Virus genome (UHGV): UHGV-0214148
Reading direction: 5' to 3' (one strand)
Origin: a virus
Length of the DNA stretch: 64,000 nucleotides
Shown: piece by piece, positions 1 through 64,000 of the stretch
Numbering within the stretch: position 1 is the first letter of the stretch
Layout: each line of letters begins with the position of its first letter
Position numbers and translations under genes: made by a program
Notes under the pieces: model-generated
The model's database searches: none
What the model saw: only the letters and a program-made list of their open reading frames with translations
What the model was told of the DNA's origin: nothing

Positions 1-171
1 GCTTTCCTCTTTTAACGTCTCTAAATGCGCCTCAACGCGTTTTACGTGGAGCTCAAGTGCTTGTGGGTCTGTTACGAAAGTATAGAATCTGTCATCACGA
101 CGTAAGCTACACAGAATCCATAAGGTGAAGGGGTCACGACAGACTTTGATAAGTTCTTTTGGCCATTCCAT
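1..171 (-). CDS. hypothetical protein, partial (N-terminal 57 codons; gene continues beyond window start)
   Basis: Open frame from ATG at 171 to window edge with no stop; in-frame stop just upstream; start abuts stop of gene 173..562. Not in ORF track because truncated. Confidence 0.35.
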   Translation of the reverse strand, partial: MEWPKELIKVCRDPFTLWILCSLRRDDRFYTFVTDPQALELHVKRVEAHLETLKEES

Positions 172-172
172 C

Positions 173-562
173 TTAGCTACCTACGCTAGAGAGTATCCAA
201 TTGCTTTTGATAGCGTTAATTTGTTTAACTGATTCCCGAATGCCTTCAAACATTTTGATGCGCTCTGGCGTAGTAAGACATTGTTTAAGGTCTTTATCGA
301 GAGAGAACAACATTGCCAGTTTTGCAAGCGAAACACTCAAGATATCAGACAATTCGTTGTTTCTACGCCACTCTGGGTTATGGACGATAGTCACTAGAGG
401 ACCGATATCTTCACAAGAACATTCTTTGTTCAGTAGTTTGTCACGTTGCTCGCACAGATAAGTTTCATCTGTAATTAATCGTTCCAGGTCATCTTGACGT
501 GTGATAGCACGAGTAGAAATCATTAATACAACAAACGGGTCTTTAAATAATTCGTTTTTCAT
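173..562 (-). CDS. hypothetical protein; paralog of 58680..59051
   Basis: 129-aa ORF; N-terminus MKNELFKDPFVVLMI is identical to that of ORF 58680..59051; strong SD (AAAGGAG) upstream. Confidence 0.7.
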   Translation of the reverse strand: MKNELFKDPFVVLMISTRAITRQDDLERLITDETYLCEQRDKLLNKECSCEDIGPLVTIVHNPEWRRNNELSDILSVSLAKLAMLFSLDKDLKQCLTTPERIKMFEGIRESVKQINAIKSNWILSSVGS

Positions 563-615
563 TCTTAATACTCCTTTAGGTTAAACAGTCGAATAGCGTG
601 TAATTCTACAACGCT

Positions 616-640
616 CACCTAAGTAAAATATATCTAAGAT
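616..640. promoter_or_regulatory. AT-rich promoter-like motif CACCTAAGTAAAATATATCTAAGAT
   Basis: Near-identical copies at 59101 and 63484; lies between a terminator hairpin and the start of gene 173..562. Orientation unresolved. Confidence 0.4.
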
Positions 641-668
641 AATTTTCAATAGGGTTAAAATAAAGGTG

Positions 669-697
669 GGCTAGTCTATTCGATGAATAGACTAGCC
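669..697 (-). terminator. stem-loop terminator (GGCTAGTCTA / TAGACTAGCC)
   Basis: 10-bp perfect stem; A-rich tract on plus side gives a U-run on the minus transcript; downstream of gene 706..1257. Confidence 0.55.
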
Positions 698-705
698 GAA
701 TGGTT

Positions 706-1257
706 TTACTGCACGCACAAAATCTGACCTGAGTATTCGAAGGGATTTTCTGCGAATGTTCTGAGTTGTCGGCAAATGGCGTCAACGTCAGGCTCATCCG
801 TCCGCGTATAGATCGCGGTCCCGTTCTTTAACACCCACTCACGGCAATTCCGGCCATAGTCATCCACTAACAATCTCCCCTTATCAGCGTAAGTCGCTTT
901 TTCTGCAGAGCTTGTGGTTACGATAACTTTGTGACCAGGCACACCAAAGTGTTTCTCGAAGAATAATTTTTTACACTCAACAACACGGTCGTGATCGAAA
1001 TGGTCTTCCGAACCCGACGTTAATATCGCCCAGCATTCCCCCAGACTTTCTACCGTTTCGAGGATTTTTGCAGCCTCGGGTATAGGGTCTAGTTTATAGA
1101 AAAGATCCGGGTCCTTTAAATACATTTCCCGGACCAGTGCACGGCGGTGCAATTCCGGCATTCCATGAAATTCTTGTATGGACATTCCTTGAAAGTGGTG
1201 GGTCAACACGTATTTACGCCAACTCGCGAACACGCCGTCACTATCTAAATTGAACAT
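706..1257 (-). CDS. HAD-superfamily 5'(3')-deoxyribonucleotidase-like protein
   Basis: 183-aa ORF; N-terminal DSDGV (HAD motif I, DxDx[TV]); size and layout resemble the NT5C-type nucleotidase family. Motif-level only. Confidence 0.5.
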   Translation of the reverse strand: MFNLDSDGVFASWRKYVLTHHFQGMSIQEFHGMPELHRRALVREMYLKDPDLFYKLDPIPEAAKILETVESLGECWAILTSGSEDHFDHDRVVECKKLFFEKHFGVPGHKVIVTTSSAEKATYADKGRLLVDDYGRNCREWVLKNGTAIYTRTDEPDVDAICRQLRTFAENPFEYSGQILCVQ

Positions 1258-1323
1258 TTTTGATTATCCTTTTTGTAGAAGTTCCTCCGACACAATAACG
1301 GTAGAAATTGTAAAATAAAAAAA

Positions 1324-1623
1324 TTAGGACTGCTTAATCGAAAGAATGAACCGAAACGGTTCAGTTAACAAGAGGTAAGTACGTGTAAAGTCGATTTCGG
1401 TACCGGCTTGACGCACATCGCAATAAAATTTCGCGATATCTTGTTGTGAAATACCTGCGACAATGTTGTTGACTTTACGTTTGGTGTCAAAACGTTCAGC
1501 GAGTATCGAAGAAAGCACTTCCTTTCCAGCATGCTCTTGAACGGCATAGATTGTTAGTGCTTTCAATTCCTCAGGCGTTAAAGTTTGCAAAGTCGGAGGT
1601 ATGGCAATGTTAACCACTTTCAT
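1324..1623 (-). CDS. hypothetical protein
   Basis: 99-aa ORF in minus-strand gene train. Confidence 0.45.
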   Translation of the reverse strand: MKVVNIAIPPTLQTLTPEELKALTIYAVQEHAGKEVLSSILAERFDTKRKVNNIVAGISQQDIAKFYCDVRQAGTEIDFTRTYLLLTEPFRFILSIKQS

Positions 1624-1672
1624 GCTTCCCTCACAATCGACAAATTCGGGTTGCAGACCATGAACTGGGCGA

Positions 1673-2311
1673 TTATGGAGTTACAGTGTATTCGTTTAAC
1701 GCAGCGTCAAAAATACCCCGAGAGATTTCTTTTGCATCAGAAATCGTAATCTGAGGTTCCCGTTCACTACACGCTACAGTAAGCTCGTAGAATGAACCAC
1801 CCTTTAATAGCTGGTTAGCATTCAAACGAACGTCTTGGTTAAGCGCTACTGCTAACGTGTGAGTGTATCCGTTGTTTGCCAGTCGAACTAAACGCAGTTC
1901 ACCGACCATACTGGGTTTAATTTCCCAGTTCGATAAGCGGTGAGGAACAATCCACACTTCATTAGCGCGGTAGGGTTCAGCCGACAGTTCTATCGAGGGC
2001 TGGACAACATCACGTTCGTCGAACCCATACAGATAAAAACGTGGCACAGCGGTTGTGGTTTCCGCAGGTGTAAAGTAGCGACGGACACCACGCAGGCAAC
2101 GTTCTAAATCGACAGAGCAGCAAATACGGGGTACCGTTTTGTCTTCGTCTCTGTAAACGCTATAAGGAATCCGAGGTGTGAAAACCGAAATCTTTCGATC
2201 GCTGATATGCAACGGGGCGCTATCTAACTTTTTCAAAGAAACTTTCTTTGCGGTGCGCGGCAGTTGTTGCTCTAACCACTTCACCAACGAAGGTTCAATA
2301 GTATCAGCCAT
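1673..2311 (-). CDS. hypothetical protein
   Basis: 212-aa ORF; stop immediately followed by start of the next downstream gene. Confidence 0.55.
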   Translation of the reverse strand: MADTIEPSLVKWLEQQLPRTAKKVSLKKLDSAPLHISDRKISVFTPRIPYSVYRDEDKTVPRICCSVDLERCLRGVRRYFTPAETTTAVPRFYLYGFDERDVVQPSIELSAEPYRANEVWIVPHRLSNWEIKPSMVGELRLVRLANNGYTHTLAVALNQDVRLNANQLLKGGSFYELTVACSEREPQITISDAKEISRGIFDAALNEYTVTP

Positions 2312-3115
2312 TTACCACTTCCCGTTACCTAAACCCATAACACGCAGGTTAGTTTTCTTATTAGCGATGGCCAGGTACTCCTGCGCTAACGCACGAACTT
2401 CACCACGACGAGATTCTGTCGCGATAGTAGACGTAGTGTTAGGATTTCGCAGAATGTCCTCCAGCGCCTGGAGGGAGACGCGACGGTCCAGCAGAACGCG
2501 TGTGGATTCTTGAGCCACCTTACTACCGCGTTGAATCGCAGAGTATTTGTTACAAATCTGCAACCCGTCTTCGATAACCCAGTCAAACGTTACCAGGCGA
2601 TCCAGGCGACGTGTTTTCACACCACCTACATAACCTTCACGTACGATTGCACGCAGAGAGAAACATACATTCTGGTGTGGGTTTTCGAGCGCTTCTGCTA
2701 AGTACGGACCACGTTCACGGTTCGGCTTAATCCAGCCCCAGATTTCCATAACTGGTAACCCGTTACAGGTTTGGTCGGTTGGAATCACTTCAACTTCACG
2801 AATGTGCATACAGACGTTTTTCGTCTCAATCCATTCGTTGCGATCGATCCATTGCGCTTCGGTCATACCGGGTTCTGGTGCCGGGTGATCTTCTTCCCCG
2901 AACAGATTCCCTGCTTTCACTTTACGCATAAAGATGTTCGAGCGTTCGAATACGTGCTTAGACTCGTTATAGGCGTAAAAAATCCCTTCCGAGTTAAAGA
3001 TATTCAAAGCACCCAATAGTACGCGGTAATAACCATCCGCGTCTTTCTCCAGTGTGGCTGGAGCGTTAACACCGGCTAACGCTACGCAGTTGTAACGCAG
3101 TGTTAAATTGTCCAT
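2312..3115 (-). CDS. hypothetical protein
   Basis: 267-aa ORF, directly abutting downstream gene (operon-like). Confidence 0.6.
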   Translation of the reverse strand: MDNLTLRYNCVALAGVNAPATLEKDADGYYRVLLGALNIFNSEGIFYAYNESKHVFERSNIFMRKVKAGNLFGEEDHPAPEPGMTEAQWIDRNEWIETKNVCMHIREVEVIPTDQTCNGLPVMEIWGWIKPNRERGPYLAEALENPHQNVCFSLRAIVREGYVGGVKTRRLDRLVTFDWVIEDGLQICNKYSAIQRGSKVAQESTRVLLDRRVSLQALEDILRNPNTTSTIATESRRGEVRALAQEYLAIANKKTNLRVMGLGNGKW

Positions 3116-3146
3116 TGTTTTCCCCGAGTAAAAGTAAAAGGTAAGA

Positions 3147-3881
3147 TTACCTCATAAACAAATCTTCGAGCGGTTCGGCACGCACCGGGTCAACCTGTAG
3201 CGCAGAACGAATACCACGTTTAAGTTCCACGTCCGCAAGCTTCGCCAGTCTCGACGTTTTGTTAAGTGAACCACTGCGCAATGGAATAAACTGCACAGGG
3301 TTGTTAAGATCGCTATCTTTCTTCAGCGTGTAACGGAAGAACGTTCTCGGATCACCCACTTTACGCTGCGTGTGCGCTGCGTAAACGTCAGCGGTAATCT
3401 GATCGGCAAATACAGTAAAACCGTTCCATTTCTTGACTTTATCAGGTGCCAAGAGTTCAGCATCATCCGCTGCAGTAAACCAGAAAGGACGATTACCAAA
3501 GTCGTAAATATACGACGCAATGTTGTAAATAGGGTGAGACAACACCTGTAAATTGCGGTTGGGGAAAACCACTGTACCGGGATCAAAACGAAATTCGTAA
3601 TAAGGAACACCAAAGACGTCGATCTCTTCAAACGCCGTTGGGGTAATCTCCATAAGCGTTGTCACGCTGGACACCCCATATGTTTTACGGTCGGTAGAAA
3701 TCGCAAAGATCCCTACAATTGTTACCGTAGAAGAAATAACCGCCAACTCTTTCGCCACAAACCCAACGGGGATGTAAATGTAACACCCCCCTTTGGTAGT
3801 GGTGACCGTGCCGTTATTTACCAAGTCCGCATGAACCTTAGTAGGGTCACGACGGGCTGTTTCAATCGCACTCACGATCAC
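3147..3881 (-). CDS. hypothetical protein
   Basis: 244-aa ORF. Confidence 0.55.
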   Translation of the reverse strand: MIVSAIETARRDPTKVHADLVNNGTVTTTKGGCYIYIPVGFVAKELAVISSTVTIVGIFAISTDRKTYGVSSVTTLMEITPTAFEEIDVFGVPYYEFRFDPGTVVFPNRNLQVLSHPIYNIASYIYDFGNRPFWFTAADDAELLAPDKVKKWNGFTVFADQITADVYAAHTQRKVGDPRTFFRYTLKKDSDLNNPVQFIPLRSGSLNKTSRLAKLADVELKRGIRSALQVDPVRAEPLEDLFMR

Positions 3882-3893
3882 CTCCTAAGCGCG

Positions 3894-5354
3894 TTAAAGT
3901 TTATCGACAAATACTGAACCTGCAATCCAGTTCAGTACATAGTCAATCATCCAACTGGTTGCGGCTTCTGCCGGGTCGGTGTTCTCAATCATCGCGGTAT
4001 GAATCGCACGCATCAGCGGATCAATTTCGTAGGCGCAGAATACGGCGTTACATGCAGTCCGGATGATAAACAACGTAATGTCTTCGTCTGCGTTGACAAA
4101 GAAATCATCACAAATCCCCATAACAACCTGTTTGACTTCTTCGCGAGTGCGCGTCAGTTCACCAACAGTCAGGTAGCCCTGGTCGAGCTGGTCGATTGCA
4201 ATCGAGAACGCAGTTTTCAGTGCCTGGCGGTTACGACTTACCCAGTCGAGTTCATTTCGTTTCTGAACGATAATTGCACGACGATTGTAAGCTTCAACGT
4301 AGGCTTTCTGGTTTTCCAGCAGAGACGCGACACGTGCGGAAACGTTATAGTCGCCTTCGTCCATCAGGTAAATGGCACCCAGCAGGGCTTCAACGATACC
4401 GCCTTTTTCCAGGTAGTCATCCATCGTTTCCTGACAGATATAGACGTTTTTCTCGTTGGTATCGTAAGAGTAAACGATGTTACCTGTGGCGACACGGTTA
4501 GCCACTGCTTTTTCAAAGCCGTATACCCAACCGATAGACGTGTAATAGGCACGACCCATTTCCGCTTTCCATTTCAGGGCGTCAACACCTGAGTCAGGCC
4601 ACGGACGTTCAATGAAGAACGAAGACAACAGCAGCACCAGAACACGTTCTTTTACCATTTCCGGTGCTTTATCTGCAACAGGTACGGTGTAGTTACCTGC
4701 CAGCAGCAGTTTTGCTGCATCGTACATGCTGAGGTTCAGGTCGTTCAGTAATTTACGCACCAGCTCATCGTACGCTTTTACACCTGTTTCCGGAATCTCG
4801 ATGTCGGTCGGTACATCGAACTTGATTGGGTCGTAAGTCGTACCGTTACCCATCGGGTTGGCGATTTCTTGAATCAGCGCCTGGACAACTGGGGAATCCA
4901 CACACGGATCGATACCTACCGGAATCAGGTTCCAGTCTTCGACCAACGGTTTGACATCTTCAATCGTGTTATTCTGGATAACCAGCTGCACAAACGGTTG
5001 AACAACGTTACGGGCAAAGTCCAGCATCCCGTTGCAACGCTGAATGGCCATGTTCTTCAGTTCGAATAACGTGGTTTCATGATCGTCAACACGCAGTGCT
5101 TCAACTTCAACAGCACCGTCACGAATAATCGAAGCTTCTGCCGTACCGTCTACAGGACGTTTAAGCTGCGTAATCGCGGGCAGTTCCTGGAAGAACTGTT
5201 CGTCGGTGATTGTGGTATCGAAAACGCGGGTAGGGTCGACCGCACGGTTGAGCAAATCAACCGGAGAGTCAACGTCTGTGCCAAGCTGAACATTATGCTG
5301 TTTGCACAGTTTCATGGCGTTAGTAACCGCATTCAGCGAGTATAAACTGATCAT
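3894..5354 (-). CDS. hypothetical protein (possibly virion-associated)
   Basis: 486-aa ORF; 4-bp overlap with upstream gene start; no recognisable catalytic motif. Structural role is a guess from position beside the RNAP block. Confidence 0.55.
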   Translation of the reverse strand: MISLYSLNAVTNAMKLCKQHNVQLGTDVDSPVDLLNRAVDPTRVFDTTITDEQFFQELPAITQLKRPVDGTAEASIIRDGAVEVEALRVDDHETTLFELKNMAIQRCNGMLDFARNVVQPFVQLVIQNNTIEDVKPLVEDWNLIPVGIDPCVDSPVVQALIQEIANPMGNGTTYDPIKFDVPTDIEIPETGVKAYDELVRKLLNDLNLSMYDAAKLLLAGNYTVPVADKAPEMVKERVLVLLLSSFFIERPWPDSGVDALKWKAEMGRAYYTSIGWVYGFEKAVANRVATGNIVYSYDTNEKNVYICQETMDDYLEKGGIVEALLGAIYLMDEGDYNVSARVASLLENQKAYVEAYNRRAIIVQKRNELDWVSRNRQALKTAFSIAIDQLDQGYLTVGELTRTREEVKQVVMGICDDFFVNADEDITLFIIRTACNAVFCAYEIDPLMRAIHTAMIENTDPAEAATSWMIDYVLNWIAGSVFVDKL

Positions 5355-5644
5355 TGTTTAACCTCTTTATTCGTGCTGATGTTCGCCTGAAGCATCGCGT
5401 ACAAACGCGCGCCCACCAGATCTGCGATATCACGTTTCAGCAGTTTCTGATCACCGATACGGTCAGACATTCCTGAGTTACCGCGAATCAGACCATGCAC
5501 AATCTCCGTTGCTAATTCGACAGTATTACCTAAAGACACGTAGTTGGTACGTTGAATGGGACTGTATCCCTCCACGTTTTGCTGGGTAATATTTTTCCCA
5601 GTCGGAATACCGTGTCGCTGTTTGATTTTATCTAGAATAGACAT
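5351..5644 (-). CDS. hypothetical protein
   Basis: 97-aa ORF, translationally coupled to 3894..5354. Confidence 0.5.
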   Translation of the reverse strand: MSILDKIKQRHGIPTGKNITQQNVEGYSPIQRTNYVSLGNTVELATEIVHGLIRGNSGMSDRIGDQKLLKRDIADLVGARLYAMLQANISTNKEVKQ

Positions 5645-5665
5645 TCTCTTCTCCGGAGTTTACAA

Positions 5666-5684
5666 GGGTGGGAGCGACCCACCC
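5666..5684 (-). terminator. stem-loop (GGGTGGG / CCCACCC) downstream of the RNAP beta-like gene
   Basis: 7-bp GC stem; weak U-run, so may be a stability or attenuating element rather than a full terminator. Confidence 0.3.
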
Positions 5685-5691
5685 CTCGAGA

Positions 5692-8600
5692 TTATTTAAG
5701 TGTCGCGGGTAAATCAGGCACAGCTTCCCCATCGAGTATACGCCCGATGAGAATCCCGGCTTGTTCACCTACAGCATTCGCGGTACCGATACGTTGGATT
5801 GAACCTACGATACGCGCATCGACGGAATCACGACCGAACAACACGTCCAGGTCATCACCATCCTCTGTTTTGTTATCCCCGTACATGACTTCTTGTACGG
5901 TGGTTTTTAGCTGGTTAGCAATAACCATCTTATCCGCAGCGGCCATCTCAACGTCGTGTGTAATAAAGAATCGAACACAAAGTGAGTTAAAGGCCAAGGG
6001 TACACCTTCGACACGGTAGTCGCCGTTTACACTACCTGAAACCGGATCACCGCGTCCGACTGCCAGTGCGGCTTTACGACGAATTCTGTCGTATTTACGC
6101 ACCAGCTCAGCAAGACTTGGCGTCATGTCTTCGGTTTCACCGTGATACACCACTTCGATTTTATCCACGATACCACGTACCCCTGCACGAGGTGCGTACG
6201 AACTTAAACTTTGCAACGTTGCGGCTGCTTCCTGACTAAAGGCACTCATATCGCCCGTCAAGTCGTCAGTAAACGTGCATAGGATTGTATCGACGTCTAC
6301 GTGGTCGCCCTCATTCACGATTTCCAAAAGCATCTGGTTGCTGTTAATCGTCACTTCTTTCAGCTTTGTTACCTGCCCCACCATTTTCTTCGCGAACCGT
6401 TCAGAAATTGCGTTGGAGTCTTCGATAACTTCTTCAGCTTCTAATAAAGCAACGGTGGCCAGCACCCCGTTTTTCCAGGAAACCTGAGTAGGATCGTAAA
6501 TATCAGGTTCAAAGTGTTGCTCGTTGTACGTAATCACTGCCCCGGCCGGGAGCTTGTCACCGGCTTTCCAGCGTGTTACCAAGGTGTGCGGATAGAAGGT
6601 ACCTTCGTGGGGGCCGAACCAGCGCCCTAGAGGAAAGGCTTCTTTACTTCCATCTTCGTACGTAATTTCAATGTGGTCTTTCGACAGACCAGTTATCTTA
6701 CCTGCTTTATCAATAACGCGTGCATGTTTCACCGAAGTACGGTGAGCGACGAATTTCTCCTGTTCAGTACGATACGGGGTTGTGGTTGCCCCATTACAAC
6801 TGGTGGCAGAACCTAACTGAATCCCAACGAAGTTCTGACGTTTTGCATCGTCCATTAACGTATCGGGTACTAACCCGTCAATAAACGAAAGAGTATCGCT
6901 TGGTTTCGGGGTTTTCTCTTCACGCTTAAACGTGGTACCGTCAACGGTGTCAAAACGTGGGTTATTGGTGACGAAAGCAGTAATCCCTACGTCGCCGTTA
7001 TCTACGGTGTTACCCGAGACTATCCCGATATCACTGGGTTGGAACTCACGTGTGTGGTAGACCATCGTTTTACGATTACGACCACCTGTACCCCCCATCG
7101 TAATAACGTCTTTTTCTTTAATTGACTGGATAGGGTTAGCGCCTGGTGCCAAAAGTACCGACGGGTCGGAGTTAATCGCACCCCAAACCATATCTTGCGT
7201 CAGTTCGAACTTACGGTTACTGCCCGGTGCGTTATTGTAGTTACGCATCGCTCTGACCATCGCAGTATAGATGTGGTAGGCAATCCTCTGATTTCCTAAG
7301 AACATCATTTCGTCGCCGTTAATCTCTGGTAAAGAGTGGTCAGTTTGTAACAGTTCGTTAGAACGTTCCAGCAAGCCAATAAAGGTTTCCGGCTCACCCA
7401 TTTTCCTGAGGATACGTGCGTGCATGTCGTCAACAAACGCGGACCGCATCTGTTTCAGCTCGTTGATGTACCGTGGCGTTAGGCCATCTGCTTCACGTAA
7501 TAAGTTCAGGTAAATGTCTTCGCGGTCTGCTTCTGATTCGGTATAAGCAACCAGGTGTTTGAGATAGCGATCCAAACCATGCAGAATCATCCTCTGCTGA
7601 TCGTTATCGCAAGTAACTAAAAGTTTACAGTCTTGTAGTCGAATAATACTGTCGTAGGCATTCTTATCAACACGTTGCCCTGCAGGAACCAACTCGTATT
7701 GGATACCGAAATGTTTCAACATTCCCTGGAGTCCAAGATAGAACGAGAAGATAAAACCAAGCGACAAAGATTTACCCATCAAAGACAGCTCGGTCATTTC
7801 GCGAGGCACTTTCTGGTTATTAAAGCCCAGTACCTCTGCGATAGTTCCCACCGGTTCAACTTTGTTTCCGTTCACACCGTAAAGCATGGATTTGTCATCC
7901 ATTGCCAGGATTGTTTCACTACGCGGACGTTTCGCCACTGGTAAAAGTTTGGCAGCATCGGCGTCTCTGAGTTGCTCGTCGTTAAAGAAGTTAACGGCTT
8001 CTTTGTAGTCGAAGTTCCACATATAGCCATTCGCATTAAAGCTGGCAATACGACGTGCAATCTCCGTATACTGACGAGGCAGATGTTGCGTAGGATCGAA
8101 CACATTTGCTAAACGTGCATCGGTGACTTCGGTGTTTGTCGGGTCAACGGCGCGTGTGATAATCGCGTTGGTTAACCAACGACCGTAATCGTTCGCGACC
8201 TTATCACTACGACGGACAAAGTTTTTACCGTAAGCGGTAGTCAGTGCGACAGTATCCGGTGCAACCTTACGAATCGGTAAGTCCACACGTTGGCGACGCA
8301 TGGTGTATTCGACACCATTAGCGACCCAAGTACCGTCCTCGGTCAAGCCTGGGATAGAGAAGCGAACGGTTGTTGGCTCACCGCCGACTGGCTGAACACG
8401 TAAAGTGTGATGCTCGATAGTTCCTGTAACAGAAACTTCTTTTTCCACCGTGTGGTTGTGAACCGCCAGACCCAAACGTTGTGAACTGGCGACCGCCGCC
8501 AGTACGTCTTTGGTCATCATGGTCTGGTTGTATTGTTTCACCATCTGGTCGGTGACGTTCTCTGCCCACCCTTCATCGGTAACAAGCCGCTGAACTTTTT

Positions 8601-9858
8601 TCGGTTCGGCTTTAACGACAATATCTTTCTCGTGAACAGTCAGTGCTTCCCCGTAGGTTTCTTTCGGGTTATACGGGTTAGGTAGCTGAACGAAACGTTT
8701 AGACGATTCTGACAGGAACTGATATGCTTTAGAACTTAAGCGGCCCGCTTCAGCTAAGCGTTGTGCTTCCTGTTTAATAATCTCGTCATGTGGAATGACT
8801 TTCTCGACGACGATGGTCGTCGGTTTGACGTCTTCCTTCGGTTCTTCAATAACAACGTCTTCTTTTTCATCGAAGGTGTTATCGGACTCCACCACAGCGT
8901 CATTAACAACATCGTCATCGTCGACAACATCAACGGTTTCTTCTTCGACGTCTTTAAGGAAAACACGCTCGTCGCCTTCAGGCGTTAGGAATTCAGCTTC
9001 GTACGCGTTAGACGGTGCTTGTGTCATTACACGCACCAGCGTACGGTAGAACATCCTGGCCATTTGGTCATCACTTAAACGACCGCCGGACGACTTACGC
9101 ATTTTCTCTACAACACCCATGTTCATGGACGTAAAGCCCGTGTTGTGGGTGAAGATAAAGTTCATTCGTGACAGCTGAGTTAAATCCATTCCCGAGAATA
9201 AGGAATCGGATTGTTTTCCATAAGCCCAAGCAAACAACTCCAATAACCACAGCAAGTTAAAGTCCTGGAACTTCTCAATCTTGCTCTTAACGCGGTCGTT
9301 ATAGGTTGTTTGAAACTTCTGGAACGAAGGTAGAGTCGAACCCAGCTCAATAACGAAATAGTTCTGACGCATGTATTCTTGCGTGTCGTATTTGAACTGG
9401 TTAATCATCAACAGTTGGATGTTACGCAGTCTATCGTACCAGGCTAACTGGGTATCAGGATAGTAGTAGTGCGACAACATCGGTGTGTAGTTCTCGACCA
9501 GGAGAACTTTTAAGTCTTTGCGAACCAGATCGTCTGAGGTAAGACGACGCATTGGTCGGTTTGCACGGTGGTAAGCAAAGATAGCACGTTCTTGACCCTG
9601 AACAGGTTTGTTGCGCGGATGACCGCTAATACCGTCTTCCGGTAATTTAAAGTGGTGACGAACCTGTGCAGGTTTTTCTAACGGTTGAATAATCTCGAGT
9701 GTTGCAGGTGGCGCTAATACCACCTGGTCGAGATCAATGACATGGAGTACAGAACCACGTGGTATCTGTAGCTTCTCGAGCGGGATAATCCTCGGATTAC
9801 CAAACTCGTCAGTTTTACGCACCGAGAAGCGTTGGTTAAACTGTTTAATGAGCAGCAT
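5692..9858 (-). CDS. multisubunit RNA polymerase beta-subunit-like protein (N-terminal/central portion)
   Basis: 1388-aa ORF. [19 protein letters not shown] resembles bacterial RpoB [34 protein letters not shown] resembles FLEHDDANRALMGANM (bacterial sequences quoted from memory). Contains an acidic insertion ([12 protein letters not shown]). Adjacent to the beta-prime-like gene. Confidence 0.6.
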   Translation of the reverse strand: [1388 protein letters not shown]

Positions 9859-9867
9859 TGCTTAGCC

Positions 9868-11487
9868 TTATGGGTTCTTTAATAACGCTTGCGTTGCACG
9901 TTTAATCACGTTGTTGATAGGATTGATTTTAAAGTTCCCATCAGAATCGAACCAGTAGTTTTTCGAGTGTATCCAATTTCGGTTTTCCTCGAGCGCTTCC
10001 TGGGACATAGGCGCGTTAAACGACCCGGTATCGCCGTCGTAGTCACCTCCTAAGCCACCTAGACGTGAGGGGTGTGGTGCCATCGACTCAACGAAGGTAG
10101 GAACCGACCGGTCAGGGTAGCTGATAGCCCCTCGGGGTTTTTCAGTTTCCCAGTCATCTTCCAGTTCTTTTAAGTATAAAGATGACGTGGTGGTCTCCAA
10201 TCTTATGGTCGATGAATACGTCGAGCCTCGGCCTGTAACGGGATAACGTGTAACGAAACCGAAATAATCGTTCCAAAGTTCGTAGCCCGACAAATAAAGC
10301 AATTCGACGAGTGTCATACCGTGGACGAATTTTCGGTCAAACGTTTTAGGAAGTTCTTCAATATCGTAGAACACCTTAAAATGTTTGGTGTCTTGGTAAA
10401 CCAACGCAATGTAGTGGGTGTCATCCAACATAATCGGCTGATGGCGAAGCTCGCGAGCTTCCATTCGGTTGATTAAGGATTCAATCCCGTCGTCGGTGGT
10501 AAAGGTGTCGTATACACGACCACCTACTTCCAAGAATTCACGTTTAAGGGTTTTGGTGTTTACGCCGTAAAGGTTGCCATCACCAGCACGGATGTTACCG
10601 AGGTAACGTTCACGTATTTGGTACTGCGCAACAGGGAGTAATGCTTTTAAACCCTGGTATAAACCAATTTTGGTGTCGGTAGGACGAATAGCGTCTTCAC
10701 GACCCATGCACTTAGACCCCGTCGAGAACGAGGACAGTACGTTACGTGTCCCGTTCATTAATTTACGAGACGTAACCTTACGACGTTGGAAACCCCCTTT
10801 ACCGTCTTGGATGTTAAAGAAATACATCCAGATATCGTTGAAGGTTTGTTGCAGCTTCCAGCGCACGGGGTTAGTTAGTTCAACACGGGTTGCTCGGTCA
10901 GGGATCGCCCTGGCGAGTGATACCAACCGACGATACATCCCGCCGATTTCTTCTTCCTGTTCTCTACCATCTTGTCGAATTACTAAATCGCGTAAACCCG
11001 CGGGTAACACGAGAACGTATCGACTAAGACTAACGGGACGGAATTTCAAAAAGAAATCCACGGTTTCGTCACGTTGTAGGGACTCGTTACGCTTAGGTTT
11101 TAAATCGTTATAGTGACTGAGGAAGAAGTTAAAACCGGTATCTGCGCCTGGGTCTCCCGGCAAGGCCGGTTCGAAATCTTTTTCTTTTTCGCTCCAGGTT
11201 GCGTAGCGTTTTCCAGAACAAATTTCTTCGTAGAGTTGTTTGAGTTGGAATAACGCCAAACACACCGTCGGCGAAATGATATCGAGTTTAATATCGATAT
11301 AAGAGAAAGTAGAGTCTCGCGCTTCACTCCCCGTGAGTCCAAATATCTCTGTAGAGTAAAGACCTTCGGGGTGAAAGTTTTTTGTTAACCCCTGGAAAGT
11401 ATCCGTGGTCGTGACGGGTCGTAATCGCGACACAAGAGACTTGTTTACATTGAGCAGATAAAAGTCAACCCAATTAAGTTTATTCAC
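9868..11487 (-). CDS. multisubunit RNA polymerase beta-prime-subunit-like protein (N-terminal portion with catalytic DxDGD)
   Basis: 539-aa ORF, GTG start with AGGAG SD. GGDYDGDTGSFNAPMSQEA resembles NADFDGDQMAVHVPLTLEA; KGGFQRRKVTSRKLMNGTRNV resembles RpoC [21 protein letters not shown] (from memory). Confidence 0.65.
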   Translation of the reverse strand: MNKLNWVDFYLLNVNKSLVSRLRPVTTTDTFQGLTKNFHPEGLYSTEIFGLTGSEARDSTFSYIDIKLDIISPTVCLALFQLKQLYEEICSGKRYATWSEKEKDFEPALPGDPGADTGFNFFLSHYNDLKPKRNESLQRDETVDFFLKFRPVSLSRYVLVLPAGLRDLVIRQDGREQEEEIGGMYRRLVSLARAIPDRATRVELTNPVRWKLQQTFNDIWMYFFNIQDGKGGFQRRKVTSRKLMNGTRNVLSSFSTGSKCMGREDAIRPTDTKIGLYQGLKALLPVAQYQIRERYLGNIRAGDGNLYGVNTKTLKREFLEVGGRVYDTFTTDDGIESLINRMEARELRHQPIMLDDTHYIALVYQDTKHFKVFYDIEELPKTFDRKFVHGMTLVELLYLSGYELWNDYFGFVTRYPVTGRGSTYSSTIRLETTTSSLYLKELEDDWETEKPRGAISYPDRSVPTFVESMAPHPSRLGGLGGDYDGDTGSFNAPMSQEALEENRNWIHSKNYWFDSDGNFKINPINNVIKRATQALLKNP

Positions 11488-11516
11488 GCTAAATCTCCTG
11501 ATACGGATTAAACGTT

Positions 11517-14500
11517 ATGGCTAAAAAAGGTAAAGATGATTTCGATGAAATCGATCTTGATAACATGGACGACTGGGACGATTTTGATGAGCCCCCTCGT
11601 CAACAAGACCAATCGCGTAACCCGGTCATGGACACATTTCGTGCTGCCCGTAAGTCGGCGTTGTCGACTATCTGGCCCGAAAACAAACGTGATCAGGTTA
11701 TTTTAAAAGGGATGCCTAAACCTGCGGCAGAAGCCTACGAAGGCTATCAAAACGTTAAAGCTGCAGGTCAAGACATTCTGGCCCATACGAAAGACGAGAT
11801 TGAAAAGACGTCTCGCGTCGTTAAGATGCAAGCGAGACAGTTAGGCCCAACACTGAAACGGTATTTACCGGAATCCGTAACACGGAAAATCGACAAGTGG
11901 GCACGTAACGATCAAATCGACTATGGGAATTACGATCCTAAACAAGCGATGATGGATCGTGAGCTGGACAGCGTGTTCTCAGGCGCACCGCAGACAGCTG
12001 ACCAGCAACGTGAGATGCAAGAGGGGATGGTTGAAGACCGCTTGCGCGACACGATTAAGGACATGAAGTCCGACGCGCTGTTCCAGACCGTAATCGGTAT
12101 TGCAAAAGACGTCAACTTAACGACTAGCTTAAGTCGTGGCGTATTGTTAAATGTTCAGCGTAAGCAGTTAGAGCTGCAATATCGGACATTGTTTGCTTTG
12201 CAGGATATTGCGAAACTCAAACAAGACGAGTTTGCACGCAACACCCCGGCATTAGAAGCCATCGTTAAGAACACAGCACTACCGGACTACGCGAAGGAAG
12301 AGTTTTCTGAAATTCGTTGGGCTAATGTAAAACGTAAAGCTGCGGAGTGGATGAACCCCTTACACTACGCAGACAATTTCGTCGATCAGATTCGTGAAAA
12401 TGCGAAGAAGAAAATCTCGAACATCTTTAGTGACGGTCGTGGGATTCTAGAACAAGTTCTAGGGATGGCTCAGGAAGATGACTTTGGCATGTCGGACAGC
12501 TCATCGTTGACTCCTGACCGCCGTAACACAAACTCGCGTAATAAAGCGGCAGGCTTTGCAGGTGGTTGGTTAGCAAAACGCCTCTTACAACCCCAGATCG
12601 AGCGTCTCCAAAACTGGACCCGTGGCGAGTTAGAGAAAAACCCAGAAGTAATGAAGCGGTTGGAAAAGCTGAATTACATCGTTAGTAATAAATCGTCACT
12701 TTCTAACTCAGCTATTGCGGGGGAGTCGAGCGGCTGGTTAGCGGACTTTTTCCGCCTGTTGAACGATGTAGGATTGGTTAACCCGCTACGTCGCGAAACC
12801 TTAGCATTAGACGATCGTTCTGCGGAATCTCTTTCTGCCGCGGCGAAATTCGATCGTAAAGCTTACCTTAGTATCACCGAAGTTATTCCGACGTTACTGT
12901 CCGAGATTAACAAATCTATTCGTCGTGGATATGGCGAACACCACGATCAGGTTTATGACCTGACCACGCGCGGTATGGTGGATCGCAAAGTTATTGGTAA
13001 TCGTGTACGTAAGGCCGTTGCTAATGACGATCAGCGCAAACGTTTACAGACGTACATCAACGACACTGTCGACTTTATCGATAAAGATAAAACGCTCGAT
13101 AGGAAAACACGTCAGGCGTTAGCGGACTACATCGAGTCTCGTGCCTCAGAAGGGAAAGCGTTCGATGTAGGGTCTTTATTGAAAGACCCGATGCACATGT
13201 ATCGGTACATGAACGCAAACGCTGTGGAAGCGATTCAGGGTGTTTTAGAAGCCCGTTCTGCGGAACTGGTTGGCGGACACCATGAACTGAGTAATGCGAT
13301 TTCAAACAAAATCGCCGCTATTCAGTCAACGATTCGTGCACGTCAAGACACGGTTGATGCTGCGTCTGTGATTTACGGCGAGAACGCACTTCGCGATTCC
13401 GGTATTTTTAAATACGATGCGAAGAACGACATTTTCGAGGTCGATAAGGACATTAACGATCCCTATACGCTATTTAACGACCTGTCGATGGGTAAGACCC
13501 GTTCTGGCCGTTCGTTAACCCGTGAGCAAGAGATTCAACGTAAGCTGCAAAATGGTTCTGCGTTGGGTGATTACTTGCGTCGGATGGGTGCAGGTGCAGA
13601 GCCGAGCTTTGAAGACAAAGAACTGTCCAACGTACGTGGTGGTGGAAAAGGTGGTCGCGGTCGTGGTTTAAGCGCCCGTCAACTCGCTGCTGTACTTTAT
13701 GGAGAGAAATCCACCAACTTTGTTGAGCTCTTAAGCAGCCGTCCAGATACGAACGCTGGGCTGGAACAACAGTTCGATCGATTGATTGATGCGGTACGTA
13801 AACAGTCCGAATCTAGCACCGTGCAAGATATCCTCAAACACGTTAAGAACATGGATGAGGAAGGTATTCTTCTGGCCAGTTTAGGCGGTAGTCGCGATGA
13901 CGGCGACGAATCTGAAAGTTCGAGTGAATCGGGCCGTAAACGTCGTCGTAAGCGCAAACGTATTGTACTAGGCGAGACAGGTTTGTTACGTCGCTGGGCT
14001 GGGGTGCTTTGGGATACCGGTTCTGGTGTAGGACGGTTTGGTAAGAATCTGTTCCTGCGCGGGAAAGATCGCCTACAAGCATTAGGTGGTTTTATTCGTG
14101 GGAAATTCTCAGGCGGTTCCTCCGAAGGTCCCGGCGTATTTAGCCGACTGAAAGGGTTAGTAACAGGTACATTATCGACGGGTTGGAATTCTGCCGTAGC
14201 TTTCGGTAAAGGTGTTTTAGGCGTTCGCGACATCTACGATGAACGTGGTAACGTCGTATTACAAGGAAGTCGTTTAGAGGCTGGGGAATATTACCAGGCT
14301 GACCCGAAAACTGAGAAGCTGATTCAACTTAAAACTCTCGACGATATTAAACTGGGACGTGACATCGTCGACGAAGCGGGTAATTTAATCTTAGCGGCTG
14401 CTGATTTGGCTGCCGCAGGTAAACTGCGCTTCTACAAAGGCGGTAAAGTTCAAGCGCTTTTCCAGTACATTTCTGGGAAAGCAGGAACGGCGGTAAACAA

Positions 14501-17500
14501 AGCTGTGACCTTACCGAAGAAACTTCTGGGTTTCATTTCGCCTAAAGCGGCTTCGTTGTTCGAGAAAGCACGCGAGTGGTTAAATGAGGTTCCAGAGGGC
14601 GCAGAGAAAACCCGTTTACAAAGCATGATTTCCCGCGTAACGGGGATGCCAGCTCGTCTGTGGAACAATGCAAAACGTGGGTTTGAGAAGCTCAAAGAGT
14701 TGGCTTCTGATAATCCGTTGACACGTTGGTGGCAGAACCGTAAGGAAGGGGGTTCTGGTGGTGGGTTTAGTGTGTTCTCGTGGTCGAATGGCCGCAAAAC
14801 TAACCACATCTTAATCCGTATCTACAAACTCCTTAACCGGAGATTGCCAGGTGAACCTGAAGATGACACCTGGACAGAACAGATGGAGCGGAATACAGGG
14901 GCCAGTTCAGTTAAAGGATTATTCCAACGTGCTAAGGACATACGCGATGGGTTCCGTGAACATTTTCAAGGGTTCCGGGATTGGCGTGGTCGGATGCGTG
15001 ACAGAATGTCCCGTTACCGCAGTGCGGTAGGTGGTCGTCTTTCTCGTTGGGGTGGTGCAGCACGTGATTGGTTTGACCGTTTCCGTGGCCGTGCAAGCGA
15101 TATGGTCGATACCTTCCGTGATCCGCGTTACGACATTGGAACACGTTATCGAATGGAGAGTCGTTTAGCAGGACGCGATGACGACGTTGCTGAGTTTTAT
15201 CGTCAACACATCTACGCAAGAGGCAAGGTGTCTAAAACACGTATCATCGATGCGGCAAAAGAAGACTTGGATACCGTAACGGATAGCGCTGGACGTGTGA
15301 TTAATAAAGGGAAACAGAAAGCCCGTAGCGTTGGGTCAGCTTTACTGGAACGCCTGAACCGAATGGTTAATCTTCAGGAAATGTCGTGGTTTAATACCAT
15401 GCGCGATTCTGCGGAAAAAGCAGGTGCTTCGGATGGTTTGTTAAGAACCATGTTCAGTAAGTTCGGTCAACGTAACAAGCCACCTGCCAGTGATGAAAAA
15501 CGCGATTACTTCCAGTTCTTCCGACGCCGTCGTCGCTCTAAGGAAGAGGAAAAGGCTAAGAAAGAGGCTGAGAAGAAAGGCGGTAAACGTGGGGTAATGG
15601 ATTTCCTTAAAGGACTGCCGTTGGTAGGGCCGATTGTGAGTATTTTAGGCACAGTGGGTTCAATCTTAGGTAAAGTCGCAAAATGGGGAATCTTCAAGCC
15701 TGTTGGGTTTGCAGGTAAAGCGTTGTGGAACGTTGGTAAATTTGCCGTAACCCGTTTGGCTGTCCCTGCGGTGAGTGCTGTCGCGACGGCAGCATCTGCA
15801 GTGGTAACTGCGGTTGGCTGGCCGATTATTGGTTTGGTCGCTGCAGGCGCTGCGCTGTCTTGGTTTGCGTATAAAACGGCAACCCGTGTGAATGCTCAGT
15901 ATCTGGATAACATGCGATTGGCACAGTACGGATTTAGAGATCACGATGAGTGGTCTTCCGACGATGGCGCAAAAGCACGTTATTTAGAAGACAACTTGAA
16001 ACCGTACATCTCTTATACAGAGAATGGTCAAGCACAGTTGCGTGGTTTGTCCGGTGACGACGTGAAGAAACTGGCCGAAGGGTTTGGTACTAACGTAGAA
16101 GACAAAGGCGAAATGCTGGCGTTTACCGCGTTTATGTTACAACGTTTTGTGCCGATCTATTTACGTTGGATTACGGCACTGAAATCCATGGATAATGATA
16201 TCGCGTTAGCAGATGTCGGTAATCCTGCGAAAGTGTCGAAAGCAGACATGCTTACCATCTTTAACAAAATGAAGATGACAAAAGATGCACCTGCTTTTAA
16301 ATCACTGACAGACCCCCGTAAAGTTAACCAAGGTTGGTTCTCTAAAGCGTGGGATTTCGTGACCTTCACACCGGCAGAATTTTTGTCAGGTGAAGAAGTT
16401 GTCGAAGCACAAGATCGTGTTTTCCGGTCTATCAACATGCGTCGCGATGATAAGCGTAAGGAAACAACTGGGGCCGGTGGTGTGCCTGAAGGACATAAAG
16501 TTGCTTCTGTGGCAGAATCTTCGCAGGTACTCGCGAAGAACGATACCGAGCGTAACGAAACTGTTGCTAAAGCTGAGGGTTGGGAAGACGGTACTGAACA
16601 GGTTCAAATTCAAGTTGACTGGAGAGCATTACCTGAGAAGAAAGATTTGGACGCGATGGAATCCGTCCGTTGGAAATCTTACGGTGTGAAATCTGTTAAT
16701 GAGACAACACGTACCCTCTTTAGGTTGCTTGAGAAAGAAGTGTTGAAAGACACGGATATCAAAAATTGCATTTATAAGGGCGATTGGAAGAAAGCAATTT
16801 CTGCGATTGCGCCTGATGCAATTGGCGGTCCAAAAGAGGAACGTTACAAGAACTGGTTCTATAATCGATTCTTACCTGTATTCATGACCTACGTTTATGG
16901 TGTAAAACGTTACGTGCCTCATGCCGATCCGTTGGATTTGAAACTCACAGGGGGGTTCCTCTATGAGCTGGCACTGATGATGCGTGGTGCTTACAACATG
17001 AAAGGGGGTATCCGACAGTCTGTGTGGGAAATCGCATTTAACCCGTTAGGAGGCGATGCGAATACCGATGCAGGTTCAGTGAGGGAAGAATTAGCAACGC
17101 TGAAAGAGTTGTCTAAAGAACCCGATCTGGCTGTAAGGAATATGCTCAAAGAAACACCGAGCACGCCTAAGCGTATGACATGGAAATCACCAGCGACAAA
17201 CTCCAGTGTCCATCAGACGAATGAAGATAGCAAAGAGCGTTATAAGGGAATTAACAGCTACGGCGAAGCTTCAAACGATGGCTACTTACCGAAAGGTGGT
17301 CAGTCCTACGGTACGCCAGGTGACTTATCACAAGTTGTCGGCGATATGGGTATAGGGAACTATGCGAAGTATTCCACTGGACAATCGGGTATCACCCTCG
17401 GTGAGTTACAAGACGGTGATTACAAGTCGTTAGTGACTAAATACCCAAGGGAAATGCTCGGTAAACCGATGCAGTCAAATACTGAAGCCATCAAGTCATT

Positions 17501-18683
17501 GATTATTGACGCGGCAAACATGGTGGGTATTCCGCCATCTGTTGCGATTGCGATGGCACAAGCAGAATCTGGCTTGCAGTATGGCAACTATCCTGGCGCA
17601 TCCTCTGGCAGACCGAGAAGTAATAAGATGACTGCCGCTGGCCTGTTCCAATTCACCAACGGTACTTGGAACGGGGTTATGAAGCAATACGCCCGAAGAT
17701 ACGGTATCCCACAAACCGATCAGTTCGACCCGTGGGCTAACGCAATCTTAGGTGTTAACTTCATTAGAGACAACATCAAGACCGCACAAAAGGATTTGGG
17801 TGGGATTGCCCCGCCACCGGCAGTAGCGTACCTGTACCACTTCTTAGGTCCAGGTGGCGGTGCTGAGTTCCTTAAAGCCTGGAAAACCAATCCTAACGGC
17901 TCGCCCGACAAAGTGAAGTATATTACACCTGCCGTTCTTAACGGTAACGAAGGTGTTTTCTACATCATGAACGGGAAGAAACGTGTTAGGATGCGTACGG
18001 TCGGCGAGGTTGTCGAGGAGCTGAACCGCCGTATGGGTGCGGTTGGAACTAACGAGATTGCAGCAAATCCTGCGTCTGCGAAAAACATGACAAAAGGGTT
18101 ATCTCCAGTTCCATCGTCTCCTGCAATTGCTGCGGGCGCTGCTAACGATCCGTCTATTGCTGGTCCGGCAGATAACCTACCAGCCGCGAACGAGGCGAAT
18201 CGTGACACCGCTTTAGCAGACAAAGGCGCGATGGGTGCTGAAGATATTAAAGCTGCAACGGGTGGTGGTCCGGCTGTGCCGAGTCCTGGCGGCGACGTTA
18301 CGCCGAGTGATGCGTCTGTCGTTGTAGAAACGGTGGGTAAAAATGCGCGTGCCGACGGCCTGGCCGAAGAGGAAGTTGCCAAAGTAAAAGAAGGTGCTAG
18401 ACAGCAAATGGAGAAATCCGCACGTCCTGCACCAACGGTAACGTCTGATGCACAGACTGCGCCAACAGTGAACAGCGGTGATCCGATTAGCGTACAACAG
18501 CTGGCGGTTGCAAAAGAGTCTGCGGGATATCTGAGGGAGATTGTTACAATTCTTCGTCAGCGGCCACAGGCTATGCAGCCATCCCCAGCGACCTCGGCAG
18601 CTTCTGCTCCGGGATCAGCATCACGTAACATCGCGGTTGAACAACCTGCCCGCCAACTCGATGTTGGTCGTAAACGGGCGTAA
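11517..18683 (+). CDS. giant virion-type protein with C-terminal lytic transglycosylase (SLT) domain
   Basis: 2388-aa ORF. SLT motifs AMAQAESGLQYG and AAGLFQFTNGTWNG near the C-terminus; acidic N-terminus; Arg/Lys-rich stretch; Gly/Ala-rich hydrophobic segment (LPLVGPIVSILGTVGSILG...); Ala/Pro-rich C-terminal tail. Confidence 0.8.
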   Translation: MAKKGKDDFDEIDLDNMDDWDDFDEPPRQQDQSRNPVMDTFRAARKSALSTIWPENKRDQVILKGMPKPAAEAYEGYQNVKAAGQDILAHTKDEIEKTSRVVKMQARQLGPTLKRYLPESVTRKIDKWARNDQIDYGNYDPKQAMMDRELDSVFSGAPQTADQQREMQEGMVEDRLRDTIKDMKSDALFQTVIGIAKDVNLTTSLSRGVLLNVQRKQLELQYRTLFALQDIAKLKQDEFARNTPALEAIVKNTALPDYAKEEFSEIRWANVKRKAAEWMNPLHYADNFVDQIRENAKKKISNIFSDGRGILEQVLGMAQEDDFGMSDSSSLTPDRRNTNSRNKAAGFAGGWLAKRLLQPQIERLQNWTRGELEKNPEVMKRLEKLNYIVSNKSSLSNSAIAGESSGWLADFFRLLNDVGLVNPLRRETLALDDRSAESLSAAAKFDRKAYLSITEVIPTLLSEINKSIRRGYGEHHDQVYDLTTRGMVDRKVIGNRVRKAVANDDQRKRLQTYINDTVDFIDKDKTLDRKTRQALADYIESRASEGKAFDVGSLLKDPMHMYRYMNANAVEAIQGVLEARSAELVGGHHELSNAISNKIAAIQSTIRARQDTVDAASVIYGENALRDSGIFKYDAKNDIFEVDKDINDPYTLFNDLSMGKTRSGRSLTREQEIQRKLQNGSALGDYLRRMGAGAEPSFEDKELSNVRGGGKGGRGRGLSARQLAAVLYGEKSTNFVELLSSRPDTNAGLEQQFDRLIDAVRKQSESSTVQDILKHVKNMDEEGILLASLGGSRDDGDESESSSESGRKRRRKRKRIVLGETGLLRRWAGVLWDTGSGVGRFGKNLFLRGKDRLQALGGFIRGKFSGGSSEGPGVFSRLKGLVTGTLSTGWNSAVAFGKGVLGVRDIYDERGNVVLQGSRLEAGEYYQADPKTEKLIQLKTLDDIKLGRDIVDEAGNLILAAADLAAAGKLRFYKGGKVQALFQYISGKAGTAVNKAVTLPKKLLGFISPKAASLFEKAREWLNEVPEGAEKTRLQSMISRVTGMPARLWNNAKRGFEKLKELASDNPLTRWWQNRKEGGSGGGFSVFSWSNGRKTNHILIRIYKLLNRRLPGEPEDDTWTEQMERNTGASSVKGLFQRAKDIRDGFREHFQGFRDWRGRMRDRMSRYRSAVGGRLSRWGGAARDWFDRFRGRASDMVDTFRDPRYDIGTRYRMESRLAGRDDDVAEFYRQHIYARGKVSKTRIIDAAKEDLDTVTDSAGRVINKGKQKARSVGSALLERLNRMVNLQEMSWFNTMRDSAEKAGASDGLLRTMFSKFGQRNKPPASDEKRDYFQFFRRRRRSKEEEKAKKEAEKKGGKRGVMDFLKGLPLVGPIVSILGTVGSILGKVAKWGIFKPVGFAGKALWNVGKFAVTRLAVPAVSAVATAASAVVTAVGWPIIGLVAAGAALSWFAYKTATRVNAQYLDNMRLAQYGFRDHDEWSSDDGAKARYLEDNLKPYISYTENGQAQLRGLSGDDVKKLAEGFGTNVEDKGEMLAFTAFMLQRFVPIYLRWITALKSMDNDIALADVGNPAKVSKADMLTIFNKMKMTKDAPAFKSLTDPRKVNQGWFSKAWDFVTFTPAEFLSGEEVVEAQDRVFRSINMRRDDKRKETTGAGGVPEGHKVASVAESSQVLAKNDTERNETVAKAEGWEDGTEQVQIQVDWRALPEKKDLDAMESVRWKSYGVKSVNETTRTLFRLLEKEVLKDTDIKNCIYKGDWKKAISAIAPDAIGGPKEERYKNWFYNRFLPVFMTYVYGVKRYVPHADPLDLKLTGGFLYELALMMRGAYNMKGGIRQSVWEIAFNPLGGDANTDAGSVREELATLKELSKEPDLAVRNMLKETPSTPKRMTWKSPATNSSVHQTNEDSKERYKGINSYGEASNDGYLPKGGQSYGTPGDLSQVVGDMGIGNYAKYSTGQSGITLGELQDGDYKSLVTKYPREMLGKPMQSNTEAIKSLIIDAANMVGIPPSVAIAMAQAESGLQYGNYPGASSGRPRSNKMTAAGLFQFTNGTWNGVMKQYARRYGIPQTDQFDPWANAILGVNFIRDNIKTAQKDLGGIAPPPAVAYLYHFLGPGGGAEFLKAWKTNPNGSPDKVKYITPAVLNGNEGVFYIMNGKKRVRMRTVGEVVEELNRRMGAVGTNEIAANPASAKNMTKGLSPVPSSPAIAAGAANDPSIAGPADNLPAANEANRDTALADKGAMGAEDIKAATGGGPAVPSPGGDVTPSDASVVVETVGKNARADGLAEEEVAKVKEGARQQMEKSARPAPTVTSDAQTAPTVNSGDPISVQQLAVAKESAGYLREIVTILRQRPQAMQPSPATSAASAPGSASRNIAVEQPARQLDVGRKRA

Positions 18684-18691
18684 CAGTAATC

Positions 18692-18720
18692 GGGGGTAGG
18701 TAACTACCCCCTACTTTTTT
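18692..18720 (+). terminator. intrinsic terminator after giant protein gene
   Basis: GGGGGTAG / CTACCCCC stem followed by TTTTTT. Confidence 0.6.
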
Positions 18721-18731
18721 AGAGGTATAAA

Positions 18732-20903
18732 GTGGACGCTAGAACAGCTAACGACTCAAGCTGGGTCAAAAGCCTCTTTAACGGCGTGTTGGATGGCCGA
18801 GATGAACGTTTCCTGGCCTTGCGACGCTACTCCAACGGTATGTTATCGTTCGAGGACACCACGTTAGGTGGCAGTAAAGCGATTAACACACCACCCCAAT
18901 TTACATGGTTTGCAGATCCGCCCTCGACTGGCGCATTTGCACAACCTGACAACCCGAGGGCCGAAACCAAAACATTCTCCAATAATCGAGAAACAGGTTC
19001 GTATAAACTCGGTACTTATTTCTACGAAAGCATTAATCAGAATTCGTTTTATGTTCACTGTCGGTTCGGTAAACCGAAATATCTGGGTATGGCCGCATTC
19101 TTTGCGAACATGTACGACTCCAACCTAGCGTACTTGGCCCGTACTGGTGACTATCCAGGTATGATGAGAACGATGGTTTCGTATTTAGGTGCAGCCGCAA
19201 TATGGGCCACTGTAGGTACCGTTGCTTTTGCGGTTATTCTCATCACGCCACGAATTCTAAAAGCGGTGTTGAACAAACAAACATCGCGTTACTATTACGT
19301 CAAGCCAACGATGCATTTGTATTTGCGTGCTGTGCAAAACATTCTAAATACGCAACTTATTTATCGTCGTTTGGTTCCCACAGGCGTGCTCGGTAATTTC
19401 AAACTACAAGAAAATACCGACGATGGCACAAATTCATACAGTAATGATAAACAAGACTGGTATGCTTCGTTGCCTACTATCTGGAAAGATAACGGGGAGT
19501 TTGACGTTTATCGAATGATAAACCGCTATCAAACGTTAGCGAATTATCAGACCAAAGCCATAGAGCAAATGCGTGTTGAAAGCGGTGGAGATGAAGAAGC
19601 ATTTGCAAGAAAACTACGTGCGTTTTATAACGAAGGGATGTACTCCAAACGTGTTATCAATGATGCGGGTAGTTTCGAAGTTTCGTTGCATGACTTAGAA
19701 ATGGTCGCTCAAAAAGACAACGCTTATAAAGCGCCTTTTGAAGATATTAACGATCAAGAGTCTATGTTGGTTGAAGGGATCACTGGCACACTAACCGCTG
19801 GCGGTACCGCAGATGAAATTGATGCGAACACAAAGAAACTTCGAGAATCAATGGCAGCAAACATGGCTGCTGCGGAAAAAGCTGAAAGCGAAATCGGCGG
19901 TGAGGAAGTCCCTGATATAGCCAAGATACAAGAATGGGCAGATGCGGGTTCTAAAGAAAATGTAGGTACCTTCTTTAAAGATTTCGTCGAAATGGGTAAA
20001 AACTATATCGACGGTATTAAGGAAAATGCGCTTTCTGAAATCCGTAATGGTTCGCAATGGGTATCGTGGCGTATCGATGCTAAAGACACGGTTTCTCGTT
20101 CGTTCTCTAACTCCACTAAAGAGCCAGAGATTTCTGGTACCGTTAACTCGTTAACCGCGAAAGCACGTTCGTTAGAAGTCAACTTATCCGGTGGTCAAAC
20201 GGGTTTCAGCGCTGTAGATGCTTTAGTTTCCGGGATTAAGTCCGCGATGCGTGGCGTTGCCGACACCTTACATTTGACAGGGATCATGTCGTTGTACAAT
20301 TCTTCGGTAATTGACTTTCCAGAAGTGTGGGACAGTTCGGATGCGTCGGGTGATGACATTACGTTAACGATACCGTTACGCTGTTGGTCTGGCAACGATT
20401 TGGATATCTTCCAAGACTTGCTCGTTCCACTGTCATTCTGGATCGCTGCGGTTTGTCCGCTGGCTACAGGTAAACAATCTTTTACTCACCCGTTCTATTT
20501 AGAGTGTTACTCACAAGGACGCTTTTCTTTCCGTAATGCGATGGTGACGTCAATGTCATTGCAATTCGGTGTGGGTGGTTTAGGTTGGCGGCCAGGTGAT
20601 TCCGTTCCGCTGTCTTGCGATATCTCTGTTACTATTCGTGATTTGACTCGCGTTATGTACATGCCCATTGTTACCGACACAGGTGTGTGGGATGACGATA
20701 ATAAATTCAGTGAATTTATGGCGTGTTTAGGTGGTGCTACGTTGTACGAGCGTACTAACGGTATTGCGCGTGCCAAGATTAATGCGAGCATCTGGGCACA
20801 AAACTGGGCATCCGCGTGGTCACAGGGTAGTTTTATTAACTCTGCACTGGATGTTATCCCAGCACGCCAGATCGCGAACATCTTCTTGCCGCAAGCACGT
20901 TAA
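18732..20903 (+). CDS. hypothetical protein (possibly virion-associated)
   Basis: 723-aa ORF directly downstream of the giant gene on the same strand; one hydrophobic segment (AIWATVGTVAFAVILI). Confidence 0.6.
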   Translation: MDARTANDSSWVKSLFNGVLDGRDERFLALRRYSNGMLSFEDTTLGGSKAINTPPQFTWFADPPSTGAFAQPDNPRAETKTFSNNRETGSYKLGTYFYESINQNSFYVHCRFGKPKYLGMAAFFANMYDSNLAYLARTGDYPGMMRTMVSYLGAAAIWATVGTVAFAVILITPRILKAVLNKQTSRYYYVKPTMHLYLRAVQNILNTQLIYRRLVPTGVLGNFKLQENTDDGTNSYSNDKQDWYASLPTIWKDNGEFDVYRMINRYQTLANYQTKAIEQMRVESGGDEEAFARKLRAFYNEGMYSKRVINDAGSFEVSLHDLEMVAQKDNAYKAPFEDINDQESMLVEGITGTLTAGGTADEIDANTKKLRESMAANMAAAEKAESEIGGEEVPDIAKIQEWADAGSKENVGTFFKDFVEMGKNYIDGIKENALSEIRNGSQWVSWRIDAKDTVSRSFSNSTKEPEISGTVNSLTAKARSLEVNLSGGQTGFSAVDALVSGIKSAMRGVADTLHLTGIMSLYNSSVIDFPEVWDSSDASGDDITLTIPLRCWSGNDLDIFQDLLVPLSFWIAAVCPLATGKQSFTHPFYLECYSQGRFSFRNAMVTSMSLQFGVGGLGWRPGDSVPLSCDISVTIRDLTRVMYMPIVTDTGVWDDDNKFSEFMACLGGATLYERTNGIARAKINASIWAQNWASAWSQGSFINSALDVIPARQIANIFLPQAR

Positions 20904-20919
20904 TGTTTGAGAGGAAATA

Positions 20920-21483
20920 ATGGCTAATACGCTATTAGGTAAATCAGGAAAACAACTGGTTTATGAGTTATTAGTAAAAAAGAATCCTGGTTTGGTAGAG
21001 AAAGGTATTACAATCGATAAGTTGAATTTTGGTACACCGTCACATATTCCTGCGGTAGAAACACCAGAAACTCAATTTACACGATTAAATACCCAACTTA
21101 GCGTCCAGGGAATTATTGAACAGAAAACGTTTGGTAAAATTGACGTTATTTATCGTCGTTTGGATTTAGAGCACCTCTTAGGTGATTTTGTAGTTTCTGT
21201 TGCGGGTGTTAATGCGGCTACGGTATCTGAGGTACTACAGCTTTTCCGCAATAAGTACAATTTACAGATTACTGACGACGAAGTTGAGAACCCAACAGCT
21301 GCACCAGACAGCAAAGATAAAACCATCATTACCATGAATGGGACGTCTTTGGCGTGGACAGGGCGGCTGGAAGTGTACTTAACAGAGCTGCCGTCCGACG
21401 GTAAGGATATTTCGAAGTTGATTAAAGTCACTGAACTTGACGGCTTGACGTATATCTCTTCTGGAATTGTTCCAGGCGCTTAA
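20920..21483 (+). CDS. hypothetical protein
   Basis: 187-aa ORF with AGGAAA-type SD; followed by a bidirectional terminator. Confidence 0.55.
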   Translation: MANTLLGKSGKQLVYELLVKKNPGLVEKGITIDKLNFGTPSHIPAVETPETQFTRLNTQLSVQGIIEQKTFGKIDVIYRRLDLEHLLGDFVVSVAGVNAATVSEVLQLFRNKYNLQITDDEVENPTAAPDSKDKTIITMNGTSLAWTGRLEVYLTELPSDGKDISKLIKVTELDGLTYISSGIVPGA

Positions 21484-21507
21484 AAAAGAAAAAAAAATAA
21501 GAAAGTC

Positions 21508-21533
21508 TACCTACCTCCTTTCGGAGGTAGGTA
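21508..21533. terminator. bidirectional terminator between convergent genes
   Basis: TACCTACCTCC / GGAGGTAGGTA stem with long A-run before and T-run after. Confidence 0.65.
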
Positions 21534-21540
21534 CTTTTAT

Positions 21541-22374
21541 TTATTTCGCCAGGTCTGCTTCTTTTACAAAGATACCGTCGGCGTTCAGATAACCTTTACG
21601 GTCTTTGATTTCGTGCCAGGCCAAAGAGAAACAATGGCGAATATCCAGTTTGTAATACAAGGCGATGCGGGCAAGATGGGCTAAACCCAGGCTAACGAAA
21701 TCGAAACCATGATCTTTGCCTTCCATAAAGGTTGTGGCAAAACTTTCAATAGCGTGAAGGTATTGTTGATGTGGGTATCCAGCGTTGTTTAAATTTTCTT
21801 CAACTTCAGCTACGTCTTCAACGTTTAAGCGTAGACCAGACTCGATGCAGTCTTCTGCCACTGTAAGGTGACCAGAATACGCATCCCCTAATTCGATGAT
21901 GTTTACCAGAACCACCAACGCATCACCAATGCCATCCATGATCAGTTCAGGTTTGTTTTTACTGATACCCGCCGCAATTTCACCTAACTCTTCAAAGAAC
22001 TTCGTGATTTGGGTTTCCAGTTTACCGTTATCGAGAATACCACGTTCTTTAGACCAACCTTTAACGAGTTTTACACATTTTGCGATCGTGCAAACTAGAA
22101 CAGATTCTGTATGCATTACCGTGCCGTTGTAAACAGCATCGGTAAGCTTAATAGGCGCTACAATCGTTTCAATATCCAGTTCTTGATTACCGGTGTGGCG
22201 TTTACCTTCTACACGAATACGGTTGGTACCAGGGTTTACACCAATTGTGTAAATGGCATCGAACTGTACTGCATTCTCATTCAGCGCGCGCAGTTGTGCG
22301 TTAACTTCTTCCAGGTGCTGACCAGGATTAACCACGATGTTGTAAATAGTGTTGATGTCAAAACGTTCGCCCAT
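21541..22374 (-). CDS. MazG-like nucleoside triphosphate pyrophosphohydrolase domain protein
   Basis: 277-aa ORF; EELGEIAAG...DGIGDALVVLVNI matches the MazG/HisE all-alpha NTP-PPase signature; extra N-terminal domain of about 120 aa. Confidence 0.5.
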   Translation of the reverse strand: MGERFDINTIYNIVVNPGQHLEEVNAQLRALNENAVQFDAIYTIGVNPGTNRIRVEGKRHTGNQELDIETIVAPIKLTDAVYNGTVMHTESVLVCTIAKCVKLVKGWSKERGILDNGKLETQITKFFEELGEIAAGISKNKPELIMDGIGDALVVLVNIIELGDAYSGHLTVAEDCIESGLRLNVEDVAEVEENLNNAGYPHQQYLHAIESFATTFMEGKDHGFDFVSLGLAHLARIALYYKLDIRHCFSLAWHEIKDRKGYLNADGIFVKEADLAK

Positions 22375-22414
22375 TTTAAAACTCCATTAGTTCAAACAAA
22401 AAGAATAAGGATTA

Positions 22415-22435
22415 GGGGTGCTACATAAGCACCCC
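22415..22435 (-). terminator. stem-loop terminator (GGGGTGCT / AGCACCCC)
   Basis: 8-bp stem preceded on plus by an A-rich tract. Confidence 0.45.
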
Positions 22436-22443
22436 AGGAACTG

Positions 22444-22587
22444 TTAAATTTTGCAAGCCCCGCCTGAGCAGTTATCGTCTTCCGTAGTTGGGTCAGCACC
22501 CTTCTCTACGGTAGCTTCCGGGTCTAACCCAGGGATTGCAAATTCATCAGTTTCTTTAACGGCTTCTACTTTAACTTCTTCAGTCAT
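22444..22587 (-). CDS. small acidic hypothetical protein (start uncertain)
   Basis: Internal ATG of track ORF 22444..22758 chosen because the longer form overlaps 22631..22813; weak SD. Confidence 0.25.
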   Translation of the reverse strand: MTEEVKVEAVKETDEFAIPGLDPEATVEKGADPTTEDDNCSGGACKI

Positions 22588-22630
22588 TTTAGTTCCCAAA
22601 TTTCTTACAAAGGGGTTAACAGTTTTGATT

Positions 22631-22813
22631 TTAAGGTTGGCGAATGTGAGACAGAAGCAGGCCCATCCGTAATGGAACTGACGCGGCCATTGCCCTTTTA
22701 TATTGCACAGTGCGTACTTTCGATTTACCAGGTCCCTTACGTACACGGTTGTAGCCAATAAAATATAGAGTACCTGTAAAGAATCTGAGGTTATGAAAAT
22801 ATGGCTTCTTCAT
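22631..22813 (-). CDS. small hypothetical protein
   Basis: 60-aa ORF; strong SD (AAGGAGGAA); ATGA overlap with stop of upstream ORF. Confidence 0.45.
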   Translation of the reverse strand: MKKPYFHNLRFFTGTLYFIGYNRVRKGPGKSKVRTVQYKRAMAASVPLRMGLLLSHIRQP

Positions 22814-22995
22814 TGTTCCTCCTTCTCGAATGGGTTAGATTCAAGGAACTTGGAATAATCAAATTGGATTACTTGGAAACGTTTACGTCCTTTACGTGGC
22901 CCTTTGCACCAGCGTGTAACAATGGTACGGAACTTCTTCGGCTCGAAATACGTTATCGTGAAATTAAGAACATCGTCTAACATATTAGCCCCCAT
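22810..22995 (-). CDS. small hypothetical protein
   Basis: 61-aa ORF with AAGGTGAA SD. Confidence 0.4.
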   Translation of the reverse strand: MGANMLDDVLNFTITYFEPKKFRTIVTRWCKGPRKGRKRFQVIQFDYSKFLESNPFEKEEQ

Positions 22996-23003
22996 AGTTC
23001 ACC

Positions 23004-23393
23004 TTAATCGGTGTGCAAAGTGAGATAATTGCTTTCAAAATCGAAAGTTTCGATTAGTTTTTGCAATTCTTCCAACGCGCGCTGTTTCCATTCATCGCGT
23101 GGAATGAGCTGATCCAATTCTTCAATATATTGTTTAAAAGCGGTGAGTTGTTCTTTATTGATTGCGAACTCACTGCTACCGCATACCGTCGTTATATTGA
23201 ATTCGGATTTAAGTTTGTTAAATGCGTTCCAACAAAACGACAGCCTTTCCGCCCACATTAATTCACCCTGATCGAATATTTCTCCGAGTATGTCGTCAAC
23301 ATGATCGACGTAATATTGGTGCTCCCAAGCCTGACGCACGGATTCTTTTACAGCGGATTTTGAGTATGAATAAACGTAGATATCGATTGACAT
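23004..23393 (-). CDS. hypothetical protein
   Basis: 129-aa ORF preceded by a 216-bp intergenic region carrying inverted repeats. Confidence 0.55.
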   Translation of the reverse strand: MSIDIYVYSYSKSAVKESVRQAWEHQYYVDHVDDILGEIFDQGELMWAERLSFCWNAFNKLKSEFNITTVCGSSEFAINKEQLTAFKQYIEELDQLIPRDEWKQRALEELQKLIETFDFESNYLTLHTD

Positions 23394-23609
23394 AACGAAT
23401 TTACTCCCTGAGTTAATTTAATCAGTAAGGTCGGATTAGAACCTTTTCGAAGTATTTATAAATAAATACCTTCTTGGTTTGATGTTTTCTTGGACCTTTC
23501 TTGATACGAGAGATCAAGATACGATCGATGTAACATTCTCTTATAACACGTCTTCTAGGAATGTAACAGGGAACCGCCTCTAATTCTTCCATACAACTAA
23601 CCCCACTGA

Positions 23610-24056
23610 TTAACCCATTAAATGTATTACGACGTCTTTAGTTACTGAGTTTGCCAGTAAGCGAAAGAACTTCATGTAACGGAAAATGCTAAAGAAAACC
23701 CCAGCGTTATCTACAATAACAAGGCTGTATTTTTCTTTTTCTGTACCCATTTGGTAACCGATGATTTGCGTGATATTCTCCGGCAAGTCTTCGAGACCCA
23801 AACGGAACAGCACATCGTCCTCTAAGAACCCTTTCGGATTAACGAATAATACCTTCCCTTTATGGTTCTTAGCTAACTCGACAGCAAAGTCTGTAAGTCC
23901 TGTCTGTCTGCCTGTACCGTAGCGGATAGTACGGAACTCAGATAAAGCTTTGGCTCCATAACGATCAGTAAACGGATTATCTTTAGAATCCAGATCAGTT
24001 AAACCTTTTGATAATTCTTCTACTACGATGTTATAGTTAACATGAGTTTTAGACAT
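23610..24056 (-). CDS. hypothetical protein
   Basis: 148-aa ORF; weak degenerate P-loop-like pattern (YGTGRQTG ... LVIVDNAG), not sufficient for a call. Confidence 0.5.
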   Translation of the reverse strand: MSKTHVNYNIVVEELSKGLTDLDSKDNPFTDRYGAKALSEFRTIRYGTGRQTGLTDFAVELAKNHKGKVLFVNPKGFLEDDVLFRLGLEDLPENITQIIGYQMGTEKEKYSLVIVDNAGVFFSIFRYMKFFRLLANSVTKDVVIHLMG

Positions 24057-24113
24057 TTTATCGTTCCTTTTAGTTTCGAGGTGGTTCAGATATAGATTGC
24101 GTGTGAAATAACT

Positions 24114-24410
24114 TTATTGAAAATCTCGTTTGGCCTTGCTGATGATTTGAGAAATTCGGCTTGGTGTCACTCCGTGTATTTCGGCCAATTTCTTGTTACT
24201 TAGGCCACCCAATTTACCAACAAGAATATTCAATACACGTAAGTCTTTTAACGTTGCCGAAATCTTCTCTAAGATTTCGATATCAGCTTGATCAAACTTA
24301 CCTTTGGCCTGCAATGCTATTCCGGCACGTTCGGTGATAGTTTTTAGTTCAGCTAATCGACTAATACCGAAAGAAGTTAACTCTGCGTACGATTTCTCAT
24401 TAATCATCAT
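24114..24410 (-). CDS. small helix-turn-helix protein (sigma region-4-like)
   Basis: 98-aa ORF; C-terminal LSNKKLAEIHGVTPSRISQIISKAKR is a typical HTH. Confidence 0.5.
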   Translation of the reverse strand: MMINEKSYAELTSFGISRLAELKTITERAGIALQAKGKFDQADIEILEKISATLKDLRVLNILVGKLGGLSNKKLAEIHGVTPSRISQIISKAKRDFQ

Positions 24411-24417
24411 GTACTCC

Positions 24418-25452
24418 TTAGACAGCTATGGGAGCTTTAATTGTGTCGTGCGATTGATATCCAATCAATTCGAAGTCTTCGTATTTGTAATCGAAGATAG
24501 AATCAGGTTTACGTTTGATAACCAGTTTAGGTAGCGGGTAAGGTTCGCGAGTAAGTTGTAGTTTTGCCTGCTCCAGATGGTTAGAATAAAGATGAACATC
24601 TACGCCACTATAAACCAACTCGTCTGGAACCATATTGAGTTGTTGAGCAATCATGTGGGTTAACAATGCGTAAGAAGCGACGTTAAACGGCGCGCCAAGT
24701 AGGTAATCGTTGCTCCGCATCATGTAAAAACACGAAAGTTTACGGCGTGGAATGCCCTCTCGATCTAAAGTTTCATGAAGTCGTTCTTCGTCATCAATAT
24801 CTTCGTGATTAATAAGTGGCGCGTTCGCAAATTTTTCCGGTTCATTTGCTTCGTACCAATCCAGTCGCTCAAGCAGTGTCATTTCCGTTGTGTAGAATTG
24901 GAAATAGTTGTGACATGGATTAAGTGCCATATCGTCCAGGTCACCTACATTCCAGGCACTAACAATAATACGACGGGAGTCAGGGTCTTCACGAAGTTGT
25001 TGGATAACTTTGCTGATCTGGTCATGTGCTTTTTCATAAACCAAATACGTTGTACCATCTTCCTTCATATTCCCAATATACTTGTAACCCCGTTGCATTA
25101 GTTGTTGTGTACGTCTTACGTCATGACACTCCACAACTTTACAGTCGCGCCATTCGCGCCATTGTTTACCATAAACTGGCCCTAAGTTCCCCTCTTCATC
25201 ACTCCATGCATTCCAAATTTTTACCCCGTTCTCTTGCAGGTACTTCACGTTAGTGTCACCGTTTAAGAACCACAACAGTTCATGAATGATACTTTTCAGG
25301 TGAACCTTTTTCGTAGTAACTAATGGAAAACCTTCTTTCAGGTCAAAACGTAGTTGACGGCCAAATACAGAAAGTGTCCCTACGCCTGTACGGTCTTTCT
25401 TGACAACACCGTTATCCAGAATGTCTTGCATTAACGCTAAATACTGTTTCAT
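24418..25452 (-). CDS. thyA: thymidylate synthase (ThyA family) with insertions
   Basis: 344-aa [27 protein letters not shown], catalytic-Cys motif [23 protein letters not shown] and C-terminal IKAPIAV closely match enterobacterial ThyA; two insertions make it about 80 aa longer. Confidence 0.9.
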
Positions 25453-25769
25453 TTGTTATTATTCCCCATTCGTTTCGTTAAAATATCTAAATTACGTTGC
25501 GCTTGTTCAGGACTAAATATAATGTTTTCCTGACTATACGTTACATGGAAATGTTTTTTGTTAACAATGTCAACCTTAAGGCCACGAACTTCGAATTGCC
25601 GTTTAGCCTCTTCAACCTTTTTTGGTGAGATTCTAAGAAGACCTGGAAATAGTTCGTCTGCAGGAACGTAATATTTGATCTCCTTAGTTTCGGGAATTAA
25701 TTCGATTCTATCTAAACTGACGCTTATAATTTCGTCAATCTTTTTCTTGATATTGTCGTTCGTAACCAT
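25449..25769 (-). CDS. hypothetical protein
   Basis: 106-aa ORF; ATGA stop/start overlap with thyA. Confidence 0.55.
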
Positions 25770-26077
25770 CAGATTTTGTCCTTTTCGAGTTCAGTTAAAA
25801 TTTCAAATAGGTCTGCGTTGGATTGCAGTACGATTTCACTGCCTTCTGCTACAACGGTAATTGTTGGCTTCTTACCACGTAGCAAGAACTCCCAACGCAT
25901 TGTTCTTACGTGGCTGTCGAGTAACTGCTTTAATTTGTGGTTAACTTCGACTTCCAATTTGCCCAGTAACTGCGGTGTAATAGCTTCGCCTGAGTTTTTG
26001 TTATAAAGTGTACGCACTAAAGAACGTAAAGAATAACCAATGCACTGCGAAATTGCCCAACCCGAATAGTTTTCCAT
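25769..26077 (-). CDS. hypothetical protein
   Basis: 102-aa ORF, coupled. Confidence 0.5.
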   Translation of the reverse strand: MENYSGWAISQCIGYSLRSLVRTLYNKNSGEAITPQLLGKLEVEVNHKLKQLLDSHVRTMRWEFLLRGKKPTITVVAEGSEIVLQSNADLFEILTELEKDKI

Positions 26078-26078
26078 G

Positions 26079-26624
26079 TTAATCCTTCAAAATGTCTTTA
26101 AGCTTTAGTTTTGTATAGAACGGAGAACTGCTTAGTTCTTCTGTCCAACTTATACGTCCGTTTTGTAGAACCCGGTCGAAGATTAGGCCGTTCATCTTTA
26201 CAATTCTAGCCAACTGATAAAAGAGCGTCGTGAGGTGTAGTCGACGCTCCATTTGTGCGCGTGCGGTACAACTGCGTACCGCTTTGATAGTAAGTACCGC
26301 TTCCGGCATCAACGTCGCCGCGATTGTCTCAGGATGTTCGTTTTTCCATTTCTTAATGGCTAGTAGTCTGTGTAACGATTTTTCAAGGGGACGTAAATCC
26401 CCGTTATTCATCACGTAAACCAAGGCAGCAAGATCCCACAAGGCAATACCTACTGCTTTAGCAACAAACAACCCATCGTGTGTTGTCGTGGATTCACAGA
26501 CTTTGCCAATACTTCCATAAACACGTGCAGTCCATGCGTCTGTCTGTTCGCCAGGTTTTATACCCGCGTTATCCAGAAAGTGTTTAAACGCATTAACGTG
26601 ATCAGTTAACTGTATTTGTTTCAT
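26079..26624 (-). CDS. hypothetical protein
   Basis: 181-aa ORF. Confidence 0.55.
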   Translation of the reverse strand: MKQIQLTDHVNAFKHFLDNAGIKPGEQTDAWTARVYGSIGKVCESTTTHDGLFVAKAVGIALWDLAALVYVMNNGDLRPLEKSLHRLLAIKKWKNEHPETIAATLMPEAVLTIKAVRSCTARAQMERRLHLTTLFYQLARIVKMNGLIFDRVLQNGRISWTEELSSSPFYTKLKLKDILKD

Positions 26625-26638
26625 TTCCGATACCCGAT

Positions 26639-27238
26639 TTAGTCACGAGACTTTATTTTAAGGTACGCAACCGCAGCTCCCATGATTGCAATACCGGCAC
26701 CCCAACCTATCTTTTCTATCACAGTCAAATCAGACCATTTCTTCTCTTCCGTAGTAGACGGGCCTGTATTCGATGTGGAGGTTTGCGTTCTCATGCGTTC
26801 TGTTTCAACACTGTTACGTTCGATTTCGTCTTCTACCTGTTTCAACAACGCTTCGCGGTCTAGGTATTTGGCGTTTATCTCCGCTGTTCTGGCATTCATT
26901 TCTGCAGCCCTTTGACGTTTCCGTTCTTCAATTTTCCTAATCAGATCTTCTAAATAGAGCCTGGTTTCTTCCACAGCTTGTTCATAGACGTCTATGCGAT
27001 CAGGAAGAATTCTCCTGTGGTTGGATTTGTTGCGAACGGAGGCAATCATGTGTAATTTCCGTTCGTATTTTGGTTCGAGAAGATGAGCTATGCTTTCGGT
27101 CTTCTCATGAAGCCCACGACCAGTACCGCCGAGTTTTTCCACAAGTTCTTCTACAGAAATTGCAAGATCGAGAATATATCCACGCATAATTGTTTCTCCG
27201 CTTAAACGCAGTCTTGGGAGACATAAGTCTGTTCCCAA
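26639..27238 (-). CDS. membrane-anchored coiled-coil protein
   Basis: 199-aa ORF; charged helical region (EERKRQRAAEMNARTAEINAKYLDREALLKQVEDE) and C-terminal hydrophobic segment (IGWGAGIAIMGAAVAYL). Confidence 0.5.
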   Translation of the reverse strand: MGTDLCLPRLRLSGETIMRGYILDLAISVEELVEKLGGTGRGLHEKTESIAHLLEPKYERKLHMIASVRNKSNHRRILPDRIDVYEQAVEETRLYLEDLIRKIEERKRQRAAEMNARTAEINAKYLDREALLKQVEDEIERNSVETERMRTQTSTSNTGPSTTEEKKWSDLTVIEKIGWGAGIAIMGAAVAYLKIKSRD

Positions 27239-27247
27239 CTGTAAAAA

Positions 27248-27616
27248 TCATTTCAACAAAACAAGATGAATTTGGTATTCGTCATCCGCAGGAGAAGAAT
27301 AATCGCCAGTTACAGGTAACGTTATATCTTCCAGTAGAGCGTGGAAGGGTAATCCACGAGCAGCCTCAACTGTTCGTACAAGCGGAAAACCTGTTCTTTT
27401 AATCCAATTGTAATCAACAAACATAACACCGCCAGGAGTTCCCGAACCTTCCCACACACGAAATTCCACAGTCTTTCCCGAAAAGTTGGCAAGTACAGTG
27501 CGCAGTCCTAATTGCACATAACGGGGGAAGGGTACTTCAATAACTTGTTTTGGTAAAACAAATTCAGGGAATTTAAAACCGAAACCTTTGGGTGTACTAA
27601 AAAACTGAGCTTGCAT
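27248..27616 (-). CDS. hypothetical protein
   Basis: 122-aa ORF with the conserved SD context CCTAAAGGAG. Confidence 0.55.
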   Translation of the reverse strand: MQAQFFSTPKGFGFKFPEFVLPKQVIEVPFPRYVQLGLRTVLANFSGKTVEFRVWEGSGTPGGVMFVDYNWIKRTGFPLVRTVEAARGLPFHALLEDITLPVTGDYSSPADDEYQIHLVLLK

Positions 27617-27648
27617 GGTAATTCTCCTTTAGGGTAAAAAATGAAAAT

Positions 27649-27674
27649 ACCCTACTCCTAGTCAGGAGTAGGGT
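27649..27674 (-). terminator. stem-loop terminator, CCCTACTCC/GGAGTAGGG stem family
   Basis: ACCCTACTCC / GGAGTAGGGT stem; same stem as hairpins at 46993 and 47611; A-rich plus-side flank. Confidence 0.55.
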
Positions 27675-27679
27675 AGGTG

Positions 27680-28339
27680 TTACATACGGGTAACTGAATC
27701 CCAGTAATCACGAAGATATTCTTGGTCTTCAGGATCTTTTGGCGTAGCCGGAATATGGCCGTCAAACTCAAACGGAATCACAGACAGAACATCCGCAATC
27801 TCGTAACGCTCGACTTCCAGTTCAACTTTCACCCAGTCACCGACGCTGGTACCGCTACGCATCTCAGTGAGGAGATCGTTAAAGTCACCCGAAACTTCAA
27901 TTGCGGGGTGTCCGGTGGTGATACTGAAAATATCAATATCCCAATGCTTAGCACCTTTATCGGCTAATTCACCCGGTTCTAAGTGAATACGTTTCACCAG
28001 GTGCGCCAAATAACCGTCCTTGTAAAAAGAGAGTGCAGAACTAATACCGATATCCGAATTCTCTTCAACCTTTCCGTCCAGGAATTTACGCTTAAGCGTT
28101 AGCTGTGCTGTACCGTCTTCTTTAATACGGATACGGCGACGCCCACCTTCTATCGGCATGAGAATGTCCATGAACATCTTAGCAGATTGTGCGTGGAGCC
28201 AATCCCATCCCGCTTGCGTAGGTTTAACCCAGACGCAATATTCCTTTTCCACTTCGCGTTTAATGGATTCGCCCGCAACGCGAATAACCTCTTCTTCCTG
28301 CGCTTTTTCCAATTGCGCAAGGGTATCGAATAATCCCAT
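27680..28339 (-). CDS. hypothetical protein
   Basis: 219-aa ORF followed by a terminator hairpin. Confidence 0.55.
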   Translation of the reverse strand: MGLFDTLAQLEKAQEEEVIRVAGESIKREVEKEYCVWVKPTQAGWDWLHAQSAKMFMDILMPIEGGRRRIRIKEDGTAQLTLKRKFLDGKVEENSDIGISSALSFYKDGYLAHLVKRIHLEPGELADKGAKHWDIDIFSITTGHPAIEVSGDFNDLLTEMRSGTSVGDWVKVELEVERYEIADVLSVIPFEFDGHIPATPKDPEDQEYLRDYWDSVTRM

Positions 28340-29181
28340 TAGATTAATCCCATACTTTCACTGACGCTCGTAATGTCGAACGTTGTGTCGTTAAAGTCGA
28401 TGTTTTCTACAATAGAAACCACCAGATTAGGAAGCCATTCTGAATGGGGTGGTGTAATAACCCGACCGTTCATAACGTAGTAATGCAAGAACGGTAATCC
28501 CATCGAATGACAGTACGATAACACATTACCTAAGCAGCTTCCGTCAAACTTCAAGAGTTGGAGTTTACGCAATAATGCGTTTTGAAATGCGCCGCTCGCG
28601 TAATTGCTAAACTCGCCAGGCCGATAATCCGTGCCCCCGTAAATACTCGCCTTTAATCGCCGACCGCGTTGTATACATTCAGCCCCAGTCAGGGTGCGTA
28701 ATAAACGGATGTCAGGATATTCAGTTTCCAAACGACCCAAAGCGTTTATTCCGTAACCCTTGTAGAACAGATAGTCTACGATCCTTAAATAATGATAGTA
28801 GCCTTCTAACGTTAAAAACTGACCGTGAATTGTGTCGAATTTCGCACCGTTAGGTTGCGCGTAGAAGTTACTGATCATTTTCCCTACGGTAGTACGACCG
28901 TTAGAATAAAGGTTAAGATGGTTGATACCATCAGTAAAAGGGAGTTTTTCGGGTAACGCACAAACGTAGCCTAAACGACGAAGGTATAGGACATAAACAA
29001 AGCGCTCATCAGGAGTAAGCACGATGTTTGACGCGTTAACGTATCCATTAGGATTATTTTGGCCAGGTTGATAACCCAACGTTAATGCCAGAGCGTGATT
29101 GTCTTCGCCCTGACTTTTGATCTTCTTTAATACGGAACGCAGTAATTGTGGTTCGGACATAACCGGCCTCTTAAATTGCAA
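28339..29181 (-). CDS. hypothetical protein
   Basis: 280-aa ORF, coupled to neighbours. Confidence 0.55.
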   Translation of the reverse strand: MQFKRPVMSEPQLLRSVLKKIKSQGEDNHALALTLGYQPGQNNPNGYVNASNIVLTPDERFVYVLYLRRLGYVCALPEKLPFTDGINHLNLYSNGRTTVGKMISNFYAQPNGAKFDTIHGQFLTLEGYYHYLRIVDYLFYKGYGINALGRLETEYPDIRLLRTLTGAECIQRGRRLKASIYGGTDYRPGEFSNYASGAFQNALLRKLQLLKFDGSCLGNVLSYCHSMGLPFLHYYVMNGRVITPPHSEWLPNLVVSIVENIDFNDTTFDITSVSESMGLI

Positions 29182-30445
29182 AATAGTCTTCCACGATTTT
29201 ATCGGTAGACTGGTAACTTACACTACCTGCAGCAATCACGTAATTACGTTTCTCGGTGGTCAGTAGCGCCTGAATCGCATTTACGCCTGCATAGGTGTAA
29301 AGTTTAAGTTCAGTCATTTCTGGCGTGATGTTTTTCGCTTTGTCCCATTTTGCATCTAATCCTTTAAATAACGTTAATAGACGAGTGCCATACGTTTTGA
29401 AACTAACACCGGGTTCAACCCGAAGGTTAGCCATAAGGTTCTGGATAACGGTGGTTGCGATCTGAGTCCCTTGCCCCGGTTGCAGTTTATCCAGATAGTA
29501 TTCCGTTGAATCCAGATTACCTGTCGCTGCTGCCTGAATCATCAGCTCGCCGTACAGTACCTCTTTCGCTTGCGCATCGGTAATCGCTTGAAGCATCGGT
29601 TCGATTTTAGCCGGTAAACCATAACTGTTCAGTTTGGTAGACAGGCCATAAATCAGCGCTGAAGAGGTATTAATGTCTAACGTGGAGAAACTGTTGCTGC
29701 CTTTAAAGCTGTTAATCAGGTTATCGATGGCTAGGAAGTCGTCCAAGTCTTTGTAGCTGTCGAAAGTATGCTGTACGTCATCAACGATCGAGGTGATTTG
29801 ATAACGCATACTGTTGACTTCGGACATAAACCCGTTGACTTCTTGGCTAACTTCCGAGGGGAGTTTAGCCAGTTGCCCAGCAATGTTCATCGTCCCTTCG
29901 AGACGTTTTTTCACCGAGTTAAAGTCAGTACCGATACCTGATAAAACAGAGTCGGTTAAGCTGCCGATGCTGTCCCACCCTTTATTTAACAGTTTCCCCA
30001 TTCCACCCGGACTTAGGTAGTCTAACGCTTTTAGGCCATCTTCATCCTTTTTCTTAAAAGGTTCAGAAACGTCACGCTTTTGTGGGTCGAGGACAGGAAG
30101 CGTTTCTTTGGTATTAGATGCAAAACCGGGAACCTTTTGTCCTGGAGATACACCGGAAGCCGAACTCCCCGCAGTCTTACTTCCCCCAACACTGGCGGTA
30201 TCGCTACCGCCAAAAAGGTTACCAATTTTGCTGGTCAGTTCGTTGCCGCCGCTAATCAGTTTGTTGAATGTTTCACCCGCACGTTCTGATAATCGGTTGA
30301 CGCTATCGACCGTGCTTTTAATACCACGCTCCGCATTCTCCACCGTCGATTGTACGCGGTTTGCGGCGTTCTTTGCCGTATTAACGGAATTATCGATTGC
30401 TGACTGACCTTTATTTATCTGACTGGTTATTTGGTCGATTTTCAT
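29171..30445 (-). CDS. hypothetical protein
   Basis: Track ORF 29171..30472 begins at a TTG; the internal ATG at 30445 has a GGAG SD and is preferred. Low-complexity Ser/Gly/Thr-rich N-terminal half. Confidence 0.5.
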   Translation of the reverse strand: MKIDQITSQINKGQSAIDNSVNTAKNAANRVQSTVENAERGIKSTVDSVNRLSERAGETFNKLISGGNELTSKIGNLFGGSDTASVGGSKTAGSSASGVSPGQKVPGFASNTKETLPVLDPQKRDVSEPFKKKDEDGLKALDYLSPGGMGKLLNKGWDSIGSLTDSVLSGIGTDFNSVKKRLEGTMNIAGQLAKLPSEVSQEVNGFMSEVNSMRYQITSIVDDVQHTFDSYKDLDDFLAIDNLINSFKGSNSFSTLDINTSSALIYGLSTKLNSYGLPAKIEPMLQAITDAQAKEVLYGELMIQAAATGNLDSTEYYLDKLQPGQGTQIATTVIQNLMANLRVEPGVSFKTYGTRLLTLFKGLDAKWDKAKNITPEMTELKLYTYAGVNAIQALLTTEKRNYVIAAGSVSYQSTDKIVEDYFAI

Positions 30446-31256
30446 TCTGGTCTCCAATTTGGTATTCGTCAAGGTTTACCGTGACCTGAACTTCGTAGAT
30501 TTTATTGTCTTTCTGACGCCTTAAGGTCAGAAGGATTTCGAAACTACGAACATCAATTGCCTTGAGTACCCTCATAAACCATTTCCAGGAAAACTTCTTT
30601 TTTAACCTTAGATTGTGCTGCATGTTGTGCCGCAAATCATTTCGTTTCGACGGCGTCTGCTCACAGTTAGCAGGATCGTTAACGAAGTTTGTGGAAAGAC
30701 GGTACCACCAGTCCGCATTCATTTTCATGTTTGCGAAGATAGTCCAAGTTAGCCGAGATAACGGATGTACCATCATCTTTGCGGTCTCACCACAGTTCTG
30801 GAAATAACGGTTCAATTGCGCAGTTGCAGACTCTTTAGGTCGTTCGTCGTTATCTTCGAACAAATCCCGAGCGAGATCTTCACGCACGCGTGTGGTAATT
30901 TCAGATACGGTTTTTGTTTTGAAGTGTCCTCGGTAAGTGGTTACACAAATCCGCAGTGTCTCCACTCCGGTAATCACCAACCCTTCTGTAAAACCTCGCC
31001 AGGTAAGATCGACAGGTAGTGCAGGGATGTTACCTGAACTCAGCTTCGTGGAGATACGTTGTATTCGATCGTCCATCGTTGCTTTTGAACGTGTTTTAAA
31101 TTCTGGAGACAGAATATGTTTGGCGACGGCGAGTTTATAATCCGAAGGCTTCCATCCGATCAATTCTTTATAATTCCAATATAGTGTTTGAAGTGGTCCG
31201 CCTGCACGTTCGTCTTCAGCGTCCACGACCACACTTACTTTTTTGCTATCCATCAC
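30411..31256 (-). CDS. hypothetical protein
   Basis: 281-aa ORF. Confidence 0.55.
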   Translation of the reverse strand: MMDSKKVSVVVDAEDERAGGPLQTLYWNYKELIGWKPSDYKLAVAKHILSPEFKTRSKATMDDRIQRISTKLSSGNIPALPVDLTWRGFTEGLVITGVETLRICVTTYRGHFKTKTVSEITTRVREDLARDLFEDNDERPKESATAQLNRYFQNCGETAKMMVHPLSRLTWTIFANMKMNADWWYRLSTNFVNDPANCEQTPSKRNDLRHNMQHNLRLKKKFSWKWFMRVLKAIDVRSFEILLTLRRQKDNKIYEVQVTVNLDEYQIGDQNENRPNNQSDK

Positions 31257-31286
31257 ATCACCTTGTTACAAGGGGTTACTGGTTTA

Positions 31287-31835
31287 TTAAATAGGACGTT
31301 CTAAAAGGTAGTGTTCAATCAACGTTTCCAACTCCCGGAATAAATGCGCAGTTTGATTTACCAGCGCTTTGTCTTCGTCGGACTCCGGTTTAAGGAACGC
31401 TGATTCATAGGGTTGAATTAGCGCGAGTAATTTACCCAGCTTATAAGCGGCAACCTCAGGACTGGACGTCCCAAAATAAGTGTCTAGCCATCGGTATTCC
31501 GCCAAGTCGTTTCGTTTATTTAAAGCGTCAGGTAATGGTAGCCATTCGATTGAACTCCTGTTAATTGCTCGTTGGTATTCATTAATGAGAAATGCCAAAC
31601 GTTGATAAACGAGGTCAATGTTATTAATACGCAATTCGAGGAAACCGCGAAGGCTGGGACGAAAAGGTTCTTCATTTATGTTTAAAGGCAACGTAAGCAA
31701 TTGTAAGCCGGTAAAGACTCTGACATAGGGGTTGTGGGTGTTCTTATGGAACTCCTGCTTCAGAGACTCTCTGAGGGCTTTTAAACGATTATTCTCTAAC
31801 CGTTGTTTAAAACGAGTTATTATTCCTGTTAACAT
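31287..31835 (-). CDS. hypothetical protein
   Basis: 182-aa ORF; AT-rich motif 26-45 bp upstream of start. Confidence 0.55.
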   Translation of the reverse strand: MLTGIITRFKQRLENNRLKALRESLKQEFHKNTHNPYVRVFTGLQLLTLPLNINEEPFRPSLRGFLELRINNIDLVYQRLAFLINEYQRAINRSSIEWLPLPDALNKRNDLAEYRWLDTYFGTSSPEVAAYKLGKLLALIQPYESAFLKPESDEDKALVNQTAHLFRELETLIEHYLLERPI

Positions 31836-31860
31836 AATTCACTCCTAAAGAATGTCTCAC

Positions 31861-31880
31861 GTAGATAATATCTGTCTGAC
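31861..31880. promoter_or_regulatory. AT-rich promoter-like motif (GATAATATCTGT variant) in divergent intergenic region
   Basis: Shares the ATAATATCT core; equidistant from divergent starts at 31835 and 31907. Confidence 0.3.
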
Positions 31881-31906
31881 TTCTTTTTGAAATTGAGGTA
31901 GTAAGA

Positions 31907-32371
31907 ATGGCTGACGAAGAAGTGAAATATCAGGCGTTTGATGGAGATGTGGACGACGAAGAATCGCTTCTCCGCCAAACGCAACAAGCCCGTGTACGGA
32001 TTGTGAATCTCATCTTAGACGATCCTCAAGCACACAAAGACTTGAAAACGGTAGACCGGCTGGGGTCTTTGCTTAACGACGTTGATAAACAAATCATTTC
32101 CAAACGTCGCGTCGCTGCTGCACAGAAAAACAGCGAAGCTAACCAAGATTTGGCGAATGCACTTAATAGCATCCTCATGCAACGTGGCAATATCAAAATA
32201 CGTCGTCACGATGAGGAAATCGAAGAAACCCAGGGCTACCAGCCCCCCGTTCCTGTTATTCCTGATGTTGAAGTAACAGAAGGGGAGCTGGCACCAGTAG
32301 GTGAACAAATCGACGTTAAGTCCATTATGACGGCGGCGTTTGCACGTCCTGAACAGGGCGAGCAAGACTAA
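31907..32371 (+). CDS. acidic hypothetical protein
   Basis: 154-aa plus-strand ORF, divergent from 31287..31835; Asp/Glu-rich. Confidence 0.5.
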   Translation: MADEEVKYQAFDGDVDDEESLLRQTQQARVRIVNLILDDPQAHKDLKTVDRLGSLLNDVDKQIISKRRVAAAQKNSEANQDLANALNSILMQRGNIKIRRHDEEIEETQGYQPPVPVIPDVEVTEGELAPVGEQIDVKSIMTAAFARPEQGEQD

Positions 32372-33047
32372 ATAAAGCGGCATCTCGTGGGTCGACACCG
32401 ACCCACTCTGCCATAAACCGGATATGTTCCTTAAACGGGTTAACGCCGTCTTGTTTGATTTGTTCAACCAACACTCCGGTCAGTTCTGGTGTGAGCATGG
32501 CAGGGTGTGTGATGGTAAAGCTCGGAATCGGTTTTTTCAAGTGTGTGGCGTTAAGCTTAATCCACTCGAACCAATCGTACATTATCCAGCAATCCCACGC
32601 CAATGACAATCTCCCCGGTGTGAGATCTTCTAACGACCAAGACACCAATTCAACTTGTACGTTATTGTAGTACATCCGAAACAGATTCAAAAAGGCTTGA
32701 AGTTCTTCGCCTGTTAAATCCGTATAAGGCCACGTATTAATGGTAAGTGTGGGTTTTTCAATTGGCGAATGCATTTCGATTTCAAGCAACATACACTCGA
32801 ATTCGTTTTTCATTGTTGCCAATAATTCAGTAGGCTGCGCATTAATCAACGCGCGCTTATCCCGCTTCCGCCACTCTTCATCCCATTTTTCAAATCCGAG
32901 TACGCCAGCCCAAGCTTCTGTATAGCGACGACGATAAACGTCGTAGTCTAGCAATGCTAAGCTTTCAGGCTTAACGGCTTTTACCCAACCTAAACGCGTA
33001 TCAAATAACGTATCAATATCGATTAAGAAACGCCGAGATAATCTCAT
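32325..33047 (-). CDS. hypothetical protein
   Basis: 240-aa ORF; 3' end overlaps the convergent gene 31907..32371 by 47 bp. Confidence 0.5.
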   Translation of the reverse strand: MRLSRRFLIDIDTLFDTRLGWVKAVKPESLALLDYDVYRRRYTEAWAGVLGFEKWDEEWRKRDKRALINAQPTELLATMKNEFECMLLEIEMHSPIEKPTLTINTWPYTDLTGEELQAFLNLFRMYYNNVQVELVSWSLEDLTPGRLSLAWDCWIMYDWFEWIKLNATHLKKPIPSFTITHPAMLTPELTGVLVEQIKQDGVNPFKEHIRFMAEWVGVDPRDAALFSLARPVQDVQTPPS

Positions 33048-33712
33048 GACGGATGGCCTATGTTGTTACCGATATGCATCGCTTTTAGGTACGCCGACCA
33101 CGTACGTGTTGCTTTAGAACTCGTTCGCTCCGCTCCAGGCAAATCAATACGCCCTTTACCGGTTTGGCGCAGTGATTGATAGAAAGCACGTTGTAGTGCG
33201 TCGTTACCACCACGCGCCCACAAGAACTCTTTCAGTGTCCAGTCGTGACCATCGGAATACATGATGTATGCTTCTGGGAAGGACACCCCGGATGCTTTGG
33301 AAGGTCCGACGACTTGACCGGAGAGTTTATCGCGAACTTTGTCGTTTTTCGCAACCGCCATTTTCTTTTCTTGCATCTGTGTCTGACGACGGACAGGCAA
33401 GCGTAAGACTAAGTGAGGGTAACGAGTACGGTGATAGACACCCGTTTTTGGTTCTGTTAACCAGAGTCGTTGCTCCAGGTTTACCCCGAGAATTTTGCAC
33501 ACCTCGATATTGCGCAGGTGGTCAATTTCGACTTTACTTCCCACCGGGTTGTAAATAGGCAAACCGTTACGAAGTCGGTTAAACTGTTCGTCGGTCATTC
33601 GCGCGAAGGCTTTCTTCGCGGCTTCGGCATTAATGCCAGAAGGGTCTACCAACTTTAAGATTTGTAAGGCGTAGGCTTCCGCCTTTTTACGCCGCGCTGG
33701 TTCGAGTTTCAT
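33044..33712 (-). CDS. hypothetical protein
   Basis: 222-aa ORF, coupled. Confidence 0.55.
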   Translation of the reverse strand: MKLEPARRKKAEAYALQILKLVDPSGINAEAAKKAFARMTDEQFNRLRNGLPIYNPVGSKVEIDHLRNIEVCKILGVNLEQRLWLTEPKTGVYHRTRYPHLVLRLPVRRQTQMQEKKMAVAKNDKVRDKLSGQVVGPSKASGVSFPEAYIMYSDGHDWTLKEFLWARGGNDALQRAFYQSLRQTGKGRIDLPGAERTSSKATRTWSAYLKAMHIGNNIGHPS

Positions 33713-33986
33713 TGTCTACCGCCTTACGTAAATTGGATAACGTTTCTGCTTCAAGCAGGTCAATCCAGTAGCTGATAGCTTCCGTGTTTTCAGGAAGTTC
33801 GGAACGTACTGGCGCATACCCGTAACGTACTAATAGATTCGAGTAATACTCAGCGACCTTTAAACAAAAGGATTCCAGATCGGGAAACGGGTGAGTGAAG
33901 GCTTCACGAAATTCGGCCGCTGTTTCTAAATTAACACTTGCCAATCCTTCACTTAAGCGTTCCACAATCTCCGTTTGATAACGCAT
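33687..33986 (-). CDS. hypothetical protein
   Basis: 99-aa ORF with AAGGAGT SD right after a hairpin. Confidence 0.5.
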   Translation of the reverse strand: MRYQTEIVERLSEGLASVNLETAAEFREAFTHPFPDLESFCLKVAEYYSNLLVRYGYAPVRSELPENTEAISYWIDLLEAETLSNLRKAVDNETRTSAA

Positions 33987-34000
33987 GATGACTCCTTAGG

Positions 34001-34024
34001 TCGGGTAGGGTAAACCCTACCCGA
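34001..34024. terminator. stem-loop (TCGGGTAGGG / CCCTACCCGA) with T-run
   Basis: 10-bp perfect stem followed on plus by TTTATTTCTTTTT; sits just upstream of the SD of gene 33687..33986. Confidence 0.4.
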
Positions 34025-34030
34025 GCCTAT

Positions 34031-35527
34031 TTATTTCTTTTTCGTCAGGAACTTCGGTTCTAGTCCATCGACAGCCATACCCAGAATAGTACGTGCAGTC
34101 AGTGTACGTTTACCACCTTTAGTTTCCTGGTCTTTAAACATCCAGTATTCTACCGTGTTGTCCAGAATTTCATTCCAGTCCCACTTCTCGTCAATCAGTT
34201 TGTAAATCTCACCCATGCTGAGATGATACTTCATTTCAAGACGATGGTAGTTGTTTTGCATATACGCAATTGCCGCAGTGATTTCTAAAGCGCGACGTAA
34301 GCGTGCGTTATCAGAAATCATGTCGCGGATTGTCGTGCGTTGGAATTTCACACCAGGTAGAATGTCCAGTTCTTTGATGGAGCCGCCACTACCGCTTGAT
34401 GTGAAACCAAAGTCTGACTTCTTCAGCGTGTCACTTAAATAGTGCCACAGGCTCAGGTGATATAACAGACCCATTTCCTGAGAGAAGATCATCTGAAATT
34501 TCACACCGGTGTGACCACCCTTCGCACGATACTGGGTAAAGGTGATAATCTTCAAGTCGTTTACCGACGCATTCATCGCTTTAGAACGTGACGTCGGATA
34601 AAGTTCTTCGTTAACACCGGTCTGTGCGTTATAGCTCTGGTCTTTCTTCAGTTCCCCTGATTTCGTCGCGACAATAAAAGAGTTTGTTAAGAAGCTAAGC
34701 TGACGGCGAGGAATACCTGCGAATTTTAGATCGTCGTTGGCGTCGTCGAGAATTTTCGCATTTGCTTTTTGTGCCTGTCGACCACCCGCCATCGCTTTCC
34801 CAGAGTCATCGGCCATCTGTGCCACGAAGCCCATGTAAAAACCGCCGCGTGCAAACGCAGACGGCCAGCGGCTCATCATATTCGATTTTTGCAGCGCATC
34901 GTGGGCGTTCAGGATGTTCTGATCAGAATCCCCGATATCCGTTTTTGCGTGCTTGTCTTCCAGCGAACTGGAATGCCATTCTGACAGGGAGTCGATAGAA
35001 TAAAGCCAGGGGTCCAGGATTTCTTTTAACTTGCGACGAACCGGATCGGGGAACGGTGTTACACGGGTTTTACCAGACATATACTGTTTGAAGCGTTTTT
35101 CAACTTCATCACGAATATAATCACTGTAATACTGTTCCCCAGGCATTACGTCAGAACCGACCAGGTTATAACGACCTTCGTGGATAAGCTCCAGTACAGA
35201 TGTTCCGTCGTCGATACCGTTGGCGTTCATGGCAGAGATGTACCCAGTTTCTAAACGATCGAGGGCAGCGGACACTTCTGTATCGTACTTAGAACCCCAC
35301 TCTGCTTTATAACGTTGCAGGATTTGGAAGATACAGAAATCTAACAAGGTGGATTTAAAAGTGTTACCGCGACCTGCGAAACCCATGATGTGGGCAAAAC
35401 CACCGTTAAGGTAGTACAAACCATCTTCACCTTTTTCGTAGTTACCTAAGGCATGATCCATGATGGTGTAAACGTTAAAACGTGGACGAATTACTTCACC
35501 GATAACTTGCTTAGTTGGGCCTGCCAT
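34031..35527 (-). CDS. P-loop protein, possible RecA/UvsX-like recombinase
   Basis: 498-aa ORF; GGFAHIMGFAGRGNTFKSTLLDF...RYKAEWGSKYDTE resembles the Walker A region of phage UvsX (GG..LAGPSKSFKS...RQY...YDSE, from memory). Single-motif evidence. Confidence 0.4.
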   Translation of the reverse strand: MAGPTKQVIGEVIRPRFNVYTIMDHALGNYEKGEDGLYYLNGGFAHIMGFAGRGNTFKSTLLDFCIFQILQRYKAEWGSKYDTEVSAALDRLETGYISAMNANGIDDGTSVLELIHEGRYNLVGSDVMPGEQYYSDYIRDEVEKRFKQYMSGKTRVTPFPDPVRRKLKEILDPWLYSIDSLSEWHSSSLEDKHAKTDIGDSDQNILNAHDALQKSNMMSRWPSAFARGGFYMGFVAQMADDSGKAMAGGRQAQKANAKILDDANDDLKFAGIPRRQLSFLTNSFIVATKSGELKKDQSYNAQTGVNEELYPTSRSKAMNASVNDLKIITFTQYRAKGGHTGVKFQMIFSQEMGLLYHLSLWHYLSDTLKKSDFGFTSSGSGGSIKELDILPGVKFQRTTIRDMISDNARLRRALEITAAIAYMQNNYHRLEMKYHLSMGEIYKLIDEKWDWNEILDNTVEYWMFKDQETKGGKRTLTARTILGMAVDGLEPKFLTKKK

Positions 35528-35542
35528 TTAGCGCTCCGATAA

Positions 35543-35842
35543 TTAACGATTCTTGGTCGGAAGAAGAAGACGGCGGTTGTGCCAGAATTCAAAGTAGGTC
35601 TCTACCCACTCAGTAACTTCTTCCGCATTTTCAGGATAAGGGTTTTCAATAGACTCGAAACGGCGTTTATTACGCTCGTCAATTTCCAGTTCCATAACAC
35701 GTTTACCGCTCGGGCACGACGTTACGCTCAAGACTTTTCCAACTTGAATAGGTTTACCGTTCTGACCTTTTTTAACAGGCGTCAGATAAATTTCCGGTTC
35801 TAAACGCGGTGTGGTGTTTCGAGTCAGTAATTTGATTTTCAT
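35543..35842 (-). CDS. hypothetical protein
   Basis: 99-aa ORF. Confidence 0.5.
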   Translation of the reverse strand: MKIKLLTRNTTPRLEPEIYLTPVKKGQNGKPIQVGKVLSVTSCPSGKRVMELEIDERNKRRFESIENPYPENAEEVTEWVETYFEFWHNRRLLLPTKNR

Positions 35843-35940
35843 CGAGCTTTACCTTTATGGAAGAGTCTCGGTCATAAGGTTTGGGTGAACTGTAAAAAGA
35901 CTTTACTATGTAACCCTGACTTATAATCCGAGGTTTTAGA

Positions 35941-36696
35941 ATGAATGTAAATCCACTTGCAGCGTTATCTAGCTTCGCCGCTAAAGCGTCTGCAATCTTA
36001 CCGAAAGGGTTTAGCGGCCCTCAACAAGAGATTGCATTAACCACTTATGACGAGATGTCGGACGTTTCCAAGTGGATGCAACAAGAAAAATTCCTACACT
36101 TTGCGGGAATGTTGGTTATCGTTCCACCTGGGTTTAATACCTACGTGATGGATCATTTGAACCGCTTAGAATCCGTATGGAGTTCACTACAAAACATCTA
36201 TACGGGTATTCTGCTGCCGGTCGATAAACAACTTTCGGCCCTTACACATGATGTGGGGGTACTGTCATTACCGATTGGTTTCCGTTACAAAAACGTTAAT
36301 TTGCCGTTACGTAATGTTAACCCGAAAGACCTGGTTAACTTATTAGCGAAATCGTACACTAATAACGTTATTGACCAGCGACCAATTGAGAAGACGTACC
36401 ACAGCGCGTCTGAGATTGACGTTGCGTTCAATCGTGCTAAAGCCCTGAACGTTGAAATTACGAAACGTTTACGGACGAACATCGACAAGTCAATCGAGTC
36501 CATTCGCACTACGTCGGAAATCTTGTCTGAACAAAACATTCATCCGAATGTAGCAAAAGAACTGACGATGATGTTAGATTTTGCGTCCGATTGGGTGGAG
36601 CTGTTTGGTCTGTTCATGAAACAGGTTAACGAGTTAATCGAATGCCTGAACGTTACTGCCGAACGCTTAAAAGCGCTTAAGGCAAACAAAAAATAA
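35941..36696 (+). CDS. hypothetical protein
   Basis: 251-aa plus-strand ORF bounded by divergent intergenic region and bidirectional terminator. Confidence 0.55.
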   Translation: MNVNPLAALSSFAAKASAILPKGFSGPQQEIALTTYDEMSDVSKWMQQEKFLHFAGMLVIVPPGFNTYVMDHLNRLESVWSSLQNIYTGILLPVDKQLSALTHDVGVLSLPIGFRYKNVNLPLRNVNPKDLVNLLAKSYTNNVIDQRPIEKTYHSASEIDVAFNRAKALNVEITKRLRTNIDKSIESIRTTSEILSEQNIHPNVAKELTMMLDFASDWVELFGLFMKQVNELIECLNVTAERLKALKANKK

Positions 36697-36706
36697 AAAA
36701 GTAAAG

Positions 36707-36736
36707 TTACCCCTAGACCACACGGTCTAGGGGTAA
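36707..36736. terminator. bidirectional terminator between convergent genes
   Basis: 13-bp stem TTACCCCTAGACC / GGTCTAGGGGTAA with A-run before and T-run after. Confidence 0.65.
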
Positions 36737-36741
36737 ACTAT

Positions 36742-37641
36742 TTATTTCCCACGATAAAATCCAGAGATGTAACTCGGCGCTATCCATCGCCATTCGCGCC
36801 AGCGCATTTCTGACATTTTACCACACCATACACGCTTCCAATGCGCACGACGGATATGTGCGGCGCAATAAATCGCCAAACAAACCTCGTGTCCTTCCTT
36901 GCGTTGCTGCTCTATATCTTCCCATTGTACCGGACTTACATCTAAAACGACTGCTTCACTACGTGGGCGAATTTCTGTATCAGGAACATAACGAATGGAC
37001 CTTCCGCGAAATTCTTTCTTCTCGCGCTCAGTTCGTTTAATTCGTGACGAAAGATATAGCCCGATGTAGACCGCGTCGAGTAGTCGCTGATTCTCCTTAA
37101 CCGAAGTAAGGAGCGGCTTTAACTCCACGAAATCATCATTACTTTTATCGATCGTGTAAATCTCAAACTCCATGTATACCGACTCGCCATGTTCTTCGCA
37201 TGACATCACAAAGAGAACTTCTTCACCTTCGTAAAGACGTCTTCCGATAAATAACGTGATTGGACTTTCGTCGAGATTTACATTAACCGAGAAAGTAAAT
37301 GAAGGGATGGTTTCTATCCAGAAGTACGGGATATTTTTTAGTCTCTCAGTTTTTGCTAAGAGCGCCATCAGTTCTTCATCCGAGATGATTTCAACAGCAG
37401 CGTATTGCCATCCTAGTCCCAGAGACTGCTTAATCAGTCTGGGAATCTGTTCGGTAACACCATACTCACGATAGGTCGGATCTTTAACTGGCATAAACGT
37501 TACGGGTATTTGACGTTTATGCTCGTTAATGAACCGAATAAAACGACACTGATCTAATCCGTGAATTGTTTGGTGTGCCTTTTCTATTTGTTCACTCATG
37601 CGTCTTAGCGCTTTCCCGTAAAGTCTATTATTCGTTGTCAT
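36742..37641 (-). CDS. hypothetical protein, paralog of 37667..38593 (Trp/Arg-rich C-terminus)
   Basis: Start moved to internal ATG at 37641 (AGGAG SD; avoids 131-bp overlap). C-terminus AAHIRRAHWKRVW... parallels AAHIRRAHWRRYW... in the neighbour. Confidence 0.6.
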   Translation of the reverse strand: MTTNNRLYGKALRRMSEQIEKAHQTIHGLDQCRFIRFINEHKRQIPVTFMPVKDPTYREYGVTEQIPRLIKQSLGLGWQYAAVEIISDEELMALLAKTERLKNIPYFWIETIPSFTFSVNVNLDESPITLFIGRRLYEGEEVLFVMSCEEHGESVYMEFEIYTIDKSNDDFVELKPLLTSVKENQRLLDAVYIGLYLSSRIKRTEREKKEFRGRSIRYVPDTEIRPRSEAVVLDVSPVQWEDIEQQRKEGHEVCLAIYCAAHIRRAHWKRVWCGKMSEMRWREWRWIAPSYISGFYRGK

Positions 37642-37666
37642 TTTAATACTCCTAAACACTTTTAGC

Positions 37667-38593
37667 TTAATTGTGGGGTACGTAGCCACGGACAAATGTA
37701 GGTGGAATCCAACAAAGTTTTCTCTTTCTTTCACCATTTCTAGGGCCGACCCAATATCTGCGCCAGTGTGCGCGACGGATGTGGGCAGCCTTAGCATGTT
37801 TGATACCTTGCATGGTTTTCAAGTCAGTGTTAAACCCTTTTAGATAATTCACTTGTCCTGGCGTGATATCTATCTTAACATCGCGTTCACGAGGTTTAAC
37901 GTCGTAACTAATACTACCGTTCTTTTTGATTTCCTTGAACTTAATATCATTAAAAGACTCCCTGTAATTGGGCGGGATTAGCGTACACAGAAATATCATC
38001 GAAGTAGCGGCTTTGGCCAGAGATAACCATAGCATCTTTTCTTGTTCGGTCCGTACGCCAGTTGTATAATCGATTTCAACAAGCCCGTTTCCAACACTAC
38101 ATATCTCTAACGAGCAGGTGGCGATTGTGGTAACGCCTTCTGTTAACCCGTAATCAGTATTTGTAGCGATTATAATAAACCTTCTTTTCCCATTTTTTCG
38201 ATAGCCGAGAAAGAAAGTCTCATCCTCTTTACCTACGTCGATTGCTACAGTCCATGTGGGTATAAAGTCCAACCATTCTTCAGGGAATTTACTGGGCATC
38301 TCAGTCTCGAAAACAAGTTCTCTAAGTGCTTGGTTGGATATTAAGGAAGCACCACCGTATAGCCATCCAATTGCCAATGTTTGAGCGTGAAGGGAACGGG
38401 GATCTTTGAGACCTAACTCAGCGTCGTAAGGTATAAAGGCATTGGTTAAATGGTTACGATTCTTTTTTATCCATTTCGAGACAGGATTTTCCTTTATTCG
38501 GTTTTCTTCCATGACATTTTCAAGATGCTGAGACCCCATTTGTCTAAGGCAGTCTTTAATACCTTTTACTTTTTTACTTTTGTACAAATACAT
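37667..38593 (-). CDS. hypothetical protein, paralog of 36742..37641
   Basis: 308-aa ORF; shared internal blocks (LGLGWQYAA / LAIGWLYGG) and C-terminal AAHIRRAHW motif. Confidence 0.6.
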   Translation of the reverse strand: MYLYKSKKVKGIKDCLRQMGSQHLENVMEENRIKENPVSKWIKKNRNHLTNAFIPYDAELGLKDPRSLHAQTLAIGWLYGGASLISNQALRELVFETEMPSKFPEEWLDFIPTWTVAIDVGKEDETFFLGYRKNGKRRFIIIATNTDYGLTEGVTTIATCSLEICSVGNGLVEIDYTTGVRTEQEKMLWLSLAKAATSMIFLCTLIPPNYRESFNDIKFKEIKKNGSISYDVKPRERDVKIDITPGQVNYLKGFNTDLKTMQGIKHAKAAHIRRAHWRRYWVGPRNGERKRKLCWIPPTFVRGYVPHN

Positions 38594-38627
38594 GGTTTAT
38601 TCTCCTAAAATGGTTAAAAACAAAGTA

Positions 38628-38647
38628 ACCCTAGCCGAAGCTAGGGT
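38628..38647 (-). terminator. stem-loop terminator (ACCCTAGC / GCTAGGGT)
   Basis: 8-bp stem, CGAA loop, A-rich plus-side flank. Confidence 0.5.
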
Positions 38648-38652
38648 GTCTA

Positions 38653-39141
38653 TTAGTCGATTTTGACGTAATCAGGATAATTAGCTTTTAGCCACTCCCA
38701 TAGTTGCAGAGCAAGTTGGTTTTCGTTACGCTTGATGATTTCTACGATTTCGTTCAAGAGAGAGTCTTCAACCCAAATCCGGGTATAAAATTTTTCCCAT
38801 TCCGGTTCTGTATAAGGGACTAGCGGAGTAGGGAATCGACCCATGTGGTACGCATCAGAAACTTTCTTTAAGAACTCGTTGCGACCATGGCGTAGACGTT
38901 GCCGAACGTCTGTTTCTGTCATGCGCTTGCTTGATGGATCGAAGAAGTCAAGTATGATAAATATGTATCCAAATAAGCTCTGAGAAGAAAAGTAGGACGC
39001 GGCGTAGTCCGCCATCCAGGGAGTGTCTACAACCAACGGAGTCAACTTTTCTTCAATTTCTTTTCTTACACGTGTTCCGTTATTGAGAAATTCATGTACG
39101 AAATCGGTGTCACGAATATCGAAGTTATGATTTAAGTTCAT
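38653..39141 (-). CDS. hypothetical protein
   Basis: 162-aa ORF. Confidence 0.55.
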   Translation of the reverse strand: MNLNHNFDIRDTDFVHEFLNNGTRVRKEIEEKLTPLVVDTPWMADYAASYFSSQSLFGYIFIILDFFDPSSKRMTETDVRQRLRHGRNEFLKKVSDAYHMGRFPTPLVPYTEPEWEKFYTRIWVEDSLLNEIVEIIKRNENQLALQLWEWLKANYPDYVKID

Positions 39142-39142
39142 T

Positions 39143-39667
39143 TTATTGTCCTAAAATTGGGGAGAGTTTGTCTGCGGTGTTTAACAACGCTTTTGTAATT
39201 TCGTGGTTGGTCTCTTTTAGGATGACGCAGCAGAGAGTGGTATAAACCTCGATTGCTAACGTGATTTCTTGTTCAGTCAGACACGGTTCGGTACCGCCAA
39301 CCCCATAACGTTGCGCCGCATACTCAATTTCAAGTTTCAAACGTTTTCGTAGTGCCTCGTCATCAGTTAAACGCGTACACGCCCGATCGAAACGTCTATT
39401 GTAAGCCTCGATCTTGTGGACAATTTCGCGTCGCAGTTGGTCGACATTTACGTTATCATCAAGAGTGATGGTGACGTTGTCAACTAAACAGTAATGCACT
39501 GTGTGTCGTAAGTTGTGCAATGTGGCGACAGTAACGACCCGCTCCTGATGGTCGCTAAAGCCGTGAGCACCACAGAGCTTGCGTGCAACTGCGCCGGAGA
39601 TTTTCTCCTCTAGCGCTATCGGTGTGGCAATGGTTGTTTTCTTACGAAGCTGAATTAAAATATCCAC
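39143..39667 (-). CDS. hypothetical protein
   Basis: 174-aa ORF, coupled. Confidence 0.55.
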   Translation of the reverse strand: MDILIQLRKKTTIATPIALEEKISGAVARKLCGAHGFSDHQERVVTVATLHNLRHTVHYCLVDNVTITLDDNVNVDQLRREIVHKIEAYNRRFDRACTRLTDDEALRKRLKLEIEYAAQRYGVGGTEPCLTEQEITLAIEVYTTLCCVILKETNHEITKALLNTADKLSPILGQ

Positions 39668-39669
39668 GA

Positions 39670-40212
39670 TTATACTCCTTTAGGTTGACCGTATTTTGAT
39701 GACAGGTAGATGAGCTCAGCATGGCAGATTTTCTCAACTAACCCGAGTGTCTCAAGGAAAATATCCCGGATACGGGACATTGTTTCGTTGGTAAGAATAT
39801 CGCTCCAACACGTTGTGTCTATTATATCCGTCGTTGAAGATTGTCGCTGCAGTATGGCGACATACACTTCGTCGAGGGTATCTGGAGCATTATTCTGTAA
39901 GTAATGCGCGGCATGTAGAAAGGCTTTCTCAAGAATCAGGTGAATATCCGTATCGGGATCAGTTACCCGCACCAAATGTGGGTATGTCATGGCCGAATGG
40001 ATTTTTCGCTCTAACTGTTCAATGAGATTATTCACCATCGCTTCTGAATCCAGGATAGTAATTTCGACCCCACTGTGTTCTTCAGAAATCTTGTTCTCAT
40101 GTACTGCTATCGCGTCGTGCAGTTCAAACGCAACGCGGCTACGCATCCCACTTAACAGTTTGTTTAATTTGCCCCGTGACTCGCTGAGTGAGAAATCGAT
40201 AAGTATTTTCAT
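39670..40212 (-). CDS. hypothetical protein
   Basis: 180-aa ORF, coupled. Confidence 0.55.
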   Translation of the reverse strand: MKILIDFSLSESRGKLNKLLSGMRSRVAFELHDAIAVHENKISEEHSGVEITILDSEAMVNNLIEQLERKIHSAMTYPHLVRVTDPDTDIHLILEKAFLHAAHYLQNNAPDTLDEVYVAILQRQSSTTDIIDTTCWSDILTNETMSRIRDIFLETLGLVEKICHAELIYLSSKYGQPKGV

Positions 40213-40213
40213 G

Positions 40214-40951
40214 TTAATAGCCCTGATAAATGATGTCGTCGCGGTCTTTACGTAACTGGCAGTATGTTACGTCAGCACCGTTAGGGATTTGTACGCCAGC
40301 GTCTTCAAGATAAATAACACCAGTCTGATTACAGAAATAAAAAGACCACAAGTACGGATTGCCTTGACAACTGTTTTCACGATGATCGAAGGGCCAATAG
40401 CCTCGATACAATTCGTCGTAATCACCGCGCTCGATACCAAAAGCAATCATTTCTTTTTCCCACAATCTGCTTTCGGCGTCGTAAATCGAAAACCAGAAAC
40501 CGACGAGGTTCTTTGTCCGTTTAACGTTCATTAAGTCGTTATAAATGGGGTAGAGTGCTTTATTGAAACTTTCTAACAACTCTGGAGAGAGTAGAAAGTT
40601 CACGTAGTATTCTAGCCATTGATAAACGGCTTCCCAGACATCTTCAGAAGAGAAATGCTCGAATACGGCGTCATCACAATCGTAGTTATCGAAGACCCCT
40701 GAGAGATCTATTATGACGTCGCGAAGGTCAAAGTTTCGGTTGGTATTGACAGCCTCAATAACTTCGGAGATAAGGCGAGTAAAGACGTTTGTGCAGGCAG
40801 TCTGTGCGGTATAAAAGAATTCTCCTTGTACGGTTGACCACTTCGGGTCCTTCAAATGTTCATTGAAGTATTGTGGCCAAATTTTATAAAAGATTCCCTC
40901 GAACAACGAGGGGTTGATACGTTGTAATTGAGGGACATAAACTTTTAGCAT
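40214..40951 (-). CDS. hypothetical protein
   Basis: 245-aa ORF; GGAG SD; AT-rich motif just upstream. Confidence 0.55.
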   Translation of the reverse strand: MLKVYVPQLQRINPSLFEGIFYKIWPQYFNEHLKDPKWSTVQGEFFYTAQTACTNVFTRLISEVIEAVNTNRNFDLRDVIIDLSGVFDNYDCDDAVFEHFSSEDVWEAVYQWLEYYVNFLLSPELLESFNKALYPIYNDLMNVKRTKNLVGFWFSIYDAESRLWEKEMIAFGIERGDYDELYRGYWPFDHRENSCQGNPYLWSFYFCNQTGVIYLEDAGVQIPNGADVTYCQLRKDRDDIIYQGY

Positions 40952-40973
40952 TTTAATAACTCCAATGGTGTTA

Positions 40974-40999
40974 CACCTGGATAATATCTATCTAAGAAT
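40974..40999. promoter_or_regulatory. AT-rich promoter-like motif CACCTGGATAATATCTATCTAAGAAT
   Basis: Related to the 616/59101/63484 copies; upstream of gene 40214..40951, overlapping the stop of 40988..41656. Confidence 0.35.
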
Positions 41000-41656
41000 A
41001 TTTTTAGCGAAAAAAGGATCGACTATAAACTCCTTCACCTGTGAGTCATAACCCGAATGTATTTGATCGCTACTGAGCAAATACCCGTCTAAATCGTGTG
41101 GAAGAATCCAAGAATCCCCCTGTTTAAAAATACCATAATCTGTTGTTCCAGAGGAAAAAACGATTTCCTCTGGAGAGGAATAGATGTGGCGTAAGGCAAG
41201 ATCGGACGGCTTTAACACGATTAATCGAACGGGATGTTGACTGACTGCCTCTTTAATAAACTGTTCACGATTAAAGCAAATTATTTTTTCGGGGTAAGTT
41301 TCGAATTCAGCCCATGTCCGCCTGATAACTAATTTGGAAATCTTTCTCAATTCTTCAGAATGCTCTGCGTAGCCGATACACTCCTTGCGTACTTCATGAT
41401 TTTCTACCGATGCTGCGAATTTTTGGAATAGGTGTTGTTGGAAAAAGCCGTTCTCCGGGATATCACAACCTGCGTTGTATAGTGCAATGATCTCCCACAA
41501 CAACGAAAGAGAAAACACAAATGCTAACTTTTCCACCACTTCCCAATCTTCGGAGTAAGGGGCTTTAAAGCCCCAATACTGCCGTGCGTTATACATAAAG
41601 TGAGTTTGTAAAAACCGAGGGGCTTTTGACAAGACCTCACTATAAACGATCAGCAT
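40988..41656 (-). CDS. hypothetical protein
   Basis: 222-aa ORF. Confidence 0.55.
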   Translation of the reverse strand: MLIVYSEVLSKAPRFLQTHFMYNARQYWGFKAPYSEDWEVVEKLAFVFSLSLLWEIIALYNAGCDIPENGFFQQHLFQKFAASVENHEVRKECIGYAEHSEELRKISKLVIRRTWAEFETYPEKIICFNREQFIKEAVSQHPVRLIVLKPSDLALRHIYSSPEEIVFSSGTTDYGIFKQGDSWILPHDLDGYLLSSDQIHSGYDSQVKEFIVDPFFAKNILR

Positions 41657-43170
41657 TCAAGCTCCTTATCCGTCAATATTCGTTTGTTTGAATAATAGCC
41701 GCACCACAACCCATGATATTTTTCCCCGATATAAACCAACGCATATTCGATATACTGCCGTTCTGGACGCCGTACCGCCACGTAGAATCGTCCTTCTGGT
41801 TCTTTCATACGGTTGATTTCCGTACGCGTCGGTATGTCGATACCTCGAGTAAGGATAGTTTTAACCTTGTTTTTGCTACCAGGGATATGGATGGTTACGT
41901 CAAAACCTTTATCTACGTTACGATAAAAGTCTTTCTTCGGCTTACCTTTCTCATCGTAAAGCAGGTCAGTAATGTCGTTCATTACGACTGAGTTTTTCCC
42001 CTCCATGGCATCGCGTAACCAACCTGCAAGCTCATCACGAATCGTAATGCAGCGATAAGACAATAACGCGGGACGAAGAATTCGTGTAATCGAAAGATCT
42101 TCAAACATCCACAGGTTTTTGTCTTCGCTAAAATGCATCCGATCGATAGGAATACCGTTAGCTGCGGCTTCTGCGAACTTTTTACGCTTTACGAATAAGT
42201 TAAATACAACGGCGATGGGATCAAATTGACGTAAACGGGGCACCCCTTCCCACGCTTTCGCAGAGTGGGTATTTACTAACTCGTATACGTTATCCCACGG
42301 TTCTTTGGTAAACATTACGCAGAATTGTGCGTCTGGAATGTACTTACCAACGAAGACGATATCGTCCTTCTGTTTTGCATGGTTCCCACCGAACATGTAA
42401 TAAAGTTTATTACCGTTAACCGTAACCGTGGGATGGGGTTCGTTCACCATCGGGTAACAGAACTTCGTAACACAGATATCGGGAAAGGCAGACAAATTGA
42501 CACCTTCACCAACAACTTCTGGTTGCTGATCTTCCTCAGGCATCTCGTCTTTTGACCAATACGGTGTATAGTCTAGCCCATCGCCTCGTGCCGAGATACT
42601 TGAACCCTTCCGTGCTAACTCGTCGGCACGTTCGTTTCCATAGCGTCCTGAGTGCCCTTTAATTTTAAGGACACGAACACCTTTCCCTTCTTTCTTTAAC
42701 CGCTGTTTAACCTCCCACATCCGTTGGATTAATTCCAAGTTCGCAATAGGCGTACCGTCAGCACGACGCCAACCGCGTGCAGCCCAACCATCAATCCAAT
42801 CGTTATACGTGTTGACAACGTAAGATGCGTCGATATAGATAACATAGTTTTTGGCAACGAAAGGTGCGTGTTCGAAAACGGTCAGGAGAGCCACGAGTTC
42901 TGCAACGTCGGAGTGTGACATTTTTGGTACAGGCACAACACCGTCAATAAACTCCACGGTTTCAGGTAAAGGTGGAAGTTTTTCATCCTTGTTTATCTGG
43001 CGGTATCCTGACGTCGTAATCCCCTCGGGAATAGAGGGATGGCGATAAACCCGACCATCCTCAATCGCTTCACGATTAAATAAGTATCCATGAATCCCCG
43101 CTCCTGTACCGAGCGGGGAGGTCAAATGGCTACCATCCGTGTAAATTACTGCAACATCAACGTTCTTCAT
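41650..43170 (-). CDS. RNase H (RNase HI-type) domain protein with about 300-aa C-terminal extension
   Basis: 506-aa ORF; VAVIYTDGS ... YVIYIDASYVVN ... KGHSGRYGNERADELARKG match RNase HI catalytic motifs. Confidence 0.8.
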   Translation of the reverse strand: MKNVDVAVIYTDGSHLTSPLGTGAGIHGYLFNREAIEDGRVYRHPSIPEGITTSGYRQINKDEKLPPLPETVEFIDGVVPVPKMSHSDVAELVALLTVFEHAPFVAKNYVIYIDASYVVNTYNDWIDGWAARGWRRADGTPIANLELIQRMWEVKQRLKKEGKGVRVLKIKGHSGRYGNERADELARKGSSISARGDGLDYTPYWSKDEMPEEDQQPEVVGEGVNLSAFPDICVTKFCYPMVNEPHPTVTVNGNKLYYMFGGNHAKQKDDIVFVGKYIPDAQFCVMFTKEPWDNVYELVNTHSAKAWEGVPRLRQFDPIAVVFNLFVKRKKFAEAAANGIPIDRMHFSEDKNLWMFEDLSITRILRPALLSYRCITIRDELAGWLRDAMEGKNSVVMNDITDLLYDEKGKPKKDFYRNVDKGFDVTIHIPGSKNKVKTILTRGIDIPTRTEINRMKEPEGRFYVAVRRPERQYIEYALVYIGEKYHGLWCGYYSNKRILTDKELEC

Positions 43171-43172
43171 TC

Positions 43173-43907
43173 TTAATCCCTGGTTAATTGATCACGAATC
43201 TGCGGCGCAACATACTCGCCCGTTTTCAGTTCTTCGTGACAGGCTTTGGCGCGTTCAAACCCGTATTGGCGAGTGACCAAAGCGAGGTGGTAAATACGTG
43301 CCGTGGTGTAGGCTTCTTTTGCTGCATCCCACATTGCATGGTGCTCAAAAGCGGGCTTACCGCGTGTCCAGTAAATTTGCTCTACGGTTAGGTCAGGCTC
43401 GAACCCAAATGCAAAGGCTAAACGTTCTGCGGTACGATCGCTATCCAGTGCACTGAATTTACGGAACTTCCCTGGCGGAATATCACATTGTGCGAATGCG
43501 TTCATGAAAATCGGCGCATCGAAGTCAGGACCACGCATGGTAATAACAAACTCGTGTTTTGCGGTGATCTCCCCGAGCCATTTTTGCATCGCCCACAGCG
43601 CGTCTGGCAATGCTGTTGTCCCACCCCATGCCTCCGCATAAGCTTCACGAGACGGTGCGTATTCGGGTTCGCCTTTACCTTCCCACCAACCGACGGTTTG
43701 TGGGTCTTCGTGGAAAATGGCTTTTGCTTTAGGATCGTTAGGATCGATCCTGATGTATGAGGAACCGACCATTTTCAATGTAGGGACGTCAAAAGCCACT
43801 AAACCCGCACTTAACAGATAAGCATCGGGACGTAATGATTTGGTTTCAGCATCAGCGCCAATAACCAGCGTCGGAGTGTACGGGGTGACAATTTTTGGGT
43901 AGGTCAT
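43173..43907 (-). CDS. DEDDh-type 3'-5' exonuclease
   Basis: 244-aa ORF; LVIGADAETKS (Exo I D-x-E) and FEHHAMWDAAKEAY (Exo III H-x4-D). Confidence 0.65.
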   Translation of the reverse strand: MTYPKIVTPYTPTLVIGADAETKSLRPDAYLLSAGLVAFDVPTLKMVGSSYIRIDPNDPKAKAIFHEDPQTVGWWEGKGEPEYAPSREAYAEAWGGTTALPDALWAMQKWLGEITAKHEFVITMRGPDFDAPIFMNAFAQCDIPPGKFRKFSALDSDRTAERLAFAFGFEPDLTVEQIYWTRGKPAFEHHAMWDAAKEAYTTARIYHLALVTRQYGFERAKACHEELKTGEYVAPQIRDQLTRD

Positions 43908-43962
43908 GTTGAATTCTCCTGTTAGTCTACATTAAAATAGTTACAAACGTTAAAAAGAAAGA

Positions 43963-43993
43963 CCCTCCTGTACCACGAATGGGTACAGGAGGG
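43963..43993 (-). terminator. stem-loop terminator (CCCTCCTGTACC / GGTACAGGAGGG)
   Basis: 12-bp stem; A-rich plus-side flank; immediately downstream of gene 43998..44456. Confidence 0.55.
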
Positions 43994-43997
43994 GGTG

Positions 43998-44456
43998 TCA
44001 GTACAAACACGATGTCAAGTATTGGTTGTACGAATCGAGTAGTGTCTGACGGTCGGAACGGTAATTCCACAACAAATTATTGAGTTTACGCGATAGGTCA
44101 CGGCTAATCTCCTGGGGCGTTAAAGAGCTTTCGTCAAGAGATAAGCGTTCAGGTACAACATGTAACTTCGGTAACTCATAACGCTCACAAAGTGGAGCCA
44201 GCATTGGTGGGCTCCAGCCACGTTTAACGGCTTGTTGGTTTAAATTTCGGGTGTAGACATAAACGTAGTAAGCATAGGTGTTGACATCCGCAACATACTC
44301 ACGCATTGCATTATTGTCAATTTTCCAATTCACCATTATCGGTGGTGTAGGAGGAAGTTCCAGTGGCCTATAAGCTGGACGTTTAACTTCGTCGCCGTAG
44401 CTATTACTCACCAACCCCATGAACACCATCATGATGAATAACAGCATTTTCATCAA
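43998..44456 (-). CDS. secreted Pro-rich protein (candidate outer spanin-like)
   Basis: 152-aa ORF; N-terminal signal-like peptide MMKMLLFIMMVFMGLVSNSYG then RPAYRPLELPPTPP; no lipobox Cys. Confidence 0.5.
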   Translation of the reverse strand: MMKMLLFIMMVFMGLVSNSYGDEVKRPAYRPLELPPTPPIMVNWKIDNNAMREYVADVNTYAYYVYVYTRNLNQQAVKRGWSPPMLAPLCERYELPKLHVVPERLSLDESSLTPQEISRDLSRKLNNLLWNYRSDRQTLLDSYNQYLTSCLY

Positions 44457-44960
44457 TCACTCCTTAGAAGACGTTAGCGTCTTTATGATCTCCTGTCGAA
44501 AGCTGTTCGCATTTAAATTGCCAACAGGTCTCGCCGAAGCCTCTTTACGTTGTTCTGGTGTTGAAGCTGGATTAACAGGAGTTTCTGGTTTTGTCGAAGA
44601 CAGATCCTTCGCCGTACCGCTCGCTTTCGATGAATTAAACGTGCTTTCATATGGCGGTTTCTGGCCGAGGCAAACGAAGAGCCTGTCGTATAACTTCCCA
44701 TTATCTTCTTTTAGTTTATCTCGATCTTGTTTCATCTCTTGGTAAGACTGCGACATATAAGTGTCATGAGACTGCACTGCAACGAGCGCGTGAAACTGTT
44801 GTACATAGGCGTAGGAGACGAAGCCAGAATACGACAACAAGATCGTGATGATTAAAGTCATTATCTTGCTTGCTCTTGATACGTTTTCTCCTTCTCCTGG
44901 TTTAAATGCTTCCATTAACATCTGAAGGAAGAACGGAAGCACTTTAAAAAATGAACCCAT
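44457..44960 (-). CDS. membrane protein with periplasmic coiled-coil (candidate inner spanin-like)
   Basis: 167-aa ORF; TM segment IMTLIITILLSYSGFVSYAYV then charged helix (EMKQDRDKLKEDNGKLYDRL); stop abuts the next start. Confidence 0.5.
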   Translation of the reverse strand: MGSFFKVLPFFLQMLMEAFKPGEGENVSRASKIMTLIITILLSYSGFVSYAYVQQFHALVAVQSHDTYMSQSYQEMKQDRDKLKEDNGKLYDRLFVCLGQKPPYESTFNSSKASGTAKDLSSTKPETPVNPASTPEQRKEASARPVGNLNANSFRQEIIKTLTSSKE

Positions 44961-44985
44961 TGCTCACCTCGGAGTATTTTTAATT

Positions 44986-46359
44986 ATGTTAGACTTACAA
45001 GGTTTTATTCAGATACCGGCACTGTTTGACAATCAGGACGGCGTCACCGCTCCGGTGGGCGAGCTGTCGGATTTGACACTCTCGTACGCGAAGAGTAAAC
45101 AGACGTTTACTAAAACCAATTTGCAAGTTCAATTGGTGACTTTTACGTCTAAACGAGAAAAACAGACGGTTGTTGTACCAGCCGAATTTTCTGATCATAT
45201 TCTAACCGTTTCTCAATGGATTTACCAGCAAGCCATCTTGGGGAATCTGAGAAATGACGAACTCGAATTCCAGCGCCTGTTATTAGGCCAATTCCAATCA
45301 ACCATTTCTGGTGTTCAGTCTGGTGCGATGATACAGACGAACAGTAACTGGTTCCCACGTTGGGTGAGCTGGAAATATGAAGTAACGGCAGATCAAGTAC
45401 AAGATGACACTGATGTAGATAATCAGATCATTGTTTGGTTCTCGGATGAAGACTTCGATCAAGATTACACAGGGTTCGAAATCGAAGTACAGATGCCGAT
45501 TTCACCAATCGACACATTTTTGTCGACCAAGTCAGTCGTTGAAAAGGCGATGGAAGGGTTTAACCTTACCGAACACCATAAGAAAATCAATGAGTTAATG
45601 GCAGGGTTTCCTTACACCGCTATCCAAACCAACTACTATACTTGGCACGATCAAGAAAACTACGAGTCTACCTTAGTTGTCCCCATGTCGGTTATTATCT
45701 ACGGACGTGCGGGAAAAAACCCAACGAAAATAAAGCAAGCGTTGCGTGAACATATTCTCGCTAATTCCAGCTTTACTGTCCCTATCGGGGTAAAAGTATT
45801 TCCCGAAATTTTCACTACCACGAAATTTACAATTGTCCCTGGATGGAAAATTCGTGGGATACCCAATGAGGAAGATGTGGCGGCGCTTTATTCCCCCATC
45901 CTTCCATATGATTTCTGGGTCAAAGCTATCAGTCGGTTTGGAGAATGGGCAGACCAGACGGTAGCAGAAAGAAATACTAAAACGATCAGTAAACCTACAA
46001 CAGACGTAACTGACTTACCAACAGTTTATAAATCATTAAACTGTGTTGTAATCAGTGGGCCGGAAAACGATACGCGGAAAGCGACCTTACACGAAACTAT
46101 CCCGGATTATGCGTTAATTGCGACGACTAACCCTGATATTGCGCGTATGTCGAAAACAACGACCGAATGGTTGGCGTTATTTTTCCAGGCACTTATTGCT
46201 GCGGAAGAATACCACCCGTATCAAACCAGCTTGGATATTGTAAAACTGGTCGATGAGGCTGACCCTGATAACTACTTCTGGGTGTTTGAATACGACAACG
46301 TAGAATATCGTATCCTGTCTCGGAAAGCGAAATGGTACACCGAGTTAGACGAGGAGTAA
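44986..46359 (+). CDS. hypothetical protein
   Basis: 457-aa plus-strand ORF, divergent from 44457..44960 across 25 bp. Confidence 0.6.
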   Translation: MLDLQGFIQIPALFDNQDGVTAPVGELSDLTLSYAKSKQTFTKTNLQVQLVTFTSKREKQTVVVPAEFSDHILTVSQWIYQQAILGNLRNDELEFQRLLLGQFQSTISGVQSGAMIQTNSNWFPRWVSWKYEVTADQVQDDTDVDNQIIVWFSDEDFDQDYTGFEIEVQMPISPIDTFLSTKSVVEKAMEGFNLTEHHKKINELMAGFPYTAIQTNYYTWHDQENYESTLVVPMSVIIYGRAGKNPTKIKQALREHILANSSFTVPIGVKVFPEIFTTTKFTIVPGWKIRGIPNEEDVAALYSPILPYDFWVKAISRFGEWADQTVAERNTKTISKPTTDVTDLPTVYKSLNCVVISGPENDTRKATLHETIPDYALIATTNPDIARMSKTTTEWLALFFQALIAAEEYHPYQTSLDIVKLVDEADPDNYFWVFEYDNVEYRILSRKAKWYTELDEE

Positions 46360-46362
46360 TGA

Positions 46363-46986
46363 ATGGCTACGCGTTTACCACTCCAGGTACCAGTCAACAC
46401 CACGGGACTGTTCAAAGTAAAAACACCATTTACTTTAGCCGAGACGGTCATTTATACGGTAGAAGCGTCACGTACCTTCCCAGATTTAGTACGTCAGAAT
46501 ATTGACGTTTATAACTCGTATTACCAGCCAGTAGGGCTAGGACGTGAAGAATATTTAGCAGATGCGAATGTTAGTGCGTCGATCCTGACATTTAAATCTC
46601 GGGACGGTCAAGTTGTATACATACCTGACACCTACCTGGAATCATACCCAGGTTTATCCGGGATCACGTATCAACGAAATGTGTTAGTGGTAGATTTGGC
46701 ACTGGTACCGGATTACGTGAAAGTGTCGTCTATAACAAAAGACGTTTCAGATATTCTCACGCATACACTAGGGATTGAGCCGAAAGTTGAAATCACAACG
46801 CTCGAGTATGAAGGGAAGGTAACGGAGGAACAACACTTGCAGATGGAAGCGGCACGAAAAAATAAAATTCGTGAATCTATTCCATTAGGTGAGAAAGTTG
46901 CTGCGTTGACAGAAGAGAACAAAAAATTAAAAGAGTTAAACAACCAAATGTTAGAGATTCTTAAAGCTAACGGGTTAGTTAACTAA
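46363..46986 (+). CDS. hypothetical protein
   Basis: 207-aa ORF, coupled to 44986..46359; followed by bidirectional terminator. Confidence 0.55.
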   Translation: MATRLPLQVPVNTTGLFKVKTPFTLAETVIYTVEASRTFPDLVRQNIDVYNSYYQPVGLGREEYLADANVSASILTFKSRDGQVVYIPDTYLESYPGLSGITYQRNVLVVDLALVPDYVKVSSITKDVSDILTHTLGIEPKVEITTLEYEGKVTEEQHLQMEAARKNKIRESIPLGEKVAALTEENKKLKELNNQMLEILKANGLVN

Positions 46987-46992
46987 AAAGAT

Positions 46993-47018
46993 TACCCTAC
47001 TCCTTCGGGAGTAGGGTA
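46993..47018. terminator. bidirectional terminator, CCCTACTCC/GGAGTAGGG stem family
   Basis: TACCCTACTCC / GGAGTAGGGTA stem, TTCG loop, A-run before and T-run after; between convergent genes. Confidence 0.65.
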
Positions 47019-47027
47019 GCTTTTATT

Positions 47028-47579
47028 TTAAATGTCGACTTCTAGTTTACGGTAATCGATGACGCCTTGAGCAATCATAGCAGCAACATCGTTCCAGGTA
47101 CGAAAAATGAAGTAAACTGTGTCTCCGTTTAAAAAGATGTTAGATTCTTTATCCGGGAAATCATCTTCACTGAGGTAGTAGTAGGGTTTGTCGAATGGGA
47201 AGTCGCGCTCATCAGAGGAACCAAGTACCGCATAACGATTGCCACAATCAAACAGAATCTTCCAACCAGACATTTCACTATTAGCGTCAATACGATCGTC
47301 GATTTCAACGGTAATAGGAGAACGATCAAGAAAGCTGATTGTAACCTCCCCGTTATGCTGTCGTTTAAATCGACGAATATCTGTAGGCACAATTTCAGAT
47401 GCTGCTATAAGGGAATAAAGTTGTGTTACGGTGATCTTTTTGTAAACACTATCGCCATCCCACAAACGATCAAATAAGAAATTAGCCAGGAAATTTATAT
47501 CCTTTAAACGTGTGCGGAAAACAGAACCACGGCGAATACCGTAAGCCAGATGAGTTAAATATTCAGACGATGGAAACAT
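47028..47579 (-). CDS. hypothetical protein, paralog of 47641..48573
   Basis: 183-aa ORF; N-terminus MFPSSEYLTHLAYGIRR parallels MTFPSEVIYELANTLRRR; conserved SD context. Confidence 0.55.
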   Translation of the reverse strand: MFPSSEYLTHLAYGIRRGSVFRTRLKDINFLANFLFDRLWDGDSVYKKITVTQLYSLIAASEIVPTDIRRFKRQHNGEVTISFLDRSPITVEIDDRIDANSEMSGWKILFDCGNRYAVLGSSDERDFPFDKPYYYLSEDDFPDKESNIFLNGDTVYFIFRTWNDVAAMIAQGVIDYRKLEVDI

Positions 47580-47610
47580 TTTAATACTCCTAAGGTGGAA
47601 AAAGAATTAA

Positions 47611-47632
47611 CCCTACTCCCGGAGGAGTAGGG
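47611..47632 (-). terminator. stem-loop terminator, CCCTACTCC/GGAGTAGGG stem family
   Basis: Same 9-bp stem as 27649 and 46993; between the paralogs 47641..48573 and 47028..47579. Confidence 0.55.
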
Positions 47633-47640
47633 GATTTAAA

Positions 47641-48573
47641 TTACTTTTTGGTTTGACCAAGGTTTTCAAGAACCAGTTCACGAATGTACTTCTGAGTACG
47701 TTTTTTCGGCGGTAGAGCCATAAGAGTGTCAACGATTCCCTGGCCGCCGATAACCTTGCTGACGAGTTGTTGAACTTGGAAGAGTTCTGCTTCTTCGTCA
47801 CTGATCTCATTAGCTTGGTCTTTCTGACACAACGCTTCTACCAGGTCAGCTACGGATATTTCATTTTCGTCACCGGGGAAATCCAGGTTTAACGATTCGA
47901 AAACATCACGCTTAACGAGTACAGATTTCAGATCATCGTAGTTTTCACAAACGGCGACTTCTGTGCCAGGTACCGTTTCTTCTTCGTCTTGATCTTCATT
48001 CTCAGAGGCGAAGTAACTTACTTCTGTTGCGTGGAACGTTGCGTCAGCTTTTCTCAGTACGTAGCTCACATGCGACCAATTGCTCAGGATGAAGTAGACA
48101 ACACCCCCAATTAATCCGATGTTGCCCTGGCGAAGTTCGAGAGCAATTTCCAGGCGGCGTGAAATCTCACCCAAACCAAAGAAAGTCTCGTCGCAGGCCG
48201 CAACAACTTCGTACTGATTCACTCCTTGTTCTACAACAACGTACCAGTTATCCGGGAGAGGATACGGGTTGTGCATGAAAGAAAGTTCGTTCCCTGCGCC
48301 TGGGTCAACAGTAACGGATGTATGGCGCATTCCCATGGAGAAGTTGAACGTATCCCCGTTTTGAACCGCAATTGCACCGTCAATCGGAAGAATTTTGGTG
48401 GCACGATCAATAGAGAAAATCGCTTCCTGTGTAATTGAAGACTGATTACTGCCTAGGAAGTGATTACGCAGAAAAGCAGCGGTTTCACCTACAGTGGTTT
48501 GTAGCATATGGTAGTTATAACGACGACGCAGCGTGTTAGCCAGTTCGTAAATTACTTCAGATGGAAAAGTCAT
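47641..48573 (-). CDS. hypothetical protein, paralog of 47028..47579
   Basis: 310-aa ORF; acidic insertion (ENEDQDEEE); followed by a hairpin with the same stem as the one after its paralog. Confidence 0.55.
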   Translation of the reverse strand: MTFPSEVIYELANTLRRRYNYHMLQTTVGETAAFLRNHFLGSNQSSITQEAIFSIDRATKILPIDGAIAVQNGDTFNFSMGMRHTSVTVDPGAGNELSFMHNPYPLPDNWYVVVEQGVNQYEVVAACDETFFGLGEISRRLEIALELRQGNIGLIGGVVYFILSNWSHVSYVLRKADATFHATEVSYFASENEDQDEEETVPGTEVAVCENYDDLKSVLVKRDVFESLNLDFPGDENEISVADLVEALCQKDQANEISDEEAELFQVQQLVSKVIGGQGIVDTLMALPPKKRTQKYIRELVLENLGQTKK

Positions 48574-48626
48574 TTTAATAGTCCTCTTTTAGGTTTGTTC
48601 AAATCAACTAAGGGTTATGTAAAAAG

Positions 48627-49106
48627 TTAAAATAAAGGCAAGTTACGCCATTGTCCTACCGAGTAAAAAGCTTTTGGATGTTTACGGATATACGCTTTCG
48701 CTTCTTCTGGCAACCAACGATCGCCTGCCAGTTTTTGTTGTGCAACAATTACCGCCATCAACAAATAAGGGTTTTTCGCACCGGGGAACTTTGCATTGGT
48801 TTCTAGTGCAATATCCAACATTGACGACCAGCCCAGTAATTTATGTTGCGCCGGTAAACGTTCTTCAATATACATCAGCCATTTCATGATTTGTTTAGGC
48901 TTGTACGGACAGGTATAATTCGCCCAACACACCATGACGAACTTAATAACCTTCGCAATCACCCATACAGGGACAGTCACGAAAAGGCAGAAAATGGCCA
49001 ACTGTGAGGCGGGCGCTTCGACAAAAGTAACCGCTACAAGAACCATACACAGTTCAAGTACCACAAACCAAAAACGCGTTGGATAACGCCAAATGAATTT
49101 TATCAT
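48627..49106 (-). CDS. integral membrane protein
   Basis: 159-aa ORF; several hydrophobic segments (FWFVVLELCMVLVAVTFV, LAIFCLFVTVPVWVIAKVIKFVMV). Confidence 0.55.
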   Translation of the reverse strand: MIKFIWRYPTRFWFVVLELCMVLVAVTFVEAPASQLAIFCLFVTVPVWVIAKVIKFVMVCWANYTCPYKPKQIMKWLMYIEERLPAQHKLLGWSSMLDIALETNAKFPGAKNPYLLMAVIVAQQKLAGDRWLPEEAKAYIRKHPKAFYSVGQWRNLPLF

Positions 49107-49139
49107 AACTCTGTTCCTTTAGGGAATGAAAATAAAAGT

Positions 49140-49167
49140 ACCCCTTACTCCGTATAGGGTAAGGGGT
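49140..49167 (-). terminator. stem-loop terminator (ACCCCTTAC / GTAAGGGGT)
   Basis: 9-bp stem with A-rich plus-side flank; downstream of gene 49173..49682. Confidence 0.45.
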
Positions 49168-49172
49168 AGAAG

Positions 49173-49682
49173 TTAGAAGAACGGCTGATTTGGAATGACA
49201 GCGTACTCTAAAATGAACATATGTTCCGGGGCGTCTTCTTTACGCCAGACTTTGTGTGTCGACACAAGTTTTTCCAGAATCGTTAAGAAACTACGTTGGC
49301 AGTATGTGTTTTCACCAAGCAGTAGATTTTGAAGTTCTACAGTAGCGTCCATATACGCCTGTTTAAAGACTAAACTACGGTTATACTGCCCGGTAAAATT
49401 CCAAAGCAAGACCTTCCCTTCTTCGGTTTCTTTTACCGTTGGCCGTAAACCACAAATCCACAGTAAGGCAAGGTTGACGTTCCAGTCAAACTCTAAACCT
49501 TCTTCTTCGTCAACACCGAATGCTGTGGGTAAAGCATCGTAAAATTCGTGTTTCTCTGCGAATTCTTCATCCGACTTAATCTCGTCTTCGATACTGCTTC
49601 GGACGATACTGTAAACGTCTTTCGCGGTCAATTGTGCGGCTTTTGTAATGCCTTTATACCAATCGGTTACTACGATGCTCAA
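49173..49682 (-). CDS. hypothetical protein
   Basis: 169-aa ORF; 4-bp overlap with upstream gene. Confidence 0.55.
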   Translation of the reverse strand: MSIVVTDWYKGITKAAQLTAKDVYSIVRSSIEDEIKSDEEFAEKHEFYDALPTAFGVDEEEGLEFDWNVNLALLWICGLRPTVKETEEGKVLLWNFTGQYNRSLVFKQAYMDATVELQNLLLGENTYCQRSFLTILEKLVSTHKVWRKEDAPEHMFILEYAVIPNQPFF

Positions 49683-50404
49683 AGGGTAACTCCTCTATTG
49701 ATTGGAAAACTCGTGTTTATCGTATCCCAAATTCTACTAACTTCCGCCAGTTGAATCTGACGTGGTGTTTTCTTCGCAAACGCAAGCTGACGTGGGGCCG
49801 AGCCCACAACAACAGGCACATCGATTTTCGCGCTATAGAACGCGGCGTCTTTCATAAAGCCTGCCATTTCTCGTTGTGCTGCTCGAGATTTGCTTTTGAT
49901 TCGCGTGTGAGCGCCACTTTCACCCCAGTGGTAAGCTAACGCAACTTCAGCCATGGTGGGCTTGCGTTTGAGTCGTTTGGTTAACCCCTTCTCAAGATGT
50001 TTAACATACGCAGTAGCCAGCAAAACAGCGTTACGCGGATTATACAAATCGGCATTCTGACTAAGACCTAATTCTTTTCCATAAAGCTTTAGCAGATTAC
50101 GCTTGGTACTTGGAAGCATCTGTACCAGGCTGTGTGCTCGTGAGCTTTTGTTGTAAGCCTTGGGATCAAAACGCGATTCACGATAAATCAGTGTAATCAT
50201 CAGCTTGGGATCAACGCCCTGCTTTCGTGAGATTTCCACAATTAACGGGCTGACTTTTTCGAACCGATGTTGGATTTGTGCAAACTCTCGCTGATGCTTA
50301 GAATGTGGCGTTGACGTTGACGCCTGTGCGTTAAACGCGAAAAGTGTTACCAGTAAAAGAAAGAAGATACGAAACATTTTGTTTCTCCAGTTGGATTTAT
50401 ACAT
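49679..50404 (-). CDS. secreted lytic transglycosylase (SLT domain)
   Basis: 241-aa ORF; signal peptide MFRIFFLLLVTLFAFNAQAS; LIYRESRFDPKAYN...SLVQMLPST matches family-1 lytic transglycosylase motifs. Start may be the internal Met (MFRIF). Confidence 0.7.
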   Translation of the reverse strand: MYKSNWRNKMFRIFFLLLVTLFAFNAQASTSTPHSKHQREFAQIQHRFEKVSPLIVEISRKQGVDPKLMITLIYRESRFDPKAYNKSSRAHSLVQMLPSTKRNLLKLYGKELGLSQNADLYNPRNAVLLATAYVKHLEKGLTKRLKRKPTMAEVALAYHWGESGAHTRIKSKSRAAQREMAGFMKDAAFYSAKIDVPVVVGSAPRQLAFAKKTPRQIQLAEVSRIWDTINTSFPINRGVTL

Positions 50405-50462
50405 TTCCGTATTCCGTAAGACGAAATGACGGCGCGGACAGCTAATACTCCTTTGTTGTGTG

Positions 50463-50488
50463 CCCTAATGATAATATCTATTTAAAAG
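50463..50488. promoter_or_regulatory. AT-rich promoter-like motif CCCTAATGATAATATCTATTTAAAAG
   Basis: Same core; upstream of the secreted transglycosylase gene, overlapping the stop of the macro-domain gene. Confidence 0.35.
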
Positions 50489-51038
50489 AGTTTGGAATTA
50501 ATGACTCTGCTTCTTGGTACAGCTTATCAGGTAAGTATAACGTGTAGCGCTGCCTCCTCGGTTCAAGTTTTTTGTAAAGCCACAAAAAGATTTCTTGTCT
50601 TTCCCAGGAATCTAACCACCCATTTGCCATTCCCAACGGAGGGATAGCAACGCTGGTATCCAGATCCTCAACACAGTCTGCTAATGCGGTAATGCCCGCA
50701 GTAACATAAGAAACCTGGGATTTTAAACGCCAATGTGTTTTCGTGGGGAGCAAGATACACTTTTCGTCAGAGTAAACGTAAACGCTTCCAATCTTAATTT
50801 CGTCTTCACGACACCGCTTACGATAATCCTGATAAAGGTTGGGGTAGCGTTCACGACACGCGAGTGCAATACCGCGACCCATTGCTCCTACGCAGTTAAT
50901 GGTAACGACTTTATAGTCTTCGGGCGCATTAAAAAGATCGTTACCAATTTCAGATTCTTTACGTACCGTTAACATAACGAAACGCCCGGAGTTGATGTGT
51001 AGTATTAAAACGTGTACCGCCGATTGATAGCTCGACAA
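50478..51038 (-). CDS. macro-domain (ADP-ribose hydrolase-like) protein
   Basis: 186-aa ORF; VVTINCVGAMGRGIALACRERYP ... LLPTKTHW ... VAIPPLGMANGWLDSW follows the pattern remembered for TARG1/DarG-type macro domains. Confidence 0.55.
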   Translation of the reverse strand: MSSYQSAVHVLILHINSGRFVMLTVRKESEIGNDLFNAPEDYKVVTINCVGAMGRGIALACRERYPNLYQDYRKRCREDEIKIGSVYVYSDEKCILLPTKTHWRLKSQVSYVTAGITALADCVEDLDTSVAIPPLGMANGWLDSWERQEIFLWLYKKLEPRRQRYTLYLPDKLYQEAESLIPNSFK

Positions 51039-51062
51039 GTATAGCGATATATGTTTTACCCA

Positions 51063-51431
51063 TTATCGATTTTTCGTAATCCATTGCTTGACCGCCGCTT
51101 CTAAACCTTCGTGTTGTAAGCCCAGGCGCTGCATAGTCAGTGACAAGTTAAGCGTGTGGACGACCTGCTCACGGAACTGATGATCGTTCATACGGTCCCA
51201 GACATTCTCTACTGAAATATTGTGTTTCCAGAGCAAATAAGCTTCACGACACGATGCGCGACGAACTAAACTGGGTTTAACAAAAGGCAACTCGATTTCA
51301 GGCAAGTAACCTAAAAGCTTAACTAACGGCGTTACCTGCGTCTTACCGAAGTCACCACATTGATAACAAATTTGCAGAATATCAATTTCATTCAACGGTA
51401 TGCCGTAAATTGATGGGTTCTCTGTGAACAT
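51063..51431 (-). CDS. hypothetical protein
   Basis: 122-aa ORF; GAGGAGAA SD. Confidence 0.5.
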   Translation of the reverse strand: MFTENPSIYGIPLNEIDILQICYQCGDFGKTQVTPLVKLLGYLPEIELPFVKPSLVRRASCREAYLLWKHNISVENVWDRMNDHQFREQVVHTLNLSLTMQRLGLQHEGLEAAVKQWITKNR

Positions 51432-51633
51432 TCATATTCTCCTCAGGCTCGAAATGTGATTCGGGTGGCAACGTCCCTAAAGCCCCTTGGATACAAGCCG
51501 TCAGTGAAGGTTTGCCGAAACAGACCTTACCTATCGTCCCCACATTGGGATGCTGTAAGAACGCTTTCGCACGTTCGTATTCTTTCCAACAAATACTCGT
51601 ATCCAAACCACCCACTCCGTACGATTTTAACAT
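51388..51633 (-). CDS. hypothetical protein
   Basis: 81-aa ORF with AGGAGAG SD; 3' end overlaps downstream gene by 44 bp. Confidence 0.4.
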   Translation of the reverse strand: MLKSYGVGGLDTSICWKEYERAKAFLQHPNVGTIGKVCFGKPSLTACIQGALGTLPPESHFEPEENMNVHREPINLRHTVE

Positions 51634-51699
51634 AATTAGCTCTCCTGACGTAAATTTCTCACACTCATAGTGAGGTACGCCAAGAGAGCTTTATTGTTT

Positions 51700-52143
51700 T
51701 TAGAATGTTTTGCTAAAATCGACCCACTCACGATCGTGTGAGTAAACCGCTTGATAGCCGCGTCGGATGAAATACTCTTTTGCTTCTTTACATTTCGCAT
51801 ACATGCCAGTAACAATCTCGCCGAAAACTTCATCAGCTGCAATTGCTTTGAAAATCTCTTTCATTACACCCCGTTGACGATAGTCTGGGAGCACGTATAC
51901 CGAACGTATCTTAAGTGAACCGTTACGATTCCGATAACTACAGTATCCTACCGCGACATCATCCTGATACACCAGAACTATGCAGTTACCTTCGATCAGC
52001 TGTCGCGCATTTAACTTCGGCACCGACGTTTTGATTTTCAGTAACGTGGCCTGGTGGTCTAAGTAACGGTAGTGTAGTTTGAGTAAATCGGCAGCTTGAC
52101 GCTCACCGACTTTAGAAGATGCGTTCAACAAATAAATTTCCAT
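51700..52143 (-). CDS. GNAT-family N-acetyltransferase
   Basis: YVLPDYRQRGVMKEIFKAI matches the acetyl-CoA-binding motif. Start set to ATG at 52143 (track ORF begins at a TTG two codons upstream). Confidence 0.6.
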   Translation of the reverse strand: MEIYLLNASSKVGERQAADLLKLHYRYLDHQATLLKIKTSVPKLNARQLIEGNCIVLVYQDDVAVGYCSYRNRNGSLKIRSVYVLPDYRQRGVMKEIFKAIAADEVFGEIVTGMYAKCKEAKEYFIRRGYQAVYSHDREWVDFSKTF

Positions 52144-52174
52144 TTGCAAACCTTAGAGACGCAAAAAAGTAAAA

Positions 52175-52303
52175 TTAAAACCAACGCACGATGACGAATG
52201 CCGCAGCGGCTAATATGGCCGTGGTGATTATCAATCCACCCCATGAAAGTTCCGCGTCGTATAGTGCGGATATCGCTACATTCGTAGTGTTTATCGAGGT
52301 CAT
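52175..52303 (-). CDS. small hydrophobic protein (42 aa)
   Basis: Hand-translated: MTSINTTNVAISALYDAELSWGGLIITTAILAAAAFVIVRWF; AGGAGCAGAAA SD; below ORF-track size cutoff. Confidence 0.35.
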   Translation of the reverse strand: MTSINTTNVAISALYDAELSWGGLIITTAILAAAAFVIVRWF

Positions 52304-52317
52304 TTTCTGCTCCTAGT

Positions 52318-52341
52318 AATACCCTCACGTCGGAGGGTATT
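52318..52341. terminator. stem-loop (AATACCCTC / GAGGGTATT) between small membrane protein genes
   Basis: 9-bp stem followed on plus by TTTT; a second hairpin (GGGCGTTT/AAACGCCC) lies about 15 bp further on. Confidence 0.35.
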
Positions 52342-52360
52342 TTCCGGATTATTTGGGCGT

Positions 52361-52459
52361 TTAATCTTCAAACGCCCATCTGTGTTGTTTAACCAGCAAG
52401 TTTAAACCTTTACCGATTAACCACATCGCACCAAGTGTTAACAGAACCCCTTCAACCAT
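52361..52459 (-). CDS. small hydrophobic protein (32 aa)
   Basis: Hand-translated: MVEGVLLTLGAMWLIGKGLNLLVKQHRWAFED; AGGAGAAGGGAAT SD. Confidence 0.35.
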   Translation of the reverse strand: MVEGVLLTLGAMWLIGKGLNLLVKQHRWAFED

Positions 52460-52470
52460 ATTCCCTTCTC

Positions 52471-52656
52471 CTAATTCCGCCATTCGCATTCGCGTTGACG
52501 CCAAATTGAACCCCACGATAGTTTAATCAGATAAGATGAAACTACCCATAAAATCATCACCACACAAAACATGACATAAAGAACCGCTAGAATGGACATG
52601 AAGCCAAACCCTGCCGCATCCACAATACGACGGAACCAATCAGTTTGCATAAACAA
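52471..52656 (-). CDS. small membrane protein (61 aa)
   Basis: Track ORF; long hydrophobic core FGFMSILAVLYVMFCVVMILWVVSSYLI; GAAGGAG SD. Confidence 0.45.
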   Translation of the reverse strand: MFMQTDWFRRIVDAAGFGFMSILAVLYVMFCVVMILWVVSSYLIKLSWGSIWRQRECEWRN

Positions 52657-55144
52657 TTTTTACTCCTTCGTTATACACCGCAGGCAATGTCACCCCTTCC
52701 GGTTCGATGACACAGTACGATGCTTCATTAAGTTTAGAATGAACCTCGGCTTCGTGGGAGACTACCAACAGTTGGGAAAATTCTCCCGAGTTTGCTAACG
52801 TTTTAATAAAGCCGACCAGGTTGTTACGGTGCTCCTCATCCATGCCTTCCGAAGGCTCATCCAAAAGCAACGGAAACTGATGCAACTTCAGCGCTTTGTA
52901 CGCAGTCAGCCTGAACATCAGATTAAATATCGCACGCTGCGCCTTAGATCCTTTACGCACGTCAGGAACAGGCTCAGGATGCGTTTTTAGCTGGACAGGA
53001 AAAGTATAATCCAAATCGCCGTCAGTGAGGTCACAAGGCATAACGCGCATGGGGTACGTCCAGACTTGTTCGATATAACGCGTCATTAACTCTGTGATTC
53101 TAACGATAGCGTTGTAAAAATACTTTCTAAGTACACCCTTTTCTGGCGAGAAGGCTTGAATCATCAGTTTGTTATTGAACTGCTGGGCTTGTAAGTCAGC
53201 AAGTTCGCGTTCCAAACTGTTGAGCTGATTCAATTCATTTTCCATCTGACGATAACGTTCGCGTGCGGTTGTAAAAGCATCCAGCTTCCCTTCTCGAGCA
53301 CGTAAGAGTTCCTCGACGACTGTATTTGTCAACGTAACCTTAACATCACTCTCTAGCCGTTCGAATAACGCACTGAAATCATCTACAGCACGTTTAACAT
53401 TCACCAGATAGGTAAGTGTCGTGTTAGCCAGTTCGTGCTCTCTACGACGCATTGAGAGCATTTCTGTGGCTTTACCTAATCGCGACTGTTGGAAGGCGAT
53501 TTTCTGTTGTAAAGCGCCATCGACGTTACCAACGGCCGCTACGGCATCCTGCCATTCTTTTTCCGCCTTCACTAACCGTTGTCGGGTTTCATGATACTCA
53601 ATAGCAGAGTACAACTCGCTGTCAAACGCTGCGCATAGACTCCCGAACTGTTCACGTGATTCAGTGAAGACGTTACGTTCTTGCAAACGCTTAAAGAACA
53701 TGCTCAATACCGGGTCCTTTGAATACGTCAGTACAATCTCACGAACCTGCCGCATATAAGTTACATCAGATTCTAATTCAACACGATAGCGTAATAGGGC
53801 CTCTAACTGTGTTTGCAGTTCCGTGCGCTGCTGTTGTTGTCCGCGAATCGAAGACTCAAGTTCAGGTAAAGAACGCGTAACACCGGGCCGAAACTTAAAC
53901 CGACACTGCGGGCAATCCACTTCCGCTGTTTCTAAGTAGTGATTACGCTCGTGATTTAAATTCTGTAAAACGTTCTCCACTCGCTGGAGTCTATCCCGCA
54001 ACCCTGCGGTTTTTTGATCCATCACCAGAAGCCGTTCTTCCAAAACATTGAGTTTTTCGGTTGAATGAATTGCGTCCAGCGTTGTTCCTAACCGTTGCCC
54101 CCAGACACGCGCGTCGGTAGCCGCACGAAGTTGGTCTAAATTGACGTTGTCGTTAAATAGACCCGGAAAGAGATGCTCGGTGTCCCATTTGGTAAGTAAC
54201 TCACGTAAACGCGCCAATGTATTCTTGAGACCTTCGTGATTCCGCATCAGGTAGTCTTGTCGTGTTGACTCATCCATCAATAACGACAAGTCTTTATTCA
54301 ACATCGATACCTCTGTTTCAGTAGACACGACAGCTTCGCGGGCCGTCGCTTCGTTTTGTCGCGCGACCAGTATCTGTTCATCGGTAGGCAGGCCACCACG
54401 ATGTTGTAATATTGCGTCGATGGTTGGGCCCAAGCTGTTTAATAACGCTTGGATTGTTTCGATGGTGACGGCACGATTTAATCCTGGCAACTGTTCGATT
54501 TCTCGGTTCAATTCACGTAAATCCGATTCCAAACCTTTTAATCTCGTCGCTAACTGCTGCCGTTCTTCCTCGTTCTCAATAACACGCGTCCGTAATTCGG
54601 CGATCTTGCGGCTGGTGATTTCAATACCCCCATTTAAGGCAGTAAGGTTTTTACGTAAACGTTGATAAAACCCTAACGCGTAAGTGAGGTCAGAGGTACT
54701 TAAACGGTAAAACCATTTGCGGCGTAATTCGGTTCCCGCATCGGTTAACAACACCTCACCATTTAATAGTTCTTTAATCTCTTTCGTAATACCCGTGATT
54801 TCTTCAACACGGGAGTTGTAGACTTTCGCATTACCTTGCTCGACGATCTTTGTCCCCGTGGTCAGGTTCTCAATATCGCAAACCAAAGAGTTGCCTTTAC
54901 GGGCAACTTTGAATCGATAGCGTTGATCGCCAACTAAACAGTAGTTCGTGTAAGAACCGCCGTCCCTGAATTCAGTTTTAGCTGGTGCTAAGGGTAAGAA
55001 CACAGACAGTAGACTGGTTTTCCCGCAGCCGTTCCCACCCAGGATAATTGTTGTCGGAGACTGGATAGTGAAATCGAAGGTTTCAATTTCATGTAACCCC
55101 ATCCCCGTAAAACCTTTGAGTATAATGCGTTCAACTTTTAGCAT
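52640..55144 (-). CDS. Rad50/SbcC-like SMC-family ATPase
   Basis: Walker A GGNGCGKTS at N-terminus; long coiled-coil centre with CPQC zinc-hook-like motif; C-terminal LLLDEPSEGMDEEH (Walker B) and VVSHEAE. Start set to ATG at 55144 (GGAGGTG SD). Confidence 0.75.
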   Translation of the reverse strand: MLKVERIILKGFTGMGLHEIETFDFTIQSPTTIILGGNGCGKTSLLSVFLPLAPAKTEFRDGGSYTNYCLVGDQRYRFKVARKGNSLVCDIENLTTGTKIVEQGNAKVYNSRVEEITGITKEIKELLNGEVLLTDAGTELRRKWFYRLSTSDLTYALGFYQRLRKNLTALNGGIEITSRKIAELRTRVIENEEERQQLATRLKGLESDLRELNREIEQLPGLNRAVTIETIQALLNSLGPTIDAILQHRGGLPTDEQILVARQNEATAREAVVSTETEVSMLNKDLSLLMDESTRQDYLMRNHEGLKNTLARLRELLTKWDTEHLFPGLFNDNVNLDQLRAATDARVWGQRLGTTLDAIHSTEKLNVLEERLLVMDQKTAGLRDRLQRVENVLQNLNHERNHYLETAEVDCPQCRFKFRPGVTRSLPELESSIRGQQQQRTELQTQLEALLRYRVELESDVTYMRQVREIVLTYSKDPVLSMFFKRLQERNVFTESREQFGSLCAAFDSELYSAIEYHETRQRLVKAEKEWQDAVAAVGNVDGALQQKIAFQQSRLGKATEMLSMRRREHELANTTLTYLVNVKRAVDDFSALFERLESDVKVTLTNTVVEELLRAREGKLDAFTTARERYRQMENELNQLNSLERELADLQAQQFNNKLMIQAFSPEKGVLRKYFYNAIVRITELMTRYIEQVWTYPMRVMPCDLTDGDLDYTFPVQLKTHPEPVPDVRKGSKAQRAIFNLMFRLTAYKALKLHQFPLLLDEPSEGMDEEHRNNLVGFIKTLANSGEFSQLLVVSHEAEVHSKLNEASYCVIEPEGVTLPAVYNEGVKIVYAN

Positions 55145-55194
55145 ACCCACCTCCATAAAGACGGAGTGTGGTGTAAAAAGAAAAAAATAAAGAA

Positions 55195-55218
55195 AGGGAG
55201 AACCCGAAGGTTCTCCCT
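55195..55218 (-). terminator. stem-loop terminator (AGGGAGAACC / GGTTCTCCCT)
   Basis: 10-bp stem, CGAA loop, long A-run on plus side; between gene 55223..55831 and the ATPase gene. Confidence 0.6.
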
Positions 55219-55222
55219 AACG

Positions 55223-55831
55223 TTATTTGGTATACAGCTGATAACCCATTGAAGCCCAATAATCAATGTTCTTCGCGTTTTCTACCCAAACCTGTCCCGC
55301 CTTTGTGGCTAAGACTTCCATTGTCAATGTACAGATCAGATTTGTTACCTGGATACAATTTCCAGGTGTAACATCATCCAGATAAACCGGATATAAAAAC
55401 GGCGATTTAATGGATTGGTACGGGTAAGAATAGTGGCTACCGACTTTCCACCCTTCTTCTACAGGGCAGAGATTATAAGTGCGTGTTTCAGGAACTGCGT
55501 TTTCAGAGATCCAGTTAACAACATCGGCTTTGATTCGATCGTGGTCGATATAGTAGAACACAACACGTTGTGGGATACTTGTGGTACCAGCCGGGTCTAA
55601 AGCCTCCAACGCCTTAAAAGGCGACGTTAACAATGTTGTACTGTTCTCAAGTGCGTAAACCAACTTTTCGTAAGCGGTTGGCGTTTTGCGTTTAAAATAT
55701 TCCCGTAAGCGAGGGTACGCCAGGAAGCCCTCTACTTCTTCTTCCATTAAGTCAATGAATAAAGGCGTATGCGAAAATCGCTCTGCATTTTGCATCGCTT
55801 CAAGAAAACGAACTAATGTAATTTCGTTCAT
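55223..55831 (-). CDS. hypothetical protein
   Basis: 202-aa ORF upstream of the ATPase; no Mre11/SbcD phosphoesterase motifs seen. Confidence 0.55.
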   Translation of the reverse strand: MNEITLVRFLEAMQNAERFSHTPLFIDLMEEEVEGFLAYPRLREYFKRKTPTAYEKLVYALENSTTLLTSPFKALEALDPAGTTSIPQRVVFYYIDHDRIKADVVNWISENAVPETRTYNLCPVEEGWKVGSHYSYPYQSIKSPFLYPVYLDDVTPGNCIQVTNLICTLTMEVLATKAGQVWVENAKNIDYWASMGYQLYTK

Positions 55832-55861
55832 CTGGTCTTTCCTTTTAGATCAAAAAAAGAA

Positions 55862-55879
55862 GCCCCGAGTAAACGGGGC
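55862..55879 (-). terminator. stem-loop terminator (GCCCCG / CGGGGC)
   Basis: GC stem preceded on plus by AAAAAAAGAA. Confidence 0.5.
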
Positions 55880-55887
55880 CGGGCTAA

Positions 55888-56364
55888 TTACAGCCCTAAG
55901 TGCGTGAGTGATAAAATAGGTTGTGTTTCACCTTTAATCGTCGCGAAGGAACGATACATTTCTGCGTTACTTGAAAAAACTTCGTTAGCAACGATACATT
56001 CACCCGTCTCTAAAGAAAGGAGATAAATGTAGTCGCTCCATACGCTTTGTACCAACACCCACTCAAGTGCGGTATCATTTTCGCGTGTTGTTCGCAGGTG
56101 GTGAAAGTAAGGACGGATCGCATCAACTGCCGCATTAAAACGACGGTGATAAATTCGGGTTAAATCAAAGGTCCAGATTGTTTCCAGGTCGACTGGATGT
56201 AATGTGCGCACCGTTTCGATAATCGTCGACTGATCGTTAAGGCGCGAGGCTTCGGCGATACGTAGCAGTTTCCAGGCTACCGTTAAGTTGTGGCGAATTT
56301 GTTCAGGTTTAGCCGACAGGTCATGATGAAATTGCGCAGCTTGGTAAACGTTAGATAATTGCAT
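55888..56364 (-). CDS. hypothetical protein
   Basis: 158-aa ORF with conserved SD context; flanked by terminators. Confidence 0.55.
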   Translation of the reverse strand: MQLSNVYQAAQFHHDLSAKPEQIRHNLTVAWKLLRIAEASRLNDQSTIIETVRTLHPVDLETIWTFDLTRIYHRRFNAAVDAIRPYFHHLRTTRENDTALEWVLVQSVWSDYIYLLSLETGECIVANEVFSSNAEMYRSFATIKGETQPILSLTHLGL

Positions 56365-56401
56365 TTTAATACTCCTTTAGGTAAATATGTCGTAAAAAGG
56401 A

Positions 56402-56418
56402 CCCCGGACGTACCGGGG
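56402..56418 (-). terminator. stem-loop terminator (CCCCGG / CCGGGG)
   Basis: GC stem preceded on plus by an A-rich tract; downstream of the secreted-protein gene block. Confidence 0.5.
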
Positions 56419-56430
56419 CCAAGACTACAC

Positions 56431-56820
56431 TCAAAGATCTAATTCGATAGCACCAGCCATCTTGCCCCGTTCTTCTATAACGATCAGATAACGGTCGCGA
56501 GATTTGCTTTTAGCGAGAGTTAAGACAACGGTAGGGTCGCACGTTTTCGTGGTGATAGGAAGAACCTCTCTTGCGACGGAATCGAGCAGAAAGTAATAAC
56601 CTGCGGGACACATTGTGCCGCCATCAGCTTTTACCAGAATATAGCGCCCGTCTGCGCCGACTTCTTGGCAGATTGTTTCACCGACTTCGCAAACTTCAAA
56701 CCCCGGAGGATTGTACTGGTAATCGGTATTGTTGTTTGGGGTTAGCAGTAAATCGTTAACTTGAGTAGATGCTGCTACACTCAGGGAGAAGAAGAATGCT
56801 AAAACGCAGACGAGACGCAT
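56431..56820 (-). CDS. small secreted Cys-containing protein (paralog of 56831..57241)
   Basis: 129-aa ORF; signal peptide MRLVCVLAFFFSLSVAAS; mature part has CQ...G.RY...GG..C pattern shared with neighbour. Confidence 0.55.
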   Translation of the reverse strand: MRLVCVLAFFFSLSVAASTQVNDLLLTPNNNTDYQYNPPGFEVCEVGETICQEVGADGRYILVKADGGTMCPAGYYFLLDSVAREVLPITTKTCDPTVVLTLAKSKSRDRYLIVIEERGKMAGAIELDL

Positions 56821-56830
56821 GAGTTACTCC

Positions 56831-57241
56831 TTAAATTTTAAGTTTATCCATAGCTACAACGATAGGTTTTTCCGAAGTGTCTAATATCCCTACCATTGGC
56901 ACACCATCTACGACTTCGAAGAATGGTTTGTTATTACCAGAGCATAGACGTTTGTCGTTGTATTCGAGACGCTGAGCCTTCCACGTTTCGAGGTTGAGTA
57001 CGGACATTGGGCTGTCGTAGCACCAGGCACCACCTTGCTCAACGATGAATACGTATCTGCTACCTTTGTATTTAAACAGGCTCTTTGCCTGGCAGTACAA
57101 CCCGTCTATTTCCGTACAATAGAAATCATCGGTGCTATTGACGTACTTAATATTGTCTGGCAACTGTATTGTCTTTGCTGTAGCGTTGACAGAGAACAGA
57201 ACAGCCATTGCAATGAGAAGAGTATTAATGATAGTTTTCAT
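56831..57241 (-). CDS. small secreted Cys-containing protein
   Basis: 136-aa ORF; signal peptide MKTIINTLLIAMAVLFSVNATA; shares Cys pattern with 56431..56820. Confidence 0.55.
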   Translation of the reverse strand: MKTIINTLLIAMAVLFSVNATAKTIQLPDNIKYVNSTDDFYCTEIDGLYCQAKSLFKYKGSRYVFIVEQGGAWCYDSPMSVLNLETWKAQRLEYNDKRLCSGNNKPFFEVVDGVPMVGILDTSEKPIVVAMDKLKI

Positions 57242-57252
57242 GATAAAAGTCC

Positions 57253-57738
57253 TTAGTATTTAGATTGTTCTACGTACTTCTTAACCAGGTAAGCGAATTC
57301 GGCAACACCGATATCACCGAACCAAATCAGGTAACCGGGGTCGATGTTGTAGTAATAACCGACGAGTTTCTTGGTGTGTGGGTTGTATAGCGTTACGATG
57401 TATTCCCAACCACAAGCGTTAGCTTTACAACCGCCACTTTCAATCCAGATTTTGTTGTTGATGTTTACCGGATACATGTTACCGCCAGGGCCATCCATGT
57501 AACCTTTAGAGCCGAACATACCATCCAGTCCCACAGGGTCTAGTGTTTTATCAACAACGGCTTTAAACGACTTATCGGTATCGTACAAGTCGTTGATGTT
57601 TGGGCACGCATTTGGCTGGCCTTCCCAAGCGTTTCCATCACAGGTAAGCAATTCGTCTACGGAGGCCGCATCTACAGTTGGCGTGGCACCGATAAACAAG
57701 AAAACCAGAAAGAACATCAGTGTATGTAAACGTTTCAT
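57253..57738 (-). CDS. small secreted Cys-containing protein
   Basis: 161-aa ORF; signal peptide MKRLHTLMFFLVFLFIGATPTVDA. Confidence 0.55.
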   Translation of the reverse strand: MKRLHTLMFFLVFLFIGATPTVDAASVDELLTCDGNAWEGQPNACPNINDLYDTDKSFKAVVDKTLDPVGLDGMFGSKGYMDGPGGNMYPVNINNKIWIESGGCKANACGWEYIVTLYNPHTKKLVGYYYNIDPGYLIWFGDIGVAEFAYLVKKYVEQSKY

Positions 57739-57756
57739 TGTAACTACTCCTTTAGA

Positions 57757-58149
57757 TTATTCGGCAGGACGATTTAAGGTAACGCGTCCGATTAATTCAG
57801 CGTTGTGAAAGAAGTCCACAGCGGTATAGTTACCAACTGATAGCGGATGGATACTAACTGACATTACTTTTGGTTGTTCGCAGGCGATATCCGTCAGGCG
57901 TTGGTAGACTTGTGCACGAGTGTCAGCAATGAGTAATCCCGTACACGTTTCACCACGCACTAAACGATAAACTTGCAGTTTACCGAAACTGCGCATTAAC
58001 GTAGGCGTCTCATCCGGGTTGATAATCGGTGACTCAGGAGCCGGTTCGTAATAGCGGACATCCGAATCACCGAAAGCATAAGTGCCAGTAATTCCGACCG
58101 CACAGAAAACAATGATAGTATAAAGTATAGTTCTGATATTCATTTTCAC
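57757..58149 (-). CDS. small secreted protein
   Basis: 130-aa ORF; signal peptide MKMNIRTILYTIIVFCAVGITGTYA. Confidence 0.55.
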   Translation of the reverse strand: MKMNIRTILYTIIVFCAVGITGTYAFGDSDVRYYEPAPESPIINPDETPTLMRSFGKLQVYRLVRGETCTGLLIADTRAQVYQRLTDIACEQPKVMSVSIHPLSVGNYTAVDFFHNAELIGRVTLNRPAE

Positions 58150-58171
58150 GCACTCTAAAAAAGATTAATAC

Positions 58172-58633
58172 TTATTTGTTAGGACGGGTGTGTCCACAGT
58201 TCTGGAAGAAAGTTTCAGATAAACGATCGCCTTCTACGGTAAAGTTAGCGGCATCGTTACCATTGATACTCACACTGAAAGTTTTGGCATTACCGATAGC
58301 AATAACGAAAGCAACCCAAGCGTGTTCTGCCTTGTCGCTACCGTCCACGGTAGGGATGTTATAGGTTTTGCCGTTTACGACAATATCCATCGTGTTATCT
58401 TCAGCGTTAGTTGCACCTACGGGTTCCCCGTAATACCAAACCATGCGACCGTAAAATTTGCGATTCACAGTTTCTGTGTCACAGTTGATAGACAGTCCGT
58501 TTCCGGCGGTGTCTTCGATTTCGTAAACTGCCTGGCCAGGGTTTTGTATTTGTTCCCAACTATTGATTGCAGCGTATGCGCTATTGAGGCCGAAAGTTAA
58601 AATGGTTATTAAGAATGTGATAAAGGTTTTCAT
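58172..58633 (-). CDS. small secreted protein
   Basis: 153-aa ORF; signal peptide MKTFITFLITILTFGLNSAYA. Confidence 0.55.
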   Translation of the reverse strand: MKTFITFLITILTFGLNSAYAAINSWEQIQNPGQAVYEIEDTAGNGLSINCDTETVNRKFYGRMVWYYGEPVGATNAEDNTMDIVVNGKTYNIPTVDGSDKAEHAWVAFVIAIGNAKTFSVSINGNDAANFTVEGDRLSETFFQNCGHTRPNK

Positions 58634-58679
58634 TGAAATGCTCCTTCGAGTTATGGGGAAGCTCCCACAAATTATGAAA

Positions 58680-59051
58680 TTAAATAACTGTGTTGGGTAA
58701 TGCTTTAATCTGTGTATAACTATCTCCGATACCTCTTATCATTTCCAGACGCTCTTCTGTAGAAAGGCTTTGGTTAATGTCTTTGTCAAGATTGAACAGT
58801 GTCAAGAGTTTTGCAATTGCAACCGTCAAGTTGTCGGACAGCTCGTTGTTTTTACGCCATTCTTCGTTACGGAAAATAGAGATAAGGTCTTTCGCCTGGC
58901 CTTCAGCGTGCGGTTTGGCTAACTGCGCGTCACGCTGTTCGATAAGGTATGCTTCGTTAGTAAGTAAACGTTTCAGGTTTTCTGGGTTAGTGGCAGCGCG
59001 AGTAACGATCATTAATACAACAAACGGGTCTTTAAATAATTCGTTTTTCAT
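58680..59051 (-). CDS. hypothetical protein; paralog of 173..562
   Basis: 123-aa ORF; N-terminal 15 residues identical to ORF 173..562; homologous upstream region. Confidence 0.7.
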   Translation of the reverse strand: MKNELFKDPFVVLMIVTRAATNPENLKRLLTNEAYLIEQRDAQLAKPHAEGQAKDLISIFRNEEWRKNNELSDNLTVAIAKLLTLFNLDKDINQSLSTEERLEMIRGIGDSYTQIKALPNTVI

Positions 59052-59100
59052 CTTTAGTTCTCCTAAAATGGTTTTCGTTAAGTGAGAGCTTTTGTACTCT

Positions 59101-59125
59101 CACCTAAGTAATATATATCTGAAAT
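59101..59125. promoter_or_regulatory. AT-rich promoter-like motif CACCTAAGTAATATATATCTGAAAT
   Basis: Between terminator hairpin 59158..59177 and the start of gene 58680..59051; preceded by imperfect inverted repeat AGTGAGAG/CTCTCACC. Confidence 0.4.
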
Positions 59126-59157
59126 TATTTTTAATATTAACGAACAAAAAAATAAAA

Positions 59158-59177
59158 GGTGGGGGTAAACCCCCACC
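59158..59177 (-). terminator. stem-loop terminator (GGTGGGGG / CCCCCACC)
   Basis: 8-bp GC stem, TAAA loop, preceded on plus by AAAAAAATAAAA; directly upstream (minus sense) of motif 59101..59125. Confidence 0.6.
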
Positions 59178-59181
59178 GATG

Positions 59182-59760
59182 TTATACATCGAACCGATAC
59201 TGCCGGGAGTTAATGAGGAATTCGGTATTCAGCTCAATCCATTCGAGTAAATCACCCAACGGTAATCGGTTTGGGTTTTCTAACTCAATAGACGCTACCG
59301 GATAAGAGTTTACTAATTCCGTAATTGTATCAATACCCTCTTGCGTTCCATCGTCTTCTAAGGTGATTGTAAACGGCATATCGGTACGATCCGCATTAGG
59401 ATTGTACAAACTGACTTTTGTTGCTTGGACAAACGCAGACAGGTCGTCACGTATAATGCGTGTATCAGGCGATAGAACTACCCAGAGATGCTGCCCTGGC
59501 TGGAGTTTACGTTTTGCGTAGTTTAAGAAAGGACTTGCCATCAAGTTTTCCAAACCACAACAGATGCTACGTAACTGTATTCCGCGCGGATCTCGGTAAT
59601 CCACATCGAAAATTCCCACAGGTTCATTCGCTGCCTGTTTTATCAGAAAGGCCAATACCGTGTCCGCTCTTTCTGGTAAGGAAAGCTCTATTCCCTCAAG
59701 CTCCCCATCGACGAGATTTTCTAACCAAACGTCTTTTCGCATTTCTATTAATCGGTACAC
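59182..59760 (-). CDS. hypothetical protein
   Basis: 192-aa ORF. Confidence 0.55.
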   Translation of the reverse strand: MYRLIEMRKDVWLENLVDGELEGIELSLPERADTVLAFLIKQAANEPVGIFDVDYRDPRGIQLRSICCGLENLMASPFLNYAKRKLQPGQHLWVVLSPDTRIIRDDLSAFVQATKVSLYNPNADRTDMPFTITLEDDGTQEGIDTITELVNSYPVASIELENPNRLPLGDLLEWIELNTEFLINSRQYRFDV

Positions 59761-59772
59761 GGTTCCACCTCA

Positions 59773-60546
59773 CTAATAATTAAGTTTTACATCGGCAATA
59801 AACAGCAATTGTTTACCATGTTGCTGCACTTCTTTCCAACCTAGTTTCATAGCAGCGTCAACAACATCTAACATGCTGTAACGGGACATCAAAGATTCTG
59901 ATTTTGTTCCTGACATTAAGTAAAGTGGCTCATTAGGGCTACGGTCACGTGCGTCAGGAAGTTCCCGAGAGACTGCTGATCCTTCGGGTACGGTAACAAC
60001 ATGAATCACGGTAAATGGTCTCTTGTGCGTCAGATAGATACGAAACCCAACGTGTTCAGATTCATGAAAGACTTTCTTCACAACCACATCTTTTAGTGTC
60101 GTCTGAACATCAGCCCCAGGTAATATCGTGGTTTCACGTGAAACGAAACAACGGCTATTTTCAATCGTGGAGAAATAATTACGTATCGGCAAACTAGCGT
60201 TATGATCGCGCAGTTTTTTGCTCAGTAGATCGAAGTTCAGTTCTTTAACCTTTTCTAGCCATTCTTTGGCTTGTTGAATGTAATAACTACCAACAGCGCG
60301 ATAAGTTAATACCTTACCTGTGCTCACTTGCCAGAGCTTGATGCTTAGTGAATTTGGCTTATAGCGACGATACTCACCACGCGTATAGTTGATGCGCTCG
60401 TAACGCTCTACACCGTCAACGGGTGCAGTTTCGACCGATTGTAATTGCAGCGTACGATCTAATCTATCGGCAAATAGTAGTGATGTTAGCGGGCCTTCGA
60501 TCATATACGGTTCGGTTTTAAAGATATCGTCTAAATGGACTTTCAT
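59773..60546 (-). CDS. hypothetical protein, GW/QLLF C-terminal motif family (member 1)
   Basis: 257-aa ORF ending ...AAMKLGWKEVQQHGKQLLFIADVKLNY. Confidence 0.6.
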   Translation of the reverse strand: MKVHLDDIFKTEPYMIEGPLTSLLFADRLDRTLQLQSVETAPVDGVERYERINYTRGEYRRYKPNSLSIKLWQVSTGKVLTYRAVGSYYIQQAKEWLEKVKELNFDLLSKKLRDHNASLPIRNYFSTIENSRCFVSRETTILPGADVQTTLKDVVVKKVFHESEHVGFRIYLTHKRPFTVIHVVTVPEGSAVSRELPDARDRSPNEPLYLMSGTKSESLMSRYSMLDVVDAAMKLGWKEVQQHGKQLLFIADVKLNY

Positions 60547-60568
60547 TTCTATTTCCTTCTTAACAAAA

Positions 60569-60587
60569 GCCGCGACTAAAGCGCGGC
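60569..60587 (-). terminator. stem-loop (GCCGCG / CGCGGC) between paralog family members
   Basis: 6-bp GC stem with A-rich plus-side flank. Confidence 0.4.
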
Positions 60588-60613
60588 AGTTAGAGAAAGT
60601 GTATTTTCACTTA

Positions 60614-61765
60614 TTAGAGGTCAGCAACAAACAACAGCTGACTGCCGTATTTTTGCACGTCAGCCCAACCGTAGTCTTTCCCGATTATAGGTAGATGTAA
60701 AATATCCAGCTTCTCGTCTTTCGCTTTTAGTTTCGCCATTAACGCATTGGACTCCTCAGCACTGAGGAGTAATGCTGGCTCTTTTTCAGTACGTCCTTCT
60801 GCGGTTGGGAAGAAATTGTAATAGCTGCGAGTAGGTAAATCGACAGAAAAACTACGATTGCCTATTCTGGCGATGAACGCAACTCCTTCACAGTTAGCAT
60901 CTACACTGCACGACCATCCCGCCTCCGTTAAAAGACCTTTTAACAGACACCACACTTTAAGTTGGTTCTTAGAAACTGTACGGTAAATAGCAAGATGTTC
61001 AGGAAGTAAATGTACGCCCATAACCACGTTTTCAGATTTCTCGTCAAGCAACTCTGGATGCTGTATCGGGAACAATAATTCAGTGATACCCACGTTATCA
61101 ATTTTGTTAACAAAATCAGTTAATTCATCTTTTAAGGTAGACACTTGATTTTCTCCTTTGTCTTCAATAATCAGGTGGGGTTCGCCGCTAATTAAAATGT
61201 GGTAAACGAGATCGTCAGTAGAACGGTAAGTGAGCTTGATTGCTTTATCACTTAATATTTCGTAGCGGAAGAAACTTTCGTACCAACTTGAGCCGAAATC
61301 GTTTTGTGTAAGCTCCTGCTCAACTTTGATGGTTTTTGCTTCAAAGCCGATTAACTCGCTTAATAACGCGAGTTCTTGTTTAGTTAAAATAGCTACACCG
61401 TGAAAGGGCACTTGTTCAAGCTGAAAACATAACTTAGTGACTTCACCATTTGGGAAGACCTTAAACATAATCTTCCGGTTGCTACTCTTTTCCCTAACAA
61501 CGAGTTTACGGTAATTTAGTCCACAATTTGTGTAAGCCGCGAACTGGTAACCTTCAATTTCTTCATCGGAAGTACAGACATCGACAGGCGCGATAATCTC
61601 ATCGTATTCACTAAGTACACAGCAGCCCAATTTATAACCAAACAACGTATGTTGTAAAAAATAGTCGAGGGTTAAGCTTGGTAGTGGCCAAGCCCGATTA
61701 TAGCATCTGTCCATCAGTTCTTTTAGGTACTTGGCATGTCTTGGTTTAGAAATAATATTTCGCAT
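60614..61765 (-). CDS. hypothetical protein, GW/QLLF C-terminal motif family (member 2)
   Basis: 383-aa ORF ending ...GKDYGWADVQKYGSQLLFVADL; FFPTAEGRTEKEPALLLSAEESNALMAKLKA parallels member 3. Confidence 0.6.
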   Translation of the reverse strand: MRNIISKPRHAKYLKELMDRCYNRAWPLPSLTLDYFLQHTLFGYKLGCCVLSEYDEIIAPVDVCTSDEEIEGYQFAAYTNCGLNYRKLVVREKSSNRKIMFKVFPNGEVTKLCFQLEQVPFHGVAILTKQELALLSELIGFEAKTIKVEQELTQNDFGSSWYESFFRYEILSDKAIKLTYRSTDDLVYHILISGEPHLIIEDKGENQVSTLKDELTDFVNKIDNVGITELLFPIQHPELLDEKSENVVMGVHLLPEHLAIYRTVSKNQLKVWCLLKGLLTEAGWSCSVDANCEGVAFIARIGNRSFSVDLPTRSYYNFFPTAEGRTEKEPALLLSAEESNALMAKLKAKDEKLDILHLPIIGKDYGWADVQKYGSQLLFVADL

Positions 61766-61796
61766 TTTTACTCTCCTTTAGGGGTTTTTTCGTTAC

Positions 61797-62351
61797 TTAA
61801 GCAGGGCAAGCTAAGAACAACAACTGCTGACCGATTTTACGTACGGTATACCAACCGTGGGCTTTAGCGACCGCGATCAACGTTTCCCAGTCATCAACAT
61901 CACATTGCTCGTTCCGAAGTTTTGTAAAGAGTGCTTCGGCTTCGTCTTGGTTTAATAACTTACCTGGATTATCAGGGGTGGTGCCAGAAGGGGTTGGAAA
62001 GAAATCGTATTGACACGCTAAGAGAAAATCAACCAGATACTTGGTGTTCTCTTTATAAACCAGCGTGGAAGTCTTCCCTTCGTGGAAGAAGCTGCCTGTT
62101 TTCCAAACGCTATCTTTCAGTAAGCTCTGAAGGTAATCTGTAAAGCCCGTTCTAAATGGGATATGCGTTTTACGCGTGATGTTGCGACGCAGCGGGGTTT
62201 CCTCTACAGCTTGTACACTTACCCCTACTATCATCGCACCTGGCTGGATAATGGTATTGGTCAGTACGGTATAAGGACGGACAAAGAAATGTTCGCCTAC
62301 GCCTTTTTCAAGGGTTTGGATAATTTCATTTTTCAGTTCAGTTTGAAACAT
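61797..62351 (-). CDS. hypothetical protein, GW/QLLF C-terminal motif family (member 3)
   Basis: 184-aa ORF ending ...AKAHGWYTVRKIGQQLLFLACPA; FFPTPSGTTPDNPGKLLNQDEAEALFTKLRN block. Confidence 0.6.
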   Translation of the reverse strand: MFQTELKNEIIQTLEKGVGEHFFVRPYTVLTNTIIQPGAMIVGVSVQAVEETPLRRNITRKTHIPFRTGFTDYLQSLLKDSVWKTGSFFHEGKTSTLVYKENTKYLVDFLLACQYDFFPTPSGTTPDNPGKLLNQDEAEALFTKLRNEQCDVDDWETLIAVAKAHGWYTVRKIGQQLLFLACPA

Positions 62352-62377
62352 GGTATATTCTCCTTTTAGGTTTTTAC

Positions 62378-63112
62378 TTACGCGGTTTTAATTAGCAGCA
62401 GATAGCCCTTCGTAATCTCAGCACAACTCCACCCTTTTACGGCAGCGACACCACGAAGGTAATTTTCTGTGTGATACTGTAAAAACGGATCGTCTGGATT
62501 AATCTCAACTAGGTGAGTGGCTTTAGAAATCGTTTCCGCCTCTGGGATTTGTTTTGTTAAGCCTGATGCAATCAGTTCAATAACGCGGTATCCCTCTAAC
62601 CAAGAAACATAGATACGTAAACCGTATAACTTACCGTTATCTTTTAAGGGATAAAGACTGATGCCCCGGCCGAGCAACGTTAATTCTACATCAGTGGGAA
62701 GGTTTTCTACATGCTTGATTAACCCTACCCCATGTCTAAACAGTGGGAAGTAAGAGTATAGCGTCAGCATACTGCTTCCTCCAATAAACGTAACATCGGA
62801 AACGGTAGGCGTGCTGGCAATGAGGCGAACATGTTCCGCTACGACTTCAAGTTCGGCGTCACTGATCAATTTATAGAATAAAATGACGCTGGTTTCGGTA
62901 TTAAGAACAAAGAAGAACCGGTTGGCGTGACTGCTTATCGTGTATTCGTCAACCATGCTGTCGATAACGTCACTGTCTGGATAATCTTCGGGTTTAATTG
63001 TTTCAGCAGAGACTAACTTAGCAGGTTGGGATTGCCCTATTAGTTCATTAACCACCGTAGAAGAAAGTTCTAAACTGGTGTTAGTAAAGATATCGTCTAA
63101 TAATTCACTCAT
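62378..63112 (-). CDS. hypothetical protein, probable divergent member of the GW/QLLF family
   Basis: 244-aa ORF ending ...AAVKGWSCAEITKGYLLLIKTA (weaker match). Confidence 0.5.
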   Translation of the reverse strand: MSELLDDIFTNTSLELSSTVVNELIGQSQPAKLVSAETIKPEDYPDSDVIDSMVDEYTISSHANRFFFVLNTETSVILFYKLISDAELEVVAEHVRLIASTPTVSDVTFIGGSSMLTLYSYFPLFRHGVGLIKHVENLPTDVELTLLGRGISLYPLKDNGKLYGLRIYVSWLEGYRVIELIASGLTKQIPEAETISKATHLVEINPDDPFLQYHTENYLRGVAAVKGWSCAEITKGYLLLIKTA

Positions 63113-63453
63113 GATTTACTCGCTAATCTCAATAAAGGGGAGTCTATTATTATGGATTGTAAAAGAGGTATAAGGAAGTCACTACGTTCCTCTGGGAAGA
63201 GTATGTCGGTATACTACGTATACCTCCGCTATTTATATCCGTATACATAATGCCCCCTACCCCCTACCGGTATCCCGAGTAGCAGAATAAAGGGGCAGAC
63301 TGTAAAATTTTAGTACCTGTTATCGGAAGGTACTAAATGGAGTGTAGTCTTTAAGCCGTTTGAGCAGCTCATTGAGACTTTCTTTCTTTTTAGTAGACAT
63401 GATCTGTCTCCCCAAATGGTTTAATCAATCCGTTTCGAATGAAACGTGTCCGT

Positions 63454-63480
63454 AGGGGCTGAACTGGCACTTCAGCCCCT
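63454..63480. terminator. stem-loop (AGGGGCTGAA / TTCAGCCCCT) adjacent to promoter-like motif
   Basis: 10-bp perfect stem; flanks are not strongly U-rich in either direction, so function is uncertain. Confidence 0.35.
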
Positions 63481-63483
63481 ATT

Positions 63484-63508
63484 CACTTAAGTAATATATA
63501 TCTGAAAT
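63484..63508. promoter_or_regulatory. AT-rich promoter-like motif CACTTAAGTAATATATATCTGAAAT
   Basis: 24/25 identical to the 59101 copy; directly after hairpin 63454..63480 and about 25 bp upstream of the plus-strand start at 63534. Confidence 0.4.
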
Positions 63509-63533
63509 CAATTCCGATCTAAGGAACGTCCCG

Positions 63534-64000
63534 ATGGAGAAATCCAGTGTTGATTTTTTCTCAATTGGTATCGTCGCGGAAGACAAACCCCGTGGTACAG
63601 ATCGGGTAAAAGTGATACCAATTGAAACCAACTTTGCTAACCCTACCGTGGTGCAATCTGTTTCTTCAGCAACTGAAAAGACGCATGAAACGTCTGGCGC
63701 AACAGATAACCTAACCATTAAGACGGGTAACACGATAACAGCAAAGTGGTGGAAGTTTAACTCCAACCGAATTAATTCCCCTGACGTTAAACGAGAAGAC
63801 TACGTTATCTTGTTACGTTTGGGGAAAACCGATATTTATTTTTGGATTGATCTGAACTTCGCTAACGTTAAGCGATTAGAAGATGCGGTTTATGCGTGGT
63901 CGGCTGACCCTGAAAACCAAATGGCGGATGACTTGTCCAATGCGTATGTGTTGAACGTTTCGACGATTGACAAACATATCACGCTAAGAACAAGTATGGT
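63534..64000 (+). CDS. hypothetical protein, partial (continues beyond window end)
   Basis: ATG at 63534 with AAGGA SD 8 nt upstream; open to window edge (155 codons, hand-translated). Preferred over the antisense track ORF 63479..63766. Confidence 0.5.
   Translation, partial: MEKSSVDFFSIGIVAEDKPRGTDRVKVIPIETNFANPTVVQSVSSATEKTHETSGATDNLTIKTGNTITAKWWKFNSNRINSPDVKREDYVILLRLGKTDIYFWIDLNFANVKRLEDAVYAWSADPENQMADDLSNAYVLNVSTIDKHITLRTSM

Follow-up and report, generated by a model that had tools for sequence, protein, structure and literature searches.

The window, the 64,000-nt stretch of DNA analyzed here, is part of the genome of a chimallivirus of the SPN3US/phiEaH2 type, a nucleus-forming giant phage of ~222 kb. 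Phages of the same clade recur in assemblies of clinical and animal Enterobacteriaceae as circular "plasmids" of ~222 kb, which may bear on how such phages persist; the clade was not found in the phage collection that we searched. Close to one end of the window, four consecutive minus-strand genes encode proteins of 257, 383, 184, and 244 aa (A257, B383, C184, and D244), as a first-pass annotation had described with the correct coordinates and lengths. All four proteins are soluble, lack a membrane-spanning segment, and differ in charge. The features of the locus are listed below from the window end inwards; "module" denotes the C-terminal domain discussed throughout.

63534–64000, plus strand, cut by the window end: gp173-like gene, homologue of SPN3US gp173 and Asesino gp193 ("putative structural protein")
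63484–63504, minus strand: early-promoter-like motif CAGATATATATTACTTAAGTG at the head of the transcription unit, conserved in 8 phages
63455–63479, minus strand: stem-loop GGGGCTGAA-loop-TTCAGCCCC directly after the promoter motif, at the presumed 5′ end of the transcript
63320–63400, minus strand: putative micro-ORF of 26 codons (MSTKKKESLNELLKRLKDYTPFSTFR), the first ORF of the unit
63170–63294, minus strand: near-invariant non-coding leader of ~125 nt, between the micro-ORF and D244
62378–63112, minus strand: D244, 244 aa, acidic (pI 4.8), with a degenerate C-terminal module (DNA 62381–62527)
61797–62351, minus strand: C184, 184 aa, middle domain and module (module DNA 61800–62024)
60614–61765, minus strand: B383, 383 aa, N-terminal body, C184-like middle domain, and module (module DNA 60617–60838)
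60569–60587, minus strand: terminator-like hairpin GCCGCG-CTTTAGT-CGCGGC followed by TTTTGTT, between B383 and A257, from a terminator scan
59773–60546, minus strand: A257, 257 aa, basic (pI 9.1), body and module (module DNA 59776–59991)
59182–59760, minus strand: E192, homologue of SPN3US gp177 and Asesino gp197, phrog_20879
59158–59177, minus strand: strong intrinsic-terminator-like hairpin GGTGGGGG-TTTA-CCCCCACC followed by a T-run, after E192, ending the unit

The gp173-like gene is 70–80% identical to SPN3US gp173 and Asesino gp193 (tblastn). It is divergent from the array and forms the conserved left boundary of the locus, with the same arrangement in all relatives. In the clade of the window, the array comprises the first genes after this boundary and lies upstream of an SMC-like gene. 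At the other end of the array, E192 matches the profiles of the four proteins only at E 0.06–0.9 (hhalign) and, judged from its sequence, is an unrelated gene that is co-transcribed with the array and lies outside the A257–D244 family.

The core of the promoter-like motif is TATATATTAC. The window contains three copies of the motif (0.01 expected), all on the minus strand, and a complete related genome contains seven copies of the strict core (1.7 expected); in both sets, every copy is intergenic and co-oriented with the next gene. The window motif CAGATATATATTACTTAAGTG matches the predicted promoters of phages phiKZ (TATATTAC) and 201phi2-1 (...BTATATTACDWHDGTG) (PMC7058600). According to a published report, the virion RNA polymerase uses motifs of the phiKZ promoter kind as its early promoters (PMC7598289). 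By analogy, we infer that the unit would be transcribed at the very start of infection by a virion-packaged RNA polymerase from a TATATTAC-type promoter. The stem-loop that follows the motif has no T-run and is therefore not a terminator. Across 8 phages it is kept while its loop varies, and a single compensatory change, in phage L004, replaces GGGG/CCCC with GGAG/CTCC. A comparable hairpin follows a further copy of the promoter motif at 59101–59121, which is positioned directly after the terminator-like hairpin at 59158–59177.

The array had been described as bracketed by terminators, which does not hold: a promoter-like motif and a hairpin lacking a T-run lie upstream, one hairpin is inside the array, and the strong terminator comes only after E192. 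The stem of the inner hairpin at 60569–60587 is identical in 7 of 8 phages, the exception being L005 with one substitution beside the loop, and the B383–A257 intergenic region is 98% identical overall among the 8 phages. Because A257 and E192 are located beyond this conserved terminator-like hairpin, they may be expressed differently from D244, C184, and B383.

A micro-ORF of 25–26 codons occupies the same position in most of the 8 phages, and its nucleotide variation is coding-like; phage L005 has a 1-nt gap in this region. The adjacent leader has two variable positions among the 8 phages, compared to ~60–70% identity in its flanks and a dS of ~1.2 in the neighboring gene D244. It is present in a single copy in the window and is confined to the window's clade; Rfam has no match to it, and blastn finds none in the phage collection. 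Its sequence includes a G-rich tract and the palindrome GGTATAC-GTA-GTATACC. The fold z-score of the leader RNA is weak (−1.6 to −2.1). An exact 18-mer of the leader occurs in ten viral contigs, six of which do not align to the leader and probably match by chance.

The shared C-terminal module, which the first-pass annotation had assigned to all four proteins, is well established for A257, B383, and C184, in which it is significant by both blastp and hhalign; for D244, the evidence is weak. Pairwise blastp gives E-values of 2e-9 for A257–B383, 2e-13 for B383–C184, and 2e-5 for A257–C184. With 7–8 orthologues per gene in the profiles, hhalign aligns A257 to B383 (96%, E 1.9e-9) and B383 to C184 (97%, E 2.4e-11, 167 columns). 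A hidden Markov model (HMM) of the module recognizes A257 at E 4e-22, B383 at E 3e-14, and C184 at E 1e-17 (1.4e-17). The module is ~70 aa long, with the conserved segments hP[DE]..[DE]R[ST].N[DE]P.YL[ML]S and GW..V...G.QLLF, and is the most conserved part of each of the four proteins, more so than the body. In the AlphaFold models of B383 (residues 331–381) and D244 (residues 199–241), it is predicted to have a β-α-α-β-β structure, consisting of a strand, two helices, and a hairpin.

In a set of 1.84 billion representatives, the module family makes up 103 clusters (50% identity) and is confined to SPN3US-type chimalliviruses and their metagenomic relatives. Word-indexed protein searches gave only 6 proteins with a short module profile and were swamped by B383 orthologues with a 100-sequence profile. 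Among the 103 clusters, the module of other phages stands alone (72–130 aa) or is placed at the C-terminus or the N-terminus, and is thus autonomous. The block beginning with FFPT that had been noticed in B383 and C184 is part of a 108-aa blastp alignment of the two proteins. The N-terminal regions, previously considered unrelated, are not: C184 corresponds end to end to residues 210–381 of B383, and A257 aligns to D244 over its full length. A257, B383, C184, and D244 are, as far as sequence comparison can tell, paralogues that arose by tandem duplication and by gain, loss, or fission of domains. In this scheme, C184 represents a middle domain with the module, B383 a body joined to a C184-like half, and A257 and D244 a different body followed by the module, which is degenerate in D244.

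Four lines of evidence, individually weak, independent, and in agreement, suggest that D244 belongs to the module family. The profile of the D244 family aligns to the 100-member module profile in the same C-terminal register (E 1.9e-4, probability 47%). The A257 and D244 families align over 232 collinear columns from end to end (hhalign, E 3.3e-4); 40 null comparisons gave E ≥ 0.005 over ≤ 79 columns, the best of them being some 15-fold weaker. This alignment pairs the segments LDDIF, G[FL]RIY, and P[DE]A..[RT].S and the GW hairpin in identical order from the first residue to the last. The C-terminal ends of the AlphaFold models of B383 and D244 share the β-α-α-β-β pattern. The best Foldseek matches of D244 in a viral structure library are module-bearing locus proteins of Erwinia jumbo phages, and, of its top 14 BFVD matches, 7 agree in length and source phage with module-bearing locus proteins from related phages. 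Alternatively, the family could have three members, with D244 an unrelated orphan that ends in a similar hairpin (GW...LLLI) by chance. D244 indeed fails pairwise blastp against the module and gives nothing at E ≤ 1 in an HMM search with all filters off, its profile-profile probabilities are only 38–47% (2% against a small 8-sequence profile), and the C184–D244 and B383–D244 comparisons are not significant by hhalign. Moreover, a short motif of this kind can arise independently, as shown by a match between the hairpin part of the module profile and an SH3b repeat protein unrelated to the family. Given the collinearity of the A257–D244 alignment, the predicted C-terminal secondary structure of D244, and its BFVD matches, we regard an orphan D244 as rather unlikely, and treat it as a degenerate family member below.

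Copy number, for which a survey had been proposed, differs between genera but is fixed within the window's clade, in which the order and size of the array are the same in 9/9 genomes (the window, L003–L009, and the Escherichia coli record NZ_CP173450.1). The locus contains one module gene in SPN3US, Asesino, Phobos, CR5, and pEa_SNUABM_29, two in Caitlin, three in Machina, and three plus one in the window's clade. The positional orthologues are SPN3US gp175 (412 aa), phiEaH2 AFQ96642 (223 aa), Asesino gp195, Phobos gp176, CR5_165, EarlPhillipIV gp170, pEa_SNUABM_29_00258, Caitlin gp184, and Machina gp185–187. They are found right after the divergent structural-protein gene and 2.5–6 kb from the SMC-like gene, as in the window, and several of these phages have a TATATwTTAC motif nearby. 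Orthologues of the SPN3US gp175 type carry the module of the array (HMM E 1e-18 to 1e-27), and the module of A257 is 36–45% identical to those of SPN3US gp175, CR5_165, and Phobos gp176. Matches are weaker for Machina gp186 and gp187 (~1e-9) and for Caitlin gp185 (4e-4); in Machina, gp186 and gp187 arose by a separate expansion at this locus. The relatives are mostly single-copy, with body lengths that vary so that single-copy orthologues measure 223–423 aa, and their bodies do not align to those of A257, B383, or D244. The window's clade in turn has no homologues of gp174, gp176, gp178, and gp179. All SPN3US gp175 orthologues are annotated as "hypothetical protein", and SPN3US gp175 is not mentioned in the SPN3US literature that we searched; literature matches for SPN3US together with gp175 refer to the phiKZ protease gp175.

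All four genes are real and under purifying selection. Their median dN/dS values are 0.13–0.33, and all gene-wide and region-wide values are well below 1, with no positive selection detected at either level. The array had been proposed to be a diversifying accessory family; the accessory, lineage-restricted character is retained, and diversification in the sense of positive selection is not. C184 is the most divergent gene of the neighborhood (42–44% identity between clade members), and A257 is the best-conserved member of the array. The high divergence of C184 and D244 is accompanied by a high dS of 1.2–1.4, and therefore points to old, exchanged alleles rather than to accelerated change. Alleles are mosaic: relative to the window, phage L003 has 48% identity in D244 and 92% in A257, and L004 has 70% and 81%, respectively. 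Over 70 orthologues of D244 are available. The B383 allele of L005 contains an in-frame stop at codon 234, the junction of the body and the C184-like half, which is compatible with B383 being dispensable and also with fission as a route to a C184-type gene. The absence of detectable positive selection and the stability of the array within the clade are as compatible with a housekeeping role in early infection as with an arms race.

We give about an even chance to the reading that A257–D244 are a lineage-specific protein family of SPN3US-type chimalliviruses, soluble, not structural, accessory in role, and encoded in an early operon. The module would be a common interaction domain, for docking or oligomerization, that binds a conserved partner of phage or host origin, with differing activities or specificities supplied by the variable bodies. 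An accessory role in early infection, such as host takeover or counter-defense, rather than in virion structure is plausible. None of the four proteins matches a virion family in profile searches: Pfam gives no match, and all PHROG matches are to groups of "unknown function". We further speculate that the module is a chimallivirus-specific dock tethering interchangeable effector bodies to one hub of the earliest infection stage; candidates are the vesicle around the injected genome, the phage nucleus as it forms, and a complex of the host. In that case, early effectors would be exchanged at this locus as a cassette bounded by the leader and A257, and these flanks would control expression and anchor the recombination that swaps C184 and D244 alleles between phages. 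We consider this elaborated scheme unlikely in its entirety.

It is improbable that the four proteins are instead associated with the virion, either as tail accessories or as proteins packaged and ejected with the DNA, with the module serving as an incorporation or targeting domain. The array does adjoin tail and structural genes, namely the gp173-like "putative structural protein" gene and those of the essential SPN3US tail proteins gp168 and gp171, and paralogous families of packaged proteins are known in phiKZ-like phages (PMC5694885). However, the array is divergent from the structural genes and located behind an early-type promoter motif, and its proteins match neither Pfam, including the phiKZ internal-protein family, nor any PHROG "head/tail" family. 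In addition, the annotations of Machina, Phobos, and Caitlin flag genes next to the module genes as virion proteins (virion structural proteins for the upstream neighbors in Machina and Phobos) but not the module genes themselves. The predicted strand-helix-helix-hairpin order of the module resembles a winged-helix core, one family member has a marginal Pfam match to the TBPIP/Hop2 winged-helix domain (E 0.009), and A257 is basic, which could indicate nucleic-acid-binding regulators of early transcription or of DNA. Structural or profile similarity combined with a basic recognition helix was, however, not found, and we set this quite improbable reading aside. We also set aside, as very improbable, that the bodies are extremely diverged folds resembling sliding clamps or processivity factors that work with the phage replication machinery.

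To our knowledge, little is understood so far of gene expression by nucleus-forming jumbo phages during the first minutes of an infection. The module defines a domain family that lies outside the curated libraries, is split by PHROGs into at least four unrelated-looking groups, and is placed at one fixed and putatively early locus, where two lineages have gained copies independently. Natural variants are at hand: the module by itself, the module fused at either end of a protein, and an allele with a stop codon where two domains meet. If the module is a docking domain, it may provide a handle for finding the early hub that it binds.

The first-pass annotation had not placed the motif in any family known to it, and indeed no curated family covers the ~70-residue domain. 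Pfam has nothing meaningful for 100 family members; NCBIfam and profile comparison with PDB sequences likewise yielded nothing meaningful, searches by fold pointed to no function, and the PADLOC defense profiles gave one marginal match (DpdF, E 0.024). In the phage collection, tblastn found no match for B383 at E ≤ 1e-3 and none for D244 at E ≤ 1. The C-terminal ends of phrog_26772, phrog_33648, phrog_24489, and phrog_18480, all of unknown function, match A257 and B383 (E 5e-11 to 2e-3), so the sequences of these two proteins are already catalogued; C184 and D244 match none of the four groups. PHROGs divides the family into separate full-length groups in which the shared domain is not recognized. 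The SH3b (SH3_3) hairpin GW.kV...G..G.V resembles the GW.EV..YG.QLLF segment of the module, and the SH3b repeat protein P0119 was matched ten times. Only ~24 profile positions match, and the PD..DR[ST].N[DE]P.YLMS segment and the two helices are absent, and we therefore rejected this resemblance as a coincidence of short motifs. A parallel in organization is provided by the packaged inner-body and ejection paralogues of phiKZ-like phages, which are likewise arranged in tandem or clustered, specific to chimalliviruses, and composed of conserved and variable parts. Those families are late, packaged in the virion, and cleaved by the prohead protease, whereas the array genes differ from them in lacking a Pfam match, in following an early-type promoter, and in not being annotated as virion proteins in related phages.

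The array comprises four consecutive minus-strand genes, A257, B383, C184 and D244 (A–D; numbers give the product length in residues), with coordinates and lengths exactly as in the first-pass annotation:
59773-60546, minus strand, A257, pI 9.1
60614-61765, minus strand, B383, pI 5.4
61797-62351, minus strand, C184, pI 6.1
62378-63112, minus strand, D244, pI 4.8
59182-59760, minus strand, E192, a fifth gene 12 nt beyond A257
Intergenic spacers within the D-C-B-A array measure 26, 31 and 67 nt. Across eight related phages (seven in the case of B383), the median pairwise dN/dS is lowest in A (0.13), followed by C (0.21), D (0.26) and B (0.33); the four are therefore real, functional genes under purifying selection. 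Their products are soluble; neither signal peptides nor membrane-spanning segments were found in A–D.

By sequence comparison, the C-terminal module common to A, B and C is real. Blastp connects A with B (E = 2e-9), B with C (2e-13) and A with C (2e-5), and profile-profile comparison of 7-8 orthologues per gene joins A to B (96%, E = 1.9e-9) and B to C (97%, E = 2.4e-11). The module had been assigned to all four proteins; this is borne out for A, B and C, and is probable for D244, which lacks pairwise support. A family excluding D would agree with pairwise blastp and HMM searches, in which D244 matched neither the other array proteins nor the module with all filters off. Four weaker lines nevertheless agree that D244 is a probable, not proven, member. 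Built from 31 sequences at identities down to 50%, the D-family profile matches the profile of 100 module members (E = 1.9e-4, probability 47%), its last 25 columns lying on the final strands of the module. The A and D families align over 232 collinear columns, from residue 1 through the C-terminal hairpin (profile-profile E = 3.3e-4), with the pairs LDDIF, G[FL]RIY and ELPDARDRS/KQIPEAETIS; 40 controls, which used reversed alignments and neighbouring families of no relation, reached E-values of at least 0.005 and at most 79 columns. AlphaFold models of B383 (confident in the C-terminal half) and D244 (pLDDT 88, pTM 0.82) both contain a terminal strand-helix-helix-strand-strand unit. The top Foldseek matches of D244 in a viral structure library are uncharacterised Erwinia jumbo phage proteins of 319, 333, 356, 411, 423, 235 and 223 residues, which agree in length, and in phage where named, with module-bearing genes of the locus; EarlPhillipIV gp170 (356 residues) and the 223-residue phiEaH2 gene were confirmed as locus genes. 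Given the low Foldseek scores (E 1.4e-4 at best, with a TM of about 0.2), membership is graded probable, not proven.

Contrary to the earlier description, the N-terminal regions are not different in all four genes. Full-length C184 corresponds to B383 residues 210-381 (profile-profile, 167 columns), so that B amounts to a C-like protein preceded by an N-terminal body. A and D, alike over their entire length, have in common a body that differs from that of B. The C-B and A-D full-length alignments rule out a single module grafted onto four unrelated N-termini. The family appears to have arisen through tandem duplication and the gain, loss or fission of domains. A B383 orthologue in an E. coli assembly (GCA_026204915.1; locus L005, 8334-9485) is interrupted by a lone in-frame stop at codon 234, precisely where the N-terminal body meets the C184-like half; the remainder is intact. 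If it is not a sequencing error, this allele illustrates a possible route to a C-type gene, and suggests that B is dispensable.

The SMC-like protein of the window (52640-55156) shares 70-71% identity with its counterparts in Erwinia phages Asesino, Stratton and phiEaH2, and 58% with that of Salmonella phage SPN3US. The genera of these phages, Erskinevirus and Seoulvirus, are members of the Chimalliviridae (nucleus-forming jumbo phages), as are Machinavirus and Derbicusvirus. Each cultured relative carries the module in the gene immediately following a divergent gp173-like "structural protein" gene:
SPN3US, gp175, 412 residues
Asesino, gp195, 223 residues
Phobos, gp176, 319 residues
CR5, CR5_165, 364 residues
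pEa_SNUABM_29, 00258, 423 residues
Caitlin, gp184, 277 residues
Machina, gp185, 235 residues
Copy number at the locus varies: HMM searches find one module each in SPN3US, Asesino, Phobos, CR5 and pEa_SNUABM_29, two in Caitlin, three in Machina, and three in addition to D throughout the window's clade. Machina gp186 and gp187, the extra copies, are true paralogues that arose by an independent expansion. E192 and SPN3US gp176-179 belong to families unrelated to A–D.

The four-gene array is constant in order and size in all nine clade genomes examined. Identity to three relatives is 81-95% for A, 70-81% for B, 48-78% for D and 42-44% for C, and 65-96% for flanking genes; the relatives rank differently by gene, and divergence is uneven and mosaic. 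The dS of C and D is about 1.2-1.4, versus about 0.5 for A and E192. The variability of C and D therefore reflects old, exchanged alleles. The array had been called diversifying, but positive selection is not demonstrable (dN/dS 0.13-0.33). In each of the four genes, conservation is higher in the module than in the body.

The following elements flank or interrupt the array:
63484-63504, minus strand, early-promoter-like motif CAGATATATATTACTTAAGTG, within the 415 nt that separate the array from the divergent structural gene
63455-63479, minus strand, stem-loop directly after the motif, in which one relative has the compensatory change GGGG/CCCC to GGAG/CTCC
63320-63400, minus strand, conserved micro-ORF MSTKKKESLNELLKRLKDYTPFSTFR of 25-26 codons, with the promoter hairpin on one side and the invariant block on the other
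63170-63294, minus strand, near-invariant non-coding block of about 125 nt, also present in loci L003-L009 of the clade
60569-60587, terminator-like hairpin between B and A, with an identical stem in seven of eight phages
59158-59177, strong terminator ending the unit, with the next promoter copy directly after it
Contrary to what had been proposed, the array is thus not bracketed by terminators: the motif lies upstream, a hairpin within, and the strong terminator only past E192. Downstream of the motif follow the hairpin, the 26-codon micro-ORF, the 125-nt block, D, C and B; A and E192 lie past the B/A hairpin.

The motif occurs three times in the window (0.01 expected), always between genes on the minus strand and pointing the same way as the gene that follows. 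A complete related genome contains seven copies of its strict core (1.7 expected), all on the same strand, heading operons of small hypothetical genes and one with dihydrofolate reductase; none of the seven precedes a recognisable structural gene. It matches the predicted promoters of phiKZ, TATATTAC, and 201phi2-1, ...BTATATTACDWHDGTG (PMC7058600). According to a review, such motifs, where tested, are early promoters of the virion-packaged RNA polymerase (PMC7598289). From this resemblance, the array is quite likely expressed early in infection. The compensatory change suggests that a 5′ stem-loop on early transcripts is under selection; a second promoter motif also has an immediate hairpin (about 59075-59100, minus strand). 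Nucleotides of the micro-ORF vary among phages in a coding-like manner. The 125-nt block has two variable positions among eight phages, between flanks of 60-70% identity and next to gene D with dS of about 1.2. It contains a G-rich tract, GGTAGGGGGTAGGGGG, and the perfect palindrome GGTATAC-GTA-GTATACC, folds weakly, is single-copy and restricted to the clade, and has no match in Rfam. Its possible roles are those of a regulatory RNA or of a DNA site bound by a protein.

The window holds further putative early units. F123 (58680-59051) and a 129-residue ORF (173-562), both on the minus strand, are paralogues starting with MKNELFK (phrog_27024), each preceded by a terminator and then the early-promoter motif. 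F123 is missing from L003-L007 and L009, and therefore looks like an inserted promoter-plus-gene cassette; L008 is arranged differently there. The next unit (56431-58633, minus strand) encodes at least four small proteins of 130-161 residues with signal-peptide-like N-termini, which appear to be secreted early proteins. An orthologue of one is flagged PF27224 (YfjT) in precomputed matches; a Pfam scan of these proteins returned no match. L008 (9057-10009) has two tandem YfjT-like genes (151 and 152 residues) versus one in the others, so this early region contains a further small duplication.

At the DNA level, the phage collection contains no close match to the window or its clade. Its close relatives are many contigs of about 222-227 kb in Shigella, E. 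coli and Salmonella assemblies, and circular "plasmid" records from E. coli strain 98232 (NZ_CP173450.1; 221,873 bp, complete, urine isolate) and Enterobacter ludwigii (NZ_CP134650.1; 222,441 bp). Because chimalliviruses are regarded as strictly lytic, yet are recorded here as plasmids, these records suggest a carrier state or co-purified phage DNA. Predicted accessory functions in NZ_CP173450.1 (28603-30724, L028) are a pair of neighbouring radical SAM proteins, along with a DNA adenine methylase, several GNAT acetyltransferases and an XRE-family regulator. Among the side observations, the least expected are the near-invariant leader and the presence of the phage as a "plasmid" in bacterial isolates.

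Less likely readings are that D is not a member, or that A–D are virion proteins, clamp-like folds or winged-helix regulators. Charge differs among the four proteins (pI 4.8 to 9.1); the module itself is slightly acidic, and this speaks against its binding nucleic acids. An accessory family acting early in infection, with a partner-binding module and variable bodies, fits best because of the probable early promoter, the restriction to a single lineage, expansions that took place independently at one locus, and the properties of the module, which is conserved, can move between proteins and can also stand alone. In such an accessory family, the conserved module would bind a common partner, and the bodies would differ in activity or specificity. 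From this context, a role in host takeover or counter-defence would be a reasonable guess. The domain family is previously undescribed; arrays of tandem paralogues in a jumbo phage's early accessory region are a known kind of setting.

Follow-up and report, generated by a model that had tools for sequence, protein, structure and literature searches.

In phiKZ-like jumbo phages, regulation is driven by two phage-encoded RNA polymerases, the signals for which are partly known, and transcription attenuators and leader RNAs are familiar from bacteria and phages at large. To our knowledge, the SPN3US, Erskinevirus or Machinavirus group has no characterised non-coding RNA or cis-acting element; a literature search on SPN3US non-coding RNAs or jumbo-phage origins returned nothing relevant, and no mapped replication origin for phiKZ-like phages was found in it. 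The virion RNA polymerase (vRNAP) promoters of phiKZ-related phages are AT-rich and highly conserved, with a start site 6 nt downstream; the known early consensuses are AAATATATATTAT-N6-G in AR9 and an AT-rich motif in phiKZ, and divergent early/late promoter regions have been described for these phages (PMC5312081, PMC7598289). For phiKZ itself, 17 candidate short RNAs derived from 5′ UTRs by premature termination have been reported, two of them confirmed by northern blotting (Putzeys et al. 2024, PMC10914365).

The DNA analysed here is a 64,000-nt stretch of the viral genome UHGV-0214148 (hereafter the window), whose source is an uncultivated relative of the phiKZ-like jumbo phages Salmonella phage SPN3US and Erwinia Erskinevirus. 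Near its end, a 420-bp gap separates a leftward accessory-gene block from a rightward baseplate gene, the latter matching phrog_3216 (baseplate assembly protein) at E=5e-66. The ATG of the baseplate gene lies at 63534, in exact agreement with the predicted end of the gap. The description of this gap as the longest intergenic stretch depends on gene calling, as two longer gaps in the ORF list (31836-32324 and 52150-52639) hold smaller ORFs. We infer that the gap, 63113-63533, is a divergent control region of an SPN3US-like jumbo phage, with most of its content read on the minus strand. It is divisible into three parts, namely an early promoter (63486-63505), a mini-ORF (63320..63400), and a conserved element (63191-63301), around which the following features are arranged.

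63148..63154, plus strand: TATTATG, a possible late-type (T-3ATG+1) rightward start of this sub-lineage
63157..63167, minus strand: P3, a second motif of TTTTAC type, immediately upstream of the leftward gene
63173..63191, minus strand: additional hairpin H_D (AGGAA...TTCCT), which partially duplicates the 3′ part of the element and is restricted to the window and Erskinevirus clades
63191..63301, minus strand: conserved single-copy non-coding element of ~110 nt, a candidate leader or small RNA (from nhmmer, synteny, and covariation); in minus-strand order, hairpin H_A (63264-63282), the G5-UA-G5 tract (63253-63264), the H_B region (63229-63252), CGGAG, the covarying hairpin H_C (63208-63224), CGACAU, and a pyrimidine tail
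63300..63311, minus strand: P2, a TTTTAC-type promoter-like motif, AAAATTTTACAG (from fixed spacing and enrichment)
63309..63337, minus strand: perfect 10-bp inverted repeat over the mini-ORF stop, a weak terminator-like hairpin followed by AAAAUUUUAC
63320..63413, minus strand: mini-ORF of 26 aa with ATG at 63400, stop at 63320-22, and SD-like GGGGAGAC at 63406-63413 (from the ORF and relatives)
63431..63446, minus strand: second small hairpin of the predicted early 5′ UTR, CGTTTC-GAAT-GAAACG (seen in the sequence and in relatives)
63453..63481, minus strand: 5′-proximal stem-loop of the predicted early transcript, TAGGGGCTGAA...TTCAGCCCCTA (inverted repeat)
63486..63505, minus strand: putative early (virion RNA polymerase-type) promoter motif, TCAGATATATATTACTTAAG (from copy number and published vRNAP promoters)
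63521..63533, plus strand: RBS region (AAGGAA) serving the baseplate assembly gene (start at ATG 63534)

All of the features that the original prediction had listed for the gap were found in the sequence, the coordinates of the GTATAC palindromes alone being slightly off: the three copies are present at 63209-14, 63218-23, and 63241-46, and span 38 bp rather than 25 bp at 63219..63247. The CCCCCTA CCCCCTA direct repeat sits exactly at 63253-63266, the arms of the 10-bp perfect inverted repeat at 63309-18 and 63328-37, and those of the CGTTTC/GAAACG hairpin at 63431-36 and 63441-46; the 26-codon ORF occupies 63320..63400 on the minus strand with GGGGAGAC upstream. What had been called a hairpin plus promoter-like motif is the early-promoter module, a hairpin with 14-nt arms (63453-66 and 63468-81) followed by the AT-rich motif. 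The GTATAC palindromes and the CCCCCTA repeat lie inside the element. The gap does not, however, behave as one element. The proposal of a structured leader or ncRNA fits the left half, 63191-63301, which is conserved, single-copy, covarying, and 3′ of a conserved promoter-like motif on the minus strand; the right half reads as an ordinary early-promoter module of promoter, 5′ stem-loop, and small early ORF.

The motif TCAGATATATATTACTTAAG occurs three times in the window against 0.01 expected, each copy being intergenic, on the minus strand, and 40-90 nt upstream of a minus-strand ORF start, and its core has six exact copies in SPN3US, all co-oriented with genes. It shares with the vRNAP promoters of phiKZ-related phages an extended, AT-rich, and near-invariant motif (ATATATATTAC), the presence of several copies per genome that are co-oriented with the genes 3′ of them, and a location in regions parting oppositely transcribed early and late genes. 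It differs in its group-specific consensus, TCAGATATATATTACyTAGGTGAG, and in the 5′ stem-loop after every copy. We take 63486-63505 to be an early vRNAP-type promoter of predicted activity. By a promoter and terminator scan, no sigma-70 promoters were detected in the region and no intrinsic terminators (G+C-rich stem-loop and U-run) in 63113-63533.

The predicted start region TTAGGTGAG is conserved after the early promoters, and all nine of the promoter copies examined in the window and SPN3US are then followed by a stem-loop, the stem sequences of which differ. The stem at 63453-63481 is altered on both sides among close relatives; as no T-run follows it on either strand, this hairpin is not a canonical terminator, and its wobble pairs in two genomes (L144, L147) favour the plus strand. 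The CGTTTC-GAAT-GAAACG hairpin is kept in close relatives with loop changes and is deleted in L125, L141, and L143, while in L142 its pairing survives only as a U·G wobble on the minus strand. Farther along, the mini-ORF is found in three allelic forms of 25-26 aa among close relatives. The form in L126/L127 differs at 32 of 78 nt (10, 7, and 15 at the three codon positions) with the ORF length and SD kept; L130 and L144 carry a frameshifted copy, the ORF is deleted from L125 and L141-L143, and no PHROG matches it. It is probably a genuine but dispensable small early gene and no part of the RNA structure. The inverted repeat across its stop is AT-rich, is followed by AUUUU, and was left unflagged by the terminator scan; L126-type genomes possess a different hairpin at this place.

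The element is present once in the 64-kb window and once in the 240-kb SPN3US genome, where the sole nhmmer match has E=1.5e-17 and the next best E=1.6. The pattern CCCCCN2-5CCCCC is found once in the window against 0.13 expected, and the only instance in the SPN3US genome is that of the element. A repeated promoter or operator was rejected on this single-copy occurrence in the window and the whole SPN3US genome. The element has a syntenic copy in Seoulvirus, Erskinevirus, Machinavirus, and Wellingtonvirus and a reduced one in Derbicusvirus, and every relative with at least 60% baseplate identity has it in the syntenic position; phiKZ has no homologue, its homologous gap being only 64 nt. Viral contigs were further scanned for the patterns ATGTCGGT..CCTCCG and C-run..GTAAAAA; among the matches listed, most were chance occurrences and three were true copies, from genomes already compared. 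Across 13 close genomes, element identity is 98.1%, against 93% overall and 83% at third codon positions for the adjacent gene, an identity that could stem partly from recombination rather than constraint within this close clade. Nearly every base is conserved, including the unpaired runs CCCCCN2-4CCCCC, ATGTCG, and CTCCG. These comparisons demonstrate strong purifying selection on the element, and the almost invariant unpaired bases suggest a bound partner. The neighbouring hairpin H_D has the stem variants AGGAA/TTCCT (window), GAGGA/TCCTC (Asesino), and AAGGA/TCCTT (phiEaH2).

Could the region instead be a decayed protein-coding gene, or be coding across the element on either strand? Relatives possess an additional gene of 105 aa, SPN3US gp174 (phrog_18565), situated between the paralog block and the baseplate gene, 31-32-aa ORFs on both window strands overlap the element, and an ATG is found within AAGGATGTCGG in 8 of 13 lineages. 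However, in relatives gp174 sits on the opposite side of the element, and tblastn with three gp174 homologues gave no match in 63113-63533 (best in the window, E=0.34); the ATG is missing in L132, L133, and L135, between-clade indels do not come in multiples of three, and the ORFs lack conservation. With no remnant, shifting frames, and unshared ORFs, a coding origin is effectively refuted and is given next to no weight; nor did the relatives reveal a conserved coding gene frameshifted in this sequence, the outcome that the original prediction had named against itself. No tRNA was detected in the region by ARAGORN. The suggested search with Rfam covariance models yielded no family match at E<=1 for the region or for five relatives, the two window matches at E 2-8 falling far under gathering scores.

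The other suggested check, on structure conservation across related phages, was borne out by one hairpin. The first two GTATAC copies form the arms of a perfect 7-bp hairpin, GGTATAC-TAC-GTATACC (63208-63224), which is H_C. At least eight different stems occupy this position among relatives, each with p 0.0004-0.003 versus shuffles. Paired cells amount to 87%, versus 68% in shuffles and 35-58% in slid registers; double changes occur in six of the seven inner pairs, and the covariation score of 0.43 (versus 0.11) was reached by 0 of 500 shuffles. Compensatory-change support for helices is confined to H_C; H_A and H_B are lineage-specific hairpins for which no single register is alignable across clades. 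A single consensus fold or covariance model was dropped, the H_A and H_B registers differing between clades. RNAalifold on MAFFT alignments of the plus strand recovered only part of H_C, and a long-range, G·U-rich helix that it proposed for the minus strand was set aside, being without covariation. In some lineages (the window, L134) the G-run can pair with a 5′ pyrimidine stretch, though inconsistently. Non-randomness is evident mainly from conservation and covariation in relatives and not from the single sequence.

Which strand would carry a functional RNA cannot be read from H_C, which is strand-symmetric and so indicates neither. Whole-element folding is modest: the z-score in the window is -2.6 for the minus and -1.3 for the plus strand, mean z-scores are -1.4 and -0.6, respectively, and in SPAsTU and L139 the fold is no better than shuffles. 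G·U pairs give the middle hairpin a much greater stability on the minus strand, at -15.4 kcal/mol (z -5.2) versus -3.9 in L132, -8.8 versus -2.4 in SPN3US, and -11.5 versus -3.7 in L137; H_B wobble pairs in L135 and L157 favour the plus strand. Motifs around the element are also informative. The distance from P2 to the G-run is 31-37 nt, mostly 35-37, in 21 of 21 genomes tabulated, while that from TTTTTAC to the rightward TATGA motif varies by ~12 nt. TTTTTAC occurs 10 times upstream of SPN3US genes against 0.9 expected (its reverse complement, twice), the copy at the element being CTTTTTTAC at SPN3US 161443, and CTTTTTTACG recurs upstream of four other SPN3US genes. TTTTTAC is short and T-rich and often follows terminator T-runs. 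Equivalents of P3 (TTTTAC/TTTTAAC) are found in SPN3US, Erskinevirus, and Machinavirus and are absent in the Wellington clade, where the SD of the leftward gene directly follows the element, making the element there the 5′ UTR of that gene.

The rightward signals bear on a second placement, in which the element would be the plus-strand 5′ leader of the baseplate mRNA, with SD-like AAGGAUG and anti-SD-like CCUCCG tuning translation or stability. In the window, neither TAgTATGA nor a late TATG was found between the element and the baseplate start; the only TATG candidates, at 63148-54 and 63202-05, lie left of or inside the element, and the latter is shared by the whole close clade. TATTATG at 63148-54 is present in seven of seven window-type genomes, all without TACTATGA to the right of the element, and the reverse holds in six of six L126-type genomes; occurring as it does in two lineages only, its use as a late-type start is weakly suggested. 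This missing proximal late motif, the plus-specific wobble pairs in L135, L157, L144, and L147, and the plus-strand AAGGAUGU, which presumably resembles an SD (a possible SD decoy) or a CsrA-type GGA site, all accord with a baseplate leader. Against it, all other clades and the L126-type genomes have the late motif TAgTATGA ahead of the baseplate gene; in all compact relatives it is found 3′ of the element, 15-25 nt upstream of the baseplate start, which would place the element outside the baseplate mRNA. The same motif precedes six other SPN3US structural genes, no conserved plus-strand promoter motif is found left of the element, the leftward gene of the Wellington clade starts only 20-30 nt away, and the plus strand folds worse. 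We consider a plus-strand leader improbable.

It is also conceivable, if unlikely, that the element acts as double-stranded or extruded DNA, for example as a binding-site array for a phage protein that controls the back-to-back promoters, whether by activating or insulating the late promoter of the baseplate gene or by marking off early from late units. The conservation of unpaired runs and the unremarkable folding z-scores agree with this, as does the location of the element, which always adjoins the baseplate gene while its leftward neighbour changes among relatives; short GTCAA/GTCR repeats adjoin it in several clades. Yet in H_C the palindrome symmetry is kept and the sequence is free to change, the opposite of what a conserved dimeric protein site would show. 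Moreover, loss of the adjacent TAgTATGA from window-type genomes has left the element ultra-conserved, its spacing is fixed to the minus-strand motif and not to TATGA, and the other back-to-back TATG/TTTTAC junction (window 35843-35940, SPN3US gp214/215) has no such element.

The single copy of the element in a 240-kb genome, holding the sole CCCCCN2-5CCCCC there, and the promoter-like motif at a fixed distance from the G-run have a further possible interpretation, that of an R-loop-type replication origin or primer site in which TTTTTAC-driven G-rich RNA (G5N2-4G5 at ~+30 to +45) primes on the C-rich template. We presume a likeness to ColE1 RNA II, T4 oriF/oriG, and mitochondrial CSB II, and as in R-loop and primer origins, there is one copy per genome, with the predicted promoter leading into a G-rich RNA on a C-rich template. 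The element also lies at a gene-orientation switch that is the local cumulative GC-skew minimum in SPN3US. But gene orientation accounts for all of this minimum, and there are further switches; a single G5N3G5 in 240 kb approximates chance expectation (0.13 per 64 kb). Unlike such origins, the element has no evident AT-rich unwinding region, nor are there obvious iterons; the Derbicusvirus copy is reduced, and L153 and phiKZ are without the element although replication genes are shared. An origin is very unlikely. If true, a dedicated promoter would fire into G5N2-4G5, hairpins would shape the RNA for hybrid formation, and the site would be the first mapped origin of an enterobacterial nucleus-forming jumbo phage. 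More conservatively, though also novel, the element may be a phage small RNA acting in trans, its invariant G-rich loop serving as a seed or protein-binding site.

Taken together, a model for the gap emerges that we favour tentatively, with confidence somewhat short of even: a divergent control region in which the element would be a structured minus-strand leader or small RNA, acting as an attenuator or giving rise to a leader-derived ncRNA. The injected virion RNA polymerase would start on the minus strand at the early promoter, 63486-63505, and produce a transcript that begins with the 63453-63481 stem-loop and the second small hairpin, codes for the dispensable 26-aa peptide (63400..63320), and then meets the weak terminator-like hairpin at 63309-63337. 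The second conserved, TTTTAC-type promoter-like motif at 63300-63311 would head the ~110-nt element, running from 63301 down to 63191. The predicted RNA comprises small hairpins around the invariant G5-N2-4-G5 tract and ends in a bulged hairpin, the apical stem of which covaries freely and the base of which would pair SD-like GGA(GG) with UCC, followed by a pyrimidine/U-rich tail. The element may be a structured 5′ leader whose transcript can also stop as a short RNA, and it would control how much, or when, the leftward genes that happen to follow are expressed. In this model, the activity of the promoters, the function of the minus strand, termination, and the regulatory role are inferred. 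Termination at the terminal hairpin is doubtful on two counts: i) the conserved CGACAUCC separates this hairpin from the U-rich tail, CGACAU standing between H_C and the pyrimidine tail, and ii) the tail, which is strong in Machinavirus and SPN3US, is weak in the window and Wellington clades and not U-rich in the window clade.

Attenuators and leader RNAs offer one comparison for the minus-strand leader, in that SD-like GGAGG would be held in a helix with a pyrimidine strand and a hairpin and U-rich tract stand at the end, ahead of the genes that would be regulated; in contrast to them, the element has no leader peptide, recognisable ligand-binding fold, Rfam match, or demonstrable antiterminator helix. 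The short RNAs from phiKZ 5′ UTRs offer another. Both belong to a phiKZ-like lineage with its own RNA polymerases, both feature a promoter, predicted in the case of the element, followed by a hairpin and U-rich signal within ~100-150 nt, ahead of the first gene, and both are conserved in position among relatives without a conserved ORF. The two differ in that no sequence similarity exists between them, the terminal hairpin of the element is bulged and set apart from the U-rich tail, and the element, a candidate RNA, is conserved over four to five genera, more so than the adjacent gene.

For the SPN3US group, the analysis provides working promoter motifs, early AGATATTATC, TTTTTAC, and late TAgTATGA, which would help annotation. 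Genetic tests are feasible because amber mutants of SPN3US exist (PMC5694885), and with one copy per genome, a length of ~110 nt, a distribution over four to five genera, and a covarying hairpin, the element is a well-defined experimental target.

The gap at 63113-63533 lies between a minus-strand gene (62378..63112), the last member of a paralog block, and a plus-strand baseplate gene starting at 63534, and it is therefore a divergent intergenic region. The baseplate gene matches phrog_3216, and its protein is 60-83% identical to the 'baseplate assembly protein' of Erwinia phages phiEaH2 and Asesino (Erskinevirus), Salmonella phages SPN3US and SPAsTU (Seoulvirus), Machinavirus and Wellingtonvirus; these relatives are phiKZ-like jumbo phages with their own multisubunit RNA polymerases. 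No near-identical match to the region was found among 50,697 deposited phage genomes, and relatives at 95-100% protein identity are known solely as metagenomic contigs of 220-228 kb. The paralog-like block comprises four consecutive minus-strand genes (59773..63112) with common C-terminal motifs, such as G.QLLF(I/L/V)A, and without a Pfam or PHROG match; its equivalent in SPN3US is gp175-179, the gene number differing among relatives. Four other stretches that stay empty when only ORFs of 90 aa or more are listed (22759-23003, 23394-23609, 51432-51699 and 52150-52639) contain short ORFs with SD-like sequences, and are likely small genes, not non-coding DNA.

Every hairpin, repeat and mini-ORF listed in the original prediction is present in the sequence. 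The coordinates given for the three GTATAC copies need a small correction, to 63209-14, 63218-23 and 63241-46; the copies at 63209-14 and 63218-23 pair as the two arms of a perfect 7-bp hairpin. The region yielded neither a sigma-70 promoter nor a canonical terminator or tRNA, and the covariance-model search that had been proposed returned no Rfam family. The gap divides into an ordinary right half, made up of a predicted early promoter with its 5′ hairpin and of a small accessory ORF, and a left half that is a genuinely conserved, previously unannotated non-coding element:

63191-63301: conserved element, holding the GTATAC palindromes and the CCCCCTA repeat
63400..63320, minus strand: mini-ORF, the first ORF behind the early promoter
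63453-63481: 5′ stem-loop of the predicted early transcript, its stem altered on both sides among close relatives
63486-63505, minus strand: early promoter motif TCAGATATATATTACTTAAG, originally noted as a promoter-like motif

Allowing at most three mismatches, TCAGATATATATTACTTAAG occurs three times in the window (0.01 expected), in each case on the minus strand, in an intergenic position and upstream of minus-strand genes; the motif core has six exact copies in SPN3US, all on the gene strand. It matches the published description of virion RNA polymerase promoters of phiKZ-related phages, which start transcription ~6 nt downstream and often lie in regions separating early from late genes (PMC5312081, PMC7598289). 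At all nine copies in the window and SPN3US, a stem-loop of differing sequence would open the predicted transcript. The genes behind the other two window copies (173..562 and 58680..59051, minus strand) are paralogs, 55% identical, with the shared start MKNELFKDPFVVLMI.

In close relatives, the mini-ORF takes three allelic forms of 25-26 aa (MSTKKKESLNELLKRLKDYTPFSTFR, MSTEKKSGLDEVIELFKRYNPAIPR and MFAEQKDGIEEVVRLFRHYSPYLPR), all of which retain length and SD. Two forms differ at 32 of 78 nt, chiefly at third codon positions, and this pattern of substitution with length and SD kept suggests a real small gene. It is frameshifted through A/T-run length changes in two window-type genomes and deleted in four others, and is thus dispensable and in the course of loss in this sub-lineage. 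The TTTCTTTCTTTTT run (window 63378-63390) measures 13, 11 or 9 nt when the window is compared with the frameshifted contigs L130 and L144, which could reflect real slippage or metagenome assembly error. No homologue was found in SPN3US or in PHROGs.

Alignment upstream of the baseplate gene revealed a block common to all relatives whose protein identity is 60% or more, in the plus-strand order AAGGAWGTCG, hairpin, CTCCG, variable hairpin region, CCCCC-N2-4-CCCCC, ~35-nt spacer and GTAAAAAAG. By nhmmer profile search the element is single-copy both in the 64-kb window and in the whole SPN3US genome (E=1.5e-17; next best E=1.6), where CCCCCN2-5CCCCC is also single. The Derbicusvirus phage EarlPhillipIV carries a reduced element without the apical stem, and the element is absent from the more distant contig L153 and from phiKZ/KTN4. 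Overlapping the reduced element (~1830-1880 in EarlPhillipIV) is a 14-codon ORF, MKTLRTRMSLRSVY, with a strong SD (AAGGAGG), which occurs in no other clade.

Across 13 close genomes, identity over the 130 nt that surround the element is 98.1% (minimum 95%), compared with 93% for the adjacent baseplate gene overall and 83% at its third codon positions (minimum 66%); constraint on the non-coding element thus exceeds that on coding sequence, and recombination could contribute to its high identity. The original prediction named a conserved coding gene, frameshifted here, as the contrary case. No remnant of gp174, a 105-aa SPN3US gene on the other side of the element in relatives, was found in the gap, and no reading frame is conserved across the element, so that a decayed gene is effectively excluded.

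The hairpin between GTCG and CTCCG changes its stem from lineage to lineage: GGTATAC/GTATACC (window), GGTATCC/GGATACC, GGTACTC/GAGTACC, GGTGAC/GTCACC, GGTAGC/GCTACC, GTCT/AGAC, GGAT/ATCC and GTCG/CGAC, each improbable by shuffling (p 0.0004-0.003). In a 17-sequence alignment, 87% of cells were paired, against 68% in shuffles and 35-58% in slid registers; six of seven inner pairs showed double changes (shuffles 4.9, counted over seven inner and three base pairs), and the covariation score of 0.43 (vs 0.11) was reached by 0/500 shuffles. At its base, an invariant GGA pairs with UCC across a conserved 4-nt bulge. Two more small hairpins of differing sequence flank the C/G-run in most lineages, and no single alignment register was achieved for them across lineages. 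The whole element folds moderately better than shuffles and no more; therefore, much of the conservation lies in unpaired sequence. Action at the DNA level, as an array of protein-binding sites, is in our estimation unlikely.

The covarying hairpin is strand-symmetric, and the case for the minus strand of the element rests on four observations. In 21/21 genomes, including the window clade, CTTTTTTAC (which is GTAAAAAAG reverse-complemented) lies 31-37 nt from the G-run, most often 35-37; its distance to the rightward TATGA varies by more than 10 nt. TTTTTAC is enriched upstream of SPN3US genes strand-specifically (10 observed, 0.9 expected; reverse complement 2), CTTTTTTACG recurs 50-125 nt upstream of four other SPN3US genes, and 13 of 47 minus-strand TTTTAC sites in the window fall within the intergenic 6.8% of sequence. 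Owing to G.U pairs, the middle hairpin is far more stable as minus-strand RNA, in L132 at -15.4 kcal/mol (z -5.2) versus -3.9, and likewise in SPN3US, L137 and L156. In the Wellington clade, the element is followed directly by the ribosome-binding site of the leftward gene, and is therefore its 5′ UTR there. Against the minus strand, variants in L135, L157, L144 and L147 keep pairing on the plus strand only, and window-type genomes lack the proximal late motif, with TATTATG left of the element instead. Among the rival readings, that the element is a leader of the baseplate mRNA on the plus strand strikes us as quite improbable, and that it is an R-loop-type origin as very improbable.

In SPN3US, TAgTATGA is found ahead of the baseplate gene and, on the same strand, of six further structural genes, and fits the phiKZ late promoter T-3ATG+1 (PMC7598289); at the baseplate locus it and the TTTTTAC motif are placed back-to-back. 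A second such junction (window 35843-35940, conserved at SPN3US gp214/215), with CTGTAAAAAG-N6-TACTATG on the plus strand and GTCTTTTTACAG on the minus strand, carries no conserved element, so the element is not something that promoter pairs of this kind generally share. Elsewhere, AGATATTATC has three exact minus-strand copies in the window (31864-31873, 40980-40989 and 50470-50479), each a short way upstream of where a minus-strand gene begins; in SPN3US the motif, as (C)AGATA(GA)TATTATCT, is found at the divergent junctions that precede gp9, gp22, gp34 and gp221. Its k-mers are enriched upstream of genes, and it is probably a further promoter class. Many minus-strand gene junctions are bipartite: they open with a terminator hairpin of high G+C content and one T-run, and a further T-run, which closes with TTTTTAC or TTTTTAAC, comes ~20-40 nt ahead of the next start codon (window examples: 27617-27679, 38594-38652, 43908-43997, 55157-55222 and 56365-56430).

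Taken together, the gap is most economically, if tentatively, read as a divergent control region whose conserved core may be a minus-strand leader, perhaps also ending as a short RNA; such an RNA would end at the bulged hairpin and a pyrimidine tail. In phiKZ, 17 short 5′UTR-derived RNAs arise by premature termination, two of them confirmed by northern blot (PMC10914365), and the candidate leader or short RNA would fit this class. The element merits a targeted experiment in SPN3US and is not a categorical surprise: as a leader or short RNA, it would be a further case of this already documented phiKZ class.
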